The translations under genes were made by a program, and so were the position numbers. Below are positions 1 to 64,000 of a stretch of 64,000 nt of DNA, piece after piece. This stretch comes from an uncultured Methanosarcinaceae archaeon (GTDB lineage: Archaea > Halobacteriota > Methanosarcinia > Methanosarcinales > Methanosarcinaceae), in assembly GCA_963727895.1 (NCBI GenBank), contig CAVSHT010000005.1, positions 416,001-480,000 of the forward strand. The letters run 5' to 3'. How positions within the stretch are numbered: position 1 is the first letter of the stretch; every line of letters starts with the position of its first letter. Below the pieces are notes generated by a model. That model worked only from the letters and a program-made list of their open reading frames with translations. It made no database searches and was not told the origin of the DNA.

Positions 1-1076
1 TCAGATTTGACTTTATTAAATCAACAACATCCTTTCTGCCTACAAATAACCCTGAAGCGTCATCAACTCTCACAGGATTTCCAAAAATGTAAGGATTTGG
101 AATTTCTTCAAAACTTCTTAAATTATTTTTTGTAATTTGCGTTTTTTCTTCTTCAACTATTTGTGACCACTTTTCTGTAAGGGAAAGAAATTTGGCTCCT
201 ACCGATCCTTTGGTAGAAATTAAGCTTTTCTTTAAATCAAGAATATCACTTTCAAGATTATTCAAATTTTTAAGCCTATTAAAATCACTCGAAGAATTAA
301 GATAATTCCTTGCATCGATAGACAAACCATCTACAATTCTTAAAGTTTTACTGAAATCCTTTGGTAAAAAACTTTCAGAAGGTGAAAGGAATGAAAGTTT
401 TTCTGAAGCATCGGATATCTCTTTTATTGATTCTAACTTACTTAGATCCGTAATTGTTATCTCTAGAAGAGTATTGAAAGCTGCTTTCCTTTGTGTAGGT
501 CGTTTAGAAGATACGAATTCAATTTCAGCTATTCCCTGATCTCTGTTTACTTCGGTTAACATTACTAAAAAATTTGTTAAAAATGGCAGAGGATAATTAA
601 TGATTTCATCCCAATATATAGGTGATTTTTTGAACAGCCTAAAAGGCTCTTCATTAGAATATTTTGCACGGAAGTATTGAATCAAGTGTGGAAACAAATA
701 GAATCCTCGGGAATAAAATACAAAAAAACTAATACTTTCTGCAATGACTCCATCAGTGACTCCAGCAATGCCTCCAGGCAATGTCTCCAATGACTCCAAT
801 AATGCCTCCAGTAATGCCGAGAGCAATAAATAAAGCAATGAATAAAGCAATGAATAAAGCAATGAATAAAGCAACACTTAAAAGGTCTGTCCAGTTAAAA
901 GGAACTTTAAAGAAATAAAAGCTTGTAAATCTAATAGTTAAAATAACAAAGAATAAAATAATAGAGGAGTAAAAAAATAATTTCAAAAATAAATTTCGTT
1001 TGCTTTTCTTGTCTAGATTATTCACGTACTCAGTGAATGTAATGGACTTAAATATACACTGATATATCTGGAACAA
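1..1076 (-). pseudogene. Membrane-anchored AAA/STAND-like ATPase, 5' part (runs off the window), +1 frameshift near 776
   Basis: ORF 753-1076 has TM helices. After removing one base at about 776 the frame continues GGIAGVTDGVIAES... open to base 1, ending EIPNPYIFGNPVRVDDASGLFVGRKDVVDLIK, the typical NP(Y/F)..FxGR lead-in to a P-loop ATPase domain. Confidence 0.7.
823..874 (-). repeat. 12-bp tandem repeat x4 encoding (ALFI)4
   Basis: gcaat(a/g)aataaa repeated four times. Confidence 0.9.
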
Positions 1077-1107
1077 GGAGGTTTTTATCTATTTCAGCAC
1101 CTAAATT

Positions 1108-2031
1108 TCACAACCTAAAAATTATTTTTAGGATTTGGAGGACAGAATCCGCTTTTTTCAAAATATCGGAACCAGCGGTCTTACTAAATAGTCTAAAATC
1201 TCGTTTTTTCTCTAATGATTTGTAATCATAATATGCAATGTCTGTTTTGATTTCTTTTTTTAATTTTTCGCGGTTCCACTTTTTGCCCCTGTTTTCAAAG
1301 ACACACTCACATGCGATTCTCAAATGGAAAGGATTACTTCCAGCAGTCTCTTTAATCAATTTGATCTCTTTTAAATTAAAATTAACATCTTTTCTTCTTG
1401 CAGACAAAAAATCAGTGATTTCGCCAGGTTTGAATTCGCGTGATTTCAACTCGTAAAATATTGAATAAAATGTTGAGTTAAGTTTACTTTTGGTACATAA
1501 TTCTCTTAATGAGTGAAAAGATGCAGTAACGTAGGGTATGTAACCTTGATATCCAAGGGTTCTTAAGGTTTCCAGAAATTCTTCATTAAATTCATCAGAC
1601 TTTCTAATTATATAATCAAATTCATCAATTAAAAGAACAGGCTTGCATTTTGTTCTTAATGCTTTAATAGATTAGGAGAACTCAATCAAATTCTTATTAT
1701 AGTTGTTTTTTTCTTGAATTACACCAGGATCACATTCAAATTTTAACAAAACATTCTTTAAAAAATCATAAGATGTATAATAGCTTGAATCTCTTAAATC
1801 AATATATGCACTTTTATATTCGGTTCCTAATTCTTCAGGAATATTATAGAGCACATTATAGAGTAAAGAAGATTTCCCAATTTTGTTATCTCCATAAATG
1901 GAAGTACTTTGCAGTCCTTGAAGCCTTGTAAAAATTGTCCTGAGCTCGTCCTTTCTACCAAAAAACTCATCTGGATTCTTTATAACATTGATATCGGTGA
2001 AAGGATTATATCTTGCAAGGTCTGACATCAA
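1108..2031 (-). pseudogene. AAA/STAND-like P-loop ATPase with one in-frame TAA at 1672-1674
   Basis: NPF..FFGR, Walker A GDNKIGKSS. Reading through the TAA gives Walker B VLLIDEFD and joins ORF 1108-1449 (AGSNPF motif) in the same frame. Confidence 0.8.
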
Positions 2032-2149
2032 AAAATTATAATTGAGTTATTATTATTAAGCATTTTGAAAAAAATCAATTCTTTTTTCTAACACTTTTTT
2101 TATGTTTAAAAATTCACAGAAAGGGTCAAATCTATATGATTTACTAATT

Positions 2150-3970
2150 TTAAGTTTTTCTTACCTGTGCATCCTCTTCGCTCAAACCTGTCCATATAAC
2201 CTTATACCCCAGATTATCGAGCACTGGATAGTAAAGGCTGCGATCAAGCCCGAAACTTTCAAAGACTTTTACTGCATCGGCATACGTTTTTACTGCACCC
2301 GGTATTTCAAGTTCTCGATCGATTTTTTCAAGCAACTGCCTGTGAATTAAGTAGCTTTCAAGAAGAACATAATCTTGATATTTCTGTAACTCTCCAGCTT
2401 TTTGTAACTCTTCAGTTTCTTCTAACTCTCCGGCTTGTTCCAGTCCTCTTGCTTTTGAAAGTCTATCTGCAACCACTTCTTTTAAGGCATCTGGCAGAAT
2501 TCCTTTATCGGCTGCGAGTTTCTCAAGGCTTACAAGTTCTCCTGATATTGGAAAGTCCATTTCCTCCAGTTTTGACAGGTCTTCTGAAATCTTTTTTTGC
2601 TCGTACTTTCTGAGTATCTTCATGACTTCGTTTGCCGGAATTTTTTTGTCAAAGAAAATTACTTCCTGAGACGGAAAATCTTTTTCAGAGCATTTGAGTT
2701 TTCTATCAATCAGGAGGATTACAGGTTCCTTTACCTGCTTGAGTTTTTCAACCTTCTTTTCAAGGTATTCCGGAGTCCAGAAACCTATAATTTCCAGATA
2801 TACCTTTATCCCTTCCCTCTGTAAAGAGAAATCCGGAACAAAAGCGAATTTTCTGGCTTTAAGAATTGTTGGCTCCCTTTTTACCTTCCAGCTTCCCAAA
2901 CTGAGGCTGCCAAACATCTGTTCAAGTGAGCTGTCATAAGCTGCTTCTTCAGCATCTATTTCCTCAATTCCGATTTCTTTCCCAATTTCTTTTCTAGCTT
3001 CTTTTCCGGTTTCATATTCTTCCTTTTCTTCTTCAATTCGAAGCTCTGACGAAACGACCTCCGAGTACATCATTGTTTCAGGCATAAGTTTGAAAGCTTT
3101 TGCCGAGTCATCAAGGGTAAACTCCAAAATACGCTTTCCCTGGTAACTTTTGTGAAGAATACCTGCTTTAAGCTTCCATCCTTTCGATCTCAGCAGGGCA
3201 GGAAATATTTTTGCAAAAGAATTCCCATAGCGTTCCGAAATCCGAAACAGAGATGCAGGACCGTCCAGATGAAGGTGAACGGCTTCAAACTCTGTAGAGT
3301 TTTCTATGAGTTTTTCTTTTTCTCTATTGATTTTTCTATTATCGATTTTGATATTTCTATCATCGACTTTGACTTTTTCCTCTTCAGAATCTTCAAGAGA
3401 ATACATCAGCCCCAAACGAAGGATTTTCCAGAGTATTTTTTGAAAATCACCTTTTATCCAGATATCAAGATCAATTGCGCGGAAAAGCAAGGTCTGAGTA
3501 AGGGAAATATTATACTGTTTTAGGAGTTCTGCTGGAGAAAGAGGTATGAAACTTTTGACTATTTGATTCTCCTCAAGATCAGCCCAGAGAGCCTTATCAA
3601 GTTCTTTTTCTGAAATTGAAAGCTTCTTTGCAGCTTTCTGCAGAGCCTCTTTTCTCTCGGCAGGAGAAAGAGCCATGCCTCCGCAGGTTTCAAAAACTGT
3701 TTCTCTGGCAAGAGAAGGATCAACGGCTGCATCGGTTTCTATAACTGTACGCCTTTCAAGTAACTGGGAAAGCCCTCTGATAAAGCGGTAATTCATTTCC
3801 TCGTAGCCCTCAAGCTCAGCCATAAGCTCTCCATAGGTTTTTCCGATATGCTGCTCGAAAGTCTCTATCAAGAGCCTTGCAAGTTCCAGGTTTTCGGAAT
3901 TAAAAGCTGCATATACAGGTTTTATTTTCTCCCTGAAAATATGAGTTACAAGAAGTTCAGATGTGAGCAG
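2150..3970 (-). CDS. DUF790 family endonuclease (Bax1-like)
   Basis: YNxSLxQTLLF, DGPxSLF..ERYG, PDF..EIIGFWTPEYLEKK motifs. The frame is open upstream to CTG at 3970 (LLTSELL), preceded by GGAGG. Confidence 0.85.
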   Translation of the reverse strand: MLTSELLVTHIFREKIKPVYAAFNSENLELARLLIETFEQHIGKTYGELMAELEGYEEMNYRFIRGLSQLLERRTVIETDAAVDPSLARETVFETCGGMALSPAERKEALQKAAKKLSISEKELDKALWADLEENQIVKSFIPLSPAELLKQYNISLTQTLLFRAIDLDIWIKGDFQKILWKILRLGLMYSLEDSEEEKVKVDDRNIKIDNRKINREKEKLIENSTEFEAVHLHLDGPASLFRISERYGNSFAKIFPALLRSKGWKLKAGILHKSYQGKRILEFTLDDSAKAFKLMPETMMYSEVVSSELRIEEEKEEYETGKEARKEIGKEIGIEEIDAEEAAYDSSLEQMFGSLSLGSWKVKREPTILKARKFAFVPDFSLQREGIKVYLEIIGFWTPEYLEKKVEKLKQVKEPVILLIDRKLKCSEKDFPSQEVIFFDKKIPANEVMKILRKYEQKKISEDLSKLEEMDFPISGELVSLEKLAADKGILPDALKEVVADRLSKARGLEQAGELEETEELQKAGELQKYQDYVLLESYLIHRQLLEKIDRELEIPGAVKTYADAVKVFESFGLDRSLYYPVLDNLGYKVIWTGLSEEDAQVRKT

Positions 3971-5402
3971 GAGATTCGCCTCCTGAGTTTTTTTCGTTTT
4001 TAATTTGTTTTTCTCTGCCTGTTTTTTCAGTTTCTTTCCGGACTGAAACAGCTTCCTTTCTTCTCCTGGCAGTTCCTGCTTCGGTAGTTTCTTCGGTTAT
4101 GATCTCATAGAGTATGGCTTCTTTTCCTTCTTTTTTCCTGAGAATCCTTCCAAGGCGCTGAATATATGCTAACTTGCTCCCTGTACCGCTTGCTATAATT
4201 CCTATATTTGCTTCTGGAACGTCAATGCCTTCATCAAGCACTTTTGAAGTAACTACAGCTCTGTATTTTCCGTTTTTGAACTTTTCAAGGATGGAGGTCC
4301 TTTCTTTTGCAGGCGTCCTGTAAGTAATTGAAGGAATAAGAAACTCTCTGGATATCCTGTGGACAAGCCGATTATGTTCCGTAAAAATGAAAATCCGGTC
4401 TTCCCGGTGTTTATTAAGGATTTCTTTCAGTTTTTCAAGTTTTGATTCGGTGTTGAAAGCAAGTTCTCTTGCTGCGTTTCTTGCAAGAAGGGCTTTTCTG
4501 GCTTCAGGATCTCTCCCGCTTTTCATGACCAGTTTCTGAAAATCTCTCGGTCCCCGGAGAACCATTCCGATTTTTAGAAGATAATCTGTATAAACCGAAT
4601 AATACTTGTCGTATTCCTCTCGTTCTTCATCTGTAAGTGAGGCTGCTATTCGCTTGATCCTGTAAGGTGCAAGGTGGCTGCCTGCAAGCTCTGAGACGTG
4701 CTTTTCGTATACTTTTCCCCCTACAAGCCTGTTAAGCTCCGAATGTAGCTCATCTTCCCTTTCATAAGTAGCTGTTAACCCAAGTCTGTAAGGAGCTGCG
4801 GAAAACTCGGCAATGCTTCTGTATCCCGTTGCAGGCAAGTGATGTACTTCATCAAAAATAAGAAGACCGAATCTGTTTCCAAGAGTTTCGGCATGAATAT
4901 AAGCAGAATCGTATGTGGAAACAGTTATTGAAATAATTTTTTTCTCCCCGCCCCCAAGCTTTCCTATTTCCATTAAAAAAGCTTCTTCAAGCTGTTTTTT
5001 CCATTGTTCGAGCAGGTCAAGAGTAGGGACAACTACAAGAGCAGGAGTATTGCAACCTGCAATTGCCCGAATCCCAACAAGAGTTTTCCCACTTCCTGTT
5101 GGAAGGACAAGCACTCCCCATCTATTATTTTCTCCCCAGGTAACAAGAGCCTCGGCTTGATAGTCTCTTAACTTAAGTTTTTTTCCAGAAGCTTCATACG
5201 CTACTGCTAAATCTGGACACGGAAGGAGGTCAAGCACTTCATCTTTAAAAGAGATCTTAGAATTTTTCAGATAGCTGATTATATCTCTATAATAAAGAGC
5301 AAGAGCTCTGAAGTTTCCGCTTCTCTCATCCCAGACTGCATTGGGAACTCTCACATTTCCTTCTAAAATAAGTGTTCCCTGCTTGAAGCTAATTTTGATC
5401 AT
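3957..5402 (-). CDS. xpb: XPB/Rad25-like SF2 DNA helicase
   Basis: LRDYQ, PTGSGKT, DEVHH, TAT, DEGIDVP, QRLGRILR; overlaps the DUF790 gene. Confidence 0.85.
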   Translation of the reverse strand: MIKISFKQGTLILEGNVRVPNAVWDERSGNFRALALYYRDIISYLKNSKISFKDEVLDLLPCPDLAVAYEASGKKLKLRDYQAEALVTWGENNRWGVLVLPTGSGKTLVGIRAIAGCNTPALVVVPTLDLLEQWKKQLEEAFLMEIGKLGGGEKKIISITVSTYDSAYIHAETLGNRFGLLIFDEVHHLPATGYRSIAEFSAAPYRLGLTATYEREDELHSELNRLVGGKVYEKHVSELAGSHLAPYRIKRIAASLTDEEREEYDKYYSVYTDYLLKIGMVLRGPRDFQKLVMKSGRDPEARKALLARNAARELAFNTESKLEKLKEILNKHREDRIFIFTEHNRLVHRISREFLIPSITYRTPAKERTSILEKFKNGKYRAVVTSKVLDEGIDVPEANIGIIASGTGSKLAYIQRLGRILRKKEGKEAILYEIITEETTEAGTARRRKEAVSVRKETEKTGREKQIKNEKNSGGESPAHI

Positions 5403-5630
5403 TGTTTATTAGAAGTCTGGACATTATATATAATTATTAAGTTATCCGAAATATCTCTGTTTAAGTTACTGTTATTCTATTATATTTATTTGTGACCTTG
5501 CACATTTAATGTTTGGACCAAAAATAAGCTTAAATTGATCCGAAAATAATCTTAAATTGATTTAATACAAACACAGATAAGAAATTGATTTAATGCAAAC
5601 ACTGATAAGAAGTAGAAAGGGGGTTTTAAT

Positions 5631-6317
5631 GTGGATTCGGAAAAGAAATCTTCAGGTAATGGTCATTCAGATGAAGATTCTAGCCTAAGAACATCAGCGG
5701 ATAAAAAGCCTGTAGAAAACCTTTACTCTGAGCCTTTATCTCTGGAAGACCTTTTTCATATTTATGGAATTGAACGCAGCCATGCCAATAATGTAGCCAG
5801 GAACGCTCTTGAGCTCTTTGACACTCTTAACTCTATACACGGCCTAGACACTGAAATGAGAAAACTTGTGGAGATAGCTGCGCTTGTTCATGATGCAGGA
5901 GTTGCAACAGATTTTGAGAACCATCATAAAGCAGGAAGGAACATTTTGCTCCTTCACCCACCTTTAGAAATTCCTGAAAAGTTTAGACCTGTTGTTGCAT
6001 GGACTTCTTTCCTGCATAAAAAAAGTGTAGGAAAAGAGAAAATTGAAAAGCTTAAAGGAAAAGACTTTGGAAAAATGCCAGAGGAACTTCAGGATCTTAC
6101 TCTGAAAGTGGCTGCCCTTATTCGGCTTGCAGATGCTCTTGATTACAGCAGGATGGAAAGCAGGCTTGGAAAGACCATATTCAAAAAGAAGTTCGTTATC
6201 TTTTATATTGAAGGACAAGGGGCAGCAATAGATGCAGAAAGAATGGATAAAAAAAGTGATCTCTGGCATCTACTTTATGATACGAAACTGGAGTTTAAGC
6301 CTGAATCCGTAGAATGA
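5631..6317 (+). CDS. HD-domain protein (Ppx/GppA C-terminal-like)
   Basis: H...ALELFD...HD...HH...ADALD pattern. Confidence 0.75.
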   Translation: MDSEKKSSGNGHSDEDSSLRTSADKKPVENLYSEPLSLEDLFHIYGIERSHANNVARNALELFDTLNSIHGLDTEMRKLVEIAALVHDAGVATDFENHHKAGRNILLLHPPLEIPEKFRPVVAWTSFLHKKSVGKEKIEKLKGKDFGKMPEELQDLTLKVAALIRLADALDYSRMESRLGKTIFKKKFVIFYIEGQGAAIDAERMDKKSDLWHLLYDTKLEFKPESVE

Positions 6318-6384
6318 AAGTTGTTTATGGAAAATCTGATTATGGAAAAGTTGTATATTTCATTGATCTATAAGGTATAATTCT

Positions 6385-7101
6385 ATGGGTCACCTTATAC
6401 TTGTCAGGCATGGAGAACCTGGCTTAAAGCCTGAAGACAGGCTTGCCGGCTGGATGGACATTCCCCTCAGCAGAAAAGGAATAGAAGAAGCTCTTGAGTG
6501 TTCAGTAGAACTCGAAAAGTTTGAACTTGATCTTGCTTTTGCCTCAAACCTTGTTAGGACTCAGGAAACTCTTTTTATAATATTGTCAGGGCAGAAGAAG
6601 AAAGGGATCATTGTCCATGAAACAGGTAACGTAGAAGATTCAGAGAAAATAAATTGGTACTCTTCATATCCTGAAAAGCTAGGCAAAAATCTCATTCCAA
6701 TTTATCTCACACCTCTTTTAAACGAGCGCTACTATGGAAAGCTTCAGGGCAGGAAAAAACAGAAAATGGAAGAAAAATACGGAGCAGAAAACCTTTCTAC
6801 CTGGAGATGGAACTTTGAGCCAGGTCCACCTGAAGGAGAAAGCCTCAAAACCGTGTATGAACGTGCAGTGCCTTATTTTGATGAAAAGATTCTGCCTGCA
6901 GTAAAAGAGGGTAAAAATGTGCTGATCTGTGCTCACCAGGGAAGCCTAAGAGCCCTTGTCAAACACATAGAACAAATATCTGGTGAAGATATAAGGAAAA
7001 TCAGGTTTTCTACAGGCGAATTTGCGAGATATAAGTATTCTGAAGGTAAATTAATTAGAGAAAGCGCTGAGATGAGCTTAGAGAATAAAAGGAACCTTTA
7101 A
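6385..7101 (+). CDS. gpmA: 2,3-BPG-dependent phosphoglycerate mutase / histidine phosphatase family
   Basis: LILVRHGE, LNERYYGKLQG, PPEGESL, AHQGSLRAL. Confidence 0.8.
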   Translation: MGHLILVRHGEPGLKPEDRLAGWMDIPLSRKGIEEALECSVELEKFELDLAFASNLVRTQETLFIILSGQKKKGIIVHETGNVEDSEKINWYSSYPEKLGKNLIPIYLTPLLNERYYGKLQGRKKQKMEEKYGAENLSTWRWNFEPGPPEGESLKTVYERAVPYFDEKILPAVKEGKNVLICAHQGSLRALVKHIEQISGEDIRKIRFSTGEFARYKYSEGKLIRESAEMSLENKRNL

Positions 7102-7249
7102 TTTTCCAGATTCATTTTTCAATCCCTTTTAATCTCTTTTCTGATTACTTTTTTAATATCATTTTAATGCCTTTTCAGATCCCTTTTCTAGAAGCTTCAC
7201 ATAAATTTATGAGAAAAGACTCTACAAAGGGAATAGACACTACAAAAAT

Positions 7250-7717
7250 TTATATCTCCAGCACCTTAACTGCTATGTCGGAACTGATAATATAATCAAA
7301 GTCTATGATCTCATCCCATTTCTGATTCATGAATGCATACTGGAAACAGACTCCTATTATTTTTCCTTTTTGAGAACTTTCTAGAACTTTCTTTGAGACT
7401 TCTTTTGCTTTTTCAGGACTTACTCCTATCTTCGGCATTGCAAGCCCACCAAGAAGAACAATAACATCAGCGTGTGTATCTGTAGGTTCTCCAAGATGCA
7501 TACCTTCATTATCCATGAAGATAGACCTAGCTTTTTCAAAGTCCTGGCTGGAAATAAAAGCAAGTTCTTTATCCCTAACTGCAAAGCCTATAAGTTCAGC
7601 AAAAGGGGTGCAGAAACCTGGTGTTCCCACAAAAGTAATCTTTTCTGCATCTTCGACAAGGCCCTTAAAACTATTCAGGATGCCTCCGACTCCCTGTGAG
7701 GTGTTTATTACTTCCAC
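7250..7717 (-). CDS. DUF2124 family methanogen protein
   Basis: GTPGFCTPFAEL, LGGLAMPK, GVCFQ motifs. Confidence 0.75.
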   Translation of the reverse strand: MEVINTSQGVGGILNSFKGLVEDAEKITFVGTPGFCTPFAELIGFAVRDKELAFISSQDFEKARSIFMDNEGMHLGEPTDTHADVIVLLGGLAMPKIGVSPEKAKEVSKKVLESSQKGKIIGVCFQYAFMNQKWDEIIDFDYIISSDIAVKVLEI

Positions 7718-7963
7718 AAAATGCTCTCCTTAAATGTTAACAAAATCTAATTTTTAGAAATTTTCAATTTAACTTTAATTTCAGTAACTTCAATTTCAGT
7801 AAAATTGGAGACATTCACTTAAATAAGTGATGTTAACAGTGTTTATAAAGACCCAGAGAGAAAATAAAAATATTTGATAGGAACGTAAATGGAAAAGTAG
7901 AACACAGAAAAAGGCAAAAAGAATAAAAATTTATGAAAAAATTGAAAGAGCAAAGAATGCCCT

Positions 7964-8929
7964 TTATACCTCTCTGATCCCGAAAGACTGGAGTAGGATT
8001 TCCGGATAGATTCCACCACTGGAAATTGTTTTTGTACTCTTAAGGTCATTTACCGTTAGTCTGGCGGGGGCAAACATACCTGCATCAACTTTAAAGAAGT
8101 CAAAGTTTGCTTCTTTAAAGGTCTGGTAGAATGGCTTTCCAAAGTCTTTGGAGGTTGTGGACGGTACTTTCTTCACGAATTCCTCAAGCTCAGCCAGTTC
8201 TCCATCAAAGCTAACCGTATAATTGGTTTCGCCGCAGTAGATTACACAATCATTGGTTGAACCCATGCACTGCACATCGTTTCCTACAACAGGAGCAATC
8301 GGAGCAACACCATACCCGCTTTTAATGCAGTTGATGTTAAAACCAACAGATTCAAGCTTGTGGATTCCGGTTTCTACAACACGAGCCGAAATCTGGACAG
8401 AACCGGCAATAGAAGCAGTAGGAGCAACAGCAATGATTACATTTTCAGGGTCTACACTGCAGTGTTTTGCGATATATTCCGCAACTTTTTCATCAGGTAG
8501 TTTATCGGACTCCATGACAAGAACCGCAGCTTCAAAGTTATCTTCATATCCTATTTTTTCATAAAGTTCTTTCGGTTTTAAGCCAAGAGCACGTGCAGGT
8601 CCGGACCCCATACCAAAGTAATTGCCTACAGAGATTCTCCAGCCTGCATACTGTGAAGCCATACATGCAATTACAGGATTATCTGTTGCTACCTGAATGG
8701 CAGGCCATTTAAGACCTTTCAGATCAAAAGTAGTGTATTTGAGGTCAGCAAGGTCGGCCAGACAAAGCCGTGCCAGGTACATTCCAGCTTCATATCCGCC
8801 TTCTACTTTAACTCCACAGTCAATAACCGTAGCGCCGTTTTCGAGCTTAAGCACTTCAGTTTTCAGGTCTTCACTCCAGTCGAGCATCTCTTCGATGACG
8901 TTTGATCCCATTTCGTTGACACTTATCAA
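7964..8929 (-). CDS. mch: Methenyltetrahydromethanopterin cyclohydrolase
   Basis: MISVN start, [28 protein letters not shown] motifs. Confidence 0.97.
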
Positions 8930-9322
8930 AATATCACCTTTACTACTGCTCCGAGATAAACAGGAATATTATCCTTACATGATCAGGAAGTCATTTATTT
9001 TTCTGCCCTTATTGTGCAGAAAAACTGTTTATCGATCAGAGAATTGATTATAAAGAAAATTACGTGTAAAAAGAATAATCTCAATCAAGAGTTACTTATC
9101 AATTAGAGAATCGGTAATTAATCGAAACTAGTTTAACCCAATTTGAAGTCTAAGTCCTTTTGCCAGAGTTAACAAACAATGTTATTATCTTAAGGGTATT
9201 CAGCCGATTAATGACATTACCGGAGTAAGATAAAGTAATTCTTTTATGGAGTTTCTTCTTTTTTATAATTTGTTATCCGTATATGAAGAATCTAATATAT
9301 AAATACTGTTATAATATTTTAT

Positions 9323-10516
9323 TTATATGATAAAAAGTCGATCGTTTTTTCGAACTTTACTGTTAACAGCAAGGCCAATTGTATCTCCTTTTTCAGCTTT
9401 TTCAAGAAATTCCTCTTTTTTCATCAGAGAACTGACTTTTTGTCTCAAATAAGTAGTACTTCCTTCAATTATAATCTCGTCTCCAATTGCAAGCCCTTCT
9501 TCAAGAAGCTTAATGGTTGCAGCCTGTTGCTTTGGATAATAATTTTCAACGATTCCTACAGCCCTGCGATGCTTTTCCGATATATTCATATCTTTTTCAG
9601 GAGAAAAACTTTCAAGGCCCGGGACCCCAAAGTAAAAACCAGTTGAAAAACCTCTGTTATAAACCGAAGAAAGTTCACGTTTCCAAGCTTCTATTTTTTC
9701 AGCAGTATAATTTCCTTCTATACAGGCGTCGATCGCTTCCCTGTAGCAGCGGGAAACCGTTTCAAGGTATACAGTACCCCTCAGTCGCCCTTCGACTTTA
9801 AAGGCATTTATGCCAGCTTCAAAAAGTTTGGGGATATGTTCTATCATACAGAGGTCTTTTGCACTTAGAAGGTACTTTCCAAGGCTAGCTGCAATAAGTC
9901 CATTTTCCCCGTGAAGCTCCCATTCCCAGCGGCAAGGTTGGGCGCATTCTCCACAGTTTCCAGATTTTCCCAGAACATAAGCAGAAAGATGACATCGACC
10001 TGAAACTGCCATACACATTGCACCGTGAACGAAGGTTTCAATTTCTATCTCAGTTTGCTGATTTATTCTTTTTATTTCTTCAAGGGAAAGCTCTCTCGAA
10101 AGCACAATTCTTTCCGCCCCAAGACCTCGATAGAAATTTGCAGTTTCATGATTGGTAACATTTGCCTGCGTAGATATATGAACTCGAAGCCCGGCTCTTC
10201 GAGATCTGATAATTACAGCCGGGTCCCAAGCTATAACTGCATCTACTTTTGCATTCGCAGCTGCAGTAATTACATCTGGCACGTCTCCTAGATTTTCTTC
10301 ATTTACTGCTGAATTTATAGCAAGATAAGCTCTAAGTCCTCTGGCTTTTACTTCAGAGACAAAATCACCAAGATTCTCCAGAGTAATTTCTTTTGCCTTT
10401 GCTCTAAGACTGAGTTGATCTGTTGAAAAATAGACAGCATCAGCATATTTTGAGCAAGCCTCAAGCCCTGAAAGGTTCTTTATTCCCAGAATGAGTTCAG
10501 GTTTTGAATTACGCAT
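9323..10516 (-). CDS. Peptidase U32 family protein (putative Fe-S hydroxylation factor)
   Basis: HISTQ, SRELSL, HGAMCMAVSGRC, C..PCR, KVEGR. Confidence 0.9.
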   Translation of the reverse strand: MRNSKPELILGIKNLSGLEACSKYADAVYFSTDQLSLRAKAKEITLENLGDFVSEVKARGLRAYLAINSAVNEENLGDVPDVITAAANAKVDAVIAWDPAVIIRSRRAGLRVHISTQANVTNHETANFYRGLGAERIVLSRELSLEEIKRINQQTEIEIETFVHGAMCMAVSGRCHLSAYVLGKSGNCGECAQPCRWEWELHGENGLIAASLGKYLLSAKDLCMIEHIPKLFEAGINAFKVEGRLRGTVYLETVSRCYREAIDACIEGNYTAEKIEAWKRELSSVYNRGFSTGFYFGVPGLESFSPEKDMNISEKHRRAVGIVENYYPKQQAATIKLLEEGLAIGDEIIIEGSTTYLRQKVSSLMKKEEFLEKAEKGDTIGLAVNSKVRKNDRLFII

Positions 10517-10688
10517 GAAAACAGAAAATACTATATTTCATTTAAAAATATCTTATCTCCCCTTCACAATGAAATAAATAATGCAATGAAATGTTAACTT
10601 TTAGCTATTTGTATGATGATTCAATGGTTAACAGATACCTTTATATAAATGAAGAGTCATTTTTAAAATGGGGATTAAAGTAAAAGCT

Positions 10689-10776
10689 TTTGTTAGCTTT
10701 TGTTGATAAACAAATACAAGAATTACTTACTGTTTGTTAGCTTTTGTTGATAAACAAATACAAGAATTACTTACTG
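10689..10776. repeat. Perfect 44-bp tandem duplication
   Basis: tttgttagcttttgttgataaacaaatacaagaattacttactg x2. Confidence 0.9.
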
Positions 10777-10807
10777 TTGCTATAATCATCAAATATGGGG
10801 GGATAAA

Positions 10808-10876
10808 ATGGAATACGAACTCGAAGAGGTCGAGAAAGATTTTATAGAGTTTAGAAAAGAAATGGGAGAATATTAA
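10808..10876 (+). CDS. Putative 22-aa acidic small protein MEYELEEVEKDFIEFRKEMGEY
   Basis: G-rich RBS-like GGGGGGA just upstream of ATG; TATA-like TTTATATA at about 10640. Confidence 0.5.
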   Translation: MEYELEEVEKDFIEFRKEMGEY

Positions 10877-10944
10877 CTTTAAGAAGAAAACTAACTCTAG
10901 AAAACTAACTCTATATGAAAAATATAACTGCTGGAATGTGGTGA

Positions 10945-11248
10945 GAAATAGTAGAGTTAAGAAGAAATAGTAGAGTTAGTAGAGTTAAGAAGAAATAGTA
11001 GAGTTAGTAGAGTTAAGAAGAAATAGTAGAGTTAGTAGAGTTAAGAAGAAATAGTAGAGTTAGTAGAGTTAAGAAGAAATAGTAGAGTTAGTAGAGTTAA
11101 GAAGAAATAGTAGAGTTAGTAGAGTTAAGAAGAAATGTGACTTAGTAGAGTTAGTAGAGTTAAGAAGAAATGTGACTTAGTAGAGTTAGTAGAGTTAAGA
11201 AGAAATGTGACTTAGTAGAGTTAGTAGAGTTAAGAAGAAATGTGACTT
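10945..11248. repeat. Tandem repeat array: 6 x 28 bp plus 3 x 35 bp, with partial units
   Basis: gaaatagtagagttagtagagttaagaa starting at 10964, 10992, 11020, 11048, 11076, 11104; variant with an extra tgtgact at 11132, 11167, 11202. Confidence 0.95.
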
Positions 11249-11384
11249 TTAATTGATAATTCTATTTTTTTAAAAAGTAGTAATCGTGCCAGTATCAGCA
11301 TAATTACTACATTTTTTAATATTATCCTCAATTTTTTGATGGTCTAGATAAAAAAGAACTTGAAGAACTTGTAGATTATTATAA

Positions 11385-12123
11385 GGCATTGATACTTAAA
11401 CATAGTTATATATTATTAGAAAGTATATTTCTTCATGAACTGCCCCAGATGCAATAGTTCCAGTCACAAAAAGAATTGTATAGTTGGCGGGCGTCAACGG
11501 TACAAATGCTCTGATTGTGGCTATAACTATACAGTAGAGCTAAAATCAACTGCTTTTTCCGCTTCTGTAAAAAGACAGGCTTTACAACTCTATCTTGAAG
11601 GATTGGGCTTTCGTTCAATAGGACGAGTTTTAGGGGTAAGTCATGTTTCTGTCCAAAAATGGATAAAGAAATTTGGTCAGGAGTTAGAAGACCTAAAAAG
11701 TGAAAATGAGATATCTATTGTTGAACTGGATGAGATGCACACTTACATCGGTAACAAAAAAATATTGCTGGATCTGGATTGCTGTTGATAGAGTTGGGAA
11801 AAAGTTCATCAACTGCTCTTTTGATAGCAGAGGAACGGAAACTGGAAAACTACTCTGGGAAAAATTGAAGAAAAAAGAGATTGGAGAAGTGATGACCGAT
11901 CACTGGAGAGCATATGCAGAGGTTCTTCCAGAAAAGATCCATACTCAATCAAAAGCAGAAACGTATACTGTTGAAGGATATAACAGCATATTGAGGCACT
12001 TTCTAGCAAGATTGAGAAGAAAGACAAAGTGTGATACAAAAAGTCTTGAAATACTAAAGTACTCGGTTATTCTATTGATGGAATAAAGAAATAAAGAACT
12101 AGATATATTTAAGTAACAATGCC
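11385..12123 (+). mobile_element. IS1-family element, complete ends, 8-bp TSD TATTATAA
   Basis: TIRs ggcattgatacttaaa / tttaagtaacaatgcc. InsA-like zinc-ribbon/HTH ORF 11435-11788 and InsB DDE ORF ending early at 12086. Confidence 0.95.
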
Positions 12124-12270
12124 TATTATAAATATAGAATTTGAAGATAGCGAATCAAAAGATCCTTATAAACTTGCTTATTGAAATTACAATTTAGGAA
12201 TAATTGAACTGTTTATGGGTTATTCAAGAGAAGCTGTAAAATACTTTGAAATTGCTGAATCAATATCCTT

Positions 12271-13110
12271 GGTTCCGTTGCAAAAAATTTCAGAATCAGC
12301 ACGTAAATCTACAGACAATGAACAAAAGTTAAAATATTCAAAAAGATGTGTCAATATTATAGAACTATTCCAAATAATTGATTAATATATTTAGCTTCAT
12401 TAAGACCAGAGTAATTTAGATTCTTGACTTGTCCTTTTTTAATCATATTCATCGCTTCAATTCCTTTTAAAGTTTTATTAGCAGATCGAAAAGACTGAAA
12501 TCCTAACATTGGATTAACTATTCGTTTAATGGATCTATGATCCTGTTCTACTTGATTTGTCGAATGCCTGTGTTTCTAGGTAGTATTTTATCATTTTTCA
12601 GTTTATTTATAGCAGGTGGATAAGCTGGATTTTTATCAACTGTGATTACTCTTGGAATTTGATTATGATTAGAATTCAAAGCTTTCTTAAAGAAACGTTT
12701 TGCTGCTTTTTGGTCTCGTTTTGCACTTAACATGAAATCAATTGTATCTCCATTTGAGTCAACTGCTCGGTAAAAATATTTCCATTCACTTCTCACTTTT
12801 ATATAGGTTTCATCAACTCTCCAAGAGTTATTAGTTGGTCTTAAATATCTACGTACCTTCTTTTCGATTTCAGGAGAGTATTGATGTACCCATCTCATAA
12901 TGGTTGTATGGTTGACTATTACTCCCCTTTCTGCCATCATTTCCTTTAAATTTCGATAACTTAATGGATATTTTAAGTACAATCTAACATTCAATAAAAT
13001 AATTTCACCCACAAAATGCTTCCATTTAAAGGGATTAGATAGCATGTCATTATCCTTTACTTCCCTTTTATTTGATTATATCCTTAACAGATATTTTTTG
13101 CAACGGAACC
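12271..13110 (-). mobile_element. IS6-family element; transposase frameshifted by a 16-bp deletion
   Basis: TIRs ggttccgttgcaaaaaa at both ends; FKWKHF..WRVDETY..DK motifs; deletion seen by comparison with the copy at 22503. Confidence 0.93.
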
Positions 13111-13147
13111 CAGTAATCTAAGTATAACATACTACTATCTTGGAGAT

Positions 13148-13747
13148 TTGAAAAAGGCTATTGAATATTCAGAGCAGGGACTTAAAATTGCTAAAGAAAT
13201 TGGAAATAAAAAAGAAGAACAATTTATTTTCAAAAATCTTGGTATTATTTACGAACAACTTAGTCATATAAGAAAATCGATTGAGTATTATGAACAGGCC
13301 TTAAAGATTTCCAGAGAACTCGGGTACAGGCGCGGAGAAGGTTCAGACCTTGGAAATCTGGGGAACGCATACAGTTATCTGGGAGAGACCAGAAAAGCAA
13401 TTGAATATTACGAACAGGCCTTGAAGATTTCCAGAGAAATAGGAGACCGAAGATTAGAAGGAAGTTATCTTGGAAATCTTGGGAATGCATACAGTTATCT
13501 GGGAGAGACCAGAAAGGCAATTGAATATTATAAACAGGCCTTGAAGATTTCAAGAGAAATAGGAGACAGGAAGGGAGAAGGGGAAGATCTTGGAAATCTG
13601 GGAAACGCATATAGACATCTAGGAGAAACAAGAAAAGCAATTGAGTTTTTGAAGGAGTCCCTTGCTATAGGAAAAGCAATTGAAGACCCACGGATAATTA
13701 GCTTTTGCGAGCAGAAACTGAAGGCACTTGAAATATTTGATGAATAA
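13148..13747 (+). pseudogene. TPR-repeat protein, C-terminal remnant of a gene interrupted by IS1 and IS6
   Basis: 40-aa repeats KAIEYYEQALKISREIGDRRGEG..LGNLGNAY; a TPR-like fragment also lies at 12124-12270 between the two IS. Confidence 0.8.
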
Positions 13748-13971
13748 TATATTCTTTGTTTAACGATTTTTGTACTTAAAAATAACACTCATAAATAACC
13801 TATAAAAACCTTAATTAGAATCAATAAAAATTTCTGAAACAACCCAGAAGTAAAACCAAAAACCCTTAAAACCAATAAACTATTAAGCAATCAATCACAA
13901 ACGTTAACTGTTATTTTTATCTAATTTTAGTTTTTTAACAATCATTTTTTCTCAGCTTTAAAGGTGGAACT

Positions 13972-14820
13972 ATGCCTCATATAATGGAATTGCTTGGAAA
14001 AACAAGAGTAGTAGTAAAGGACGGAAAGGTTATAGAAGTCGGAAAGCCTGAAGTCGAATGGTGTCCTCTTTTTGCCAAAGTCCGCGGAATCCAGAAGATT
14101 ACCCCTGAAGAAGTCAAGAAGAATATGGAATTCAGGATATGCGATTTTGGGATGTTTACTGAGAAGCGCAGGCTTGAACTTGAAGACTTTGTAGGTTTTG
14201 GAGCATCGGAAGTTATGATGACCGGCTTAAGCAGGGGTTTGCTTGACACAACTGTAACAGCCTGTGAAGGCGCAGGGACTGTAATTTCAAATAACCCTAC
14301 TCTTGTCCAGGGCATGGGTGGCAGGATGTCCGGCCTTGTCGAAACCGAACCAATCGATGCAATCATAAACGGGATTCAGGAACGCGGAGGAATCGTGCTT
14401 GATCCTTCAACTGCAAAAATGGATTCTGTCGCAGGAGTTAAAAAGGCAGCAGAACTCGGATACAAAAAAATTGCAGTAACTGCTGCTTTTGCTGAAACAT
14501 CAAAAGAGTTACGAAAACTTGAAGCTGAACTCGGGCTTGATTTGATAGTAATTGGCGTACATGTTACAGGTTTAAACAAAGAAGAAGCCCAGATTCTTGT
14601 GGAAAATTCAGACATTGTGACCAGTTGTGCTTCAAAGCATATCAGAGACATCGCAAAGCCTCTTGCTCAGGTCGGAACTGCAGTTCCACTTTTCGCGCTT
14701 ACGCAGAAAGGAAAAGAACTTGTGATTGAAAGGGCAAAGGATATTCAAAGCCCGATTCTGATCAATACCATGGCTCTTCCTGTGCTGCCTGATCACAAAC
14801 AGCCAAAAGAATTAAAGTAA
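13972..14820 (+). CDS. Methanogenesis marker protein 8 (DUF2099)
   Basis: HIMELLG, CPLF, FVGFGASE, CEGAGTV, QGMGGRMSGLVET, HVTG, CASK. Confidence 0.9.
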   Translation: MPHIMELLGKTRVVVKDGKVIEVGKPEVEWCPLFAKVRGIQKITPEEVKKNMEFRICDFGMFTEKRRLELEDFVGFGASEVMMTGLSRGLLDTTVTACEGAGTVISNNPTLVQGMGGRMSGLVETEPIDAIINGIQERGGIVLDPSTAKMDSVAGVKKAAELGYKKIAVTAAFAETSKELRKLEAELGLDLIVIGVHVTGLNKEEAQILVENSDIVTSCASKHIRDIAKPLAQVGTAVPLFALTQKGKELVIERAKDIQSPILINTMALPVLPDHKQPKELK

Positions 14821-15218
14821 AACAAAAGAAAACGGCATCAAAACCGTGATTATTTTTTACTTTAACTTTTTAACTCTGTTCTTTAACTTTTTCTATTTTT
14901 GGTTCTCTAAAACCCTTGATCAAATCAACAAAAAAGGATCTCATAAACAAACAAGAGTCCCAGATTTAGACGTTGATATCCAGATAATATCTTTAACCAG
15001 TGGTATCTGAGTTTCCTTTAATTGCAGAATTTCTACAAGACTTATTTTCTTCTTTAGCTTCTTAATTTTCGATTCCGATTTTTGTCTTATTTATTCCCTT
15101 AATCTTCATAATTTTTATAAATTTTAATTTAAATAAAAAAATTTAAGAATTACACTAGTTATTATAATTATTAACATTTTTTATATGAAAAATAAATAAA
15201 AGATGATGGAGTAGGATA

Positions 15219-16454
15219 ATGAAAATTAGCAAAAATTTGCATTCATTAACTCTGGTATCAGCAACTTTGATTTTATTTTTAATTCTGGTTTCGTCTACTG
15301 CATCGGCAGCTATAACTGAAACAAGGATCACTACCCACGGCACAGCTAATGTGCCTGCTATCTATAATAACAAAATAGTTTGGCAGGATAGCCGGAATGA
15401 TAATGAAAAAGCAGATATCTACATGTACGATCTTTTAACTAAAAAAGAAACTAAAGTTAGCTCAAATAACTCAAATCACTACTCCCCTGCAATATACGGA
15501 AATAAGATCGTATGGCTTGAGTGGTATGCTAACCCTGTAGATTTAGTAGATGGTGGATTTTACATGAAAGACCTTTCTACTAAAAAACAAAGCTTGATCA
15601 TTACTTATAGTGACCTTGTAGATAACCCTGCAATCTATGGCAACAAGGTTGTTTTTGAAATTTATAATGTTGCACAGTCGGATATCTACTTATATAACAT
15701 CTCCACAAAAAAATTAACTCAGATTAGCAGTCCTTCAATAGGCGCGTTCACTCCTGATATATACGGTGACAAGATTGTGTGGCATGAAGAGGACACCGAT
15801 GGAAACTCAGATATCTACGTGTACGATTTATCCACTTCCAAGGAAACCAAAATCACCACTAGCGGATCAGCATACAATCCTGATATCTATGGTAATAGAA
15901 TCGTGTGGGAAGATGCTCGCAACGGAAACTGGGATATTTACATGTATGATCTTTCTACAAAGAAGGAAACTCAGATCACCACAAATTCATCAGATTCAGA
16001 AAGCCCTGTTATATATGGTAATAATATTGTGTGGCAGGATGATCGCAATGGGAACTGGGACATATACGCATATGATCTCAAGACCCATCAACAAATATAC
16101 ACTACCGACAAATCTGATCAGGTTTCACCTGATATCTACGGAAACAGGATAGTTTGGCTAGATGGTAACTCTGACAGTGGGGATATCTACACAGGCACTA
16201 TTAGCTATCTCCCAGTAGCTGCGTTTACGGCTTCACCTACTTCTAGAAATTCACCTTTGAACGTAAAATTTACTGATAAAAGCACAGATGCCTATTATTG
16301 GTCCTGGAACTTTGGTGATAAAAGCACTTCAACAGTTCAGAATCCAACGCACAAATATACAAAAGCAGGAAAATATACCATTAGCTTAACAGTAAAGAAT
16401 GCAAAAGGCAGTAATACTAAAACTGTGTCCAATTATGTAATAGTGAAAAAGTAA
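15219..16454 (+). CDS. Secreted cell-surface protein with beta-propeller repeats and a C-terminal PKD domain
   Basis: Signal peptide, repeated PxIYGNxIVWxD.RNGNWDIYxYDL, WNFGD. Confidence 0.9.
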   Translation: MKISKNLHSLTLVSATLILFLILVSSTASAAITETRITTHGTANVPAIYNNKIVWQDSRNDNEKADIYMYDLLTKKETKVSSNNSNHYSPAIYGNKIVWLEWYANPVDLVDGGFYMKDLSTKKQSLIITYSDLVDNPAIYGNKVVFEIYNVAQSDIYLYNISTKKLTQISSPSIGAFTPDIYGDKIVWHEEDTDGNSDIYVYDLSTSKETKITTSGSAYNPDIYGNRIVWEDARNGNWDIYMYDLSTKKETQITTNSSDSESPVIYGNNIVWQDDRNGNWDIYAYDLKTHQQIYTTDKSDQVSPDIYGNRIVWLDGNSDSGDIYTGTISYLPVAAFTASPTSRNSPLNVKFTDKSTDAYYWSWNFGDKSTSTVQNPTHKYTKAGKYTISLTVKNAKGSNTKTVSNYVIVKK

Positions 16455-16619
16455 TGAGAATTTTATATTAAAAAGGTAAAATCATAAAAAGGAGGGGGAG
16501 TATTTTATTAATATTCATATTTTCTTAAAATTTTATGGATAAACGTAAATTTTCTATATTTGCTGAATATCTAAAAATTTAACAAAATATAAGAAACAAC
16601 TTTATGCGATATATTCAGC

Positions 16620-16735
16620 TTTATTTGTTCTTACACAGAAAATAACTTGTGATTGAAAGAGCAAAGGATATTCAAAGTCCGATTCTGATGAATACTATGA
16701 AATTACCTATATTGCATGAAAATAAGTAGCAAAAA
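16620..16735 (+). repeat. Degenerate duplicate of the marker-8 gene 3' end (about 14690-14810)
   Basis: aacttgtgattgaaagagcaaaggatattcaaagtccgattctgat vs aacttgtgattgaaagggcaaaggatattcaaagcccgattctgat. Confidence 0.85.
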
Positions 16736-16911
16736 ATCTTGTTTTAAGGAAAGTAACTCAGGCAGTAGCTTATTGACTTATTTGTGTCTGTTATGTAGTA
16801 AAATTACTGATTTTTTGCAGGATGTTACATATTATGAAATTTTGTTGTAATCTATATTCCGGGTGTCGGCTGAAATAATAAACTAATGCCTGAGAAACTG
16901 ATTTATGTCAA

Positions 16912-17043
16912 TTACTTTTCTTTCTTACCGGGTTTGGATGCTTTTTCTTTCTTTGACGACTTATCAGCTGGAGCCTTTGTCTGCGGCTTTGCACAGGAAG
17001 CACCGGCTTTTGGACTGTCGCCTATTGTAGATTTTTTTGCCAG
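16912..17043 (-). CDS. Putative 43-aa Lys-rich small protein with CTG start
   Basis: GAGGTG RBS 7 nt before CTG; (M)AKKSTIGDSPKAGASCAKPQTKAPADKSSKKEKASKPGKKEK; BRE/TATA ggaaacTTATATATAA at 17101-17116. Confidence 0.6.
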   Translation of the reverse strand: MAKKSTIGDSPKAGASCAKPQTKAPADKSSKKEKASKPGKKEK

Positions 17044-17229
17044 TTAAAAACACCTCTTATATATAATTTTAAGTAAGTACATAGGGATACTGTCTTAAAG
17101 TTATATATAAGTTTCCTGCCCCAATTCTCTATCAAAAATTCCTATTGAATCTACATATCAATAATATATTTATATAATAGGTTTTATTTTGTGCCTTTGA
17201 ATTTTTAAATTTTTAAAGAATCCGATATA

Positions 17230-17601
17230 TTATCGAGATCTTTTTCTTCTTGCTTCTTTTCCCGTTTTTTCTAGTCTTTTATTTATTATATACTCTCCAA
17301 TCGGATTGACAAAACCAAGAAGGATTCCTAGCCCTGTAAAAATGTAGATCAACGGTAAAAATTTTTTCCAGATCAGTTTTAGGGGCAAAATCTCCATATC
17401 CCACAGTTGCCAGGGTGATAACCGAAAAATAAAAGGAATCAAGCCATCTCCATCCTTCAATCCCTATGGTAAAAAACGGTGCCCACTGCGAGAGTTATCA
17501 CAGTTAGATACACGAGTGATCTGAATTTCGGGTCTTTAAGCAGCGTTATTAGTGTTCTGAAAAAATGTCCAGAATGTATAAAGAAAAGGAATCATTATCA
17601 T
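17230..17601 (-). pseudogene. Two-TM potassium channel (KcsA-like), frameshifted
   Basis: Across frames reads FRSLVYLTVITLAVGTVFYH..EGWRWLDSFYF..VITLATVGYGDFAPKT; contains the K+ filter TVGYGD. Confidence 0.85.
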
Positions 17602-17679
17602 TTCCCCTGGAAAGTTAAGTCACTCAATTCAAGTTTGTCTCAAAAAGTACTTGCCAAAATTTTGAGTAAGTTTCTCCCC

Positions 17680-19137
17680 CTAAAAATACGAGCTCTCAAT
17701 TAGATCCCACTTTCTAAAACTCTGTCCAAGAAGATAAATAGCAAAAGGTATCATCAGAAGATTTAGAAGCCCATAATAGGAGCTAAACATTGACAGGATA
17801 ATATTTACCAGCAGGAGAGGCATGATTGAGAGTGTATATATTGCAAATGTCTTGCCGTTATAGAGGTTTATGGAAGGAGAAAGCCCTGTCAGATAAATAA
17901 GTAATGCCAGCCCTATTGATTTTCCTCTCAATTTCGCTTTGAAACCATGTAAAGCGAAATTGAGAGGAAAAGCAGCAGGGCTGGCAGCAGAGATTCAGGA
18001 TCTTTTTTAAGGGTGAGCAGGATAAGAATTATAAGCGGAATCAGATTAAGGAAAAGGTAACTGTTTAGTTTGCTCTTTATCATATCCGAAACTTTCAGGG
18101 GAAGGAAAGCATACGAAGTAAAGATATCGTATTCTGTAAGCCAGTTATACATTGAAGATGAAAGTACTCCGAGAACAAGGGAAAACAGGATTAGAGTATT
18201 CAAAGTCGGGAGAACTCTTTCCAGAGCTGAAAGAAGCGTCCAGATCAGAGACGCAGGCAGCAGGAACGAAAAAATTAACTTTCCGAGTCCTCCTTCACTT
18301 CTTTTCAGGTCAAGGAAATCCTTTGAGACAAAAGCTGCATACCTGTATGAACCAAGCTTCTCCGCACAGCCTGGAAAATGAATTTGGAAAGCTTTTTTTC
18401 TCAGAAGGGAAGTCTACCTTCAGGAAAAGCAGGGATAAAGCCAAAGGGATGATTATAAGCACAGATGAAGAGCAGAAACTGGTTTTTTGATGGAAGCAGG
18501 AAAAAAGAAAGGCTTGGCAGGGTATAAAATATTTCTGAATCCAGATTTCCGGAAATAAAGAGCAGGAAGAATACAGCCAGCCAGCAAACCCGAAGTCAGC
18601 AGCTTTCCGGAATGTGCATAAATAGTAGATAAGAAAAATACCAGGGAAAGCCCGATCATAAAGGAAAGAGAAAGGGTCAGGAGGAGAAGGAGAAGGGTAA
18701 CAGGAAAATGGAAATTTTCTGTCGGGTATAAGGGCTACAGCAAGTGAAAAGCCTGCAATGAAAGGCAGCACGTAGAGAACAAAGTAGTATACGATATCTT
18801 TTACCAGGAAGTTTGCAAAGATCAATCTCTCGGAAACGGGAAGCGTCCTTGAAGAATATGCTATCAGGCTTGCCTGCCCAAAACGCCGGTTCATGAATTC
18901 CCTACCTAGAAGCCCGAAGGCTCCTACCATGCCTGCCAAGAAGTAAGAAACAGATAATGCATTCCCGAGCGCTATCTGGGCATATGTAAAGATTTCCCTG
19001 AAAACCGGCAGAACAAGGCTTACGAAAAAAGTGAACAGGAAGATAAAGAAAGGAAAGAGGGAAAAACCATTGTTCCCGAAGAGATTTGAATGCATTCTCC
19101 ATTCTTCTTTAAGCATGCTTTTGAATATATCAAACAT
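17680..19137 (-). pseudogene. ABC transporter membrane subunit, several frameshifts
   Basis: Consecutive hydrophobic ORFs (MFDIFKSMLKEEWRMH...) directly downstream of an ABC ATPase. Confidence 0.7.
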
Positions 19138-19330
19138 AAAATCCCTGCTAGTTTTCCTCTTTATATTGATTATATTTTTGTTATTTTCCTCTTACTATTG
19201 CTCTTACTTTTGTGCCTTTTTATTTCTTTATCATCTTCGTTCTTACGTATCTTATTTTTAATCCAGTTTTACTTTTTATTTAATATGTGTATACAAAATT
19301 ACTAGAGAATCTCACGTGCCAGACTTTTTG

Positions 19331-20143
19331 TTACGCGTACTGTGCATGTGTACTCGAAAAAGTCTCGAAATCCATTGGTCGGCTTACAAGTTCAAGGAAG
19401 AATTCTTCAAAATTTTTGCCCTGAAGGACAGGATCGTCCAGGCGACCTGTATAAACCAGTTTTCCTTTGTAAATAATTCCAATGCTGGTACAGATCTGTT
19501 TTGCAATCTCGAGGATATGTGTCGAAATAAAGATTGTTCCTCCGTTTTTCACATAACCTACGAGAAAATTCTTTACTTTTTTCTGCATTACAGGATCCAG
19601 GTTGATAAGAGGCTCATCGATAATAGCAAGCTCGGGCTCATGAAGGAAAGCCTGCGCAAACATTAATTTCTGCCGTGTGCCTCTTGAAAGGTCTTTGCAC
19701 AGCGAATTTTTCTGATCCTTGAAATCAAAGAATTCAAACCATTTTTCGCAAATATCTTCGTATTGCTTCATTTTCCTGATCTTTGCAACGAAATGGAGAT
19801 ATTCTTCTGCAGTCAAAAAACTTGGTGGCGTTTCCTGTTCAGGAATAACACCTACGAGTTCTCGGACTTTTATTGGGTTTTCAAGCACATCCACTCCATG
19901 TACTTTCAAGAAGCCTGCTGTTGGTTTTATTTGACCGGTCAGCATTTTGATCATGGTAGTTTTTCCAGAGCCATTCGGACCCAGAAGGCCAAAAAGTTCA
20001 CCTTTACCAATGGAAAGAGAAACTTCATTTACTGCTTTTGTACTTTCGTAGTATTTAGAAAGATTTCTTATTTCAATCATCTTTAAGGCTCCCGAAAAGT
20101 CATTATTTACAGACAAATAAGGTAAAATGCCAGTAGAATTCAT
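19331..20143 (-). CDS. ABC transporter ATP-binding protein (likely start MIEIRN at about 20080)
   Basis: GPNGSGKTT, LSRG signature, IIDEP, STH. Confidence 0.9.
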   Translation of the reverse strand: MNSTGILPYLSVNNDFSGALKMIEIRNLSKYYESTKAVNEVSLSIGKGELFGLLGPNGSGKTTMIKMLTGQIKPTAGFLKVHGVDVLENPIKVRELVGVIPEQETPPSFLTAEEYLHFVAKIRKMKQYEDICEKWFEFFDFKDQKNSLCKDLSRGTRQKLMFAQAFLHEPELAIIDEPLINLDPVMQKKVKNFLVGYVKNGGTIFISTHILEIAKQICTSIGIIYKGKLVYTGRLDDPVLQGKNFEEFFLELVSRPMDFETFSSTHAQYA

Positions 20144-20512
20144 TAGAGCAAATTATAGATCAGAAATCAATTAAATTCAGAGTCAATCAAGAGTCATAAT
20201 TTTTGGAAGAACCAGGATTAGAACAAGAATTAAGGTTGAACCTGTAATTCATTAATAAAATTTTTAGTGTTAAAATGTACATCTTAAAATATATAAAAGA
20301 GTTTCGTACACTACTTTCGAATCTATAATCCGGGCTAAAATCAGGATTTAAGATTCTGCCCTGATATCGTTTCCAGCAAAGCACAAAAACATTATAAGAA
20401 GCTTGTAAAAGGCCAGAAGAATTTAAAGGAGAATTATAAAATCTAAAAAGATACTAGGTTAAATAAGTTTTAAGTTACATCAAATTGACTTTTCTCTTTT
20501 CCAGCTTCTTTC

Positions 20513-20879
20513 TTAGACCCTTACTTTTAACTTGTGAATATTTCCCGAAGAAAATCCATCATTTACCGGGCTCAAAGCGTTAAGCTCACTTGCAGTCTCG
20601 TTTAGAGAAAGCATAAAATCCGTCCTTATCCTGAAAATGAGCTCTTCAGGCTCTACACAGCAAAAAAGAGTTGGTTCACCCTCAATTATCCGGACATATC
20701 CTTTTTTCTCCATTTCTCTGAGAGTTCTATAGATTTTGGGTCTTGGGACTCTGGCATCTTTCTGCAATTTCACTGGCTCGTGCCTGCTTAAGGCAGACAA
20801 GCACTGCGTAGATTTTGGCTTCGTTTTCAGTAAATCCCAGTTTTTGAAGATTTTCTACAATTTTAAGAGTCACTCTCAT
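20513..20879 (-). pseudogene. TrmB-family transcriptional regulator, +1 frameshift near 20760
   Basis: MRVTLKIVENLQKLGFTENEAKIY...ASEIAE then ARVPRPKIYRTL..EKKG in another frame. Confidence 0.8.
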
Positions 20880-20909
20880 TTCCCTCCTTTCACCCAGTCT
20901 CTGTTAAAT

Positions 20910-21365
20910 TCATCTAGCTTGTTGACTAACAGCCTTTCTTAAAATCCTCACCATTGTCTCGAGACTCTGCACATAGTCTTCTATATCCTTCTCATCTACA
21001 AGCTTAAGCAACTCATCAATAATCTGATTGGAATAGTTATAACATTCTAATCCCTTCTCAGTCAGCGAAACGAGCACTTTTCTTCGGTCTTCAGGATCAG
21101 TTTTTCGAAATACCATTCCTTTTTTCTCCAGATCATCAACCATTCTTGTGAGGCTACTTTTTTCCATCCCCGTGTACTTCCCTATAGTTGAGGGCATGAT
21201 TTCACCTTCCATGCCTATGATCTTGATTACCATGGGTTGATTCTTGCTCAGATTTTTAAACTTGCTAATAATTTTCTTCTGAAAAGTTTGTTCAAAAATC
21301 AAACTATCAAGAGCATCTCTTTCCAGTCATCAGAAGAATTGTCTTTTTCAGCATTGCTTCATCCA
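20910..21365 (-). pseudogene. MarR-family regulator, frameshift near 21328
   Basis: SLTRMVDDLEKKG, DPEDRR, LTEKG. N-terminus MDEAMLKKTILLM is in another frame. Confidence 0.75.
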
Positions 21366-21458
21366 TTTTTTTCTCACTGTATCCCTTAAACTCGATTCTG
21401 ACATTGTAACGTTTCAACGAAAATATTTTTTGACTGTATTAAATAATATAAAATAATA

Positions 21459-21515
21459 TTGATTTATCAACTATTGATTTGCAGATATTTGATTATTCAA
21501 TAGTTGATAAATCAA
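21459..21515. promoter_or_regulatory. Array of TTGA-N4-TCAA palindromes, putative MarR operators
   Basis: ttgatttatcaa at 21459, ttgattattcaa at 21489, ttgataaatcaa at 21504; degenerate copy at 21474. Confidence 0.55.
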
Positions 21516-21736
21516 CAATGTTGTAACCATATTTAAGCTTCACGGTTTACCTGTACGCAAAAAACTCTGATTTTCAAAAATTATTATTTGGAAAGTTAGA
21601 TGGATTAAAAGGTTTAAAATAGAATAAAACTAAAGACTTAAAACTGGTTGCAAAATTTATTTCATTCTTTGACTATCAGCTTTTACCTGGGGACTCATCC
21701 CTGAAAGAAACACTTTTTGAACTCAAGTCCTCATTT

Positions 21737-22502
21737 ATGGATTATTTTAAAGAAAGAGAAGCCGAAATTAATGGTTCTCTTCTTGTTGTACTGGCTGGAG
21801 AAAATCTTCTCTTTCTCGGACTGCCTGGAACAGCAAAAACCCAGCTTGCAAAAAATATCTGTCAATCTATTGAAGGTGGAAATTTTTTTAATTATCTCCT
21901 TACAAGCTTTACCACTCCTAAAGAGCTATTTGGTCCTCTATCCTTAAAAGCTTTGGAAAAAGACGAATTTCGTCGAAAAATCGATGGCTGTATCCCTACT
22001 GCACATATTGCTTTGCTGGACGAAATTTTTAAAGCAAGCAGTGCGATTCTGAATAGTCTCCTTACAATTCTCAATGAGCACAAATATCACAACGGGCAAG
22101 AGATTGTAGATGTACCCCTGCTCTCGGTTTTCGGGGCATCCAATGAGTTCCCTGATGAAAACGAGAGTCTTGAAGCCCTTTATGACCGCTTTTTATTCAG
22201 ATACAGATTGGCTTATATTCAGAACGAAGAGAATTTCCGGAATCTTCTTTTCAGGAACCCTGAAGAGTTCAAACCTGTTTTAAGAATCACTGTTTCCTCA
22301 ATATACGAACTTCGAGAACGTGCAAAAGATTTTTCTGTTGACCCTGATGTTGAGATTATTATAACTGAACTTAGAAAAAGTCTTCAGCTTCAAGAAATTG
22401 AAATCTCAGACCGGCGCTGGAAAAAAGTTGTTCAGGTACTCAAGGTTGCAGCTTACAGTAGCGGGTGTAAAACCGTGGACAGAACAATGGTACTTCTGCT
22501 TC
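21737..22502 (+). pseudogene. MoxR/RavA-like AAA+ ATPase truncated by IS6
   Basis: GLPGTAKT, ELFGP, LDEIFKASSAILNSLL, ASNE, ALYDRF, SDRRW; IS6 TIR begins at 22503. Confidence 0.85.
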
Positions 22503-23110
22503 GGTTTCGTTGCAAAAAATATCTGTTAAGGATATAATCAAATAAAAGGGAAGTAAAGGATAATGACATGCTATCTAATCCCTTTAAATGGAAGCATTTT
22601 GTGGGTGAAATTATTTTATTGAATGTTAGATTGTACTTAAAATATCCATTAAGTTATCGAAATTTAAAGGAAATGATGGCAGAAAGGGGAGTAATAGTCA
22701 ACCATACAACCATTATGAGATGGGTACATCAATACTCTCCTGAAATCGAAAAGAAGGTACGTAGATATTTAAGACCAACTAATAACTCTTGGAGAGTTGA
22801 TGAAACCTGTATAAAAGTGAGAGGTGAATGGAAATATTTTTACCGAGCAGTTGACTCAAATGGAGATACAATTGATTTCATGTTAAGTGCAAAACGAGAC
22901 CAAAAAGCAGCGAACAGATTCTTCAAAAAAGCTTTGAATTCTAATCATAATCAAATTCCAAGAGTAATCACAGTTGATAAAAATCCAGCTTATCCACCTG
23001 CTATAAATAAACTGAAAAATGATAAAATACTACCTATAAACGTAGGCATTCGACAAATCAAGTATTTGAATAACATTATAGAACAAGATCATAGATCCAT
23101 TAAACGAATA
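22503..23110 (+). mobile_element. IS6-family element, 3'-truncated by IS1
   Basis: TIR ggtttcgttgcaaaaaa; transposase nearly identical to the 12271 copy; stops at the IS1 end. Confidence 0.9.
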
Positions 23111-23849
23111 GGTATTGCTAACTAAACATAGTTAACTCTTTATTTCTGTATTTCATCAATAGAATAACCGAGTACTTTAGCATTTCAAGACTTTTTTTAT
23201 AACACTTTGTCTTTCTTCTCAATCTTGCTAGAAAGTGCCTCAATATGCTGTTATATCCCTCAACTGTAAATGTTTCTGCTTTTGATTGAGTATGAATAGT
23301 TTCTGGAAGAAACTCTGCATATGCCCTCCAGTGATCTGTCATCACTTCTCCAATGTCTTTTTTCTTCAATTTTTCCCAGAGTAGTTTTCCAGTTTCCGTT
23401 CCTCTACTACCAAAAGAGCAGTTGATGAACTTTTTCCCAACTCTATCAACAGCAATCCAGATCCAGCAATATTTTTTTGTTACCGATGTAAGTGTGCATT
23501 TTATCCATTTCAACAATAGATATCTCATTTTCACTTTTTAGGTCTTCTAACTCCTGACCAAATTTCTTTATCCATCTTTGGACAGAAACATGACTCACCC
23601 CTAAAAATCTTCCTATTGAACGAAAGCCCAATCCTTCAAGATAGAGTTGTAAAGCCTGTCTTTTTACAGAAGCGGAAAAAGCAGTTGATTTTAGCTCTAC
23701 TGTATAGTTATAGCCACAATCATGACATTTGTAGCGTTGACGCCCGCCAACTATACCATTCTTTTTGTGACTGGAACTATTACATCTGGGGCAGTTCATG
23801 AAGAAATATACTTTCTAATAATATATAACTATGTTTAAGTATCAAAGCC
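23111..23849 (-). mobile_element. IS1-family element
   Basis: Ends ggtattgctaactaaa / tttaagtatcaaagcc; InsA 23446-23799, InsB to 23118; no TSD. Confidence 0.93.
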
Positions 23850-23850
23850 A

Positions 23851-24273
23851 AATAAAAAAATTAATTTCAATAAGAATACCTCTATAGGAATAAATTCTAA
23901 AATAACCAAATTTATAGGGTTTGATCTCAAAGGAGCTGACCTTGAAGGAGCTAATTTTAAAGGAGCTACTCTTAAAGGAGCTACTCTTAAAGGAGCCAAT
24001 CTTGAAGGAGCTACTCTTAAAGGAACTAACTTTACAGGAGCTAACCTTGAAGGAACTAGCCTTATGAAGGCTGACCTTGATGGAGCTAACTTTAGATGGA
24101 CTAATATTAAAAGAGCTAAGTTTGATGGATCTAACCTTAATAGAACTAATCTTAGAGAAGCTTATTATTTGACATTTGATCAATTTTCTAAAATGGTAAT
24201 TATTCAACATACAGAAAATCAGTCTAACATTTTTGATTTTGACTTGTCATCTATAAGAAGCCTAATCTTATAG
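23851..24273 (+). pseudogene. Pentapeptide-repeat protein, 5'-truncated
   Basis: In-frame A(D/N/T)LxG repeats (ADLEG ANFKG ATLKG ATLKG ANLEG...) open back to the IS1 end. Confidence 0.8.
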
Positions 24274-24587
24274 ACAATTGATCTTTTGTTCTATTGCAAA
24301 AAAGTTAGTCATTTTACATTATAAGTGAAAAACCTTCACGATTAGGAAAGTTAATCACTCTTATCACCTAGAAAAATAGGTATATAAAGGTCCAATTATA
24401 GCCTTAAAGGTAGGAGAAAAAATTTTTTCAACACAACTAAGGAAAGGGTACAAAGCAAATTTTATAAAATTAAGGTTCATTACCTCTATTTTGCTTCTCA
24501 TGACATCTACACTGATATCGAACCATTAAGGGTTTAATGACATTTCGATATTTCAAAACACTAATCAAATAAAAATGAACGATTACA

Positions 24588-25571
24588 ATGTATGTCTGTA
24601 GAATAAATATATGTAATTATTTTCAAGCTGATATTAAAACGATTACTCGGTTTTTTTATCCTCTTATCCTTTTGGTGTTATTTGCAGGTATAGCTCAAGC
24701 TAGTTATATCACTGTCAGTCCTTCAGGCTCAAATGATCAAAATGTTATCAATCAGGCTCTTTCAAAAGTAAATCAATCTGGTAATGAAACTGTCTATCTA
24801 ACTTCTGGAGTCTATGACATTCAAGGGCAAATACTTATAGGATCAAACACTGTTCTAACAGGCTCATCAGGCGCTATTTTAAGAGTTCATCCTTACTCAA
24901 TAACTAATTATCCTGATGGAACCGGAGTTATAGGATTCAGAGGCAATTCTATTAATAACGTTGAAATTTCTAATTTTGAAATCGATGGAAATATTGAAAA
25001 TCAACCTAGTGGTTATTGGGGAACTGGTTATGAGAGAATAATCAATTTTTGGTGTGACTCTAGCAATCCAGGAAGCAATATTTCAATCCATAATATGTAC
25101 ATTCACGATAGTGCAGGAGATGGAGTACAGATTTGTTTTGCCAAAAATGTCTCTTGCTATAACAATAATATGAGTAATCTAGAACATGATGCTTTTTTCT
25201 TCCGTGATGTTATAGGCTCAGAAATCTATTCTAACAAAATTGCAGGAATAACGGACGATTGCGGGTGTTTAGATAATTGTCAGGATGCTAAGGTTAAAAA
25301 CAATCTCTTTTATTCTTACAATGGAACCAATAATAACAGTGCTATAGAATTTGGAGAAAACGGTTTTCAAATCGGTGATGAGAGCAACAAACCAGGTGCA
25401 ACCGAAAATATTGAAGTTTCTAATAATGTTTTTCAGAATATAGGATTAGCTGGAATTCAGTTGGATACACCAGGGTTAGCACAAACAGAGAAAGTTTCCA
25501 TACACCATAATATGTTCTATAACTGCGATTTTGAATCCAACGAACCATGGTGTGGTGAACTATTAGGGTGA
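24588..25571 (+). CDS. Secreted right-handed parallel beta-helix protein, probably C-terminally truncated
   Basis: Signal-like segment, DQxxINQAL..VYLxxGVY, Asn/Gly-rich PbH1-type repeats. Confidence 0.7.
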   Translation: MYVCRINICNYFQADIKTITRFFYPLILLVLFAGIAQASYITVSPSGSNDQNVINQALSKVNQSGNETVYLTSGVYDIQGQILIGSNTVLTGSSGAILRVHPYSITNYPDGTGVIGFRGNSINNVEISNFEIDGNIENQPSGYWGTGYERIINFWCDSSNPGSNISIHNMYIHDSAGDGVQICFAKNVSCYNNNMSNLEHDAFFFRDVIGSEIYSNKIAGITDDCGCLDNCQDAKVKNNLFYSYNGTNNNSAIEFGENGFQIGDESNKPGATENIEVSNNVFQNIGLAGIQLDTPGLAQTEKVSIHHNMFYNCDFESNEPWCGELLG

Positions 25572-25796
25572 TGTTCTTACTTTTTTATATTTCCAGTAAC
25601 ACTGTGTAGTTGACGGAGTTTTGTCTTCAAATAGGATGGATTTAAGGGATTTCTACAGAGCCGATAAAATAGAACTTAATATAATCAAATAATCTAATGA
25701 TAATTCCTTGTTATCAATCATTAATTCGTCTATACTTAATATAAATACTATTTTACTACTAAATTATTTCTTATTTTGGATCTTTTAATAATATTT

Positions 25797-25932
25797 GACA
25801 GTGTAACACAAGTTCAGTAAAATCACAAATTTTTAAAAGTTATTGAGTAGAAAATTCCACATCAGAAGATCAATTTTTTTTACTATTTACAAAAATTTAA
25901 CTTAGAATTTACAGCAAATTCGCGACACTGCC
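25797..25932. mobile_element. 136-bp MITE with 8-bp TSD TAATATTT
   Basis: Imperfect TIR gacagtgtaacacaagtt vs ggcagtgtcgcgaattt (reverse complement of the right end); exact TSD at 25789-25796 and 25933-25940. Confidence 0.7.
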
Positions 25933-26207
25933 TAATATTTAGTCCTGTACGTTAGACTCTGAATAGTATATAAATAAAAAAGAAATGATTGTTTACTACT
26001 ATTCTTTAATAGATTTATCAATTGACAATTACCTTGTTAAGTGTTAAATTTTTTAGTTTTTAAATGTTATTCCATAAATTAAAACTTTGGTGTTTAACAA
26101 AAGCTTCAACTCCTTAATATTTTAAGTTCCTATAAAAGTTCTAATATGTCAAATATATCTTTTTGTAAAATTGTTTCAATGAATTATATTTTATTTTAAA
26201 AAAAGAA

Positions 26208-26298
26208 GGTTCCTTTGCAAAAAAATCAGAATAAGCATGTAAATCTATAGAAAATGAACAAAAATCAAAATATTCTAGAAGATGTACAAATATTATAA
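26208..26298 (-). mobile_element. IS6 end remnant
   Basis: ggttcctttgcaaaaaaatcagaataagcatgtaaatctat aligns with 12271 onward. Confidence 0.75.
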
Positions 26299-26319
26299 TT
26301 TAGATACAGAACCCCGAGG

Positions 26320-26805
26320 ACTGAAGTAAAAAAATTCGTTACACTTAAATAAGGTTATCTGATTGCTGATGACACAGTACTTGATAAACTTTATTCTGAA
26401 AAGATAGGGTTTGTTCGACATCAGTGGAGTGGGAAACATCATTGTACTGTTAAGGGAATTGGTTTGATTACTTTAGTCTGAACAGATGGTACTGTCGTCT
26501 TACCTATCGATTTTCGCATTTATAATAGCGATGAAGACAATAAAACCAAGAATGATCATTTCCTTAATATGATTGATAAGGCTGAAGAACGTGGGTTTAG
26601 GCTTAGATATTTTATGTTTGATACATGGCATGCAAGCGTAAAGAACCTTAAAGCTATCAGGGAGAAACAATGGAATTTTATAACATGATTAAAATCAAAT
26701 CGTTTGGTGAATCCTGATAATACTAAGAATATCCCCCTTGAAACAGTGGAGATTCCTTATCAAAGAATTAGAGTTCATCGCAGAGAATACGGTTTTATTA
26801 CGGTA
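26320..26805 (+). pseudogene. IS701-family transposase remnant
   Basis: GYLIADDTVLDK..WSGKHH..KGI..LPIDFRIY..KTKND..FDTW..LKSNR with internal stops. Confidence 0.75.
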
Positions 26806-26816
26806 AGATTTTAAAA

Positions 26817-27209
26817 TTAAGTCTCTTATAAAGGCAAAGAATCTTGCTACAAAAAACAGTTCTGTAAAGTTATCGGGAGTCTATAACTTTCAACTATATT
26901 TTATAGTAATGAGATATATCTATATAAATGGCTATACTTATATATATTCAATATTCAGAAGACATATATAGTCCCTTAGTTAAAGAATTAGCATGAAGCA
27001 TCCGAAAAACGTGGCGCTTAAGTCTCTTATAAAGGCAAAGAATCTTGCTACAAAAAACAGTTCTGTAAAGTTATCGGGAGTCTATAACTTTCAACTATAT
27101 TTTATAGTAATGAGATATATCTATATAAATGGTTATACTTATATATATTCAATATTCAGAAGACATATTAGTTAAAGAATCAGCATGAAGCATCCGAAAA
27201 ACGTGGCGC
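26817..27209 (+). repeat. Tandem duplication of about 200 bp covering the SulP promoter and first 8 codons
   Basis: ttaagtctcttataaaggc...atgaagcatccgaaaaacgtggcgc twice (26817-27017, 27018-27209). Confidence 0.9.
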
Positions 27210-28966
27210 ACTTATTTAATTTATCTCTTTTACAAGGATTATTGCCACTCAATCCAATGCAAATTCCTATGGAAATTGTTGCTGGTCTCAGTTTTGCAGC
27301 AATAGCAATTCCACAAGCTATGGGTTATACTAAAATTGCAGGTATGCCAGTAATTACCGGTGTATATACGCTGCTACTACCAATGGTGGCTTTTGCTATT
27401 TTTGGCTCGTCACGCCATCTTGTCGTAGGTGCAGATTCTGCAACCGCAGCTATTATTGCCAGTGGGTTGGCAACTCTGGCATTACCTAACTCTTCTGAAT
27501 ATGTTGCATATGCAAGCACTATTGCATTGATTGCGGCAATTCTCCTTATTCTTGCTGGTTTCTTGAAATTGGGTTTTCTTGCGGATTTTCTTTCACATAC
27601 TGCTTTAATTGGATTTCTTACCGGTGTTGGAATTCAAATTTCTATATCACAAATTAACGGAATGTTAGGAGTGCCTTCAGGTCAGTTTGGTACATTGACG
27701 AGCATTGTGTTATTGTTAAAAAATATACATTATTTTAGTGTCCCTACACTCATTGTATCAGTCGGTGTGCTCTTAATAGTTGTTCCGTGTAGGATAAAAT
27801 ACAGTAAAATTCCTTGTATGTTAATAGCAATCATTGCCGCAATTGCCGCGAGCTGGTTCTGGAATCTTTCTTCTTATGGAATTGCAACTCTTGGTGAATT
27901 ACCTTCAGGCTTGCCTACATTATCTATACCAACTATACCACTTTCTGACGTACCATCAATTGTAAGTACATCCGTTGCTTGTTTCATGGTAATCCTTGCT
28001 CAGAGTATTGTAACATCAAGAGCATATTCCATCAAATTCGCCGATACGTTCGATGAAAATAAAGAATTGATTGGTCTCGGACTTGCAAATATCACTGCAG
28101 GAATAACGGGAACTTTTGTAGTTAATGGAAGTCCAACAAAGACGGAGGAAGTAAGACGCTCAGGTGGACGTACACAATTTACTCAACTTGTTGCCGTGGC
28201 AGTTACAGCGGCATTCTTACTCTGTTTCACAAAACCATTTGCATACCTTCCAACAGCTGTACTCTCAAGCATAGTTTTCTTTATTGGATTGAACTTAATT
28301 GATATTCATGGAATGCTCGACCTCTATAAACATCGTCGTGTGGAATTTGTAGTCGCAGTTGCGACTGCGATAGCTGTTATTCTCTGTGGTGTGGAAGCCG
28401 GTATTGGTATTGCAATAATACTTTCGATAAGTGTTCACCTGAGACACAGCTATAAACCACTTAATCTATTAATTGTTCCTAAAAATGAGTGCTGTACGAA
28501 GACAGTTCCATTATCAACAAATCAACATGCAATAGAGGGACTGTTAATATATCGCTTTGGTGCAAATCTTTATTTTGCTAATGAAGGTTATTTTGAGGAA
28601 GAAATATTGTCGCTTGTAAAGAGCAGTTATCCAATAAGATGGTTCTGTATTTCTGCGACTAACATAGGTGACATTGATTATACATCCATAGAAACGATGA
28701 GAGTCATATATAACCAACTTAAAACGCGAAAAATAAAATTGGCCATGTGCGATGTTGTTTCTCCTGTCATGGATGAATTAATAAAGGATGGTCTTATCGA
28801 TTTAATTGGCAAAGAACATATTTTTGAGACGGTGTATGATTTAATGGAGGCTTATAATAACACTAGATTTTCTGATGTAAAAGCACACGATCAAGCTACC
28901 ATTCAATGCTCTTCTAAGATGCCTTATACATCAGCTCAACGAAGTGACTTGGAACATTCTGCTTAA
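27185..28966 (+). CDS. SulP/SLC26 anion transporter with STAS domain
   Basis: IPQAMGY, FGSSRHLVVG, NKELIGLGLANI, GGRTQ, LYFAN..DIDYT. Confidence 0.92.
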   Translation: MKHPKNVAHLFNLSLLQGLLPLNPMQIPMEIVAGLSFAAIAIPQAMGYTKIAGMPVITGVYTLLLPMVAFAIFGSSRHLVVGADSATAAIIASGLATLALPNSSEYVAYASTIALIAAILLILAGFLKLGFLADFLSHTALIGFLTGVGIQISISQINGMLGVPSGQFGTLTSIVLLLKNIHYFSVPTLIVSVGVLLIVVPCRIKYSKIPCMLIAIIAAIAASWFWNLSSYGIATLGELPSGLPTLSIPTIPLSDVPSIVSTSVACFMVILAQSIVTSRAYSIKFADTFDENKELIGLGLANITAGITGTFVVNGSPTKTEEVRRSGGRTQFTQLVAVAVTAAFLLCFTKPFAYLPTAVLSSIVFFIGLNLIDIHGMLDLYKHRRVEFVVAVATAIAVILCGVEAGIGIAIILSISVHLRHSYKPLNLLIVPKNECCTKTVPLSTNQHAIEGLLIYRFGANLYFANEGYFEEEILSLVKSSYPIRWFCISATNIGDIDYTSIETMRVIYNQLKTRKIKLAMCDVVSPVMDELIKDGLIDLIGKEHIFETVYDLMEAYNNTRFSDVKAHDQATIQCSSKMPYTSAQRSDLEHSA

Positions 28967-29012
28967 CCTTACAAACATAGATACCGCTTTATAAATTATA
29001 GAACTTACGCAG

Positions 29013-29473
29013 TTGAACAAAAAAATCGATAAGACCGTGCTGATGAGGTCATCTGATTCTCCTGCAATCGAGGAAATATCAGTACTTATCCTTCGTTACT
29101 TCATAGGTATTCTAAAGCATGGGTATAACCAGAAAGGAGAATGGATTTCATTCAAAGAACTTAGGGGTGGACAAGCTATCCAACTTTTCAGAAAAATACA
29201 ATTAAATCGTTATTGAAAAGCCTTAGAGAAGATCCAGATAGTTTGATCCAGAATCTGATGGGTCGCTTTGGAGTCAAGCTTGTTGAAGGTGGTGATGTCT
29301 CGGTATAGCTGGTTACCTTTCCAAATGTTCGTGTCAAGTTCATTTTTTGGTTTGCAGATAAAGAGCTTCCACCTGAAGTGACTATACTGTTCGATAGGGA
29401 ATTGGCAGAGATTTTTACCACAGAGGAAATTGCAGCTTTAATGTTTTTCTTAGCTAATAGCATTGTTGCCTAA
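29013..29473 (+). pseudogene. DUF3786-like protein, frameshift plus internal stop
   Basis: GEWISFKELRGG ... FPNVRVKFIFWFADKELPPEVTILFD. Confidence 0.6.
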
Positions 29474-29573
29474 TGGATTAGGCACCTTAGGTTAATAGCA
29501 ATTTTTAGCCGTGTTAATACTTTCACATAGCTTCCTCAAGCCTTTTAATATTTTTTCATCTAATATTGCCTTG

Positions 29574-30778
29574 ATGCTCGCACACAATCAACCTACATGC
29601 AGCACTGAAAGGCAGATTGTTCTCCATGTAGATATGGATTCGTTTTTGCATCAGTTGAAGTTAGAGAGCATCCTGAACTTAAAGGTCTACCAGTTGTAGT
29701 GGGTTCAGACCCGAATGGAGGAAAAGGTAGGGGAGTCGTTAGCACTTGTTCATATGAGGCAAGGAAATACGGGATACACTCGTCAATGCCAGTTTCACAG
29801 GCTTTTAAACTTTGTCCAGATGCTGCCTTTGTGCCTGTGAACATGAAACTCTATGCACAGGTTTCAGCGAACGTAATGGAGATAATGAAAGGGTTTACTG
29901 AGAAATTCCAGCAGTTTAGTGTGGACGAAGCTTTTCTAGTGCCGGTTGCTGTCAGTAATTTTGAAGAAACTGCAATAATTGCTATAAGGATAGGACGAAA
30001 TCCTGAAGCAGGAAGGAATTACATGTTCAGTGGGGTCGGACCGAATAAACTAACTGCAAAGATCGCCTCAAAGTTTCAGAAACCGGATGGGTTGACCGTC
30101 ATAAGACCTGAAGATGTCCAAGAGTTTCTTTCTCCTCTAGATGTCTCAAAAATCCCTGGTATAGGTGAAAAAACAACCGAGGCTCTTAAACTGATAGGAA
30201 TAACCAAAGTCGAAGAGTTAGCAAACTGCGATATCCAGAGGCTTTCTGAAAGGTTCGGTAAAATGGGTCTATGGATGAAACAGATGGCGCATGGTCTGGA
30301 TTTCAGTGAAGTAAAGGAATGGGAGAAAGCGGTAAAGTCAACAAGTAGGAGTGGAACATTTGAGGAAGATACAAACGATCCAGTAAAAATTGCTGGCTTT
30401 CTGGAATTGATTGCTGAGAGCGTTCATAGAGCTCTTCTAAGAAATAGATTTCTTTTCAAAGTCGTGACCCTTTAAGTGCGCTTCGAGGATTTTTCTACAT
30501 ATACAAGGTCGAAGACTGTGTCTGTCTGGACTTCGGATATATTCGTCATTAAAAGGGTCGCCATATAACTACTTTCTGAGTTTATTGGAAAACAGAAAAT
30601 TAGACTAGTGTCATGAAAATTTAGTTATTAGTAATCTAATGAGCTCAAAATCGTTGTATGCTGACGAGAAGCTACCAATATTATGCTCAACAATTAAATT
30701 GTCAAGACACTAGTAGGTATAGGGGTCTCGAGACTAAGGGAAAGAGACACGAGGAAGACTCTGATTATGGATTTTTAA
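29574..30778 (+). pseudogene. dinB: DNA polymerase IV (Y family), frameshifts, nonsense codon and MITE insertion
   Basis: HVDMDSF, STCSYEAR, SVDEAF, AKIAS..KPDG, IPGIG; after TAA 30473 continues VRFEDF..TRS..IRLVGIGVSRL. Confidence 0.9.
30608..30710. mobile_element. About 103-bp MITE inserted in dinB
   Basis: TIR gtgtcatgaaaattt / aaattgtcaagacac; removing 105 bp restores IRLVGIGV; TSD reads as TA (or up to ACTAGT). Confidence 0.8.
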
Positions 30779-31205
30779 AATCAATTTTAGAACGGAAATT
30801 TCTTACATTACTCTTTTCGTTGCTTCTTTTGCTATTCCTACAGACTTTTTTCCTACTTGCAAGGTGGCTATAACAGAGTAGTTTGTGGCTGTGTCAATTA
30901 CAGAAATATTGTTGTCATGTTGGTTTGTTGTATACGCATATATCGTCGTGGTTAGAAAACTTGGTTTCTCTAAGGGTACTTTACTTTATATGAAGCAAGA
31001 AGCCGACTCAGGTAAATGGTTTACGAACAAAAGTCATTATATTTTTATACTGAATAAAGTTGATTGGTAACTTTCATTCAACTGGTTCTATGAATACAAA
31101 GAACGCATCTTAAATATAGTTCTGTTTTGAAAACAATAGATATAAGGAATATTAAGGTGTATTCAGTATTAACATTTTTTGAATTATTGGGGGCAAAGAG
31201 AATAA

Positions 31206-33743
31206 ATGAAAAATAAGCAAAAGTTGTATTCTGTAGCTTTAGCTTCAACAACCTTATTTTTTATGTTTTCAATTTTAATTTCATCTGTGGCATCAGCGTC
31301 ACAGGTAACGGCACAGGTGACGAGAATTGGTAATGGATCTGATCCTGCTATTTATGGTAACAAGGTAGTATGGACAAATGGGGGTATTATTCATCTTTAT
31401 GATTTGACCTCGAAAACAGACACTACAGTTAGCTCTTCTACAGCATCTCATCCAGCTATTTACGGTAATAAATTAGTTTGGCATGATAAAAGCAGTGGAG
31501 TGCCAAGACTTACAGTTTATGATATACCTTCAGGTGCTCGATCTTACATTACTGAGGATGTGGACAACAGCAGTATTCCTTCTATTTATGGCAATATAAT
31601 CGTTTGGAGTGCAAATTACAATGAATCGAATTATAACTACAACGTATATATGCGGGACATATCAACTTCTACACAGATTAAAATTGCAGAGGGCAATAGT
31701 CCTGATATATACGATACCAAGATAACATATGGTTACGAGGATGAAGATGGAAGAGCCATAGCTGTTTACGATATTAATACTACTGAGACTATAAAAGTAG
31801 ATTCCTCTAGCCAGATATTTAGTCCACACATATATGGTAATAACGTGATATGGCCAAATTTCTACTCTAGGGATGGATTTATCCAAATGTATGATCTTAT
31901 TACTAAAAAAACAATAGATGTTACCAATGATAACACAGGTAATACCTTACCTGAATACGCAGGAGTCATTACTGATGCTGGAGACAATACCGGTACACAC
32001 ATTGATATAAACGGGGACAAAATCGTATATTCAAAATCTGGCAATGACCAGTTCGGTTATGCAGGTGTATACGTTTATGATATCCCTTCAGCAAAAAGCA
32101 CTCCAGTCTATATTTATCCAAGAGAGACTTACACAACACCTGATATATACAATGATACTATTGTGTGGGGAATAGGTAGTAACTATGATTGGTATGGTGA
32201 GATTAATGATAATGGCATCTATATGAGTGATCTTTCTGCCACAAACACCTTGCCACCAGTAGCTGAATTTACTGCAAATTTAACTTCTGGAACTGTACCT
32301 TTAGTTGTGCAATTCACTGATCTCAGCACTGGTGGGGTACCCATTTCCTGGTATTGGGACACTGGAGACGGTATCAATTCAAAACACGCCACGAATGCAA
32401 CCCATACGTTTACAAAACCAGGGGTGTATAATGTTACTTTAACAGTGGCAAATGAAGCAGGGAATAGTACGGTTACGAAACCGAATTATATTACTGTAGC
32501 TCCCCCGCAACCACCAGTGGCGGATTTTTCTACTAATGTAACTTCTGGAACAGCACCTCTAACGGTGTTATTCGCTGCTACAAGTAAAGATGGAGCTACA
32601 AGTAAAGTCGAAGAACCTACATCCTGGTATTGGGATTTCGGTGATGATACCAATTCAAATGAGTCGCTAACGGTTCACACATTTACGAAACCAGGAAATT
32701 ATACAATCAGTCTGACTGTGGGAAATATCATCGGGAATAATACAACGATAAGGCCTGATTACATAGTTGTTACTGATCCAAACGCTCCGGTTGCAAACTT
32801 CAACAGCAATGTTACAGAGGGTTATGCTCCCCTGACAGTGCAGTTTAACGATCTTTCCCAGAAAGCAACTTCAAGGATATGGGACTTCAACGACGATGGA
32901 CAGCCTGACTCAAGTGATATAAATTCAGTTTATGTATATGCAAATGCTGGAACCTATACTGTCAATCTAACTGTAAGCAATGAATATGGAACTGTCTCAA
33001 AAACTGCTTTGATAAATGTACTTACACCAAGCAGCTCAAGCGGTGGAAGTAGTGGAGGAAGTAGTCATAGTAGTTCTAGTGGTGGCGGTGGAGGTGGTTC
33101 TCCTGAACCTCAGAGTAATGTCCAAGTAAAAGAACTTTCACAGGCTGTTATTACAAATGGGAAACCTGTAAAATTCGATTTTACAAAGAATGCAACCTGT
33201 GTTGTGTATGTGAGCTTTGATGCAAAAAAGACCTTTGGCAAGACTACAACCATTGCTGAACAGCTCAAAGGGAAATCTGCTCTAGTTTCCGGACTGCCCG
33301 AAGGTGAAGTCTACAAATCCTTTAATATCTGGGTTGGAACTGGTGGATTTGTAACTTCAAAGGACATCGAAAATCCTGTAGTGTGCTTCAAGGTTGAGAA
33401 GTCCTGGCTGCAGGATAAGAAGATTGACCAAGCTTCAATAACTCTCAACAGTTACAGTGACCAAACATGGTCATACCTACCAGTGAAATTATTATGCGAA
33501 GACAATAAATATCTATACTTCACGACAGAACCGCCCAAGTTCTCTTCATTTGCAATAACGGGTACAGCGAAATCATCTGAAGGAACTGTAACGAAAATAG
33601 AGAGTGATTACCCTGAAACAGATAACAATGCAACGAGCAAAGAACCACAAAACGAACGAAAAGGAATCCTGAAAACACCAGATTTTGAGGTATATTATGG
33701 AGTAGCTAGTCTTCTTGCAGTATTTTTATATAAAAGAAGGTAA
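31206..33743 (+). CDS. Cell-surface protein: beta-propeller repeats, 3 PKD domains, Ser/Gly linker, PGF-pre-PGF domain, PGF-CTERM-like tail
   Basis: PAIYGN repeats, WDFGD/WDTGD, GGGGGSPEPQSNV, TPDF-hydrophobic-KRR end. Confidence 0.9.
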   Translation: MKNKQKLYSVALASTTLFFMFSILISSVASASQVTAQVTRIGNGSDPAIYGNKVVWTNGGIIHLYDLTSKTDTTVSSSTASHPAIYGNKLVWHDKSSGVPRLTVYDIPSGARSYITEDVDNSSIPSIYGNIIVWSANYNESNYNYNVYMRDISTSTQIKIAEGNSPDIYDTKITYGYEDEDGRAIAVYDINTTETIKVDSSSQIFSPHIYGNNVIWPNFYSRDGFIQMYDLITKKTIDVTNDNTGNTLPEYAGVITDAGDNTGTHIDINGDKIVYSKSGNDQFGYAGVYVYDIPSAKSTPVYIYPRETYTTPDIYNDTIVWGIGSNYDWYGEINDNGIYMSDLSATNTLPPVAEFTANLTSGTVPLVVQFTDLSTGGVPISWYWDTGDGINSKHATNATHTFTKPGVYNVTLTVANEAGNSTVTKPNYITVAPPQPPVADFSTNVTSGTAPLTVLFAATSKDGATSKVEEPTSWYWDFGDDTNSNESLTVHTFTKPGNYTISLTVGNIIGNNTTIRPDYIVVTDPNAPVANFNSNVTEGYAPLTVQFNDLSQKATSRIWDFNDDGQPDSSDINSVYVYANAGTYTVNLTVSNEYGTVSKTALINVLTPSSSSGGSSGGSSHSSSSGGGGGGSPEPQSNVQVKELSQAVITNGKPVKFDFTKNATCVVYVSFDAKKTFGKTTTIAEQLKGKSALVSGLPEGEVYKSFNIWVGTGGFVTSKDIENPVVCFKVEKSWLQDKKIDQASITLNSYSDQTWSYLPVKLLCEDNKYLYFTTEPPKFSSFAITGTAKSSEGTVTKIESDYPETDNNATSKEPQNERKGILKTPDFEVYYGVASLLAVFLYKRR

Positions 33744-33778
33744 AAACGGAAAAATCCAAAGTTTGATGTAAAAATTAG

Positions 33779-33863
33779 TTCGAGAGGTGCGATTCGAACG
33801 CACGAACTCCTACGAGAATAGGCTCTGAACCTATCGCCTTTGACCTGGCTGGGCAACTCTCGC
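33779..33863 (-). tRNA. tRNA-Leu(CAG), 85 nt, with a G1:A72 mismatch
   Basis: GCGAGAG acceptor, ATAGG-TTCAGAG-CCTAT anticodon arm, long variable arm, GTGCG-TTCGAAT-CGCAC T arm. Confidence 0.88.
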
Positions 33864-34205
33864 ATATTGACAATTTCTCTACAAAACATTTAGTCCTGTA
33901 TGTTAGACTCTGAACCTAGCCTGAAGAACTAAAATTTCAATATTCAGGATTATAGTTTTGGCAAGAGTCCCTAAAGCAGCCTGTTTCATAAGTGAGGGTA
34001 TAGCTCTCACACTCTTTTTTGTTTAAACATTTTACTGTCTTATGTTAGTGTTTTTAATGCGAAATAATGCATTCGAGGCTTTTTATACATTGTAATTTAT
34101 TTCAATATAAAGAGAAATAAAAAGAGAAGAAAACCATGCAAGGTTTAACTCATTTGGTTAGTGAGTTCTAAGCGCTATGTGTAGAGGTTCTAAGAGGCTT
34201 AAAAG

Positions 34206-34733
34206 ATGGCTACAGGAATATACCATAAGACAAACGTTCTGAAATTCAGAATTATGCATGCAGTATTTTTTGCCGGGAAGCCACTAACATGCAGAGAGAT
34301 TGCAGAAAAACTCAAAATGCCAGCAGGTCCGATATCAGAAGCGATGAGGCATTATAATAATCAGAAACCTCACAAGTACTTTAGCCGGCTAAAACCTAAA
34401 TCTGGTAAAGCATATCGGTACAAGCTCACGAAAACCGGGATGATGTATCTTGCTAGATACGCGAATCGATTTTACGAAGGCTTCAACCTGTCATTAGAAA
34501 GACCTTACAAAGTCATGAGTATGCCAAAACGTGATCGAGTAATGGCTAAGAGGCATGCTGAAGCTGTTGAACGACAGAGGATCCTCAATGAGACAGGCAA
34601 ACAATTACCACCTAAAGCAAAACCAACCATGAAAGAGATGTTGGCAATAAACCCTATAGATCTAATCGATTACATGGGTATTACAAAGCAAGGCGCTACA
34701 GAGTTTGGGATTATAGGATTCGAAGTTGAATAA
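34206..34733 (+). CDS. Basic winged-HTH DNA-binding protein
   Basis: KPLTCREIAEKL..ISEAMRHY..YRYKLTKTG wHTH pattern. Confidence 0.65.
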   Translation: MATGIYHKTNVLKFRIMHAVFFAGKPLTCREIAEKLKMPAGPISEAMRHYNNQKPHKYFSRLKPKSGKAYRYKLTKTGMMYLARYANRFYEGFNLSLERPYKVMSMPKRDRVMAKRHAEAVERQRILNETGKQLPPKAKPTMKEMLAINPIDLIDYMGITKQGATEFGIIGFEVE

Positions 34734-35427
34734 TGCTATTTACTTGTTTCATATTTTCAGATATTCATAATATCTAAATTTTCGATATCATATTTCAGAT
34801 ACTTGTATCCACCGGCGCTTCATTTGGGCAACGGCCTACGTGTGCGTATCGCGCACGTATTATATATTCTTAAGCCGCCCCGAGCTGATCATTTGCTGGA
34901 CTCGGGAACCGATCTTGTTTATGAGGTTTTTGTCGAGATTTATTAGGCTAAACGTAATTAGCTGCTCTGTATTTGTAGACTTACTTCGGAATCACAGTAA
35001 TTATTAATGACACTCTAAACACTGGTTAACATTTTGTATATCTATCTCAGTAGCTTCACCTCTAAGCTTTCTATAGATCCCACAGTAACGCTTATCACAA
35101 GCTTTTGTACATGTATATGAATTATTTCGATATGCAGAACATCTTAAAGCGTATTCGCACTTGATATCAAACATATCCAGCTCCTTTTAAACTTCAGTTG
35201 TCCCCACTTCATTTTTGAGCCTATTCTAAAACTTAAAATTGCTTCTCTGATGCTCAAATATTTAAAAAGAAAACAGCACAACTGGCTAATGTAAACATTT
35301 AAACACCAGCCAGTTAAGATTTATTTTAGTTATATTTCTCAGCTATGGTTATACGTTTTTACGAGTACCAATAGTTAGGGTGCAAATACTTAAACATCAG
35401 CTACTTAAAATTATTTTTTCCTCTGCT

Positions 35428-35841
35428 TTAGTGGTAGTATTTATTATAATTGTTGTAAAAATTGTGATAACCGCTGTACCAGCTGTTATATTTTGAGTAC
35501 CAGCCGTTATATTTTACCAATCACGCCATATACATTTTGTACCAGTTATCATAATTTTTGTCGTGTTTCTTGTGGTTCCACTCATTCTTTTGTTTGTACC
35601 AACTGTTCTTTTGTCTGTCCCAACTGTTCTTTTGTCTGTCCCAATCGTTCTTTTGGTTGGTCCAATCGTTCTTTTGGCGATCCCAATTATTCTTTTGTTG
35701 GTTCCAATTATTTATATCCCCAGTATTCTTCCCACCATTATTATATGCATTATTTGGAGCTGCACTTACTGCTGCAACTGTCACTGACATTACAAAACAA
35801 AATGCCAGCAAAATTCCTAGTATCTTTCTCATTTTCAGCAT
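35428..35841 (-). pseudogene. Secreted Trp/Asn heptad-repeat protein with in-frame TGA at 35521
   Basis: Signal peptide, W every 7 residues; the frame continues LVKYNGWYSKYNSWYSGYHNFYNNYNKYYH after the TGA. Confidence 0.7.
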
Positions 35842-36609
35842 TTTATTTACCCCATATATTTGCTGTTTAGATAGCCTTCCTTTATTTTCTTAACTATCTC
35901 GCTGATTATTCGCAGCTTGACAATCCTAAAATGAACAAGTTAAAATAGAAACATACTTATAAATATAAATTTATAAAAGATTGATTATTAATAAAATGGG
36001 AATTTTTAAAAATTTAATTAATAAATTAACTATTTGGTATTGTTACTTAAATATATCTAGTTCTTTATTTCTGTATTTCATCAATAGAATAACCGAGTAC
36101 TTTAGCATTTCAAGACTTTTTTATAACACTTTGTCTTTCTTCTCAATCTTGCTAGAAAGTGCCTCAATATGCTGTTATATCCCTCAACTGTAAATGTTTC
36201 TGCTTTGGATTGAGTATGAATCGTTTCTGGAAGAAACTCTGCATATGCCCTCCAGTGATCTGTCATCACTTCTCCAATGTCTTTTTTCTTCAATTTTTCC
36301 CAGAGTAGTTTTCCAGTTTCCGTTCCTCTACTACCAAAAGAACAGTTGATGAACTTTTTCCCAACTCTATCAACAGCAATCCAGATCCAGCAATATTTTT
36401 TTTGTTACCGATGTAAGTGTGCATTTCATCCATTTCAACAATAGATATTTCATTTTCACTTTTTAGAGCCTCTAACTCCTGACCAAATTTCTTTATCCAT
36501 TTTTGGACAGAAACGTGACTTACCCCTAAAACGCACATGCTTTTCTTCGAATAACAAGCACAACTAATGAAAGTACTCTCCGCCCTTTTTTTGACTATTA
36601 AGCCCTCAT

Positions 36610-36750
36610 TACCTTGGGCAGTAAGGTTGTCTCGATTTTGGTTTTTCAAAACCGTCCTAAAACTAATCAGTGAATTGCCATCGAAGGCTCAAGTGTGACT
36701 TTGATCACGGATGCTAAATTGGCCTTTTAGGCAATTCCACTGCCCAAATA
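36610..36750 (+). ncRNA. Putative IS110 bridge RNA
   Basis: Outer stem 36614-22/36739-47 encloses two hairpins, each with an internal loop matching target or donor junction sequence. Confidence 0.65.
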
Positions 36751-36766
36751 AATTTGGTGATCTAAT

Positions 36767-38030
36767 TTGATTGAAGTAATAACAAAGCTTGTGGTTTAGA
36801 CATTCACAAACTCTTTTTCATTGCTACAATTTTCAGTAGATCTGGTGAAAAACAACAGCAACGTTTCAACAGAGATGATGAAGGAATTTTAGCCCTTAAA
36901 AATTGGGTAATATCAGAAAAATGTGATGTTGTTGCATGTGAATCAACCAGCGACTTTTGGGTTCCGATTCATGATTCATTGGTAAAGCATCTAACTGTGA
37001 TAGTTGGAAATGCGCGAGATATGAAGGTATTTACCCATACAAAAACATATAAGATTGACTCAGAAGTCATTGCACAACTTGCACTTAATAATATGATTCA
37101 GCCATCAAGAGTTTTTCCAAAGGATCATATAGATTTTAGATCATATGTTCGACTTCGGTTAACACTTGTACAAAAAAGAACAGATTTAAAAAATAAAGCT
37201 CACTCAATTCTTGCATCTGAAATTCAATTCTTGCATCTGAAATGCTACACCTGAATAATGTGCTGACAGACGTTTTTGGCAAGAATGGCAGAATGATCTT
37301 ATTAGGAATCTCTTCAGGTAAGAGTGTTGGTCAGATTATTGCAAGCCTCTCTCCAAATGTTCGGAAAAAAGCTGCTCAGATAAGAGAAATTCTTGATCGA
37401 GAAATTTCTCAAAGTGCTGCATTCAGACTTCAGATCTGTCTGAAACTCATAAAAAGTCTTGATGATGAACTCGAAGCTTTAGAAACAGAAATTTTCAATT
37501 ATGCTTCTCGAAATCATAAGCGAGAAATGGAGATTTTAATGTCAGTTCCAGGTATAGGGGAACTTGGTGCGGCAATTTTACTTGCTGAAATAGGCAACTT
37601 TAAGGATTTTTCTTCTGGAAATAAGCTTGCTTCTTGGCTTGGTCTAGTTCCTAATGTGTATCAATCTGCAGATAAATACTATAACGGCAGAATCACAAAG
37701 AGGGGATCAAAAGTAGCAAGGTGGATTCTGACACAGATTGCTCAAGCAGCAGCAAGAAAGAAGAATAGCAGGTTAAAAGAGTTTTTTAACAGAAAAAAGA
37801 AGTCGATTGGACATGCAAAAGCAATTATTGTCTTAGCAAGGAAAATTGCAACGATACTATGGCATCTTATTACAAACGATGAGATGGACGAAGATGAAAC
37901 CGGATATCAAAAGGGAGAAATCCAAAAGAGAAAGATTATTGAGACTGAGATTTTTTCGGTTGATGAACGGATTAAAATAATTAGTGAAATATTTGCGATT
38001 ATGGGGAAAAAGGATCAAGAGAGCACGTGA
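36767..38030 (+). pseudogene. IS110 recombinase/transposase, frameshifted
   Basis: ACGLDIHK, ACESTSDFW, SVPGIG..AEIG..F..LASWLGLVPNVYQSA, ARK. 20-bp tandem duplication at 37204-37243 and an apparent frameshift near the start. Confidence 0.88.
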
Positions 38031-38392
38031 GGATAATCTCCTCATGTACTTTCATGCTAAAATCTTCCTATTGAGCGAAAGCCCAATCCTTCAAGATAGA
38101 GTTGTAAAGCCTGTCTTTTTACAGAAGCGGAAAAAGCAGTTGATTTTAGCTCTACTGTATAGTTATAGCCACAATCATGACATTTGTAGCGTTGACGCCC
38201 GCCAACTATACCGTTCTTTTTGTGACTGGAACTATTACATCTGGGGCAGTTCATGAAGAAATATAGGTTCTCAGAATAAATAACTATGTTTAAGTATCAA
38301 TGCCATAATTTCAAAATAGATATATCTTATATTCGTGCAATAACTACAGGTAGAATAATCTGTAGATAAAATTAGCGACGGGTGAACCTGGA

Positions 38393-39004
38393 ATGGAGTC
38401 AACAAAAAAAGATGAAACTTTAAAAGCGCTGGTCATTATAGATATGACTAACGATTTCGTGTATGAGACATACGAACATGAAGGTACGTTATATGAAGGA
38501 AAACTTGTAGCTCCTATGGGAAAGGAAATAGTCGACAAAATAGCCAGGTTAATAATTAAAGTAATACGTGAAGGAACTGTCAGCATTATCAGGCTTCCGA
38601 AGGATCATCTCAATGCCTTTATGAATCCCGAACTTGAACTGAAAGTTGCAGAACTGGGAATCAATGAAGTATTTATAACAGGCTTGGTTGAGGAAGTTTG
38701 CATATACATTAATAGTCTGAGTTTCCTTGAAAGAGGTTTTCGAACAAATATTGTGAAAGGTTGTACAGCACCTTTTGATGAAGAAAAAGGGAGAGAGGCT
38801 TTCAGGGAACTTACAAAATGCGGAGCAAAAATGGTTGAAGATATTCCTGAAGACATAAAGGTTATCCTGCTCCTCGAAGATCAACACGATGAAAATTCCG
38901 AAGAAATAAAGTCCGGAGACTGGCCACCCCATAATATGAAAGGAACCCCTGGAGCCATGACCGTAAAGATAATCCGGGATGTGCTTGAGGGAAGGAATAG
39001 TTAA
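38393..39004 (+). CDS. Isochorismatase/nicotinamidase-like cysteine hydrolase with rearranged segment order
   Basis: IIDMTNDFV, K..NAF, GLVEEVC, and DQH..WPPHNMKGTPGA at the C-terminus. Confidence 0.8.
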   Translation: MESTKKDETLKALVIIDMTNDFVYETYEHEGTLYEGKLVAPMGKEIVDKIARLIIKVIREGTVSIIRLPKDHLNAFMNPELELKVAELGINEVFITGLVEEVCIYINSLSFLERGFRTNIVKGCTAPFDEEKGREAFRELTKCGAKMVEDIPEDIKVILLLEDQHDENSEEIKSGDWPPHNMKGTPGAMTVKIIRDVLEGRNS

Positions 39005-39129
39005 AATATATCAATTTTCTACAGGGAAAAATTTCTAGCTTTCTATAACCTATTTAGATATATTAAGGGAGCCACATTTGATTATTCTCTATTCAATAAA
39101 TAGCATAAGAATCAGTTCTAATTTGAACT

Positions 39130-39300
39130 TTTAGTGTCTTTATTTTCAAGAATGTTTTTTGATTCCGTTTTTGTGATTTCATATTTAAACTGAATGACTA
39201 AGCTACCTACATTACTTTCAGGTGGAGTTATTGTTGGGGTAAAGATTGCCATATTTACAAATACTCCCAGAGTTATTAAGAGAAAATCATAACAACAATA
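39130..39300 (-). pseudogene. UPF0228-like N-terminal remnant
   Basis: VGSLVIQFKYEITKTESKNILEN resembles VPGLLIKFEDGISEQEVKAILES of 59551-60150. Confidence 0.45.
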
Positions 39301-39465
39301 ATAAAGGCAATTTTTATAGTTCCTTTATTCATAACTACCACTGATAATAAATTATGATGTATCAAGTTATGATGTCAGCTTCTCAATATGTGGTAATCTT
39401 CTTTATGCATTACAAAACTGGAAGTTTACGCATTTATTTCTGAAATCTCATACTTCTGGATCTTC

Positions 39466-40962
39466 TTAGTGGTTTTGCCTATTATTTTCATCTTCAAGGT
39501 TTTCAAAATCCTCAAAGTCCTCATTTTTGTTTTGTTTTTTAAAGGTTTTATTTTTCAGACTAAGTGCCACTATAAAAACTGCAAGTAAAAGAACTATAGG
39601 GAATCTAAAGAAATGAAGCAATTCAGGAAGCTTTATTGAATTTTCTGTAGAATTTGATTCATCTGAAGTATGATTGATTTCACTTTTTGTATTGCCAGCC
39701 ACATTGCTTGAAGAGTTTGGAACAATCTCAACTATATTTTCAGCACTTCCAGTTGTTACCAAACCTCCTTTTAGCGGCAGGTCAGTTTTTGCTTCTTTAT
39801 CGAGATATAAGTTTTTGAGTCCTTCACTTGAAAGAAAACGTGCATCTCCAAAAAGCCGTGCAAAAACTGTAGAATTCCGCTCAAAAAGATATGCTGCTCC
39901 ATCTTTACTTCCCGCAGCAAGGATCGAACTATCGCTGGAAATTGCTATGCTGTTAATGTTTCCCCTACTACTATAGTTCCAGAACTCCTTTCCTTCCATA
40001 TCAAGGACGTAAAGACTGTCATCCCAGCTTCCAGCTGCAATAAACGATTCATCTGGAGAAATTGCAACACAATAGACATCATCTTTTGTCTGGTAATCCC
40101 AGAGTTTAGTGCCTGTATTGTTAAACAGATAGACTTTATCGTCAAAACTTCCGGCTGCAAGATATGATCCATTGCTTGTTAGCGAAACACTGCTGATCCA
40201 GTAAGCAGGATTGTGAATCCACGAAAATTCTCCTTTCTTAGTGAGGAGATAAACATTATAATTAGATCCTCCGGCAGCTACATAAGTGGCTTGCGGAGTC
40301 ATACAGACGCTATTGATTACACTGCCCGTCCTTTTTTCCCATAGTTTATTTCCTCTGATGTCAAAGAGATAAATACATTGATTGGAACTGCCAGCTGTAA
40401 TATAAGATCCATCTTTAGACATGGCTATGCTTCGGATGGAATCTTTTGAATCAAAACTCCATAAAAGCTTTCCTTCTCTATTGAAAAAGTAGATCTTACC
40501 GTCTTCGCTGCCTGCTGCTACATATGAACCATCAGAAGAGATTTTAACACCATTCAGACTGCCTCCTGTTTCATAACTCCATAGCAGGTTTCCTTTTCTG
40601 TCAAAGCAGTATACTTTCTTATCATTGCTCCCTGCGGCTATAAGTGTTCCATCAGGAGAAATCGATACACTGTAGACAACGTCTCCTGTAGTGTAATTCC
40701 AGAGTTTCGTCCCCTCTAAATTAAAAAGAGAAACATTATGATCAAAGTCTCCAATTGCAAGATAGTTTCCCCCTGAAGAAAGAGAAACCGTATTGATTAT
40801 ACATCCGGTTTCACATTTGCAAAGCAGGTCAAAAGCCCCGGATTCCGAATTGTTTGTATCCTCATGATTCAGAATTACGGGGTCTGCAGTTCCTAAATAT
40901 GCAAACAGACCGAAGAGCAAAACCAGTGCTAGAAATACCCATATTCGCGCTGACTGTCCCAT
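39466..40962 (-). CDS. Secreted WD40/PQQ-like beta-propeller protein with C-terminal TM anchor
   Basis: About 8 repeats of VxISxDGxYIAAGSxDxxVYxFxxxGxxLW. Confidence 0.88.
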   Translation of the reverse strand: MGQSARIWVFLALVLLFGLFAYLGTADPVILNHEDTNNSESGAFDLLCKCETGCIINTVSLSSGGNYLAIGDFDHNVSLFNLEGTKLWNYTTGDVVYSVSISPDGTLIAAGSNDKKVYCFDRKGNLLWSYETGGSLNGVKISSDGSYVAAGSEDGKIYFFNREGKLLWSFDSKDSIRSIAMSKDGSYITAGSSNQCIYLFDIRGNKLWEKRTGSVINSVCMTPQATYVAAGGSNYNVYLLTKKGEFSWIHNPAYWISSVSLTSNGSYLAAGSFDDKVYLFNNTGTKLWDYQTKDDVYCVAISPDESFIAAGSWDDSLYVLDMEGKEFWNYSSRGNINSIAISSDSSILAAGSKDGAAYLFERNSTVFARLFGDARFLSSEGLKNLYLDKEAKTDLPLKGGLVTTGSAENIVEIVPNSSSNVAGNTKSEINHTSDESNSTENSIKLPELLHFFRFPIVLLLAVFIVALSLKNKTFKKQNKNEDFEDFENLEDENNRQNH

Positions 40963-41180
40963 AATAAATACAATTTAGGACTTCATTGCAAATGAATTTT
41001 TTGTAGAAGTTTCCTTTTGGGTAAATAATAAGGCAGCTCTGTCAATAGGAAAAAAGAGTAATGACCTTAAATTCATGATAAAGTTAAAAAATTCCTAAAT
41101 AAATTATAATTTACTCCTTTTTGTAGGAACAAAATATAAGGAGAAAATTATTGTTAACTATGAAATCTATTAAATTTAGT

Positions 41181-41918
41181 GGCATTGGTAAACAAAAATA
41201 GATATATATGCTTATAACATATATTTCTTCATGAACTGCCCCAGATGTAATAGTTCCAGTCACAAAAATAATGGTATAGTTGGCGGGCGTCAACGCTACA
41301 AATGTCATGATTGTGGCTATAACTATACAGTAGAGCTAAAATCAACTGCTTTTTCCGCTTCTGTAAAAAGACAGGCTTTACAACTCTATCTTGAAGGATT
41401 AGGCTTTCGTTCAATAGGAAGATTTTTAGGGGTGAGTCATGTTTCTGTCCAAAGATGGATAAAGAAATTTGGTCAGGAGTTAGAGGCTCTAAAAAGTGAA
41501 AATGAAATATCTATTGTTGAAATGGATGAAATGCACACTTACATCGGTAACAAAAAAAATATTGCTGGATCTGGATTGCTGTTGATAGAGTTGGGAAAAA
41601 GTTCATCAACTGTTCTTTTGGTAGTAGAGGAACGGAAACTGGAAAACTACTCTGGGAAAAATTGAAGAAAAAAGACATTGGAGAAGTGATGACAGATCAC
41701 TGGAGGGCATATGCAGAGTTTCTTCCAGAAACTATTCATACTCAATCAAAAGCAGAAACATTTACAGTTGAGGGATATAACAGCATATTGAGGCACTTTC
41801 TAGCAAGATTGAGAAGAAAGACAAAGTGTTATAAAAAAGTCTTGAAATGCTAAAGTACTCGGTTATTCTATTGATAAATACAGAAATAAAAAACTAGATA
41901 TATTTAAGTAACAATGCC
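41181..41918 (+). mobile_element. IS1-family element
   Basis: Ends ggcattggtaaacaaa / tttaagtaacaatgcc; InsA/InsB ORFs; no clear TSD. Confidence 0.93.
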
Positions 41919-41920
41919 AC

Positions 41921-42712
41921 TTATAAATTTGATTTTATGATAATATGCTCTTTAGGATATGCTATCTTGCTCCGCTTGCAGATAAAAGACTCCGTCATGT
42001 CAATTACCATTTGCTGTGCCAGTACTGCAGGGATGCCCATAATCAGCAGGTCTGAAGGTAACCAAGCATTTCCGGTTGGGTCAACAGGTCCAACATATGC
42101 TGAACCTTTAGGAGCATTTTCTGCCATGCCTGCAGGGAAAGCAAGCATTGTAGCACAGATAGGTCCGCCAGGCATCACTGTCTTAAAGAAAATGTCAGAA
42201 CTGTTAAACTGTGCTAGACCGCATAAGTTCCTTATTTGTTCACTGCCGGCGAACAAGATAATCGATCTGATAATTTCCAGAGAAATATCTATAGTACAGG
42301 GTCCGATAACAATGAACTTTCCAAGAGGAGTGATTTTTCCTGCACTTTTTCGGCTCTCTTCGAATAACTCAGGTGAAGCCTTTAAATGTTCGGCAGCACC
42401 ACCATGGAAGTCAGGTGTACCCACAGTCACAAAGTACTTCAGCTTTGGATGAGGTTCCCCCAATCCAGTCCAGGCAATCCCGCCGCCGCAACACTTATCG
42501 TGAGCAGCCTCTATATAAAGTAGAGGAGTATTCTCAAAAAGGGCAGAAGTATAGACTGCCTTTGCTATACAGCGGTCTACTTTGTATGATGGAACTGCTC
42601 CTTTCGGAATTTCATCCGCACCGTAGACACACAAAGAACGTAGTTTCAACCTGCCAGCTTCTATGAGCTTATTTCCAAGTTCCTTAACGTTCAGTAAATC
42701 TGTTGATGCTAT
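41921..42712 (-). CDS. DUF169 family protein (start uncertain)
   Basis: CxAxA, CCGGG, CA..AFP, D.TG motifs; the frame is open to an ATA at 42712 behind a GGTGA RBS. Confidence 0.65.
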   Translation of the reverse strand: MASTDLLNVKELGNKLIEAGRLKLRSLCVYGADEIPKGAVPSYKVDRCIAKAVYTSALFENTPLLYIEAAHDKCCGGGIAWTGLGEPHPKLKYFVTVGTPDFHGGAAEHLKASPELFEESRKSAGKITPLGKFIVIGPCTIDISLEIIRSIILFAGSEQIRNLCGLAQFNSSDIFFKTVMPGGPICATMLAFPAGMAENAPKGSAYVGPVDPTGNAWLPSDLLIMGIPAVLAQQMVIDMTESFICKRSKIAYPKEHIIIKSNL

Positions 42713-42732
42713 ATAATCACCTTCAAGAAAAG

Positions 42733-43404
42733 TTATTTTTGAATCCAGTCCTTTTCCATCCAGTAATCGCAGTTATGTGCCCAATGATCTTTATTGGCAA
42801 GGATGACATGCTTGAATCGTTCTTTCCAGGCTTTATGAGCAGCTTCCTGGTCAGGGTATTGCCTTTTCTCTTCTATCGCTTTAACAAGGTCTTTTCCCAT
42901 TTTCCGAGATTTTTCAATGGCTGCTTCCAATGCTGAAGGACCCTGTGACATTGCACAGCCAACTCCTCCAATGGTGTTGCCTCCGCAGGATTTTGTGTAG
43001 TTGTTCATAATATCAAGGACAAAATCAACTTCACCGCTGCCTGCTGTGGTCAACGAAAAACCGTATTTTCCTTCAAAGAGCTGTTCATGAACCATAAGTG
43101 GACTTCTATCGAACAGTGTTTTGAGCTGTGCTGTAACATTTGTTATATAATTAGGGCTGCTCAAGATGATTCCATCTACAGCTAGCATTTTGTCCATTAC
43201 GATATTGAAATTATCTTTTATTGAGCATACACCTTTCTCATGGCAAGAATCACATGCAGTGCAATATTTGATCTTCAACTTTGCAATGTCAATAGATTCA
43301 ACTTCTGCTCCTGCTTCTGCAGCTCCTTCTAAAGCTGCATCCATCAATTTTAAAGTATTACTCTTTTTGCCTCGCGGGCTTGACAGTACACCAACTATTT
43401 TCAT
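42733..43404 (-). CDS. Iron-sulfur flavoprotein (Isf) / flavodoxin family
   Basis: SSPRG..SNT, CTACDSCHEKGVC, SSPNY..LKTLFDR. Confidence 0.88.
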   Translation of the reverse strand: MKIVGVLSSPRGKKSNTLKLMDAALEGAAEAGAEVESIDIAKLKIKYCTACDSCHEKGVCSIKDNFNIVMDKMLAVDGIILSSPNYITNVTAQLKTLFDRSPLMVHEQLFEGKYGFSLTTAGSGEVDFVLDIMNNYTKSCGGNTIGGVGCAMSQGPSALEAAIEKSRKMGKDLVKAIEEKRQYPDQEAAHKAWKERFKHVILANKDHWAHNCDYWMEKDWIQK

Positions 43405-43667
43405 GATTACCCTCAATTTCTCTTTAAACAATATTACTGCATTCAAAAAAATTAATTCGGACTTACACACTTGAAGTAATAATCAAGTATAATTATCTTT
43501 ATATCAAGTTCACTAAATAGTTGAAAGTTTAAACTATCAACTATTTTTAGTAACTGCGGAAGTTCTCTATATTAAATCTTCATAAATAATATTTAGAATT
43601 TGCTTAAAATTGAAAGTACACAGTTGAATTGAAAAACCTCCTGGTTTTGAAAGCGATGTTTAGAGGC

Positions 43668-44420
43668 TTATGCCTCCATTTTTGAAAAAAACATTGTTCC
43701 TACCAAACAGATGATAATTGACAATGAACCCATTACCACCAAATCGCTGGAGACGCTGAAAGTGCTTATACCTGCGATTGCTCCTCTCAGACCATCAACC
43801 CCATAAGTAAGCGGATCGATCCTGCTTATAAAATAAATTGCAGGAGGCAAGTTTTTTAGAGGAAATAAAGCTCCTGAAAGGAAAAATGTAGGCATAATTA
43901 GAAAGTTCAATATCATCTGAAACCCTTGCATATCTTTCATTTGTGAAGCCATAGTGAGACCAATTCCTGTAAAGAAAATGGCTATCAAAAACATAAAAAT
44001 TAACCCAATAACAAGGCTACTTATACTGGAAATTCTGAATCCAAGAATATACGTTAGGCTAAGTACAATCAAACCCTGAATTATAGCTATAGTTGCACCT
44101 CCAAACGTTTTTCCAATCATGATCTCTGTTCTTGAAATAGGAGCTACCAGAGTTTCCTTGAGAAAACCGAATTGCCTGTCCCATATTACCTCCAGACCAG
44201 AAAAGACAGCTGTAAATAGAATTCCCATTGTGACAATTCCTGGGGCAAGAAAATCAATGTAATTTGCTCCTCCACTGACCTGAGAATACATAGGACCGAA
44301 GCCAAATCCAAAAGCGATCAAAAAAAGCATTGGTTGCCCTAGAGTACCTATAAGTCTGGCCTTGGAACGCCAATAATGTTTGAGCTGCCTCAGAGAGAGA
44401 GCGTAGATAACCTCGATCAT
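43668..44420 (-). CDS. ABC-2 type exporter permease
   Basis: WDRQFGFLKETLVAP, FLSGALFPL, DPLTYGVD. Confidence 0.9.
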   Translation of the reverse strand: MIEVIYALSLRQLKHYWRSKARLIGTLGQPMLFLIAFGFGFGPMYSQVSGGANYIDFLAPGIVTMGILFTAVFSGLEVIWDRQFGFLKETLVAPISRTEIMIGKTFGGATIAIIQGLIVLSLTYILGFRISSISSLVIGLIFMFLIAIFFTGIGLTMASQMKDMQGFQMILNFLIMPTFFLSGALFPLKNLPPAIYFISRIDPLTYGVDGLRGAIAGISTFSVSSDLVVMGSLSIIICLVGTMFFSKMEA

Positions 44421-45211
44421 TATTTAATCCTCCCCATACCTCGCATCATTATTTGTTTACTTGTCCCATTATCATCACGAATGTTTTTGCCTGTTAGTTT
44501 GAGAAAAGCTTCTTCTAAGGATTCGGTTTTTGTCTGGCTCTTAATCTCTTCAACTGTTCCCAATTTTATAATTTTTCCGTGATCAATAACGGCTATCTGG
44601 TCCGCAATTGCTTCAGCTTCTTCCATGTAATGTGTTGTCAGAAAAATTGTCATATTTCTTTCTTCGTTCAGCTTTTTTATATGGTCCCATATAGAATTTC
44701 GAGTCTGAGGATCAAGGCCTACTGTAGGTTCATCAAGGAAAAGAATCTTCGGATAGTGGACAAGCGCACGCGCAATCTCAAGCCTGCGTTTCATGCCACC
44801 TGAAAAATTCTTAACATAATCTTCACGCCGGTCCCAGAGCCCGACAATTTCCAGAGCTTTCTGAATTCTGTCTTCTCTTTCTTTTTTAGGTACTTTGTAG
44901 ACAACTGCATGATAGACGATATTTTCGTAAGCTGTAAGCTCGTCATCAAGACTGGAATCCTGAAAGACTATCCCAAAAGATGCACGTGCCTTGTCCTTTT
45001 CTGTAAGAACATTGAAGCCATTGATAATTATGTCTCCAGATGTTGGTTTTAGGACAGTTGTGAGCATTTTGATGGTCGTGGATTTGCCTGCCCCGTTTGG
45101 ACCTAAAAAAGCGAAGATTGAACCTGCTTCTACATTAAAACTAATGTTTTTTACGGCTGTAAAATCATCAAATTTTTTTATAAGGGATTGGACTGAAAGT
45201 ATGTTTTGCAT
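44420..45211 (-). CDS. DrrA-like ABC exporter ATPase
   Basis: GPNGAGKST, FSGGM, LDEPTVGLD, TTHYMEEA. Confidence 0.92.
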   Translation of the reverse strand: MQNILSVQSLIKKFDDFTAVKNISFNVEAGSIFAFLGPNGAGKSTTIKMLTTVLKPTSGDIIINGFNVLTEKDKARASFGIVFQDSSLDDELTAYENIVYHAVVYKVPKKEREDRIQKALEIVGLWDRREDYVKNFSGGMKRRLEIARALVHYPKILFLDEPTVGLDPQTRNSIWDHIKKLNEERNMTIFLTTHYMEEAEAIADQIAVIDHGKIIKLGTVEEIKSQTKTESLEEAFLKLTGKNIRDDNGTSKQIMMRGMGRIK

Positions 45212-45416
45212 ATTTGATCCCTGAATTTTTTTGTCAAAATAAAAAACAAATTTTGGAAATTATCTAAAAAGTCTCTTGACTTAAGGTGTTTGATTCTTTT
45301 AGGACTTACATCAGTAGGATTGAAACAGAGCTTTTAAACATCAACTGCATAAGACGGATAGGAAGAAAGTTTCTACATAACCCAATCTTCATTTATAAAT
45401 GTGAATGCGTTCTTGT

Positions 45417-45872
45417 TTAGAGATTAGCTGCATTCAAAGCAATCTTTCGAATTATCTCAATAACAGATTGTAGTTCATCTGATTCAAAATCCTTGAGCAG
45501 AAGTGAGTTCAGCTCGGAGCCTATTTTTCGCATTTCAGGCTTCATTTTTTTACCTTTTTCAGTCAGGTAGAGCCTTTTGATTCTTTTGTCTTCCGGGTCT
45601 GTTATACGGTAGACAATGCCTTCTTTTTCCATTTTCAGTATCGATTTTGCAATCATCGTTTTATCAAATCCTCTCGATTGTGCAAGGCTGTCCTGGCTCC
45701 GACCTTCCTGACGATATAACGACATTAAGATAGAGAAATGGCCCCATCCTATATTGTATGAAGCCAGTTCATTCGCAAAATGCTTCTGGACAGAGCGATA
45801 TGTAAATGAGATAAGTGCAACAACTTTGTCAATATCTTCAATTCATTGGATAGGTGTTTCTTCTTCATTCAT
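45417..45872 (-). pseudogene. MarR-family regulator with in-frame TGA at codon 10
   Basis: SQDSLA..DPEDKRIKRLYLTEKG; the frame extends to ATG 45872 with a stop at 45843-45845. Confidence 0.7.
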
Positions 45873-46307
45873 TATTTTCACTCATAGAAATTCAGCATAA
45901 TTTATGCCATTTGAGAATTAGTTGACTAGTCTATTATTTATACTATACGGCTCATATCAAATTTGTTGATTAGTCAACAATAATGAAGGGAACTTTATGG
46001 AAAGAATTGTCTTGAAAAACCAGTTTTGTTGTTAGCGCACCTACTGATATTATATTTGAGAAGAAATTAATAAAGTTCGTCAACGAAGAAACCAAATATC
46101 TCTACCAAGATGAATCACGTTTCCAGCATGAAAAATAGATTTATCAGATAACAAAATTTAATAAAGAATACCTCACTTATAATTAGAGTGGTATTCTAAG
46201 GGAGATTTATACGATAGAGTTAGAGGGATGCTTGTTCGTACATCGATTATCTTAACAAGGATAGGAAAGCTGATCTGACTCTTTTTATTAGGTACAGAAA
46301 GAAAAAG

Positions 46308-47046
46308 GGCATTGATACTTAAACATAGTTATATATTATTAGAAAGTATATTTCTTCATGAACTGCCCAAAATGCAATAGTTCCAGTCACAAAAAGAATG
46401 GTATAGTTGGCGGGCGTCAACGGTACAAATGCTCTGATTGTGGCTATAACTATACAGTAGAGCTAAAATCAACTGCTTTTTCCGCTTCTGTAAAAAGACA
46501 GGCTTTACAACTCTATCTTGAAGGATTGGGCTTTCGTTCAATAGGAAGAGTTTTAGGGGTAAGTCATGTTTCTGTCCAAAGATGGATAAAGAAATTTGGT
46601 CAGGAGTTAGAGAACCTAAAAAGTGAAAGTGAGATATCTATTGTTGAAATGGATAAAATGCACACTTACATCGGTAACAAAAAAATATTGCTGGATCTGG
46701 ATTGCTGTTGATAGAGTTGGGAAAAAGTTCATCAACTGCTCTTTTGGTAGCAGAGAAATAGAAACTAGAAAACTACTCTGGGAAAAAGTGAAGAAAAAAG
46801 AGATTGGAGAAGTGATGACAGATCACTGGAGGGCATATGCAGAGTTTCTTCCTGAAACGATTCATACTCAATCAAAAGCAGAAACGTATACTGTTGAAGG
46901 ATATAACAGCATATTGAGGCACTTTCTAGCAAGATTGAGAAGAAAGACAAAGTGTGATACAAAAAGTCTTGAAATACTAAAGTACTCGGTTATTCTATTG
47001 ATGGAATAAAGAAATAAAGAACTAGATATATTTAAGTAACAATGCC
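46308..47046 (+). mobile_element. IS1-family element, 8-bp TSD AGAAAAAG
   Basis: Same TIRs as the 11385 copy; exact TSD on both sides. Confidence 0.95.
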
Positions 47047-47091
47047 AGAAAAAGATCCAGCTCAGAAACGGATAACTCTTTAGGGGTATAT

Positions 47092-48018
47092 ATGAAACGT
47101 AGTGAACTAATCGATTCTTATAAAACAAGGTTGAGTCCCTCAAAATTTATAGAGTCACTCGAAAAAAAGGCTAGTTTCTATGATGAATCCAAGAGTAACT
47201 CAGAAGAAGATCATTCAGAGAAGAATCTCAAAAGTACTCTATACTACAATTCAGAAGAAGATTTTCCTAAAAATTCTAATGTGGCAAGGATTTCCAAAAA
47301 CAAAGATGAGCCTCTTATCAAACTGACCGATGTATGGAAAATTTACCAGATGGGAGAGGTTGAGTTTGCAGCTCTTAAAGGAATAAACCTGGAAATCTAC
47401 GAAGGGGAGTTTCTTGTTGTTCTTGGACCAAGCGGAAGTGGAAAAAGCACGCTCATGAATCTTCTAGGCTGCCTTGATTTGCCTTCAAGAGGTACTGTTT
47501 TCTTGAATTCAAAGGATATATCAGAACTTAATGAATCTGAGCTTGCTAACATAAGGGGACAGATGATAGGATTTATTTTCCAGAGTTTTAACCTAATTCC
47601 AACCTTAAACACCTATGAAAATGTGCTTTTACCTCTGGAATTTCAGGAAGAAAATTCACATAAAGCCCGTAAAAAAGCCTCATATCTACTTGAAATCGTT
47701 GGACTTTCAGAAAAAAAAGAGAACCTTCCTTCTCAACTCTCAGGGGGGCAGAGACAGAGAGTTGCAATAGCTCGTTCTCTTGCTGTGAATCCATCTATAA
47801 TTCTGGCAGATGAGCCTACAGGAAACCTTGACACAAAAACTGGGAACTATATTTTGGATTTTTTAAACGAGCTACATGAAAGAGAAGGAAAGACAATAAT
47901 TATTGTGACTCATGATCTGGACATCATAAAATACGCTACAAGAGTTGTGTACATAAGGGATGGTGAAATCGATAAAATAGAAAAACGAACGAAAATTGAA
48001 TCTGAGGAGTTAAAATGA
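47092..48018 (+). CDS. MacB/LolD-type ABC ATPase
   Basis: [26 protein letters not shown]. Confidence 0.92.
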
Positions 48019-49490
48019 GAAAGTTATCTTTATTAACATTTTTGCTGTTATTTTCAATGTTCATATGCTTAGGAACTGGTACAGCACTCGGTGAATCAAA
48101 TAGTCTGAACTCTTCATCTATGCAGACAAATCTAACTAATCAAAACTTCAATTCTGCCGGAACTGGAACAACAATAAGTGCATCAAATGGGAATATAAAT
48201 TCTGCAGATGTGCAGGTGAGTGTGACTAATCAAAATCCTGATCCTGCTAGGCCTGGAGAACCTGTCGAACTTACTCTCAGCGTGCAGAATATAGGAAACA
48301 ATGATCTCCAAGATATTAGTGTTAAAGTCAACCCTGAATATCCATTCAGCCAAATTTCTGGAGAAGACCTTGAAAAGGATATCTCTTTTCTAAATGCACG
48401 TCAGGAGGATGATGAAGCTGGAGTTCTGAAATTCAGACTTATGACCGATGCAAATGCTTCCGAAGGCACTTATAATCTCGATATTGTCACCACTTATAAA
48501 AGCTCAGGGTCTTCAGAAACTACTTACACCACTACAAAAACAATCCAGGTTCAAGTTCAGGGTAAAGAATACGCTCAGGTTGTGACTGTTAGCAAATCTG
48601 ATATTGACATAGCAAAGGAAGAACCTCTAGAGTTTATTGTTACAAATACAGGAACTTCTCCCTTGAAAAATCTGGTTTTCTCCTGGAATGATCCAAAAGG
48701 CATTATTTTGCCTGTATATTCAGATAACACAAAATACATTAAGTATCTAGATGTCGGCCAATCTGTAAAAGTTGACTATACTGTAATGGCAGACGTAAGT
48801 GCTACTCCCGGACTTTATCCCTTGAATGTAAATCTTTCATATGAAGACAATGAATCCAACGCAAAAATCATTAAGACTACAGCAGGCATTTTTGTAGGAG
48901 GAGCAACGGATTTTGACGTTTCTTTCTCGGAAAGCAGTGCTGGAGAGACTTCTCTCTCAGTAGCAAACGTGGGTAATAACATAGCATATGCTGTAAAAGT
49001 TTCTATTCCCGATCAAGACGGATACCAAGTGTTAGGAAGTCCGTCAACAATTGTGGGAAATTTAGAGAAGGGAGATTATACAATTGCATCTTTTAATATC
49101 ACAAACACATGGGATGGAAATAGTAATTCAGGGACATCACTTGATACTGCAAATAAAAGGTATGCAGCAGGAGATAATGCAAGTTCATCTTCAATGAACT
49201 CAAATCCATTAAAAGTCCAGATTGAATATACAGATGCAAAAGGAGAAAGAATAACAGTTGACAAAGATGTAGTAATCCAGATGTCTGCATCTACGGGATT
49301 TGGCACTGGAGATAGGACAGGGACACGAGGTAACAGGAGCAGTGGTCTCAGTTCAAATCTGCTATATATTTTAGGAATAGTGATTGTAGGTGCAGGAGTT
49401 TTCCTGTATCGCAAACGAAAAAAAGGAGCTAAAAAAGCTGATGGTAAAACATCCTCAGATGACTCCAGTTTAGGAATGTCAAAGTATTGA
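48015..49490 (+). CDS. COG1361 S-layer-family membrane-anchored protein
   Basis: Signal peptide, PDPARPGE Ig-like repeats, C-terminal TM plus RKRKK; lies between ABC subunits. Confidence 0.8.
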   Translation: MRKLSLLTFLLLFSMFICLGTGTALGESNSLNSSSMQTNLTNQNFNSAGTGTTISASNGNINSADVQVSVTNQNPDPARPGEPVELTLSVQNIGNNDLQDISVKVNPEYPFSQISGEDLEKDISFLNARQEDDEAGVLKFRLMTDANASEGTYNLDIVTTYKSSGSSETTYTTTKTIQVQVQGKEYAQVVTVSKSDIDIAKEEPLEFIVTNTGTSPLKNLVFSWNDPKGIILPVYSDNTKYIKYLDVGQSVKVDYTVMADVSATPGLYPLNVNLSYEDNESNAKIIKTTAGIFVGGATDFDVSFSESSAGETSLSVANVGNNIAYAVKVSIPDQDGYQVLGSPSTIVGNLEKGDYTIASFNITNTWDGNSNSGTSLDTANKRYAAGDNASSSSMNSNPLKVQIEYTDAKGERITVDKDVVIQMSASTGFGTGDRTGTRGNRSSGLSSNLLYILGIVIVGAGVFLYRKRKKGAKKADGKTSSDDSSLGMSKY

Positions 49491-49518
49491 AAAGACAGAA
49501 AAACTGGAGGAATGCTCA

Positions 49519-50757
49519 ATTAGAAATGGAACTTACTCAAAATTGGCTTTGAATATGCTCGTGCACAGCAAACTTAGAAGCTGGCTTACTATCATTGGAA
49601 TCGTAATAGGAGTTGGCGCAGTAGTAGGGATAGTCTCTCTGGGGGATGCTATGCAGGCACAGGTGCAAAGCAGGCTTGCAACCTTAGATTTAGCGCACAT
49701 CACCATCTCACCAGGATATTCAAGAGCTCAAGCAGGAGGGTTTGGTGGATTTAGAAGAGGAACTACTACAAATGATGTTCAGTTGACAGATAAAGATATT
49801 GATGCGCTCCGTGGTATAGCAGATCTAAAATATATTACTGGTGAGATTTCTGGTAGAGTAAACATAAGCTACAACTCAGAAAGTGCTTCTCTTTCCGTTA
49901 CCGGAGTAGATCCACAGGTTTGGAAGTATATGAACACAATCACCCTGGATTCGGGAAGGTTACTTGAACCAGCAGATAATTATGTTGCAGTTATCGGAAG
50001 CGGAGTAGCTACCGGGATTTACAAAAAAAATATTGGAATTAACCAGATTATAAATGTAGATGGAAAGTCCGTAAGAGTTGTTGGAATTTTGGAAGAACAG
50101 GGTGGAGGAGAAGATAATCAGATATATATGCCTATAAATGCCGCGGTAAATTTGATTCCAGATGCAGAAAAAAATGTATATGATACTATTGAAGTAGAAG
50201 CTCAGAGTCCGGCTGTTGTAGATGCAGCAGACAGTGCAATTGTAAAAAAGCTCTTGATTTCCAGGCATGTTAATAAAGCAAGTGATCAGGATTTTACTGT
50301 AACAACCACAGCATCAATGGCCAGTACTGTTACCAGTATGATTGATTCAATGAGACTCTTTTTGGGAGCAATTGCTGCTGTATCGCTTATAGTAGGAGCT
50401 GTAGGAATTGCAAATACTATGTTTACTTCTGTCCTTGAAAAGACTAAAGAAATAGGAACAATGAAAGCTATAGGGGCGAAAAATAAAGATATTCTTATGA
50501 TTTTTTTGTTTAATTCCGCAATGGTAGGTTTTGTTGGAGGTGTTTTTGGAGTGATTTTAGGAGCTCTTCTTTCATCTGTATTTCCAATGATCGGTGTTAC
50601 AATGATGAGAGGAGGAGGCGGGACAAGTATATCACTTTCTCCTAGACTAATGGTTTATGGGCTAGCTCTTGCTGTCTTTATGGGTGTGATCTCTGGAGTA
50701 GTACCCGCATATAGAGCCTCGAAACTTAAGCCTGTGGACGCACTGAGATATGAATAA
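49519..50757 (+). CDS. MacB/FtsX-type ABC permease (start uncertain, ATT at 49519)
   Basis: RSWLTIIGIVIG, SVLEKTKEIG.MKAIGA, PAYRASKL.PVDALRYE. Confidence 0.9.
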   Translation: MRNGTYSKLALNMLVHSKLRSWLTIIGIVIGVGAVVGIVSLGDAMQAQVQSRLATLDLAHITISPGYSRAQAGGFGGFRRGTTTNDVQLTDKDIDALRGIADLKYITGEISGRVNISYNSESASLSVTGVDPQVWKYMNTITLDSGRLLEPADNYVAVIGSGVATGIYKKNIGINQIINVDGKSVRVVGILEEQGGGEDNQIYMPINAAVNLIPDAEKNVYDTIEVEAQSPAVVDAADSAIVKKLLISRHVNKASDQDFTVTTTASMASTVTSMIDSMRLFLGAIAAVSLIVGAVGIANTMFTSVLEKTKEIGTMKAIGAKNKDILMIFLFNSAMVGFVGGVFGVILGALLSSVFPMIGVTMMRGGGGTSISLSPRLMVYGLALAVFMGVISGVVPAYRASKLKPVDALRYE

Positions 50758-51158
50758 ATGAAATAGAAAAGGAACACTCACGTTCTTAATTTCTGGCTTT
50801 TAGAATATTGAAAGGGAAAAATCAAAACAATTTACCAGTTTGCCCAGGAAATGTCCATACCTGGTAAGAAAAGCTAATATCAAAAGAACAATCAGAAGAA
50901 CATAAGAGAAGGAATTTAACTCGTAGGTAATTTAACTCGTTAGCTTGTAAAGACTCTAAAAATGTAGTACAGATAGCAATAGCTTTGCTATTACTGGAAA
51001 AGAAAATCAAAAATAGAAATTAACACATATTATCGAAGAAAACGTCTATTTTTTGTTTGCCCTACGCATTGAATTATTAGATAAAAGGGCTCATATTTAC
51101 AGAGGCCCGTTTTTGTATCTAATATTTTTTACTTGTTAGCCGGGTTAACCATTACTTC

Positions 51159-51296
51159 TTACTCGGCCTTAATGCGTTTAATGGTTGTAGGACGCTCTTT
51201 GACCAGGATTCTATGTCCACAATACGGACACCTTATACCTGTGTACTCGTAGTCGATTTCCACTTTTTGTTTACATCGAGTGCATTTATAACCCAT
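51159..51296 (-). CDS. rpoP: DNA-directed RNA polymerase subunit P (Rpo12), missing from the ORF track
   Basis: MGYKCTRC...[16 protein letters not shown], 45 aa. Confidence 0.95.
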
Positions 51297-51316
51297 ACAA
51301 CCACAACCTTAGATAT

Positions 51317-51613
<297 letters not shown>

Positions 51614-51770
51614 TTAAAATGTAAATGCTTAATCCAAAGTCTAAGAACTTGCTGGCTCACGAATAAAGTCCCCTGAGATATCAAATAATCCAGGTTCCGC
51701 TCACCATTTATTACACACGTACTTAGACCGTAATATGGCATTTAATATTTATATTTAATTAATCCCTGAT

Positions 51771-52571
51771 TCATTCTTGCTTTGACAATCCTTCCAGGTA
51801 GAGTTCCCTGATTTCGGTTGCCTTTTCACATGCCATATCGATTGCTTCCAGAACCTCAGTCTCGGTGAAAGGAGCGGAGCCCATTTTCTGCATGCCAGCG
51901 ATAGATCCATCAGAACGTGAGACCACAGTCAATTTTGTCTCACAAACAGCTTCTTCGTCCAGTGAAGGGTCTACCATCAACTTTGACCCAATCTTAATAA
52001 GAGTCACGCCAACAGGCATCTCTTTCATCGCAAGAGGCACATCCATACCAAGTCCTTGCTGCTCGTTCGGGACAACCGTAGTCATAAGGGCTGCAATAGC
52101 AGCGAGACAGGAAGCATCAATAACATTTCCATCGTCGTTAAGGACATGGATATCTATGTAGATAATCCAGACGGATTCTCCAACGGTTATGCAGAGCTTC
52201 TTTATATCAATTGCGCCCGATTCTCTGATACCTCTATCTACAACCCTTGCCATCTCGATTGCTTCTTCTCTGGGTGGGCCTGGTTCAAAATATGGGGAGG
52301 CAATAGCATTGAGTTCCAAATTGGTAATAATTACACCTTCATCCTGGGAATCCGGAAAAGGAGTACCTGGTTGAAGCTTAACCCCTACAAGAACCTGTGT
52401 GTTTCCTAGAGTCACTTTCGCTGAACCCTCAGCTTTAGGGATAATATTAGTTTCTAGCTTTATATCCCTGAAATCTTTAAATCCACGTCCATCCTGACGC
52501 TTTTCCTTAACCATAAGGCTGTAAATGTAGTCCTTCTTAAGCGTAGCAATAACTTCACTCATCGTTTTCAC
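51771..52571 (-). CDS. rrp42: Exosome subunit Rrp42
   Basis: RQDGR, AEGSA, ARVVDRGIRES, DDGN. Confidence 0.95.
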   Translation of the reverse strand: MKTMSEVIATLKKDYIYSLMVKEKRQDGRGFKDFRDIKLETNIIPKAEGSAKVTLGNTQVLVGVKLQPGTPFPDSQDEGVIITNLELNAIASPYFEPGPPREEAIEMARVVDRGIRESGAIDIKKLCITVGESVWIIYIDIHVLNDDGNVIDASCLAAIAALMTTVVPNEQQGLGMDVPLAMKEMPVGVTLIKIGSKLMVDPSLDEEAVCETKLTVVSRSDGSIAGMQKMGSAPFTETEVLEAIDMACEKATEIRELYLEGLSKQE

Positions 52572-54057
52572 CTCTGCTTCCCGATTCAGAGGGGTCTTTT
52601 ACTACTTTCCATGGTCCTTCACATTTTTCTTCTTCAGCTTCCTCTTCAGCTTCCTCTTCAGCTTCTACTGTCTGTTCAGTAGGAGCCTCTTTCTTGGATT
52701 CAGTATCAGACTCAACCTCTGGCTCGGATTCTAAAGTCTCTTTTGGAGAAATTATTTCAATCTCTGCTTTTTCTTCTAATTGTACTGTCTCTTCAAGCTG
52801 AGATTCTTCAAGTTTTTCTTCCTGTTCAAAATGCGATTCTTCTTCAACTCCGGCCACTTCTTCAAGCTGAGTTTCTGCTTCAGGCTGAAATTCCTCTTCA
52901 TTACTCTTTTCTAGCTCAGCAAGCTCGATTTCTGCGTCTTCAGAAACGTTCTCTTCAAGTTCAGGTTCCGCATTAGGCTTGGAAACTTCTTCATAAGAAG
53001 CCCCAAGAGTAGCTTCAAATTCAGCTTCGTCTTCAAAAGCTTCTTCTTCAGTTTCGTTTTTAATCTCTGCTTCGACTACTTCTTCTATAGTTTCTTCATC
53101 TACCGCTTCGGCTTCGGCTTCTTTAACAATTTCGTTAAGCTTTTCGCATTCAGGAGCCTCTTCATTGGCGGCACAGGCTTCAACCGTTTCCTCAGAGATT
53201 GCTTCTTCAGACTCTTCAGCTTCTTCTATAACTTCATCTATAGCCGCTGCTTCGGAAGAATATTCAAGAGAAGTTTCGGTTTCTGCAACTTCATTTTCAA
53301 TTTCTGTAGTCTCTTCTTCAGTTTCTTTTTCAGGCTCTTCAACAGGTGTCTCAAACTTCTTTCTAAGGACAGATTGTTGAATTTCAAGAATTACTTTGCA
53401 ACCTTTCATTACAAGTTCGAGGCCTTTTTTAATTTCGTCCGGAGTTAGATGCCCGTCCATTTGAAGCAGGGTAATTTCTCCATCCTGAGTAATTGCAACA
53501 GGAAAATCAGCCTCACCATAATTGTCCTCGTCTTTATTGAGGTCAAGTACTATTTGCCCATCAACTTTTCCGAAAGCACAGGAAGTTACCAGACCTTTCA
53601 TTGGAATACCTGCATCGGCTAAAGCTATACTGGAGGCATTAATTGCTGCTGTCCTTGTTCCAGCGTCGGCCTGAAGCACTTCTACAAAAATATCGATTGC
53701 AGTCTTCGGGAAAAGCTCTGCCATAATTACCGGCTCAAAAGCTTCCCTGGAAACTTTTGAGATTTCAATGCTCCGTCTGCTGGGTCCGGGTCTTGCACGG
53801 TCTTCAGTGGAAAAAGAAGCCATATTATATTTGTAACGAATAACTGCAGTATCTGCGCGCTGTGAACGGCGGGGGTGAACTTCTCTAGGACCAAACACAC
53901 CTACAAGGATCTTATTCCGTCCCCATTCAAGATAACATGAACCGTCGGCTCGCGAAAGTACGCCGATTTCAATTTTCATGGGTCTAATCTCATCCACATG
54001 CCTCCCGTCAAGGCGCAACCCATCATCAGCGATTAATTTTTCGGGTTTATCACTCAT
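52555..54057 (-). CDS. rrp41: Exosome exonuclease Rrp41 with long acidic C-terminal extension
   Basis: RLDGR, ADGS, PSRRSIEIS, DAGTR, DLNKDED; about 250 extra Glu-rich residues. Confidence 0.95.
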   Translation of the reverse strand: MSDKPEKLIADDGLRLDGRHVDEIRPMKIEIGVLSRADGSCYLEWGRNKILVGVFGPREVHPRRSQRADTAVIRYKYNMASFSTEDRARPGPSRRSIEISKVSREAFEPVIMAELFPKTAIDIFVEVLQADAGTRTAAINASSIALADAGIPMKGLVTSCAFGKVDGQIVLDLNKDEDNYGEADFPVAITQDGEITLLQMDGHLTPDEIKKGLELVMKGCKVILEIQQSVLRKKFETPVEEPEKETEEETTEIENEVAETETSLEYSSEAAAIDEVIEEAEESEEAISEETVEACAANEEAPECEKLNEIVKEAEAEAVDEETIEEVVEAEIKNETEEEAFEDEAEFEATLGASYEEVSKPNAEPELEENVSEDAEIELAELEKSNEEEFQPEAETQLEEVAGVEEESHFEQEEKLEESQLEETVQLEEKAEIEIISPKETLESEPEVESDTESKKEAPTEQTVEAEEEAEEEAEEEKCEGPWKVVKDPSESGSRGENDE

Positions 54058-54129
54058 AATTAAATCTCCAAAACTCCTAAACAACTACTATAAAGAAGCT
54101 TCCCTAAAATTCCTTTAACTTTCCAGAAT

Positions 54130-54912
54130 TCAGTTCTTTGGGTCCAGCAACACATCGATCTTCCTGTATATTTCTTCAGAATGATCTTCTTTCGGCAACT
54201 TTACCTCTTTCTTTCCACTTTTAAAAAACTTAGCGGGCTTGGAATATTTCTGTTTGCTCCGCTCATTTTTCAAAAAGTTATATATTCTATCTGTCAATCC
54301 GGAACGCTGGGCTTCGGCTTCAATCTTCCGGAGAGCCTTACTCAAAAGCTCTATATCTTCATCCCTTCCATCGATCCATATTCTGCCGTTTTGGCCTACG
54401 AAAATGCTGCAGTTTGTCTCTTTTTTCAGCATTGAGATCATGGAACCACCGTGTCCGATCACACGTGGGACTTTTACAGGCTCAACTTCGACAATCTGAC
54501 CTGTTTTAAGTTTATGAAAACTTGAATCCCTTAGGGCAAGCTCTACTTTCATGGAACTGTCTACATCCTTTACTCTAAGGATTATAGAATCGCCCACGTC
54601 TAGAACTGCAGACATCTCCCGGGAATCTATTCTTTTAGGATACTCAGATACATGGAATAAACCATCGTAAGGAGAGGCAATATCCATTATCCAGTTGGAT
54701 GGCGTAACCACAATAACGATCCCAATTATCACATCGTTTACGGAAGGAACATAAACTCCCGCAAGAGGGATCACTCCAACTTTCTCCTCTTTAAGATTTT
54801 CAATACCACAAAATAAAGAATAGATCTTATCGTTCTTGACATAAGTCCCGTATCCGACTTTTTTCGAGTTTTCGGATAACAGGTCACCAGGGATCACTAC
54901 TTTTTTATCCAT
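54130..54912 (-). CDS. rrp4: Exosome RNA-binding subunit Rrp4
   Basis: VIPGD, S1 domain, KH motif VPRVIG..GSMI, GQNGRIW. Confidence 0.95.
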   Translation of the reverse strand: MDKKVVIPGDLLSENSKKVGYGTYVKNDKIYSLFCGIENLKEEKVGVIPLAGVYVPSVNDVIIGIVIVVTPSNWIMDIASPYDGLFHVSEYPKRIDSREMSAVLDVGDSIILRVKDVDSSMKVELALRDSSFHKLKTGQIVEVEPVKVPRVIGHGGSMISMLKKETNCSIFVGQNGRIWIDGRDEDIELLSKALRKIEAEAQRSGLTDRIYNFLKNERSKQKYSKPAKFFKSGKKEVKLPKEDHSEEIYRKIDVLLDPKN

Positions 54913-54923
54913 CCAACGTCCTC

Positions 54924-55617
54924 TTATAAAAGTTTAGTTTGAGCCTCTCCCTTTGTAAGATGATTTATAAGAGCGTAAAAATCAGTCTGGACTCCTGCTG
55001 GAATTCTTATTACTGCAATCCAGGAGCCATCACGCTGCCATTCTTCTTTTGTAATGCTTCCTACTTTAGAAATATCTCCGTATGCTTTGGGAGCATATGT
55101 CGGGAGGAATTCTCACAGCAATATTGACTTCTTCAAAGCGTATAGGAATAAGCGGGCGAATGGCTTTCATAGTAATATTGACCAGCTGATCCACGCTTTT
55201 TAAGGGGTCTATGTGCACCTTTGCTTCTTCCATCGCTTTTTCGATCCGTGCGGGAGGATGCGGTGCTTTTGTCTGGGGATTTATTGCGTTTCTGGAAATG
55301 GTATAGATAACTTTTTTCTTTTTTTCCTCAAGCATACGTTTTCTCTGTTCAGCAGTGAGCTGAAGCTCCCCACTTTTCAGGATCACGGCAGCAATCTTGA
55401 AGGGATCCGTTGTTTCAAAAGCATTGAGAATATCGGACTCTGCTGCTCGGTCCCCTCGGTTTGCGTCTTCGAAGATAGTTTCAACCGCCAGAATATCTTC
55501 AAGGCTTACGTCTTCTCCTCGTTTATAGGCCAGAGCTCCTTCGGGCTCGACTAGGACTTCGAAGTGTTTACTGCCTCTTTTGAGCCGTGCAGTCACTGCC
55601 TCGTCCAGGGACACCAT
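54924..55617 (-). CDS. Ribosome maturation factor SBDS/Sdo1; apparent +1 frameshift at about 55099
   Basis: [14 protein letters not shown]; the C-terminus [22 protein letters not shown] is in another frame. Confidence 0.9.
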
Positions 55618-55652
55618 TTTCAAATACCTTCTCCAACATTATATTGAGAATC

Positions 55653-55745
55653 CGAAGATTCTCTGATTACTCATTCTCAATATTATGTAGATTTTATTCG
55701 AAGATTCTCTGATTACTCATTCTCAAATATTATATAGATTTTATT
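55653..55745. repeat. About 46-bp tandem duplication between psmA and SBDS
   Basis: cgaagattctctgattactcattctcaa..tagattttatt x2. Confidence 0.85.
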
Positions 55746-56490
55746 CTTTGTTCTCAGTTTCCTTGTGTTTCGCAAGGATCTGTTGAACATAATTCTCAAC
55801 TTCTTCAGGAACTAATTTCCTGAATTTCTTATCCTTAAGTGACACAACGCCCACTTCAAGGGTAGACGCATCGAACTTGCCTTCAGCAGCTCTATAAAGC
55901 GCATCCATACCAAGAAGAATAGCTGCATCAATATTCATATCTTCTCTATATTCCGCTTCAAAAACTTCAACGACAGCATTTCTGCCTGCTCCTATAGCTG
56001 TTGCTTTGTATTCAAGAAGAGCACCGCTAGGATCAGTCTCAAAAAGCCTTGGGAGATTGTCATCAACACCTGCGATCAGAAGTGCAGTACCATATGGGCG
56101 AACCCCACCATACTGAGTATAAGTTTGCTTGTGGTCGCAGATTTTCTTGGAGATAACCTCCACACCTATGGGCTCATCATAAGAAACCCTATTGACCTGC
56201 GCTTCTACACGAGCTCTGTCAACAAGGGAGCGGGCATCTGCGACAAGCCCTGAAGTTGCAGCTCCTATGTGGTCGTCAATTTGGAAAATTTTTTCGATTG
56301 ACTCGGCTTCCACAAGTCTGCTTGTTATTCTTTTGTCAACAAGCAGCACTACCCCATCAGCTGCCTTAATTCCCACAGCTGTTGTTCCCCTCTTTACCGC
56401 TTCGCGGGCATATTCTACTTGAAAAAGTCTACCATCAGGGCTAAAAACTGTAATTGCCCTGTCATAGCCCATTTGTGGTGCCATCTGCAT
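55741..56490 (-). CDS. psmA: Proteasome subunit alpha
   Basis: [20 protein letters not shown] signature. Confidence 0.98.
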
Positions 56491-57136
56491 ATTCCGTATC
56501 TCCCTTAATTTTTATTTTTTTATTTCTTTCATATCCCGGCAAAAAGCCGGTTCTTTTCTAAAGGATCTCTTGCAGGCTCATCAACTAAATTGCTGCCTTG
56601 CCCAAAAAGGCTTTGGTCATTGATCATGAGCTACTGCATGGATATCCCGAAAATTCAGGAGTTTAAAGTCCCCGACCCAGTATTTAGGTAAGGAAAATGA
56701 CTTTTGATTTCCTATAACGTATTTCTTCCTTATTAGAGTTTTTTGCCTTTTGTTCAGAACTTTTAATCCTGAGAAAATTATTCGGAAGAAACCAGCAGAA
56801 ATACCTAAATCACAAAGGATTCAAAGACACTTATACCCCGTAAAGCACGTTTTCCAAGCTGGATTCATGTGCATACGGAAATTCGTTTAATATTTTAAAA
56901 GACTAAGTTCCAATTTTAACTAAGTCCTTTAATAAAGTGTATTTACTTGGTTATAATGCTTGTGAGACCAAGACTTTTCCGGTGCTTAAAACCGGATTTT
57001 GAGATATTTACAGAAAGATCTTATCTACTGTTTTGTTCTATCAGGCTTTTGATATGTTTTTCTATTATTTGACAGGATCTTAACAGTTTATAAATGTTGC
57101 CTGAATCTACTAATTTAACTTTCCCGAACATCGCCA

Positions 57137-57520
57137 TTATTCTTCAGAAGTTTGAACTTTTATCTTGGTTTCAGGTTCAAAGACCTTATGATTCTGAAGA
57201 AATTTTTCGGTTGCTCTTTTAACTGTGCCTGAAGTCCCAAGTACGTGTAAAGTTGCTCTCTTTCCATTAATCCTTGTAAGAGTTGTCAATGAAGCTCTTG
57301 TTTCTTTTACTTTCGTATGAGAACACTGGATAATACCTTTCCAGCCTTCGAAACCTAAAACCCTAATATCACATTTACTGGTAGCAACATCTCCAAGCAA
57401 GGAGGAAGTAGAGAACATGATTTCTTTGATCAGATCACTTCTGCTGACTGATGACTCCGAAATCAACTCAAAGGCTAGATAGCGCTTTTTTGCACGAAGC
57501 GAAGGTAACAAGCGTTTCAA
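57137..57520 (-). CDS. rnp2: RNase P protein Pop5/Rpp14
   Basis: LPSLR.KKRYLAF, GTSGT. Confidence 0.92.
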   Translation of the reverse strand: MKRLLPSLRAKKRYLAFELISESSVSRSDLIKEIMFSTSSLLGDVATSKCDIRVLGFEGWKGIIQCSHTKVKETRASLTTLTRINGKRATLHVLGTSGTVKRATEKFLQNHKVFEPETKIKVQTSEE

Positions 57521-58236
57521 AGATAATCACCCTCTTCAAGCACCTCGATACCTTCCCTGATATATCCGGGACCATGATGGCTCCTTGAGATAATTCTTTC
57601 GGGTACAATAGTCATGGCTTCAAGGGCTTCGTTTTCTTCAAGTCCGCAAACTTCAGCCAGAGCCAGCGTTTCCATTGGAGACCGAAGATCAAAACATGAC
57701 ATTGCACCGCTTGAAAGAATAATGGAAACATCATACTTTCTGGCAAGATCCAGGTTTGCTTTAAGATCAGATAACAGGCGAACGCGCCTTGGACCTCTTG
57801 AATAAAGAATGGGTCTTAATGTCAAACCAATTGCAACGTCATTTTCAGCTGCGGCTTTTGCAAGCACCTGATTTAACCCACTGCTCTTATCAAAAGCTGG
57901 ATGATTCAGAATATCTACTCTCTGATTTTCCAATGCAGCCCTGTTGATGGTTTCTGAACCGCCGTGTACTATCAGGACATCCACTGATTTTCTGAATTTT
58001 CCAATAAGACCATGAAGTTTTGAAGGGTTTTCTTCCACAAGCTCGATTCCGTTAAAAACCTCAAATCCATTAGTTAGGGATGATACAGGTCGTGATTGAG
58101 GAAGTTTATCAGAATGGTTTGCAATTGCTATCCCGCTATATCCTAAATGCCTGGAAAGGGTAGTAAGTTGCTCAACCGAGTTTTCTCCATCAGGAATTGC
58201 ATGAACGCAAAAATCGTAAAACTTCGGTTTACCCAA
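57517..58236 (-). CDS. rnp3: RNase P protein Rpp30
   Basis: NRAALE..VDIL.HP, LAKAAAENDVA, SSGA..DLRSP. Confidence 0.92.
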   Translation of the reverse strand: MGKPKFYDFCVHAIPDGENSVEQLTTLSRHLGYSGIAIANHSDKLPQSRPVSSLTNGFEVFNGIELVEENPSKLHGLIGKFRKSVDVLIVHGGSETINRAALENQRVDILNHPAFDKSSGLNQVLAKAAAENDVAIGLTLRPILYSRGPRRVRLLSDLKANLDLARKYDVSIILSSGAMSCFDLRSPMETLALAEVCGLEENEALEAMTIVPERIISRSHHGPGYIREGIEVLEEGDYL

Positions 58237-58672
58237 ACAATTCCTCCACTATAGCGCCAGCTTTTTCCCGGTTCTTAGGATAGGTTTCGATCTTGACTTT
58301 TGCAGTGATCGCATCCGAGGAATTAGTCAGCTTCACCTGCTGCAGATATGCAGCCTGCTTGTCAAAACGAAGATGGAAAACCTGATCAGAGTCCAACCTT
58401 TCAGGCATTTCTTTTCTTAGCTTTGCTACGTCTTTTTCTGAAAATCTGTCCCTAACAAAGCGGGCAAAATTCAGGCAATCTGCCTTTCTTTTAAGCTGCA
58501 CGCTCAGGATAGTAATGGGATTTCCATGATGCCCTTCAGCCTGAAGCTCTTCAATTAACTTATTCTCTTCTCGAACACTGGCACCGGATAAAAAAAAATC
58601 CAGAGCCTCATGGACTCTGGATACGTCTTCGGTTGCGTGGGAGAGTACACGCAGCGTTATGTGATGAATCAC
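58229..58672 (-). CDS. Exosome-cluster RNA-binding protein (COG1325/DUF54)
   Basis: [22 protein letters not shown]. Confidence 0.88.
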
Positions 58673-59259
58673 TTGCCTCGACTCTTGTTTGCACGGATGC
58701 TCGGCCTGGTCTTTTCAGTACCTTTTCCGCGTGTAGTCATGCCTCTACCCTTCCTACCGACGCTTGTCTTGCCTCTTGCGGCTCTGTCCCTTACAGACGA
58801 GTCACAGACCCAGTTCAGGTTCTTATCACTCTTAATTACAGGGTGATGTGGGTCTACAAGTATAACTTCAAACCACTTGTTCTTTCCATCCTCACCTACC
58901 CAGTAGGAGTTTAGAACTTCAAGGTTCGGGTACTTGCGGTCCGCACGAGCTTCGGCAATTCTCTGAATACTCATGCCGCCTGTGATCTTATTCGTTCCCA
59001 TTCTCTGGGTTCTTCTTCCACGGTTGGGCCTTATTTTACCAAGCCCTCCACGGCGTACCTTTACCCTGGCGACAACAATTCCCTGCTTAGCTTTGTATCC
59101 AAGGGAGCGGGCTCTGTCTATTCTGGTAGGCCTTTCAACTCTGGTCACAGATCCCTGCTTTCTCCAGACCTGCATGCGCTCCCAGCGGAGTTCGTTCACG
59201 TAAGTTTTATCAGGGTTTTTCCATGCATCGCGTACGTATGTGTAATAAGATTTTACCAA
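58669..59259 (-). CDS. rpl15e: 50S ribosomal protein L15e
   Basis: [31 protein letters not shown]. Confidence 0.97.
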
Positions 59260-59279
59260 TTAAAACACCAAGTTTCACT

Positions 59280-59345
59280 TTTGTTTCACGGTTCAGCCCT
59301 GCCCGCAGGACCACATTCCAACGGGATCTAATCCCGAAAATGAAA
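59280..59345 (-). promoter_or_regulatory. Structured 5' leader of rpl15e (candidate eL15 r-leader)
   Basis: GC-rich hairpins cgggat-tag-atcccg and cctgc-gg-gcagg immediately upstream of rpl15e. Confidence 0.55.
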
Positions 59346-59550
59346 CATGCGATAAACTGAATCATCTGATTTAAAGCTTTGCCTGTGGACAAGCAAATTA
59401 AAAGAGAAAAATCAGTACATAACGGAAAATTAGAATACGTATAAAGGAGAAAACGAAAGATGAATAAATTTTTAAGGGAATTTAGGGGACGTAACGCTAA
59501 CCTAGAGCTATTCCTCAAACGTAGAAAATAAACTATTACTCATTAAACTA

Positions 59551-60150
59551 TTACTCATATATGTATTCAATATGTACAGAAAAAATATGCTCGTTCTTTT
59601 CAAGTTCATTCTTTACTCTGATTGCATTTTCTTCTGAAATCCAGTACCTGAATCCTTCCGGATTTTCAAAAATAATTGAGTACCAGATAAACTTTTTCAC
59701 CGGGATATCATATTTATCCAGTATCGTAAGAAAATTTTCATCATGGATAGCTTGTTCAGATATCGTTAGTATGTAATTATCCCCTTTTCTGATAACATTA
59801 ACAGGAGAAGATACAATCCAATCTTTTTTCTCCTCCTTCATCTTTTTACTCAATTCACTTCTTATATTCCAATTGTCTTTGTCTAAAATTATGTAGTATT
59901 TGTCTTCTACATAATCAGGACTGTACTCTATATTATAGTTCATAGTAAAGTTGTAGCTTTCAAGAATAGCTTTAACTTCTTGTTCTGAAATGCCATCTTC
60001 AAATTTTATAAGTAAGCCGGGTACCTTTAGTTCTTTAACTGCCGTTTTCGTATCAACTGATGTTTTCGTAAACGTCCCCACAAGTACTACGAGAAATAGA
60101 AAAATAATCAAAATAGTGAGTTTCTTATTGATTTTGCTCATACCATCCAC
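59551..60150 (-). CDS. UPF0228 family protein
   Basis: MSKINK + TM, GLLIKFEDG.SE.EVKAILE, ELEKNE.I..V. Confidence 0.75.
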   Translation of the reverse strand: MDGMSKINKKLTILIIFLFLVVLVGTFTKTSVDTKTAVKELKVPGLLIKFEDGISEQEVKAILESYNFTMNYNIEYSPDYVEDKYYIILDKDNWNIRSELSKKMKEEKKDWIVSSPVNVIRKGDNYILTISEQAIHDENFLTILDKYDIPVKKFIWYSIIFENPEGFRYWISEENAIRVKNELEKNEHIFSVHIEYIYE

Positions 60151-60381
60151 CGCAAAAAGATGATAATTTTAGCTTCCCATATACATCAAGTTTCAACATT
60201 AAAAATTGTTAGAGTTATATGATTTAACTAAACCTGGAGATTACATTTTTACTTTACAAACTATTTTTAATTGGCACTATATAAAATTTCTGTAGAAAGG
60301 AGGAAATTATGTCATTTTTATGCTAACGTCATTTTATGTTATTTATAAAAAATTTAGAAATGTAAATATAAGATATTAAAC

Positions 60382-60598
60382 ATGGAAAATTCTCTAATTA
60401 AAACCCAAGTTCTATATTTTATTACGTCCCTTATTGTGTGCATAATATTAGGCTACTTCTCTCATGATTTCGTGAACGGAATCGCACTGGCATTTTTAGT
60501 GGAATTGGAATAGTAATAGGGACGGAGCTAGGAAAAAGGCGAGAGAAAAGGAAACAAAGAGAAAAAGAAAATAATACTAAAAGTAATAAGGTAAAATA
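60382..60598 (+). pseudogene. Small membrane protein, possibly frameshifted
   Basis: MENSLIKTQVLYFITSLIVCIILGYF..., then GIFSGIGIVIGTELGKRREK in another frame. Confidence 0.35.
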
Positions 60599-60702
60599 AT
60601 AAGATGCCTAAGCCATAAAAAGCCTAATAAGATTAAAAACACAAATCAACGGCTCATATGCGGTTCATATGCAAATGAATCAGTAAAATACATCAATTTG
60701 TT

Positions 60703-61194
60703 TCAGCCTGGCGTACCCAGAGAATCACCAGATGCTGGCACTTCATTTCCTTTGAATTTTACCTCTTTTCCTTTGATATTCTTTTTCTTCTTGTCTTCTA
60801 GTATCGGAAGAGCCGCCATTATTCCATCAAGTATAGCCTCGGGTCTTGGACAACATCCAGGAACATATATATCTACAGGAATAACTTGATCCACCCCACC
60901 GATTACATTATAGCAGCCATGGAAGATCCCGCCTGTAGATGCACATGCTCCAATTGCCACAACAACTTTTGGATCTGGAATTTGATTATATATGTTTTTA
61001 AGCACATTCACATTTTTGTAATTTACAGCTCCTGTAACTACCATTATATCAGCTTGCTTCGGAGTACCTATATTTATAACACCAAATCTTTCAGCATCAT
61101 AAAGAGGAGTAAGACAAGCTATTACTTCAATATCACAGCCATTACAACTGTTACAATTCACGTGTAGAATCCATGGAGATTTTGATAATGCCAT
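60703..61194 (-). CDS. echC: Group 4 [NiFe]-hydrogenase small subunit, EchC/NuoB-like, standing alone
   Basis: CNSCNGCDIE, GACASTGG, VPGCCPRPE. Confidence 0.8.
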   Translation of the reverse strand: MALSKSPWILHVNCNSCNGCDIEVIACLTPLYDAERFGVINIGTPKQADIMVVTGAVNYKNVNVLKNIYNQIPDPKVVVAIGACASTGGIFHGCYNVIGGVDQVIPVDIYVPGCCPRPEAILDGIMAALPILEDKKKKNIKGKEVKFKGNEVPASGDSLGTPG

Positions 61195-61568
61195 AAACAT
61201 TTCTCATTAATGTTGTTTCCATCTGAGAGGCACATGAAATTATTACATTTACCTAATGAATGCCACGCTATCTTTTTTCAATAGCGCTTTTGTGAGATCT
61301 GTTCAAACGATCTAATATCTAAGGTAGAATCTAATATCTAATTGAGTTTAACAAAAATTAAATACCATTAGATATTATAGCAACTTAATTTAGATAAACT
61401 TTAATATAAAAATGACTTTGAAATACTTCTGACTAAGAGAAAAAATCTAAAGACGAAAAATGAGCTTAAACGATAGATAATAAGACTAAAACCTATCAAA
61501 AAAATAGAATAATATATTACGAGATAGTGAAACTAACAAAAAAGTAAATTGAAGGTATTATGAGCACT

Positions 61569-61916
61569 TTATTTCACTAACTTAAGAGCTTCTCGGCAAG
61601 CAGCAACAGCCGGGGCTCCTGAGGTAATGAAAATAACATCCATGACTTCCATTATTTCTTCCTTGGTAACTCCGTGATTAAGAGCGCTCTTCATCTGTGC
61701 TACTGTACAGGACTCACACTGCTTAGATGCCACAACTGCAAGGGCCATAAGGATTTTTGTTTTTGCAGGTAGGGCCCCATCAGAAAGTAATTTTCCATCA
61801 CAACGTCTGTACTTTGTAAGAAACTCAGGATCAAGATCTTCAAGAGTTTCTAAGATATGGGGCTTAAATCCCATTTTATTTTCAATGTTATCTGCTACTG
61901 TTTTATGGTCTGCCAA
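61569..61916 (-). CDS. Carboxymuconolactone decarboxylase/AhpD-like protein with CxxC
   Basis: [28 protein letters not shown]. Confidence 0.85.
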
Positions 61917-62090
61917 ATTATGTCACCTACCTATTAAATAATATAAGTTATAATATAAATTAATATAAATTATTTTTTATATTTTAAAGTTAATCGTTAA
62001 GTTATGACAATAAGAATATAGAGTCACAGATGAACCTTTGATTGAGCTTGTTTCATAACAAGGATGTCAAAATTTCGAAATTGACTCATT

Positions 62091-62312
62091 TTAGACGCAG
62101 CCTAGGTCTCCAATTGTGGCATCAATACATTCACGACACATCATTCTTGGGAGATCTTTCTTTAATGTCAAATGGGGTAGTGGGTACCCTCCTTTCATAG
62201 GCAGCTCTACTTCTTTAATATGCTCCATACAGAGACTTTTTCCACAGACAATACACACTCCTACTGCCTCAGTTTCCTTGTTTTCTTCAGAACAATCATA
62301 ACATTTCAGCAT
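62091..62312 (-). CDS. DUF2180 family Cys-rich zinc-finger protein
   Basis: KCYDC..AVGVCIVCGKSLCMEH..GYP..CREC. Confidence 0.8.
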   Translation of the reverse strand: MLKCYDCSEENKETEAVGVCIVCGKSLCMEHIKEVELPMKGGYPLPHLTLKKDLPRMMCRECIDATIGDLGCV

Positions 62313-62322
62313 TTTTGACACC

Positions 62323-62553
62323 TCAGCAAACCTCATTAAATAGGCAATTTTCCTTCAAGGCTTCATGGCATGGACGGCACATAATCCTTTTAATGTGTTC
62401 AAGGTCAGGCTTCAGTTCAATTGGATAACTTCCTTCCCATACAGGAGTTTCCTCACGAATAAGATGATCTTTGCAAACTCCTCTACCACATGCAATACAA
62501 ATCCCAACAGCGTCAGTATCTTTGCCTTCTCTGGCGCATTCATAGCATTTCAT
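62323..62553 (-). CDS. DUF2180 family Cys-rich zinc-finger protein
   Basis: MKCYEC..AVGICIACGRGVCKDH..SYP..CRPC. Confidence 0.8.
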   Translation of the reverse strand: MKCYECAREGKDTDAVGICIACGRGVCKDHLIREETPVWEGSYPIELKPDLEHIKRIMCRPCHEALKENCLFNEVC

Positions 62554-62660
62554 AAGATTTCCTCCATATAAGAAAAAATGGTTTATTTATAGAAAATTTG
62601 GTTAAATATATGAACGTACTATTTATTAATTAAATTATAGGACTATTTTAGTCATTATTT

Positions 62661-62789
62661 TTAGTCATCATTAATGAGAGTCATTTCTTGGCCACAACAA
62701 ACAAGAGTCCCTCCACCTACTTCTTTTACTACAACTTCATTACCGCAGATCTCACAAAGATATCTTTCCCCTTTAGCAGAAACATCCAT
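62661..62789 (-). CDS. Desulforedoxin-like 42-aa protein, missing from the ORF track
   Basis: YLCEICGNEV...GGGTLVCCGQEM; GGTGA RBS. Confidence 0.88.
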   Translation of the reverse strand: MDVSAKGERYLCEICGNEVVVKEVGGGTLVCCGQEMTLINDD

Positions 62790-63329
62790 GAATTTTTCAC
62801 CTCAATTACCTATTTGTCAATCTAATTTGTTATTTCAAATAATATTATTACATTGGTCATCGGTTAAGGAATTTTCTTGCCTGAAAGCTATCGATTTTAC
62901 ACTAGAAGCCTGTCTTAAATCTTGGCTTATCTACATGAAATCGATACCCTGTTCCAGCTCATAATCTATTAACATATTTAACAAATGTAAAAGAAATTGA
63001 CGCAATTTGTCACGATTCCTCACTTAACCGAAGACGCATGAATTCCTTTCATATTACAGTAAATAATATTCCTAGCAGTACAATAATATTATAATTATTT
63101 TAAATTATTTCTGTGAAAAATTGCTCATCAACAAAATACTGCCTTGAATAAAATATTTTAAAGCCAAAAAATAAAATAATAGAACTAAAGTATGTCGCGT
63201 TCTGTAAAAACCCGTTTTCCTCTATTATAACATTTTATTTTAAAACTTTAATTTATAATTCTAATGCTTTTTGACATTGAATATATTGAGTTTCCATTCA
63301 AAGAAATATCGTTTCTAAAAAAGATTTTG

Positions 63330-63983
63330 AAGAATGGTATAGTTGGCGGGCGTCAAAGGTACAAATGCCATGATTGTGGCTATAACTATACAGTAGAGAT
63401 AAAATCAACTGCTTTTTTCGCTTCTGTAAAAAGACAGGCTTTACAACTTTACCTTGAAGGATTGGGCTTTCGTTCAATAGGAAGAGTTTTAGGGGTGAGT
63501 CATGTTTCTGTCCAAAGATGGATCAAGAAATTTGGTCAGGAGTTAGAGGCTCTAAAAAGTGAAAGTGAGATATCTATTGTTGAAATGGATGAGATGCACA
63601 CTTACATCGGTAACAAAAAAAATATTGCTGGATCTGGATTGCTGTTGATAGAGTTGGGAAAAAGTTCATCAACTGCTCTTTTGATAGCAGAGGAACGGAA
63701 ACTGGAAAACTAATCTGGGAAAAAGTGAAGAAAAAAGAGATTGGAGAAGTGATGACAGATCACTGGAGAGCATATGCAGAGTTTCTTCCAGAAAAGATCC
63801 ATACTCAATCAAAAGCAGAAACGTATACTGTTGAAGGATATAACAGCATATTGAGGCACTTTCTAGCAAGGTTGAGAAGAAAGACAAAGTGTTATACAAA
63901 AAGTCTTGAAATGCTAAAGTACTCGGTTATTCTATTGATGAAATACAGAAATAAAGAGATAACTATATTTAGTTAACAATACC
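63330..63983 (+). mobile_element. IS1-family element, 5'-truncated
   Basis: IS1 sequence starts at the KNGIVGG codons; right TIR ttagttaacaatacc. Confidence 0.9.
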
Positions 63984-64000
63984 CCTGTTTTTATTCTTTG

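Follow-up and report, generated by a model that had tools for sequence, protein, structure and literature searches.

The stretch of archaeal DNA analysed here (the window, 64,000 nt) contains at 36529-38058 a 1,530-nt element of the IS110 superfamily, located within a copy of an IS1-family element. Comparison with its copies and relatives indicates that it very probably belongs to a methanogen clade within the IS110 superfamily whose members move by bridge-RNA-guided recombination, and its guide fits an IS1 site in this genome. In the mechanism that we propose, an RNA of roughly 137 nt would be encoded in the left end, upstream of a DEDD recombinase gene, and would fold into an outer stem around two hairpins with an internal loop in each. 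Loop 1 would read the target, both of its pairings overlapping on a 3-nt AAA core, and loop 2 would read the joined ends of the element itself. We infer that a circular or joined donor, CATGCT-AAA-CGCACATG, would exchange strands with the target CCCCTA-AAA-ATCG inside the AAA core, a reaction that would leave a single core copy at either side, as observed at the junctions. Loop 1 matches 11 nt of the sequence coding for the helix-turn-helix part of an IS1-family element present in roughly 235 copies, so that insertions accumulate at this site. They all have the same orientation, and each breaks its IS1 copy; sites matching the left half only are used less often.

The element, its junctions and its recombinase gene

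The host is archaeal (1547.8 bits with the archaeal SSU rRNA model), and the assignment to the IS110 superfamily made in the initial annotation is supported by domain matches to PF01548 and PF02371. The 390-aa open reading frame of a sister copy (C4:393015-394544) matched these domains with E = 2.5e-17 and E = 3.6e-26, respectively, and the 262-aa recombinase remnant of the window copy matched PF02371 with E = 3e-27. The genome holds 22 near-full copies, the window copy included, and their common ends define the element on the forward strand; its length is given counting one copy of the AAA core, and the boundary slides by 3 nt. The span annotated at first, 36521-38068, does hold the element, but it extends into the IS1 flanks by 8 nt and 10 nt.

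Read directly from the sequence, the left junction (36523-36539) joins ...CCCCTAAAA to CGCACATG, and the right junction (38050-38068) joins ...TTTCATGCTAAA to ATCTTCC. The left junction has the form CTAAAA followed by C..AC in 19 of the 22 copies, and 21 of the 22 end in TTTCATGCTAAA. All alignable junctions read CTAAAA followed by C... on the left and ...CATGCTAAA followed by any nucleotide on the right, a site-specific insertion with a short core at both sides and no long terminal inverted repeats. The left-end terminus CGCACATG (36532-36539, + strand), which constitutes the right donor arm after the core, has the same start in 19 of the 22 copies; one variant reads CATACATG, two copies have a changed flank and one is truncated. 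In homologs the left end starts C-N3-[CT]ATG. At the other extremity, 38046-38061 (+) comprises the right-end tip GTACTTTCATGCT followed by a copy of the AAA core (38059-38061). An internal sequence of the left end, ATGAAAGTAC (36567-36576, +), repeats the right-end tip GTACTTTCAT in inverted orientation. A repeat of this kind, of 8-11 nt, was present in 15 of the 15 elements examined, its left copy being placed at left-end offset 30-36, and in other clades the left-end repeat changes in step with the right end.

The intact site CCCTAAAAATCTTCC is found at 23599-23613 (+) and 41417-41431 (-) together with three near matches, that is, five matches versus 0.30 expected, a number reached by none of 100 shuffles. 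Four As are present at the left junction and four at the right one, versus five in the empty site, and therefore the donor junction should contain three; the A counts thus require the three-A form, CATGCTAAACGCAC, of the donor junction proposed earlier. Contigs from four RNA-library runs of relatives (shares 0.07-0.10) cover a relative's scaffold, gene and empty IS1 site; they may contain DNA and do not inform on transcript starts, ends or levels, and nothing can be read from gaps in their coverage. In these contigs the empty-IS1 joint passes from 36528 to 38059, skipping 1,530 nt with a 3-nt ambiguity that corresponds to the AAA core. The core is an A tract, in keeping with the A-rich core suggested in the initial annotation. 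A CT core as in IS621 was rejected, the junction A counts that it predicts not being those observed. Five of 14 IS1 right junctions are one A shorter than the common empty sites predict. The circle junction deduced from the ends would have 9 nt between its two CATG words.

The recombinase gene (36767-38030, +, with a TTG start) is a pseudogene in the window copy, as the ORF table, the alignment of copies and the translations agree and as had been noticed before. It carries a 1-nt deletion near codon 6, TAT for GAT at 37048-37050, by which the K-T-D-x-x-D motif has Tyr for an Asp, and, at 37205-37244, a tandem duplication of 20 bp; the relatives' contigs omit 20 nt at 37202. An undamaged frame was found in none of the 22 copies, most of which share the same 20-bp duplication. 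Present-day movement would therefore need a recombinase from a copy not seen in the assembly; a helper recombinase for the spread of damaged copies was not found. Intact relatives have open frames of 416 codons, with a protein of about 413 aa, and a complete genome of the same genus (G140; Methanosarcina by the relatives' names) contains two subfamilies with such frames; Methanospirillum purgamenti, also with intact copies, has five identical ones. A tblastn search of the recombinase against plasmids returned only hits labelled "IS110 family transposase", 23-38% identical, and a PDB search returned IS621 and ISCro4 by the C-terminal domain only, neither of which settles between the IS110 and the IS1111 group.

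A predicted structured RNA in the left end

Non-coding DNA amounts to about 240 nt upstream of the recombinase gene versus about 30 nt downstream. The upstream DNA contains, at 36613-36749 (+), the scaffold of the putative bridge RNA, with six helices. The outer stem P1, TTGGGCAGT/ACTGCCCAA, is formed by 36614-36622 and 36739-36747; P2 (36625-29/36664-68) and P3 (36640-45/36648-53) are located within hairpin 1 (36625-36668), and P4 (36672-79/36730-37), P5 (36684-88/36722-26) and P6 (36695-98/36705-08) within hairpin 2 (36672-36737), all on the + strand. The stem and both hairpins had been proposed before, and all of them are present in the minimum-energy fold of 36610-36752, which reached -42.3 kcal/mol versus -29.7 +/- 3.7 for shuffles (z = -3.45; none of 200 as good). 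The whole 252-nt left end folded no better than shuffles (z = -0.60).

The structure tested for covariation was the single-sequence fold, scored by counting over an alignment of 18 sequences. In the scaffold helices 89.6% of cells were paired, versus 27-50% with the partners slid; eight scaffold pairs presented compensatory change, and the covariation score was reached by none of 500 shuffles. The RNAalifold consensus on the same alignment was poorer (-14.3 kcal/mol), with small local hairpins in hairpin 2. A covariance model of the scaffold, which scores 156.9 bits on the window, found a match in each of the 50 sources searched, including relatives with proteins 37-41% identical, and the scaffold turned up in 23 of the 151 genomes from this order. 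In Rfam no family was found for 35000-40000 at E <= 10, with only three chance-level matches elsewhere.

The candidate guides are located in the internal loops. The 5' strand of loop 1 carries the right target guide CGAUUUU (36633-36639, +), the complement of the top-strand AAAATCG, and its 3' strand the left target guide CCUAAAA (36656-36662, +), identical to the top-strand left flank; both matches had been recognised initially. Together they amount to no more than 7+7 nt and have the A core in common. In loop 2, the 3' strand carries the left donor guide AUGCUAAA (36711-36718, +; ATGCTAAA as DNA), identical to the right-end tip plus core at 38054-38061, in agreement with the earlier proposal that loop 2 holds the donor junction. 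That proposal also pointed to CAAGTGTG as a candidate right-donor guide, which was discarded: part of it lies in a stem the two strands of which change together (GUGA/UCAC to GCGA/UCGC), and it presents no covariation with the left end. Pairing of the 5' strand of loop 2 with the start of the left end makes seven of eight pairs in the window but two to six of eight in relatives (by hand), and its bases form the covarying stem P6. A scan of all alignment columns against left-end positions 1-10 in 32 loci revealed no diagonal for a right-donor guide, its signals being at clade level or from single outliers only.

Insertion into IS1

The location of the element within an IS1-family element, as annotated, was confirmed by a PF03400 match. 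In window orientation, a BLAST search of the genome with the intact copy 23111-23850 places the left arm at 36036-36528 (-), comprising the DDE part of the transposase frame and ending in the left target ...CCCCTAAAA; BLAST also places the right arm at 38059-38305 (-), which comprises the N-terminal zinc-ribbon and helix-turn-helix part. The ORF of the intact IS1 copy matched PF03400 (DDE_Tnp_IS1, E = 5.5e-16), and the N-terminal part matched HTH_23 (E = 2.8e-7) and, weakly, the zinc-ribbon PF12760 (E = 0.0067). The insertion breaks the frame between ...GRF and LGVSHV, the right arm containing a 65-aa ORF (38057-38254, -) versus the intact 117-aa ORF at 23446-23799 (-). The IS1-family element is about 740 bp long; 191 of its roughly 235 copies are full-length, and 221 uninterrupted target sites are present in IS1 copies.

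The genome contains 48 occurrences of CCTAAAAATCG, the perfect target of 11 nt, and 46 of them lie within IS1, which represents 4.9% of the genome. The perfect target is thus almost confined to IS1, in line with the initial claim that the loops are directed at the resident IS1. IS1 flank was found at 12 of the 22 left and 14 of the 22 right junctions, all in one orientation, and about eight copies have IS1 on one side only. The non-IS1 junctions are seven on the left and seven on the right, and all seven non-IS1 left flanks end in CTAAAA. Among IS1 variants, AAAAATC is occupied in 6 of 64 cases versus 3 of 145 for AAAACTC (Fisher p = 0.025). The site of the window copy reads ATCT where the right target guide wants ATCG.

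It is quite possible, if somewhat short of probable, that the match with IS1 is incidental: loop 1 would drift among short A-rich words and the amplified IS1 would supply a fitting word, with no selection for landing in IS1. In relatives that carry other guides the insertions lie in unique A-rich DNA and not in repeats, the guides are short and share the A core, seven insertions lie outside IS1, and the commonest IS1 variant (CTCT, 132 copies), in which three of the IS1 insertions are located, fits the right guide poorly. On the other side stand the fit of both half-guides to one and the same IS1 site, which holds nearly all the perfect targets, and the 22 copies in this genome versus 1-4 scaffold matches in 20 of the 22 further genomes that carry the scaffold; neither of them is proof of selection. 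Thus, from the initial description of IS1 as a safe harbour, the guide match and the preference for IS1 were borne out and a selected strategy was not; landing in IS1 might have a selective value as an adaptation.

The accumulation in IS1 could also be explained by a single entry into one IS1 copy, followed by IS1 transposition, helped in trans, with the element as a passenger and without any targeting of IS1. IS1 has been very active here, as its 221 uninterrupted sites illustrate, two occupied left arms are mutually nearest (98.2%, versus 97.0-97.2% to any empty copy), and three right junctions share TCATCC, absent from all the empty sites. However, the nearest relative of an occupied left arm is an empty IS1 copy in 7 of 10 cases, with one tie, and the occupied copies fall in at least four site variants. 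A passenger would not have been expected to leave the seven non-IS1 left flanks with the same CTAAAA ending, nor to carry a guide matching the IS1 site, and we regard this explanation as very unlikely. By these comparisons, most IS1 insertions look independent of one another.

Guides and junctions vary together

Covariation between loops and junctions across relatives, a check set beforehand, was strongly positive for both target flanks and for the right-end tip. The left target guide agreed with the left flank at 98 of 112 positions (70.4 when permuted; 0 of 20,000 permutations; 16 loci), and at the four non-A positions alone in 51 of 64 (23.4 when permuted). The agreement of the left donor guide with the right-end tip was 108 of 112 versus 91.3 (0 of 20,000; 14 loci), although, since the loci tested are related and a few represent the same locus from two collections, such counts make the independent events look more numerous than they are in the case of the donor guide; its variants CT, TT, CC, GA and AGA change at the guide and at the right-end tip together. 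A weaker match than that of the left target was obtained for the right target guide, the reverse complement of which agreed with the right junctions in 85 of 117 versus 73.0 permuted (4 of 20,000; 13 loci). When the element's own left guide plus C was sought 66-98 nt upstream in 46 loci, it was exact in 19 and had at most one mismatch in 32, the corresponding numbers for 1,968 non-self pairings being 17 and 234. Target logos made within two other genomes agree with their guides, the right-flank consensus included. Target flanks are not inherited along with the element.

Choice of site by the recombinase alone, recognising the A tract, with the folded 5' end as an mRNA leader that controls translation or stability, would account for the A-rich core common to all targets in the clade but is extremely improbable, since the flank positions outside the A tract follow the element's own loop, an exact left guide being found upstream in 19 of 46 loci versus 0.9% of non-self pairings, and the right-end tip likewise follows loop 2, a behaviour of the variable positions that an mRNA leader cannot explain. 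We conclude from the sequence comparisons that the folded 5' non-coding end represents a bridge RNA, the loop strands of which are hypervariable and track the junctions. We infer that this RNA would be transcribed and bind the recombinase.

Implications

The clade would provide a natural archaeal example of a bridge RNA that is read and rewritten, with dozens of related elements sharing one scaffold and carrying different 7+7-nt guides, each at the site that its loops spell. It would also constitute a quantitative case of a transposon with its best sites inside the gene of another transposon, and landing in another transposon would be one way to multiply at little host cost. Methanosarcina has a genetic system and, given one, the clade would offer a candidate programmable recombinase for methanogens.

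Tentatively, the methanogen clade may represent a third, undescribed layout of bridge-RNA transposons, in which an upstream RNA, as in IS110, would be combined with the IS1111 guide polarity in both loops, a 3-nt A core and a covarying 10-nt repeat, and natural reprogramming would have produced a parasite of another transposon, most copies being non-autonomous and moved in trans. In such a layout this repeat connects the tip of the right end with a position some 35 nt into the left end. Given the dyad symmetry of DNA, the guide order would place the genes, relative to the recombination complex, on the donor arm opposite to that of IS621. If true, this placement would situate the clade between the two known groups and bear on how the RNA moved between ends. 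The literature treats the position of the RNA, upstream or downstream, and the guide order as linked; the element described here indicates that they can be uncoupled, which constrains models of the divergence of the two groups.

Comparison with known systems

A preferred site inside another mobile element has precedents within the superfamily. IS4321 and IS5075 reportedly target the terminal repeats of Tn21-family transposons, and integron attC sites are said to be used by the IS1111-attC group, a likeness known from titles. Those elements are bacterial and of the IS1111 type and occupy transposon ends or cassette sites, whereas the element described here occupies the transposase gene of IS1 in an archaeon. 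No earlier description of archaeal bridge RNAs or of insertion of IS110 into IS1 was found in the publications consulted; a supplementary table of PMC11208160 or at bioRxiv may already cover the clade. ISMac14, ISMba7, ISMba20 and ISMma5, listed for Methanosarcina in ISfinder, are archaeal IS110-family recombinases of the same genus with similar N-terminal motifs. They form one cluster in a supplementary alignment of PMC11208160, in the available part of which no description of their RNAs or targets was found, and the cluster sequence, compared by eye, is clearly diverged from the protein described here.

Elements of the IS621/ISEc21 type, IS110 elements with a bridge RNA or seekRNA (Durrant et al. 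2024, PMC11208160; Siddiquee et al. 2024, PMC11187229), are similar in several respects, as far as the available parts of both reports describe them. They share the DEDD recombinase with PF01548 and PF02371, the long non-coding left end upstream of the gene, the order of target loop and then donor loop, the pairing of each loop with both strands overlapping on the core, and the duplication of the core at both junctions. The recombinase aligns with that of IS621 by the C-terminal domain only (E = 3.6e-9), the protein of intact relatives having about 413 aa. Moreover, the core is AAA here and a CT dinucleotide in IS621, the guide order within each loop is reversed, with the top-strand complement 5' and the bottom-strand complement 3', and the right-end tip is repeated in inverted orientation, over 8-11 nt, about 35 nt into the left end. 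The initial annotation was right that the A-rich core and the guide order differ from IS621, but the guide order is not new, since it has been published for IS1111-type seekRNAs, in which the top-strand complement comes first in the loop (PMC11187229).

With the IS1111 type (ISEc11, ISKpn4, ISPa11), as presented in the available part of the same report (PMC11187229), the element shares this guide order and the presence of inverted repeats near the ends, and the 9 nt between the CATG words equal the 6+3 terminal extensions of some members. The subterminal inverted repeats of that type have 11-13 bp, with extensions of 7 (or 6) and 3 bp, whereas here the CATG(AAA) repeat has 4-8 bp and the 8-11-bp repeat has its left copy about 35 nt inside. 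Compared by length, the protein of the intact relatives exceeds the 330-350 aa given for IS1111 transposases (PMC11187229). Finally, the RNA scaffold is located upstream of the recombinase gene and not downstream as in the IS1111 type, to which rare exceptions, such as ISMtsp17, are described (PMC11187229).

The element and its exchange point

The IS110-superfamily element (window 36529-38058, 1,530 nt) interrupts an IS1-family element of ~740 bp, as the initial annotation had read it: the intact IS1 copy at 23111-23850, with two overlapping frames of 117 aa and 138 aa, has PF03400 (E = 5.5e-16). The genome (3.67 Mb in 19 contigs, 36% G+C, with the window on contig C5) carries an archaeal SSU rRNA covering the full model at 1547.8 bits, and Methanosarcina isolates and MAGs supply the nearest relatives of the element. 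By BLAST this genome holds the element in 22 near-full copies at 92.6-100% identity, besides one copy with an internal deletion, a few fragments and one truncated, 77%-identical relative. Some close relatives elsewhere (loci L029, L030, L036 and L008) lie on short contigs assigned to Deltaproteobacteria, Cloacimonadota or Oricola MAGs. Misbinning of methanogen DNA is the probable cause, but the element may instead have been transferred to bacteria.

Read directly, the left junction is CCCCTAAAA followed by CGCACATG and the right junction TTTCATGCTAAA followed by ATCTTCC; the empty site CCCTAAAAATCTTCC stands in the window at 23599 and 41417. The left junctions of the 22 copies have CTAAAA before the left end in 19 cases and CTACAA in two, one being truncated, and 21 of the 22 right ends read TTTCATGCTAAA. 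Adding up the left and right As of a junction pair always gives three more than the matching empty site has. The three-A donor junction proposed earlier is thus required by the counts: the joined donor must be CATGCT-AAA-CGCAC, with the exchange inside the A tract. The same core results from relatives' contigs with an empty IS1, where 36528 is joined to 38059 with three ambiguous letters. A CT core was rejected, since the A counts that it predicts were not observed at the junctions. At five IS1 right junctions there are three As, one fewer than the common empty sites predict; rare IS1 variants with four As (five empty copies), which would fit both guides with a 4-nt overlap, may explain them.

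A conserved RNA scaffold

The two-hairpin fold suggested for the 5' non-coding end is reproduced by 143 nt at 36610-36752 (-42.3 kcal/mol, z = -3.45). Homologs were retrieved with the recombinase of a sister copy (C4:393015-394544), whose 390-aa frame, with a TTG start, matches PF01548 and PF02371; the same scaffold lies upstream of the recombinase gene in 18 of the 54 loci obtained from other genomes. When the six helices of the single-sequence fold (P1, the outer stem; P2-P3, hairpin 1; P4-P6, hairpin 2) were imposed on the 18-sequence alignment, 89.6% of the cells were paired, against 27-50% when the partners were displaced by 1-3 columns. Compensatory changes occur in eight pairs, and the covariation score was reached by none of 500 shuffles. 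The RNAalifold consensus is weaker and departs from the imposed structure in hairpin 2. The covariance model derived from it matches 50/50 sources, including regions upstream of recombinases only 41% and 37% identical. In a sample of 151 genomes of the order it has matches in 23, including 9 of the 12 others that belong to the same genus; by genus, the matches cover 7/23. No Rfam family matched the scaffold region. At 36590-36612, ~15-20 nt before P1, a run of Ts leading into GACTATTAA (TTTTTTGACTATTAA; GTATATTAA in some relatives) is conserved; it is a candidate archaeal TATA-like promoter that might serve the RNA inside the integrated element.

Loop strands follow the junctions

The stems are conserved across elements and all four loop strands vary between them. 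Sequence comparison indicates that the loops act as guides in the predicted RNA: the loop-target match first seen in this single element extends to its homologs, in permutation tests on 13-16 loci and in a search of 46 loci. Element ends were located by conserved end motifs, independently of the guides, before loops were compared. The left target guide (the 7 nt before the P2 3' strand) has 98/112 identities with the 7-nt left flank over 16 loci; flanks reassigned among loci gave a mean of 70.4 and reached 98 in 0/20,000 permutations, and at the four positions outside the A tract 51/64 compares with 23.4. For the right target guide, the reverse complement agrees with the right junction at 85/117 positions over 13 loci (permuted 73.0; 4/20,000), taking the best of three registers by an identical rule in the permutations. 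The 8-nt strand of the donor-reading loop, AUGNNAAA, agrees with the right-end tip at 108/112 positions over 14 loci (permuted 91.3; 0/20,000), a figure that comprises few independent changes (about five: CT, TT, CC, G-A and AG-A) because guide and tip are inherited together. In the larger search, by model-based alignment, each locus was scanned 66-98 nt upstream for its own left guide plus C; the 46 loci take in the earlier 16 and a few loci duplicated between two collections. The own guide was present exactly in 19/46 and with at most one mismatch in 32/46, compared with 17/1,968 and 234/1,968 for the guides of other loci.

Flanks of repeated copies behave likewise. Methanosarcina spelaei, with guides CAGAAAA and AAAATAAGG, has nine left flanks mostly ending in AGAAAA and 15 right flanks (13 distinct), most of which start AAA-TAAG. 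In a complete relative genome of the same genus (G140), the flanks of ten copies whose guides are GAUAAAA and AAAATAAGUAC read (G/A)ATAAAA on the left and AAA-TAAG on the right; in a second subfamily, whose guide is AGAAAAA, the left flanks end in GAAAAA or TAAAAA. The same guide-flank behaviour is seen in Methanospirillum purgamenti, which has five identical copies. The truncated family member (C4:93227-94172, minus strand) lies outside IS1, inserted after CACTAAAA, and its guides differ (left guide ACUGAAA, donor guide AUGUCAAA).

The right-donor guide of the initial annotation, CAAGUGUG, is not supported: it makes 7/8 pairs in the window but overlaps P6, which covaries with its partner. No guide for the start of the left end was found, a systematic scan being uninformative. 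The right-end tip GTACTTTCAT (38046-38055) forms an inverted repeat with ATGAAAGTAC (36567-36576), which lies ~35 nt in from the left end. Such a repeat, 8-11 nt long, links tip and left-end interior in 15/15 elements, and both of its arms change in other clades (GGACTTTCAT/ATGAAAGTCC; GTTTTTCAT/ATGAAAAAC); it could be a protein site, pair within a junction-spanning transcript or stand in for the right-donor guide.

IS1 as landing site

IS1 makes up 4.9% of the genome (191 full-length copies, 298 BLAST segments), and 221 copies retain an uninterrupted site, as CCTAAAACTCTTCC (132 copies), CCTAAAAATCGTCC (45), CCTAAAAATCTTCC (12) or one of thirteen rarer forms (32 together). The 11-nt word CCTAAAAATCG, perfect to both halves of the target-reading loop, has 48 genomic occurrences, of which 46 lie in IS1; the left half alone, CCTAAAA, occurs 1,313 times, 832 outside both IS1 and the element. 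Left junctions fall in IS1 in 12 of the 22 copies, in a short IS1 remnant in two and in other DNA in seven (one truncated), and right junctions in IS1 in 14 and in other DNA in seven (one interrupted); IS1 flanks both sides of nine copies, neither side of three and one side of about eight, always in the same relative orientation. The proposed enrichment in IS1 is upheld, 12/22 left junctions exceeding even a generous 33% share of CCTAAAA words lying in IS1 DNA (p = 0.04). AAAAATC forms of IS1 are occupied more often (6 occupied, 58 empty) than AAAACTC forms (3 and 142; odds ratio 4.9, p = 0.025); when only the perfect form is considered, the counts are 4 and 46 (p = 0.07). A preprint (10.64898/2026.08.31.748434) describes IS621 using substrates that match only half of its bridge RNA, which fits the non-IS1 sites here, matching the left half only.

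Spread of IS1-embedded copies as passengers of IS1 does not explain most of them, for the nearest relative of an occupied full IS1 left arm is an empty copy in 7/10 cases, with one tie; two of the ten are nearest each other. Several margins in this comparison are below 1%, and the three TCATCC right junctions probably share one origin. The mixed-flank copies (C5:290068-291656, C11:229046-230595, C4:393015-394544, C4:52533-54061, C9:234238-235787, C11:264725-266273, C3:101614-103155 and C3:275973-277518) have IS1 only on the right in four cases and only on the left in three or four, and their non-IS1 left flanks still end in CTAAAA. That the two kinds are about equally frequent suggests that copies have recombined reciprocally (inversions); alternatively, assembly joins may account for them.

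Adjoining the intact IS1 is an IS6/IS240-type transposase gene (22568-23125, plus strand; PF13610, E = 2.9e-35), whose last 115 nt occur ~60 times in the genome, marking a second highly amplified element. Low-complexity repeat ORFs (N/W/Q/K-rich; S/F/K) lie beside IS copies at 35521-35841 and 23842-24210, on the minus strand.

A damaged recombinase

The recombinase of the window, already taken to be broken, is a pseudogene: one nucleotide is deleted near the start, Asp is replaced by Tyr (37048-37050) in the K-T-D-x-x-D motif, which is visible in a family alignment supplementary to PMC11208160, and 20 bp are tandemly duplicated (37205-37244). No undamaged frame was found among the 22 copies of this assembly. 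The frame-breaking duplication is common to most copies at different loci (16-18/22, judged by length); only four are ~20 nt shorter, none with an intact frame. Damaged copies thus seem to have multiplied in trans or by conversion. Either a helper moved them or the family is now dead in this genome.

Relation to IS110 and IS1111 elements

The initial observation is confirmed as a whole and its interpretation supported, subject to the corrections on the right-donor guide and on guide order. The order is indeed opposite to that of IS621 in both loops, but it is not new: Siddiquee et al. (PMC11187229) already report it for IS1111-type seekRNAs, in which the complement of the top strand comes first, and second in the IS110 type (ISEc21). 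According to the same paper, the non-coding region usually lies downstream of the gene in IS1111 types but upstream of it in IS110 types, a few exceptions aside. The present element joins the upstream RNA position of the IS110 type to the guide order of the IS1111 type. Its likeness to IS1111 is partial: the terminal repeat here, CATG(AAA), spans 4-8 bp, with nine nt between its copies at the inferred junction, and the open frame of intact relatives has 416 codons, against 330-350 aa in IS1111 transposases. PDB matches to the recombinase are C-terminal only, to IS621 (E = 3.6e-9) and ISCro4, and plasmid matches bear generic names only. The swap of order in both loops would mean that target and donor are turned round relative to the RNA; since duplex DNA has dyad symmetry, this would place the genes on the donor arm opposite to the one that they occupy in IS621.
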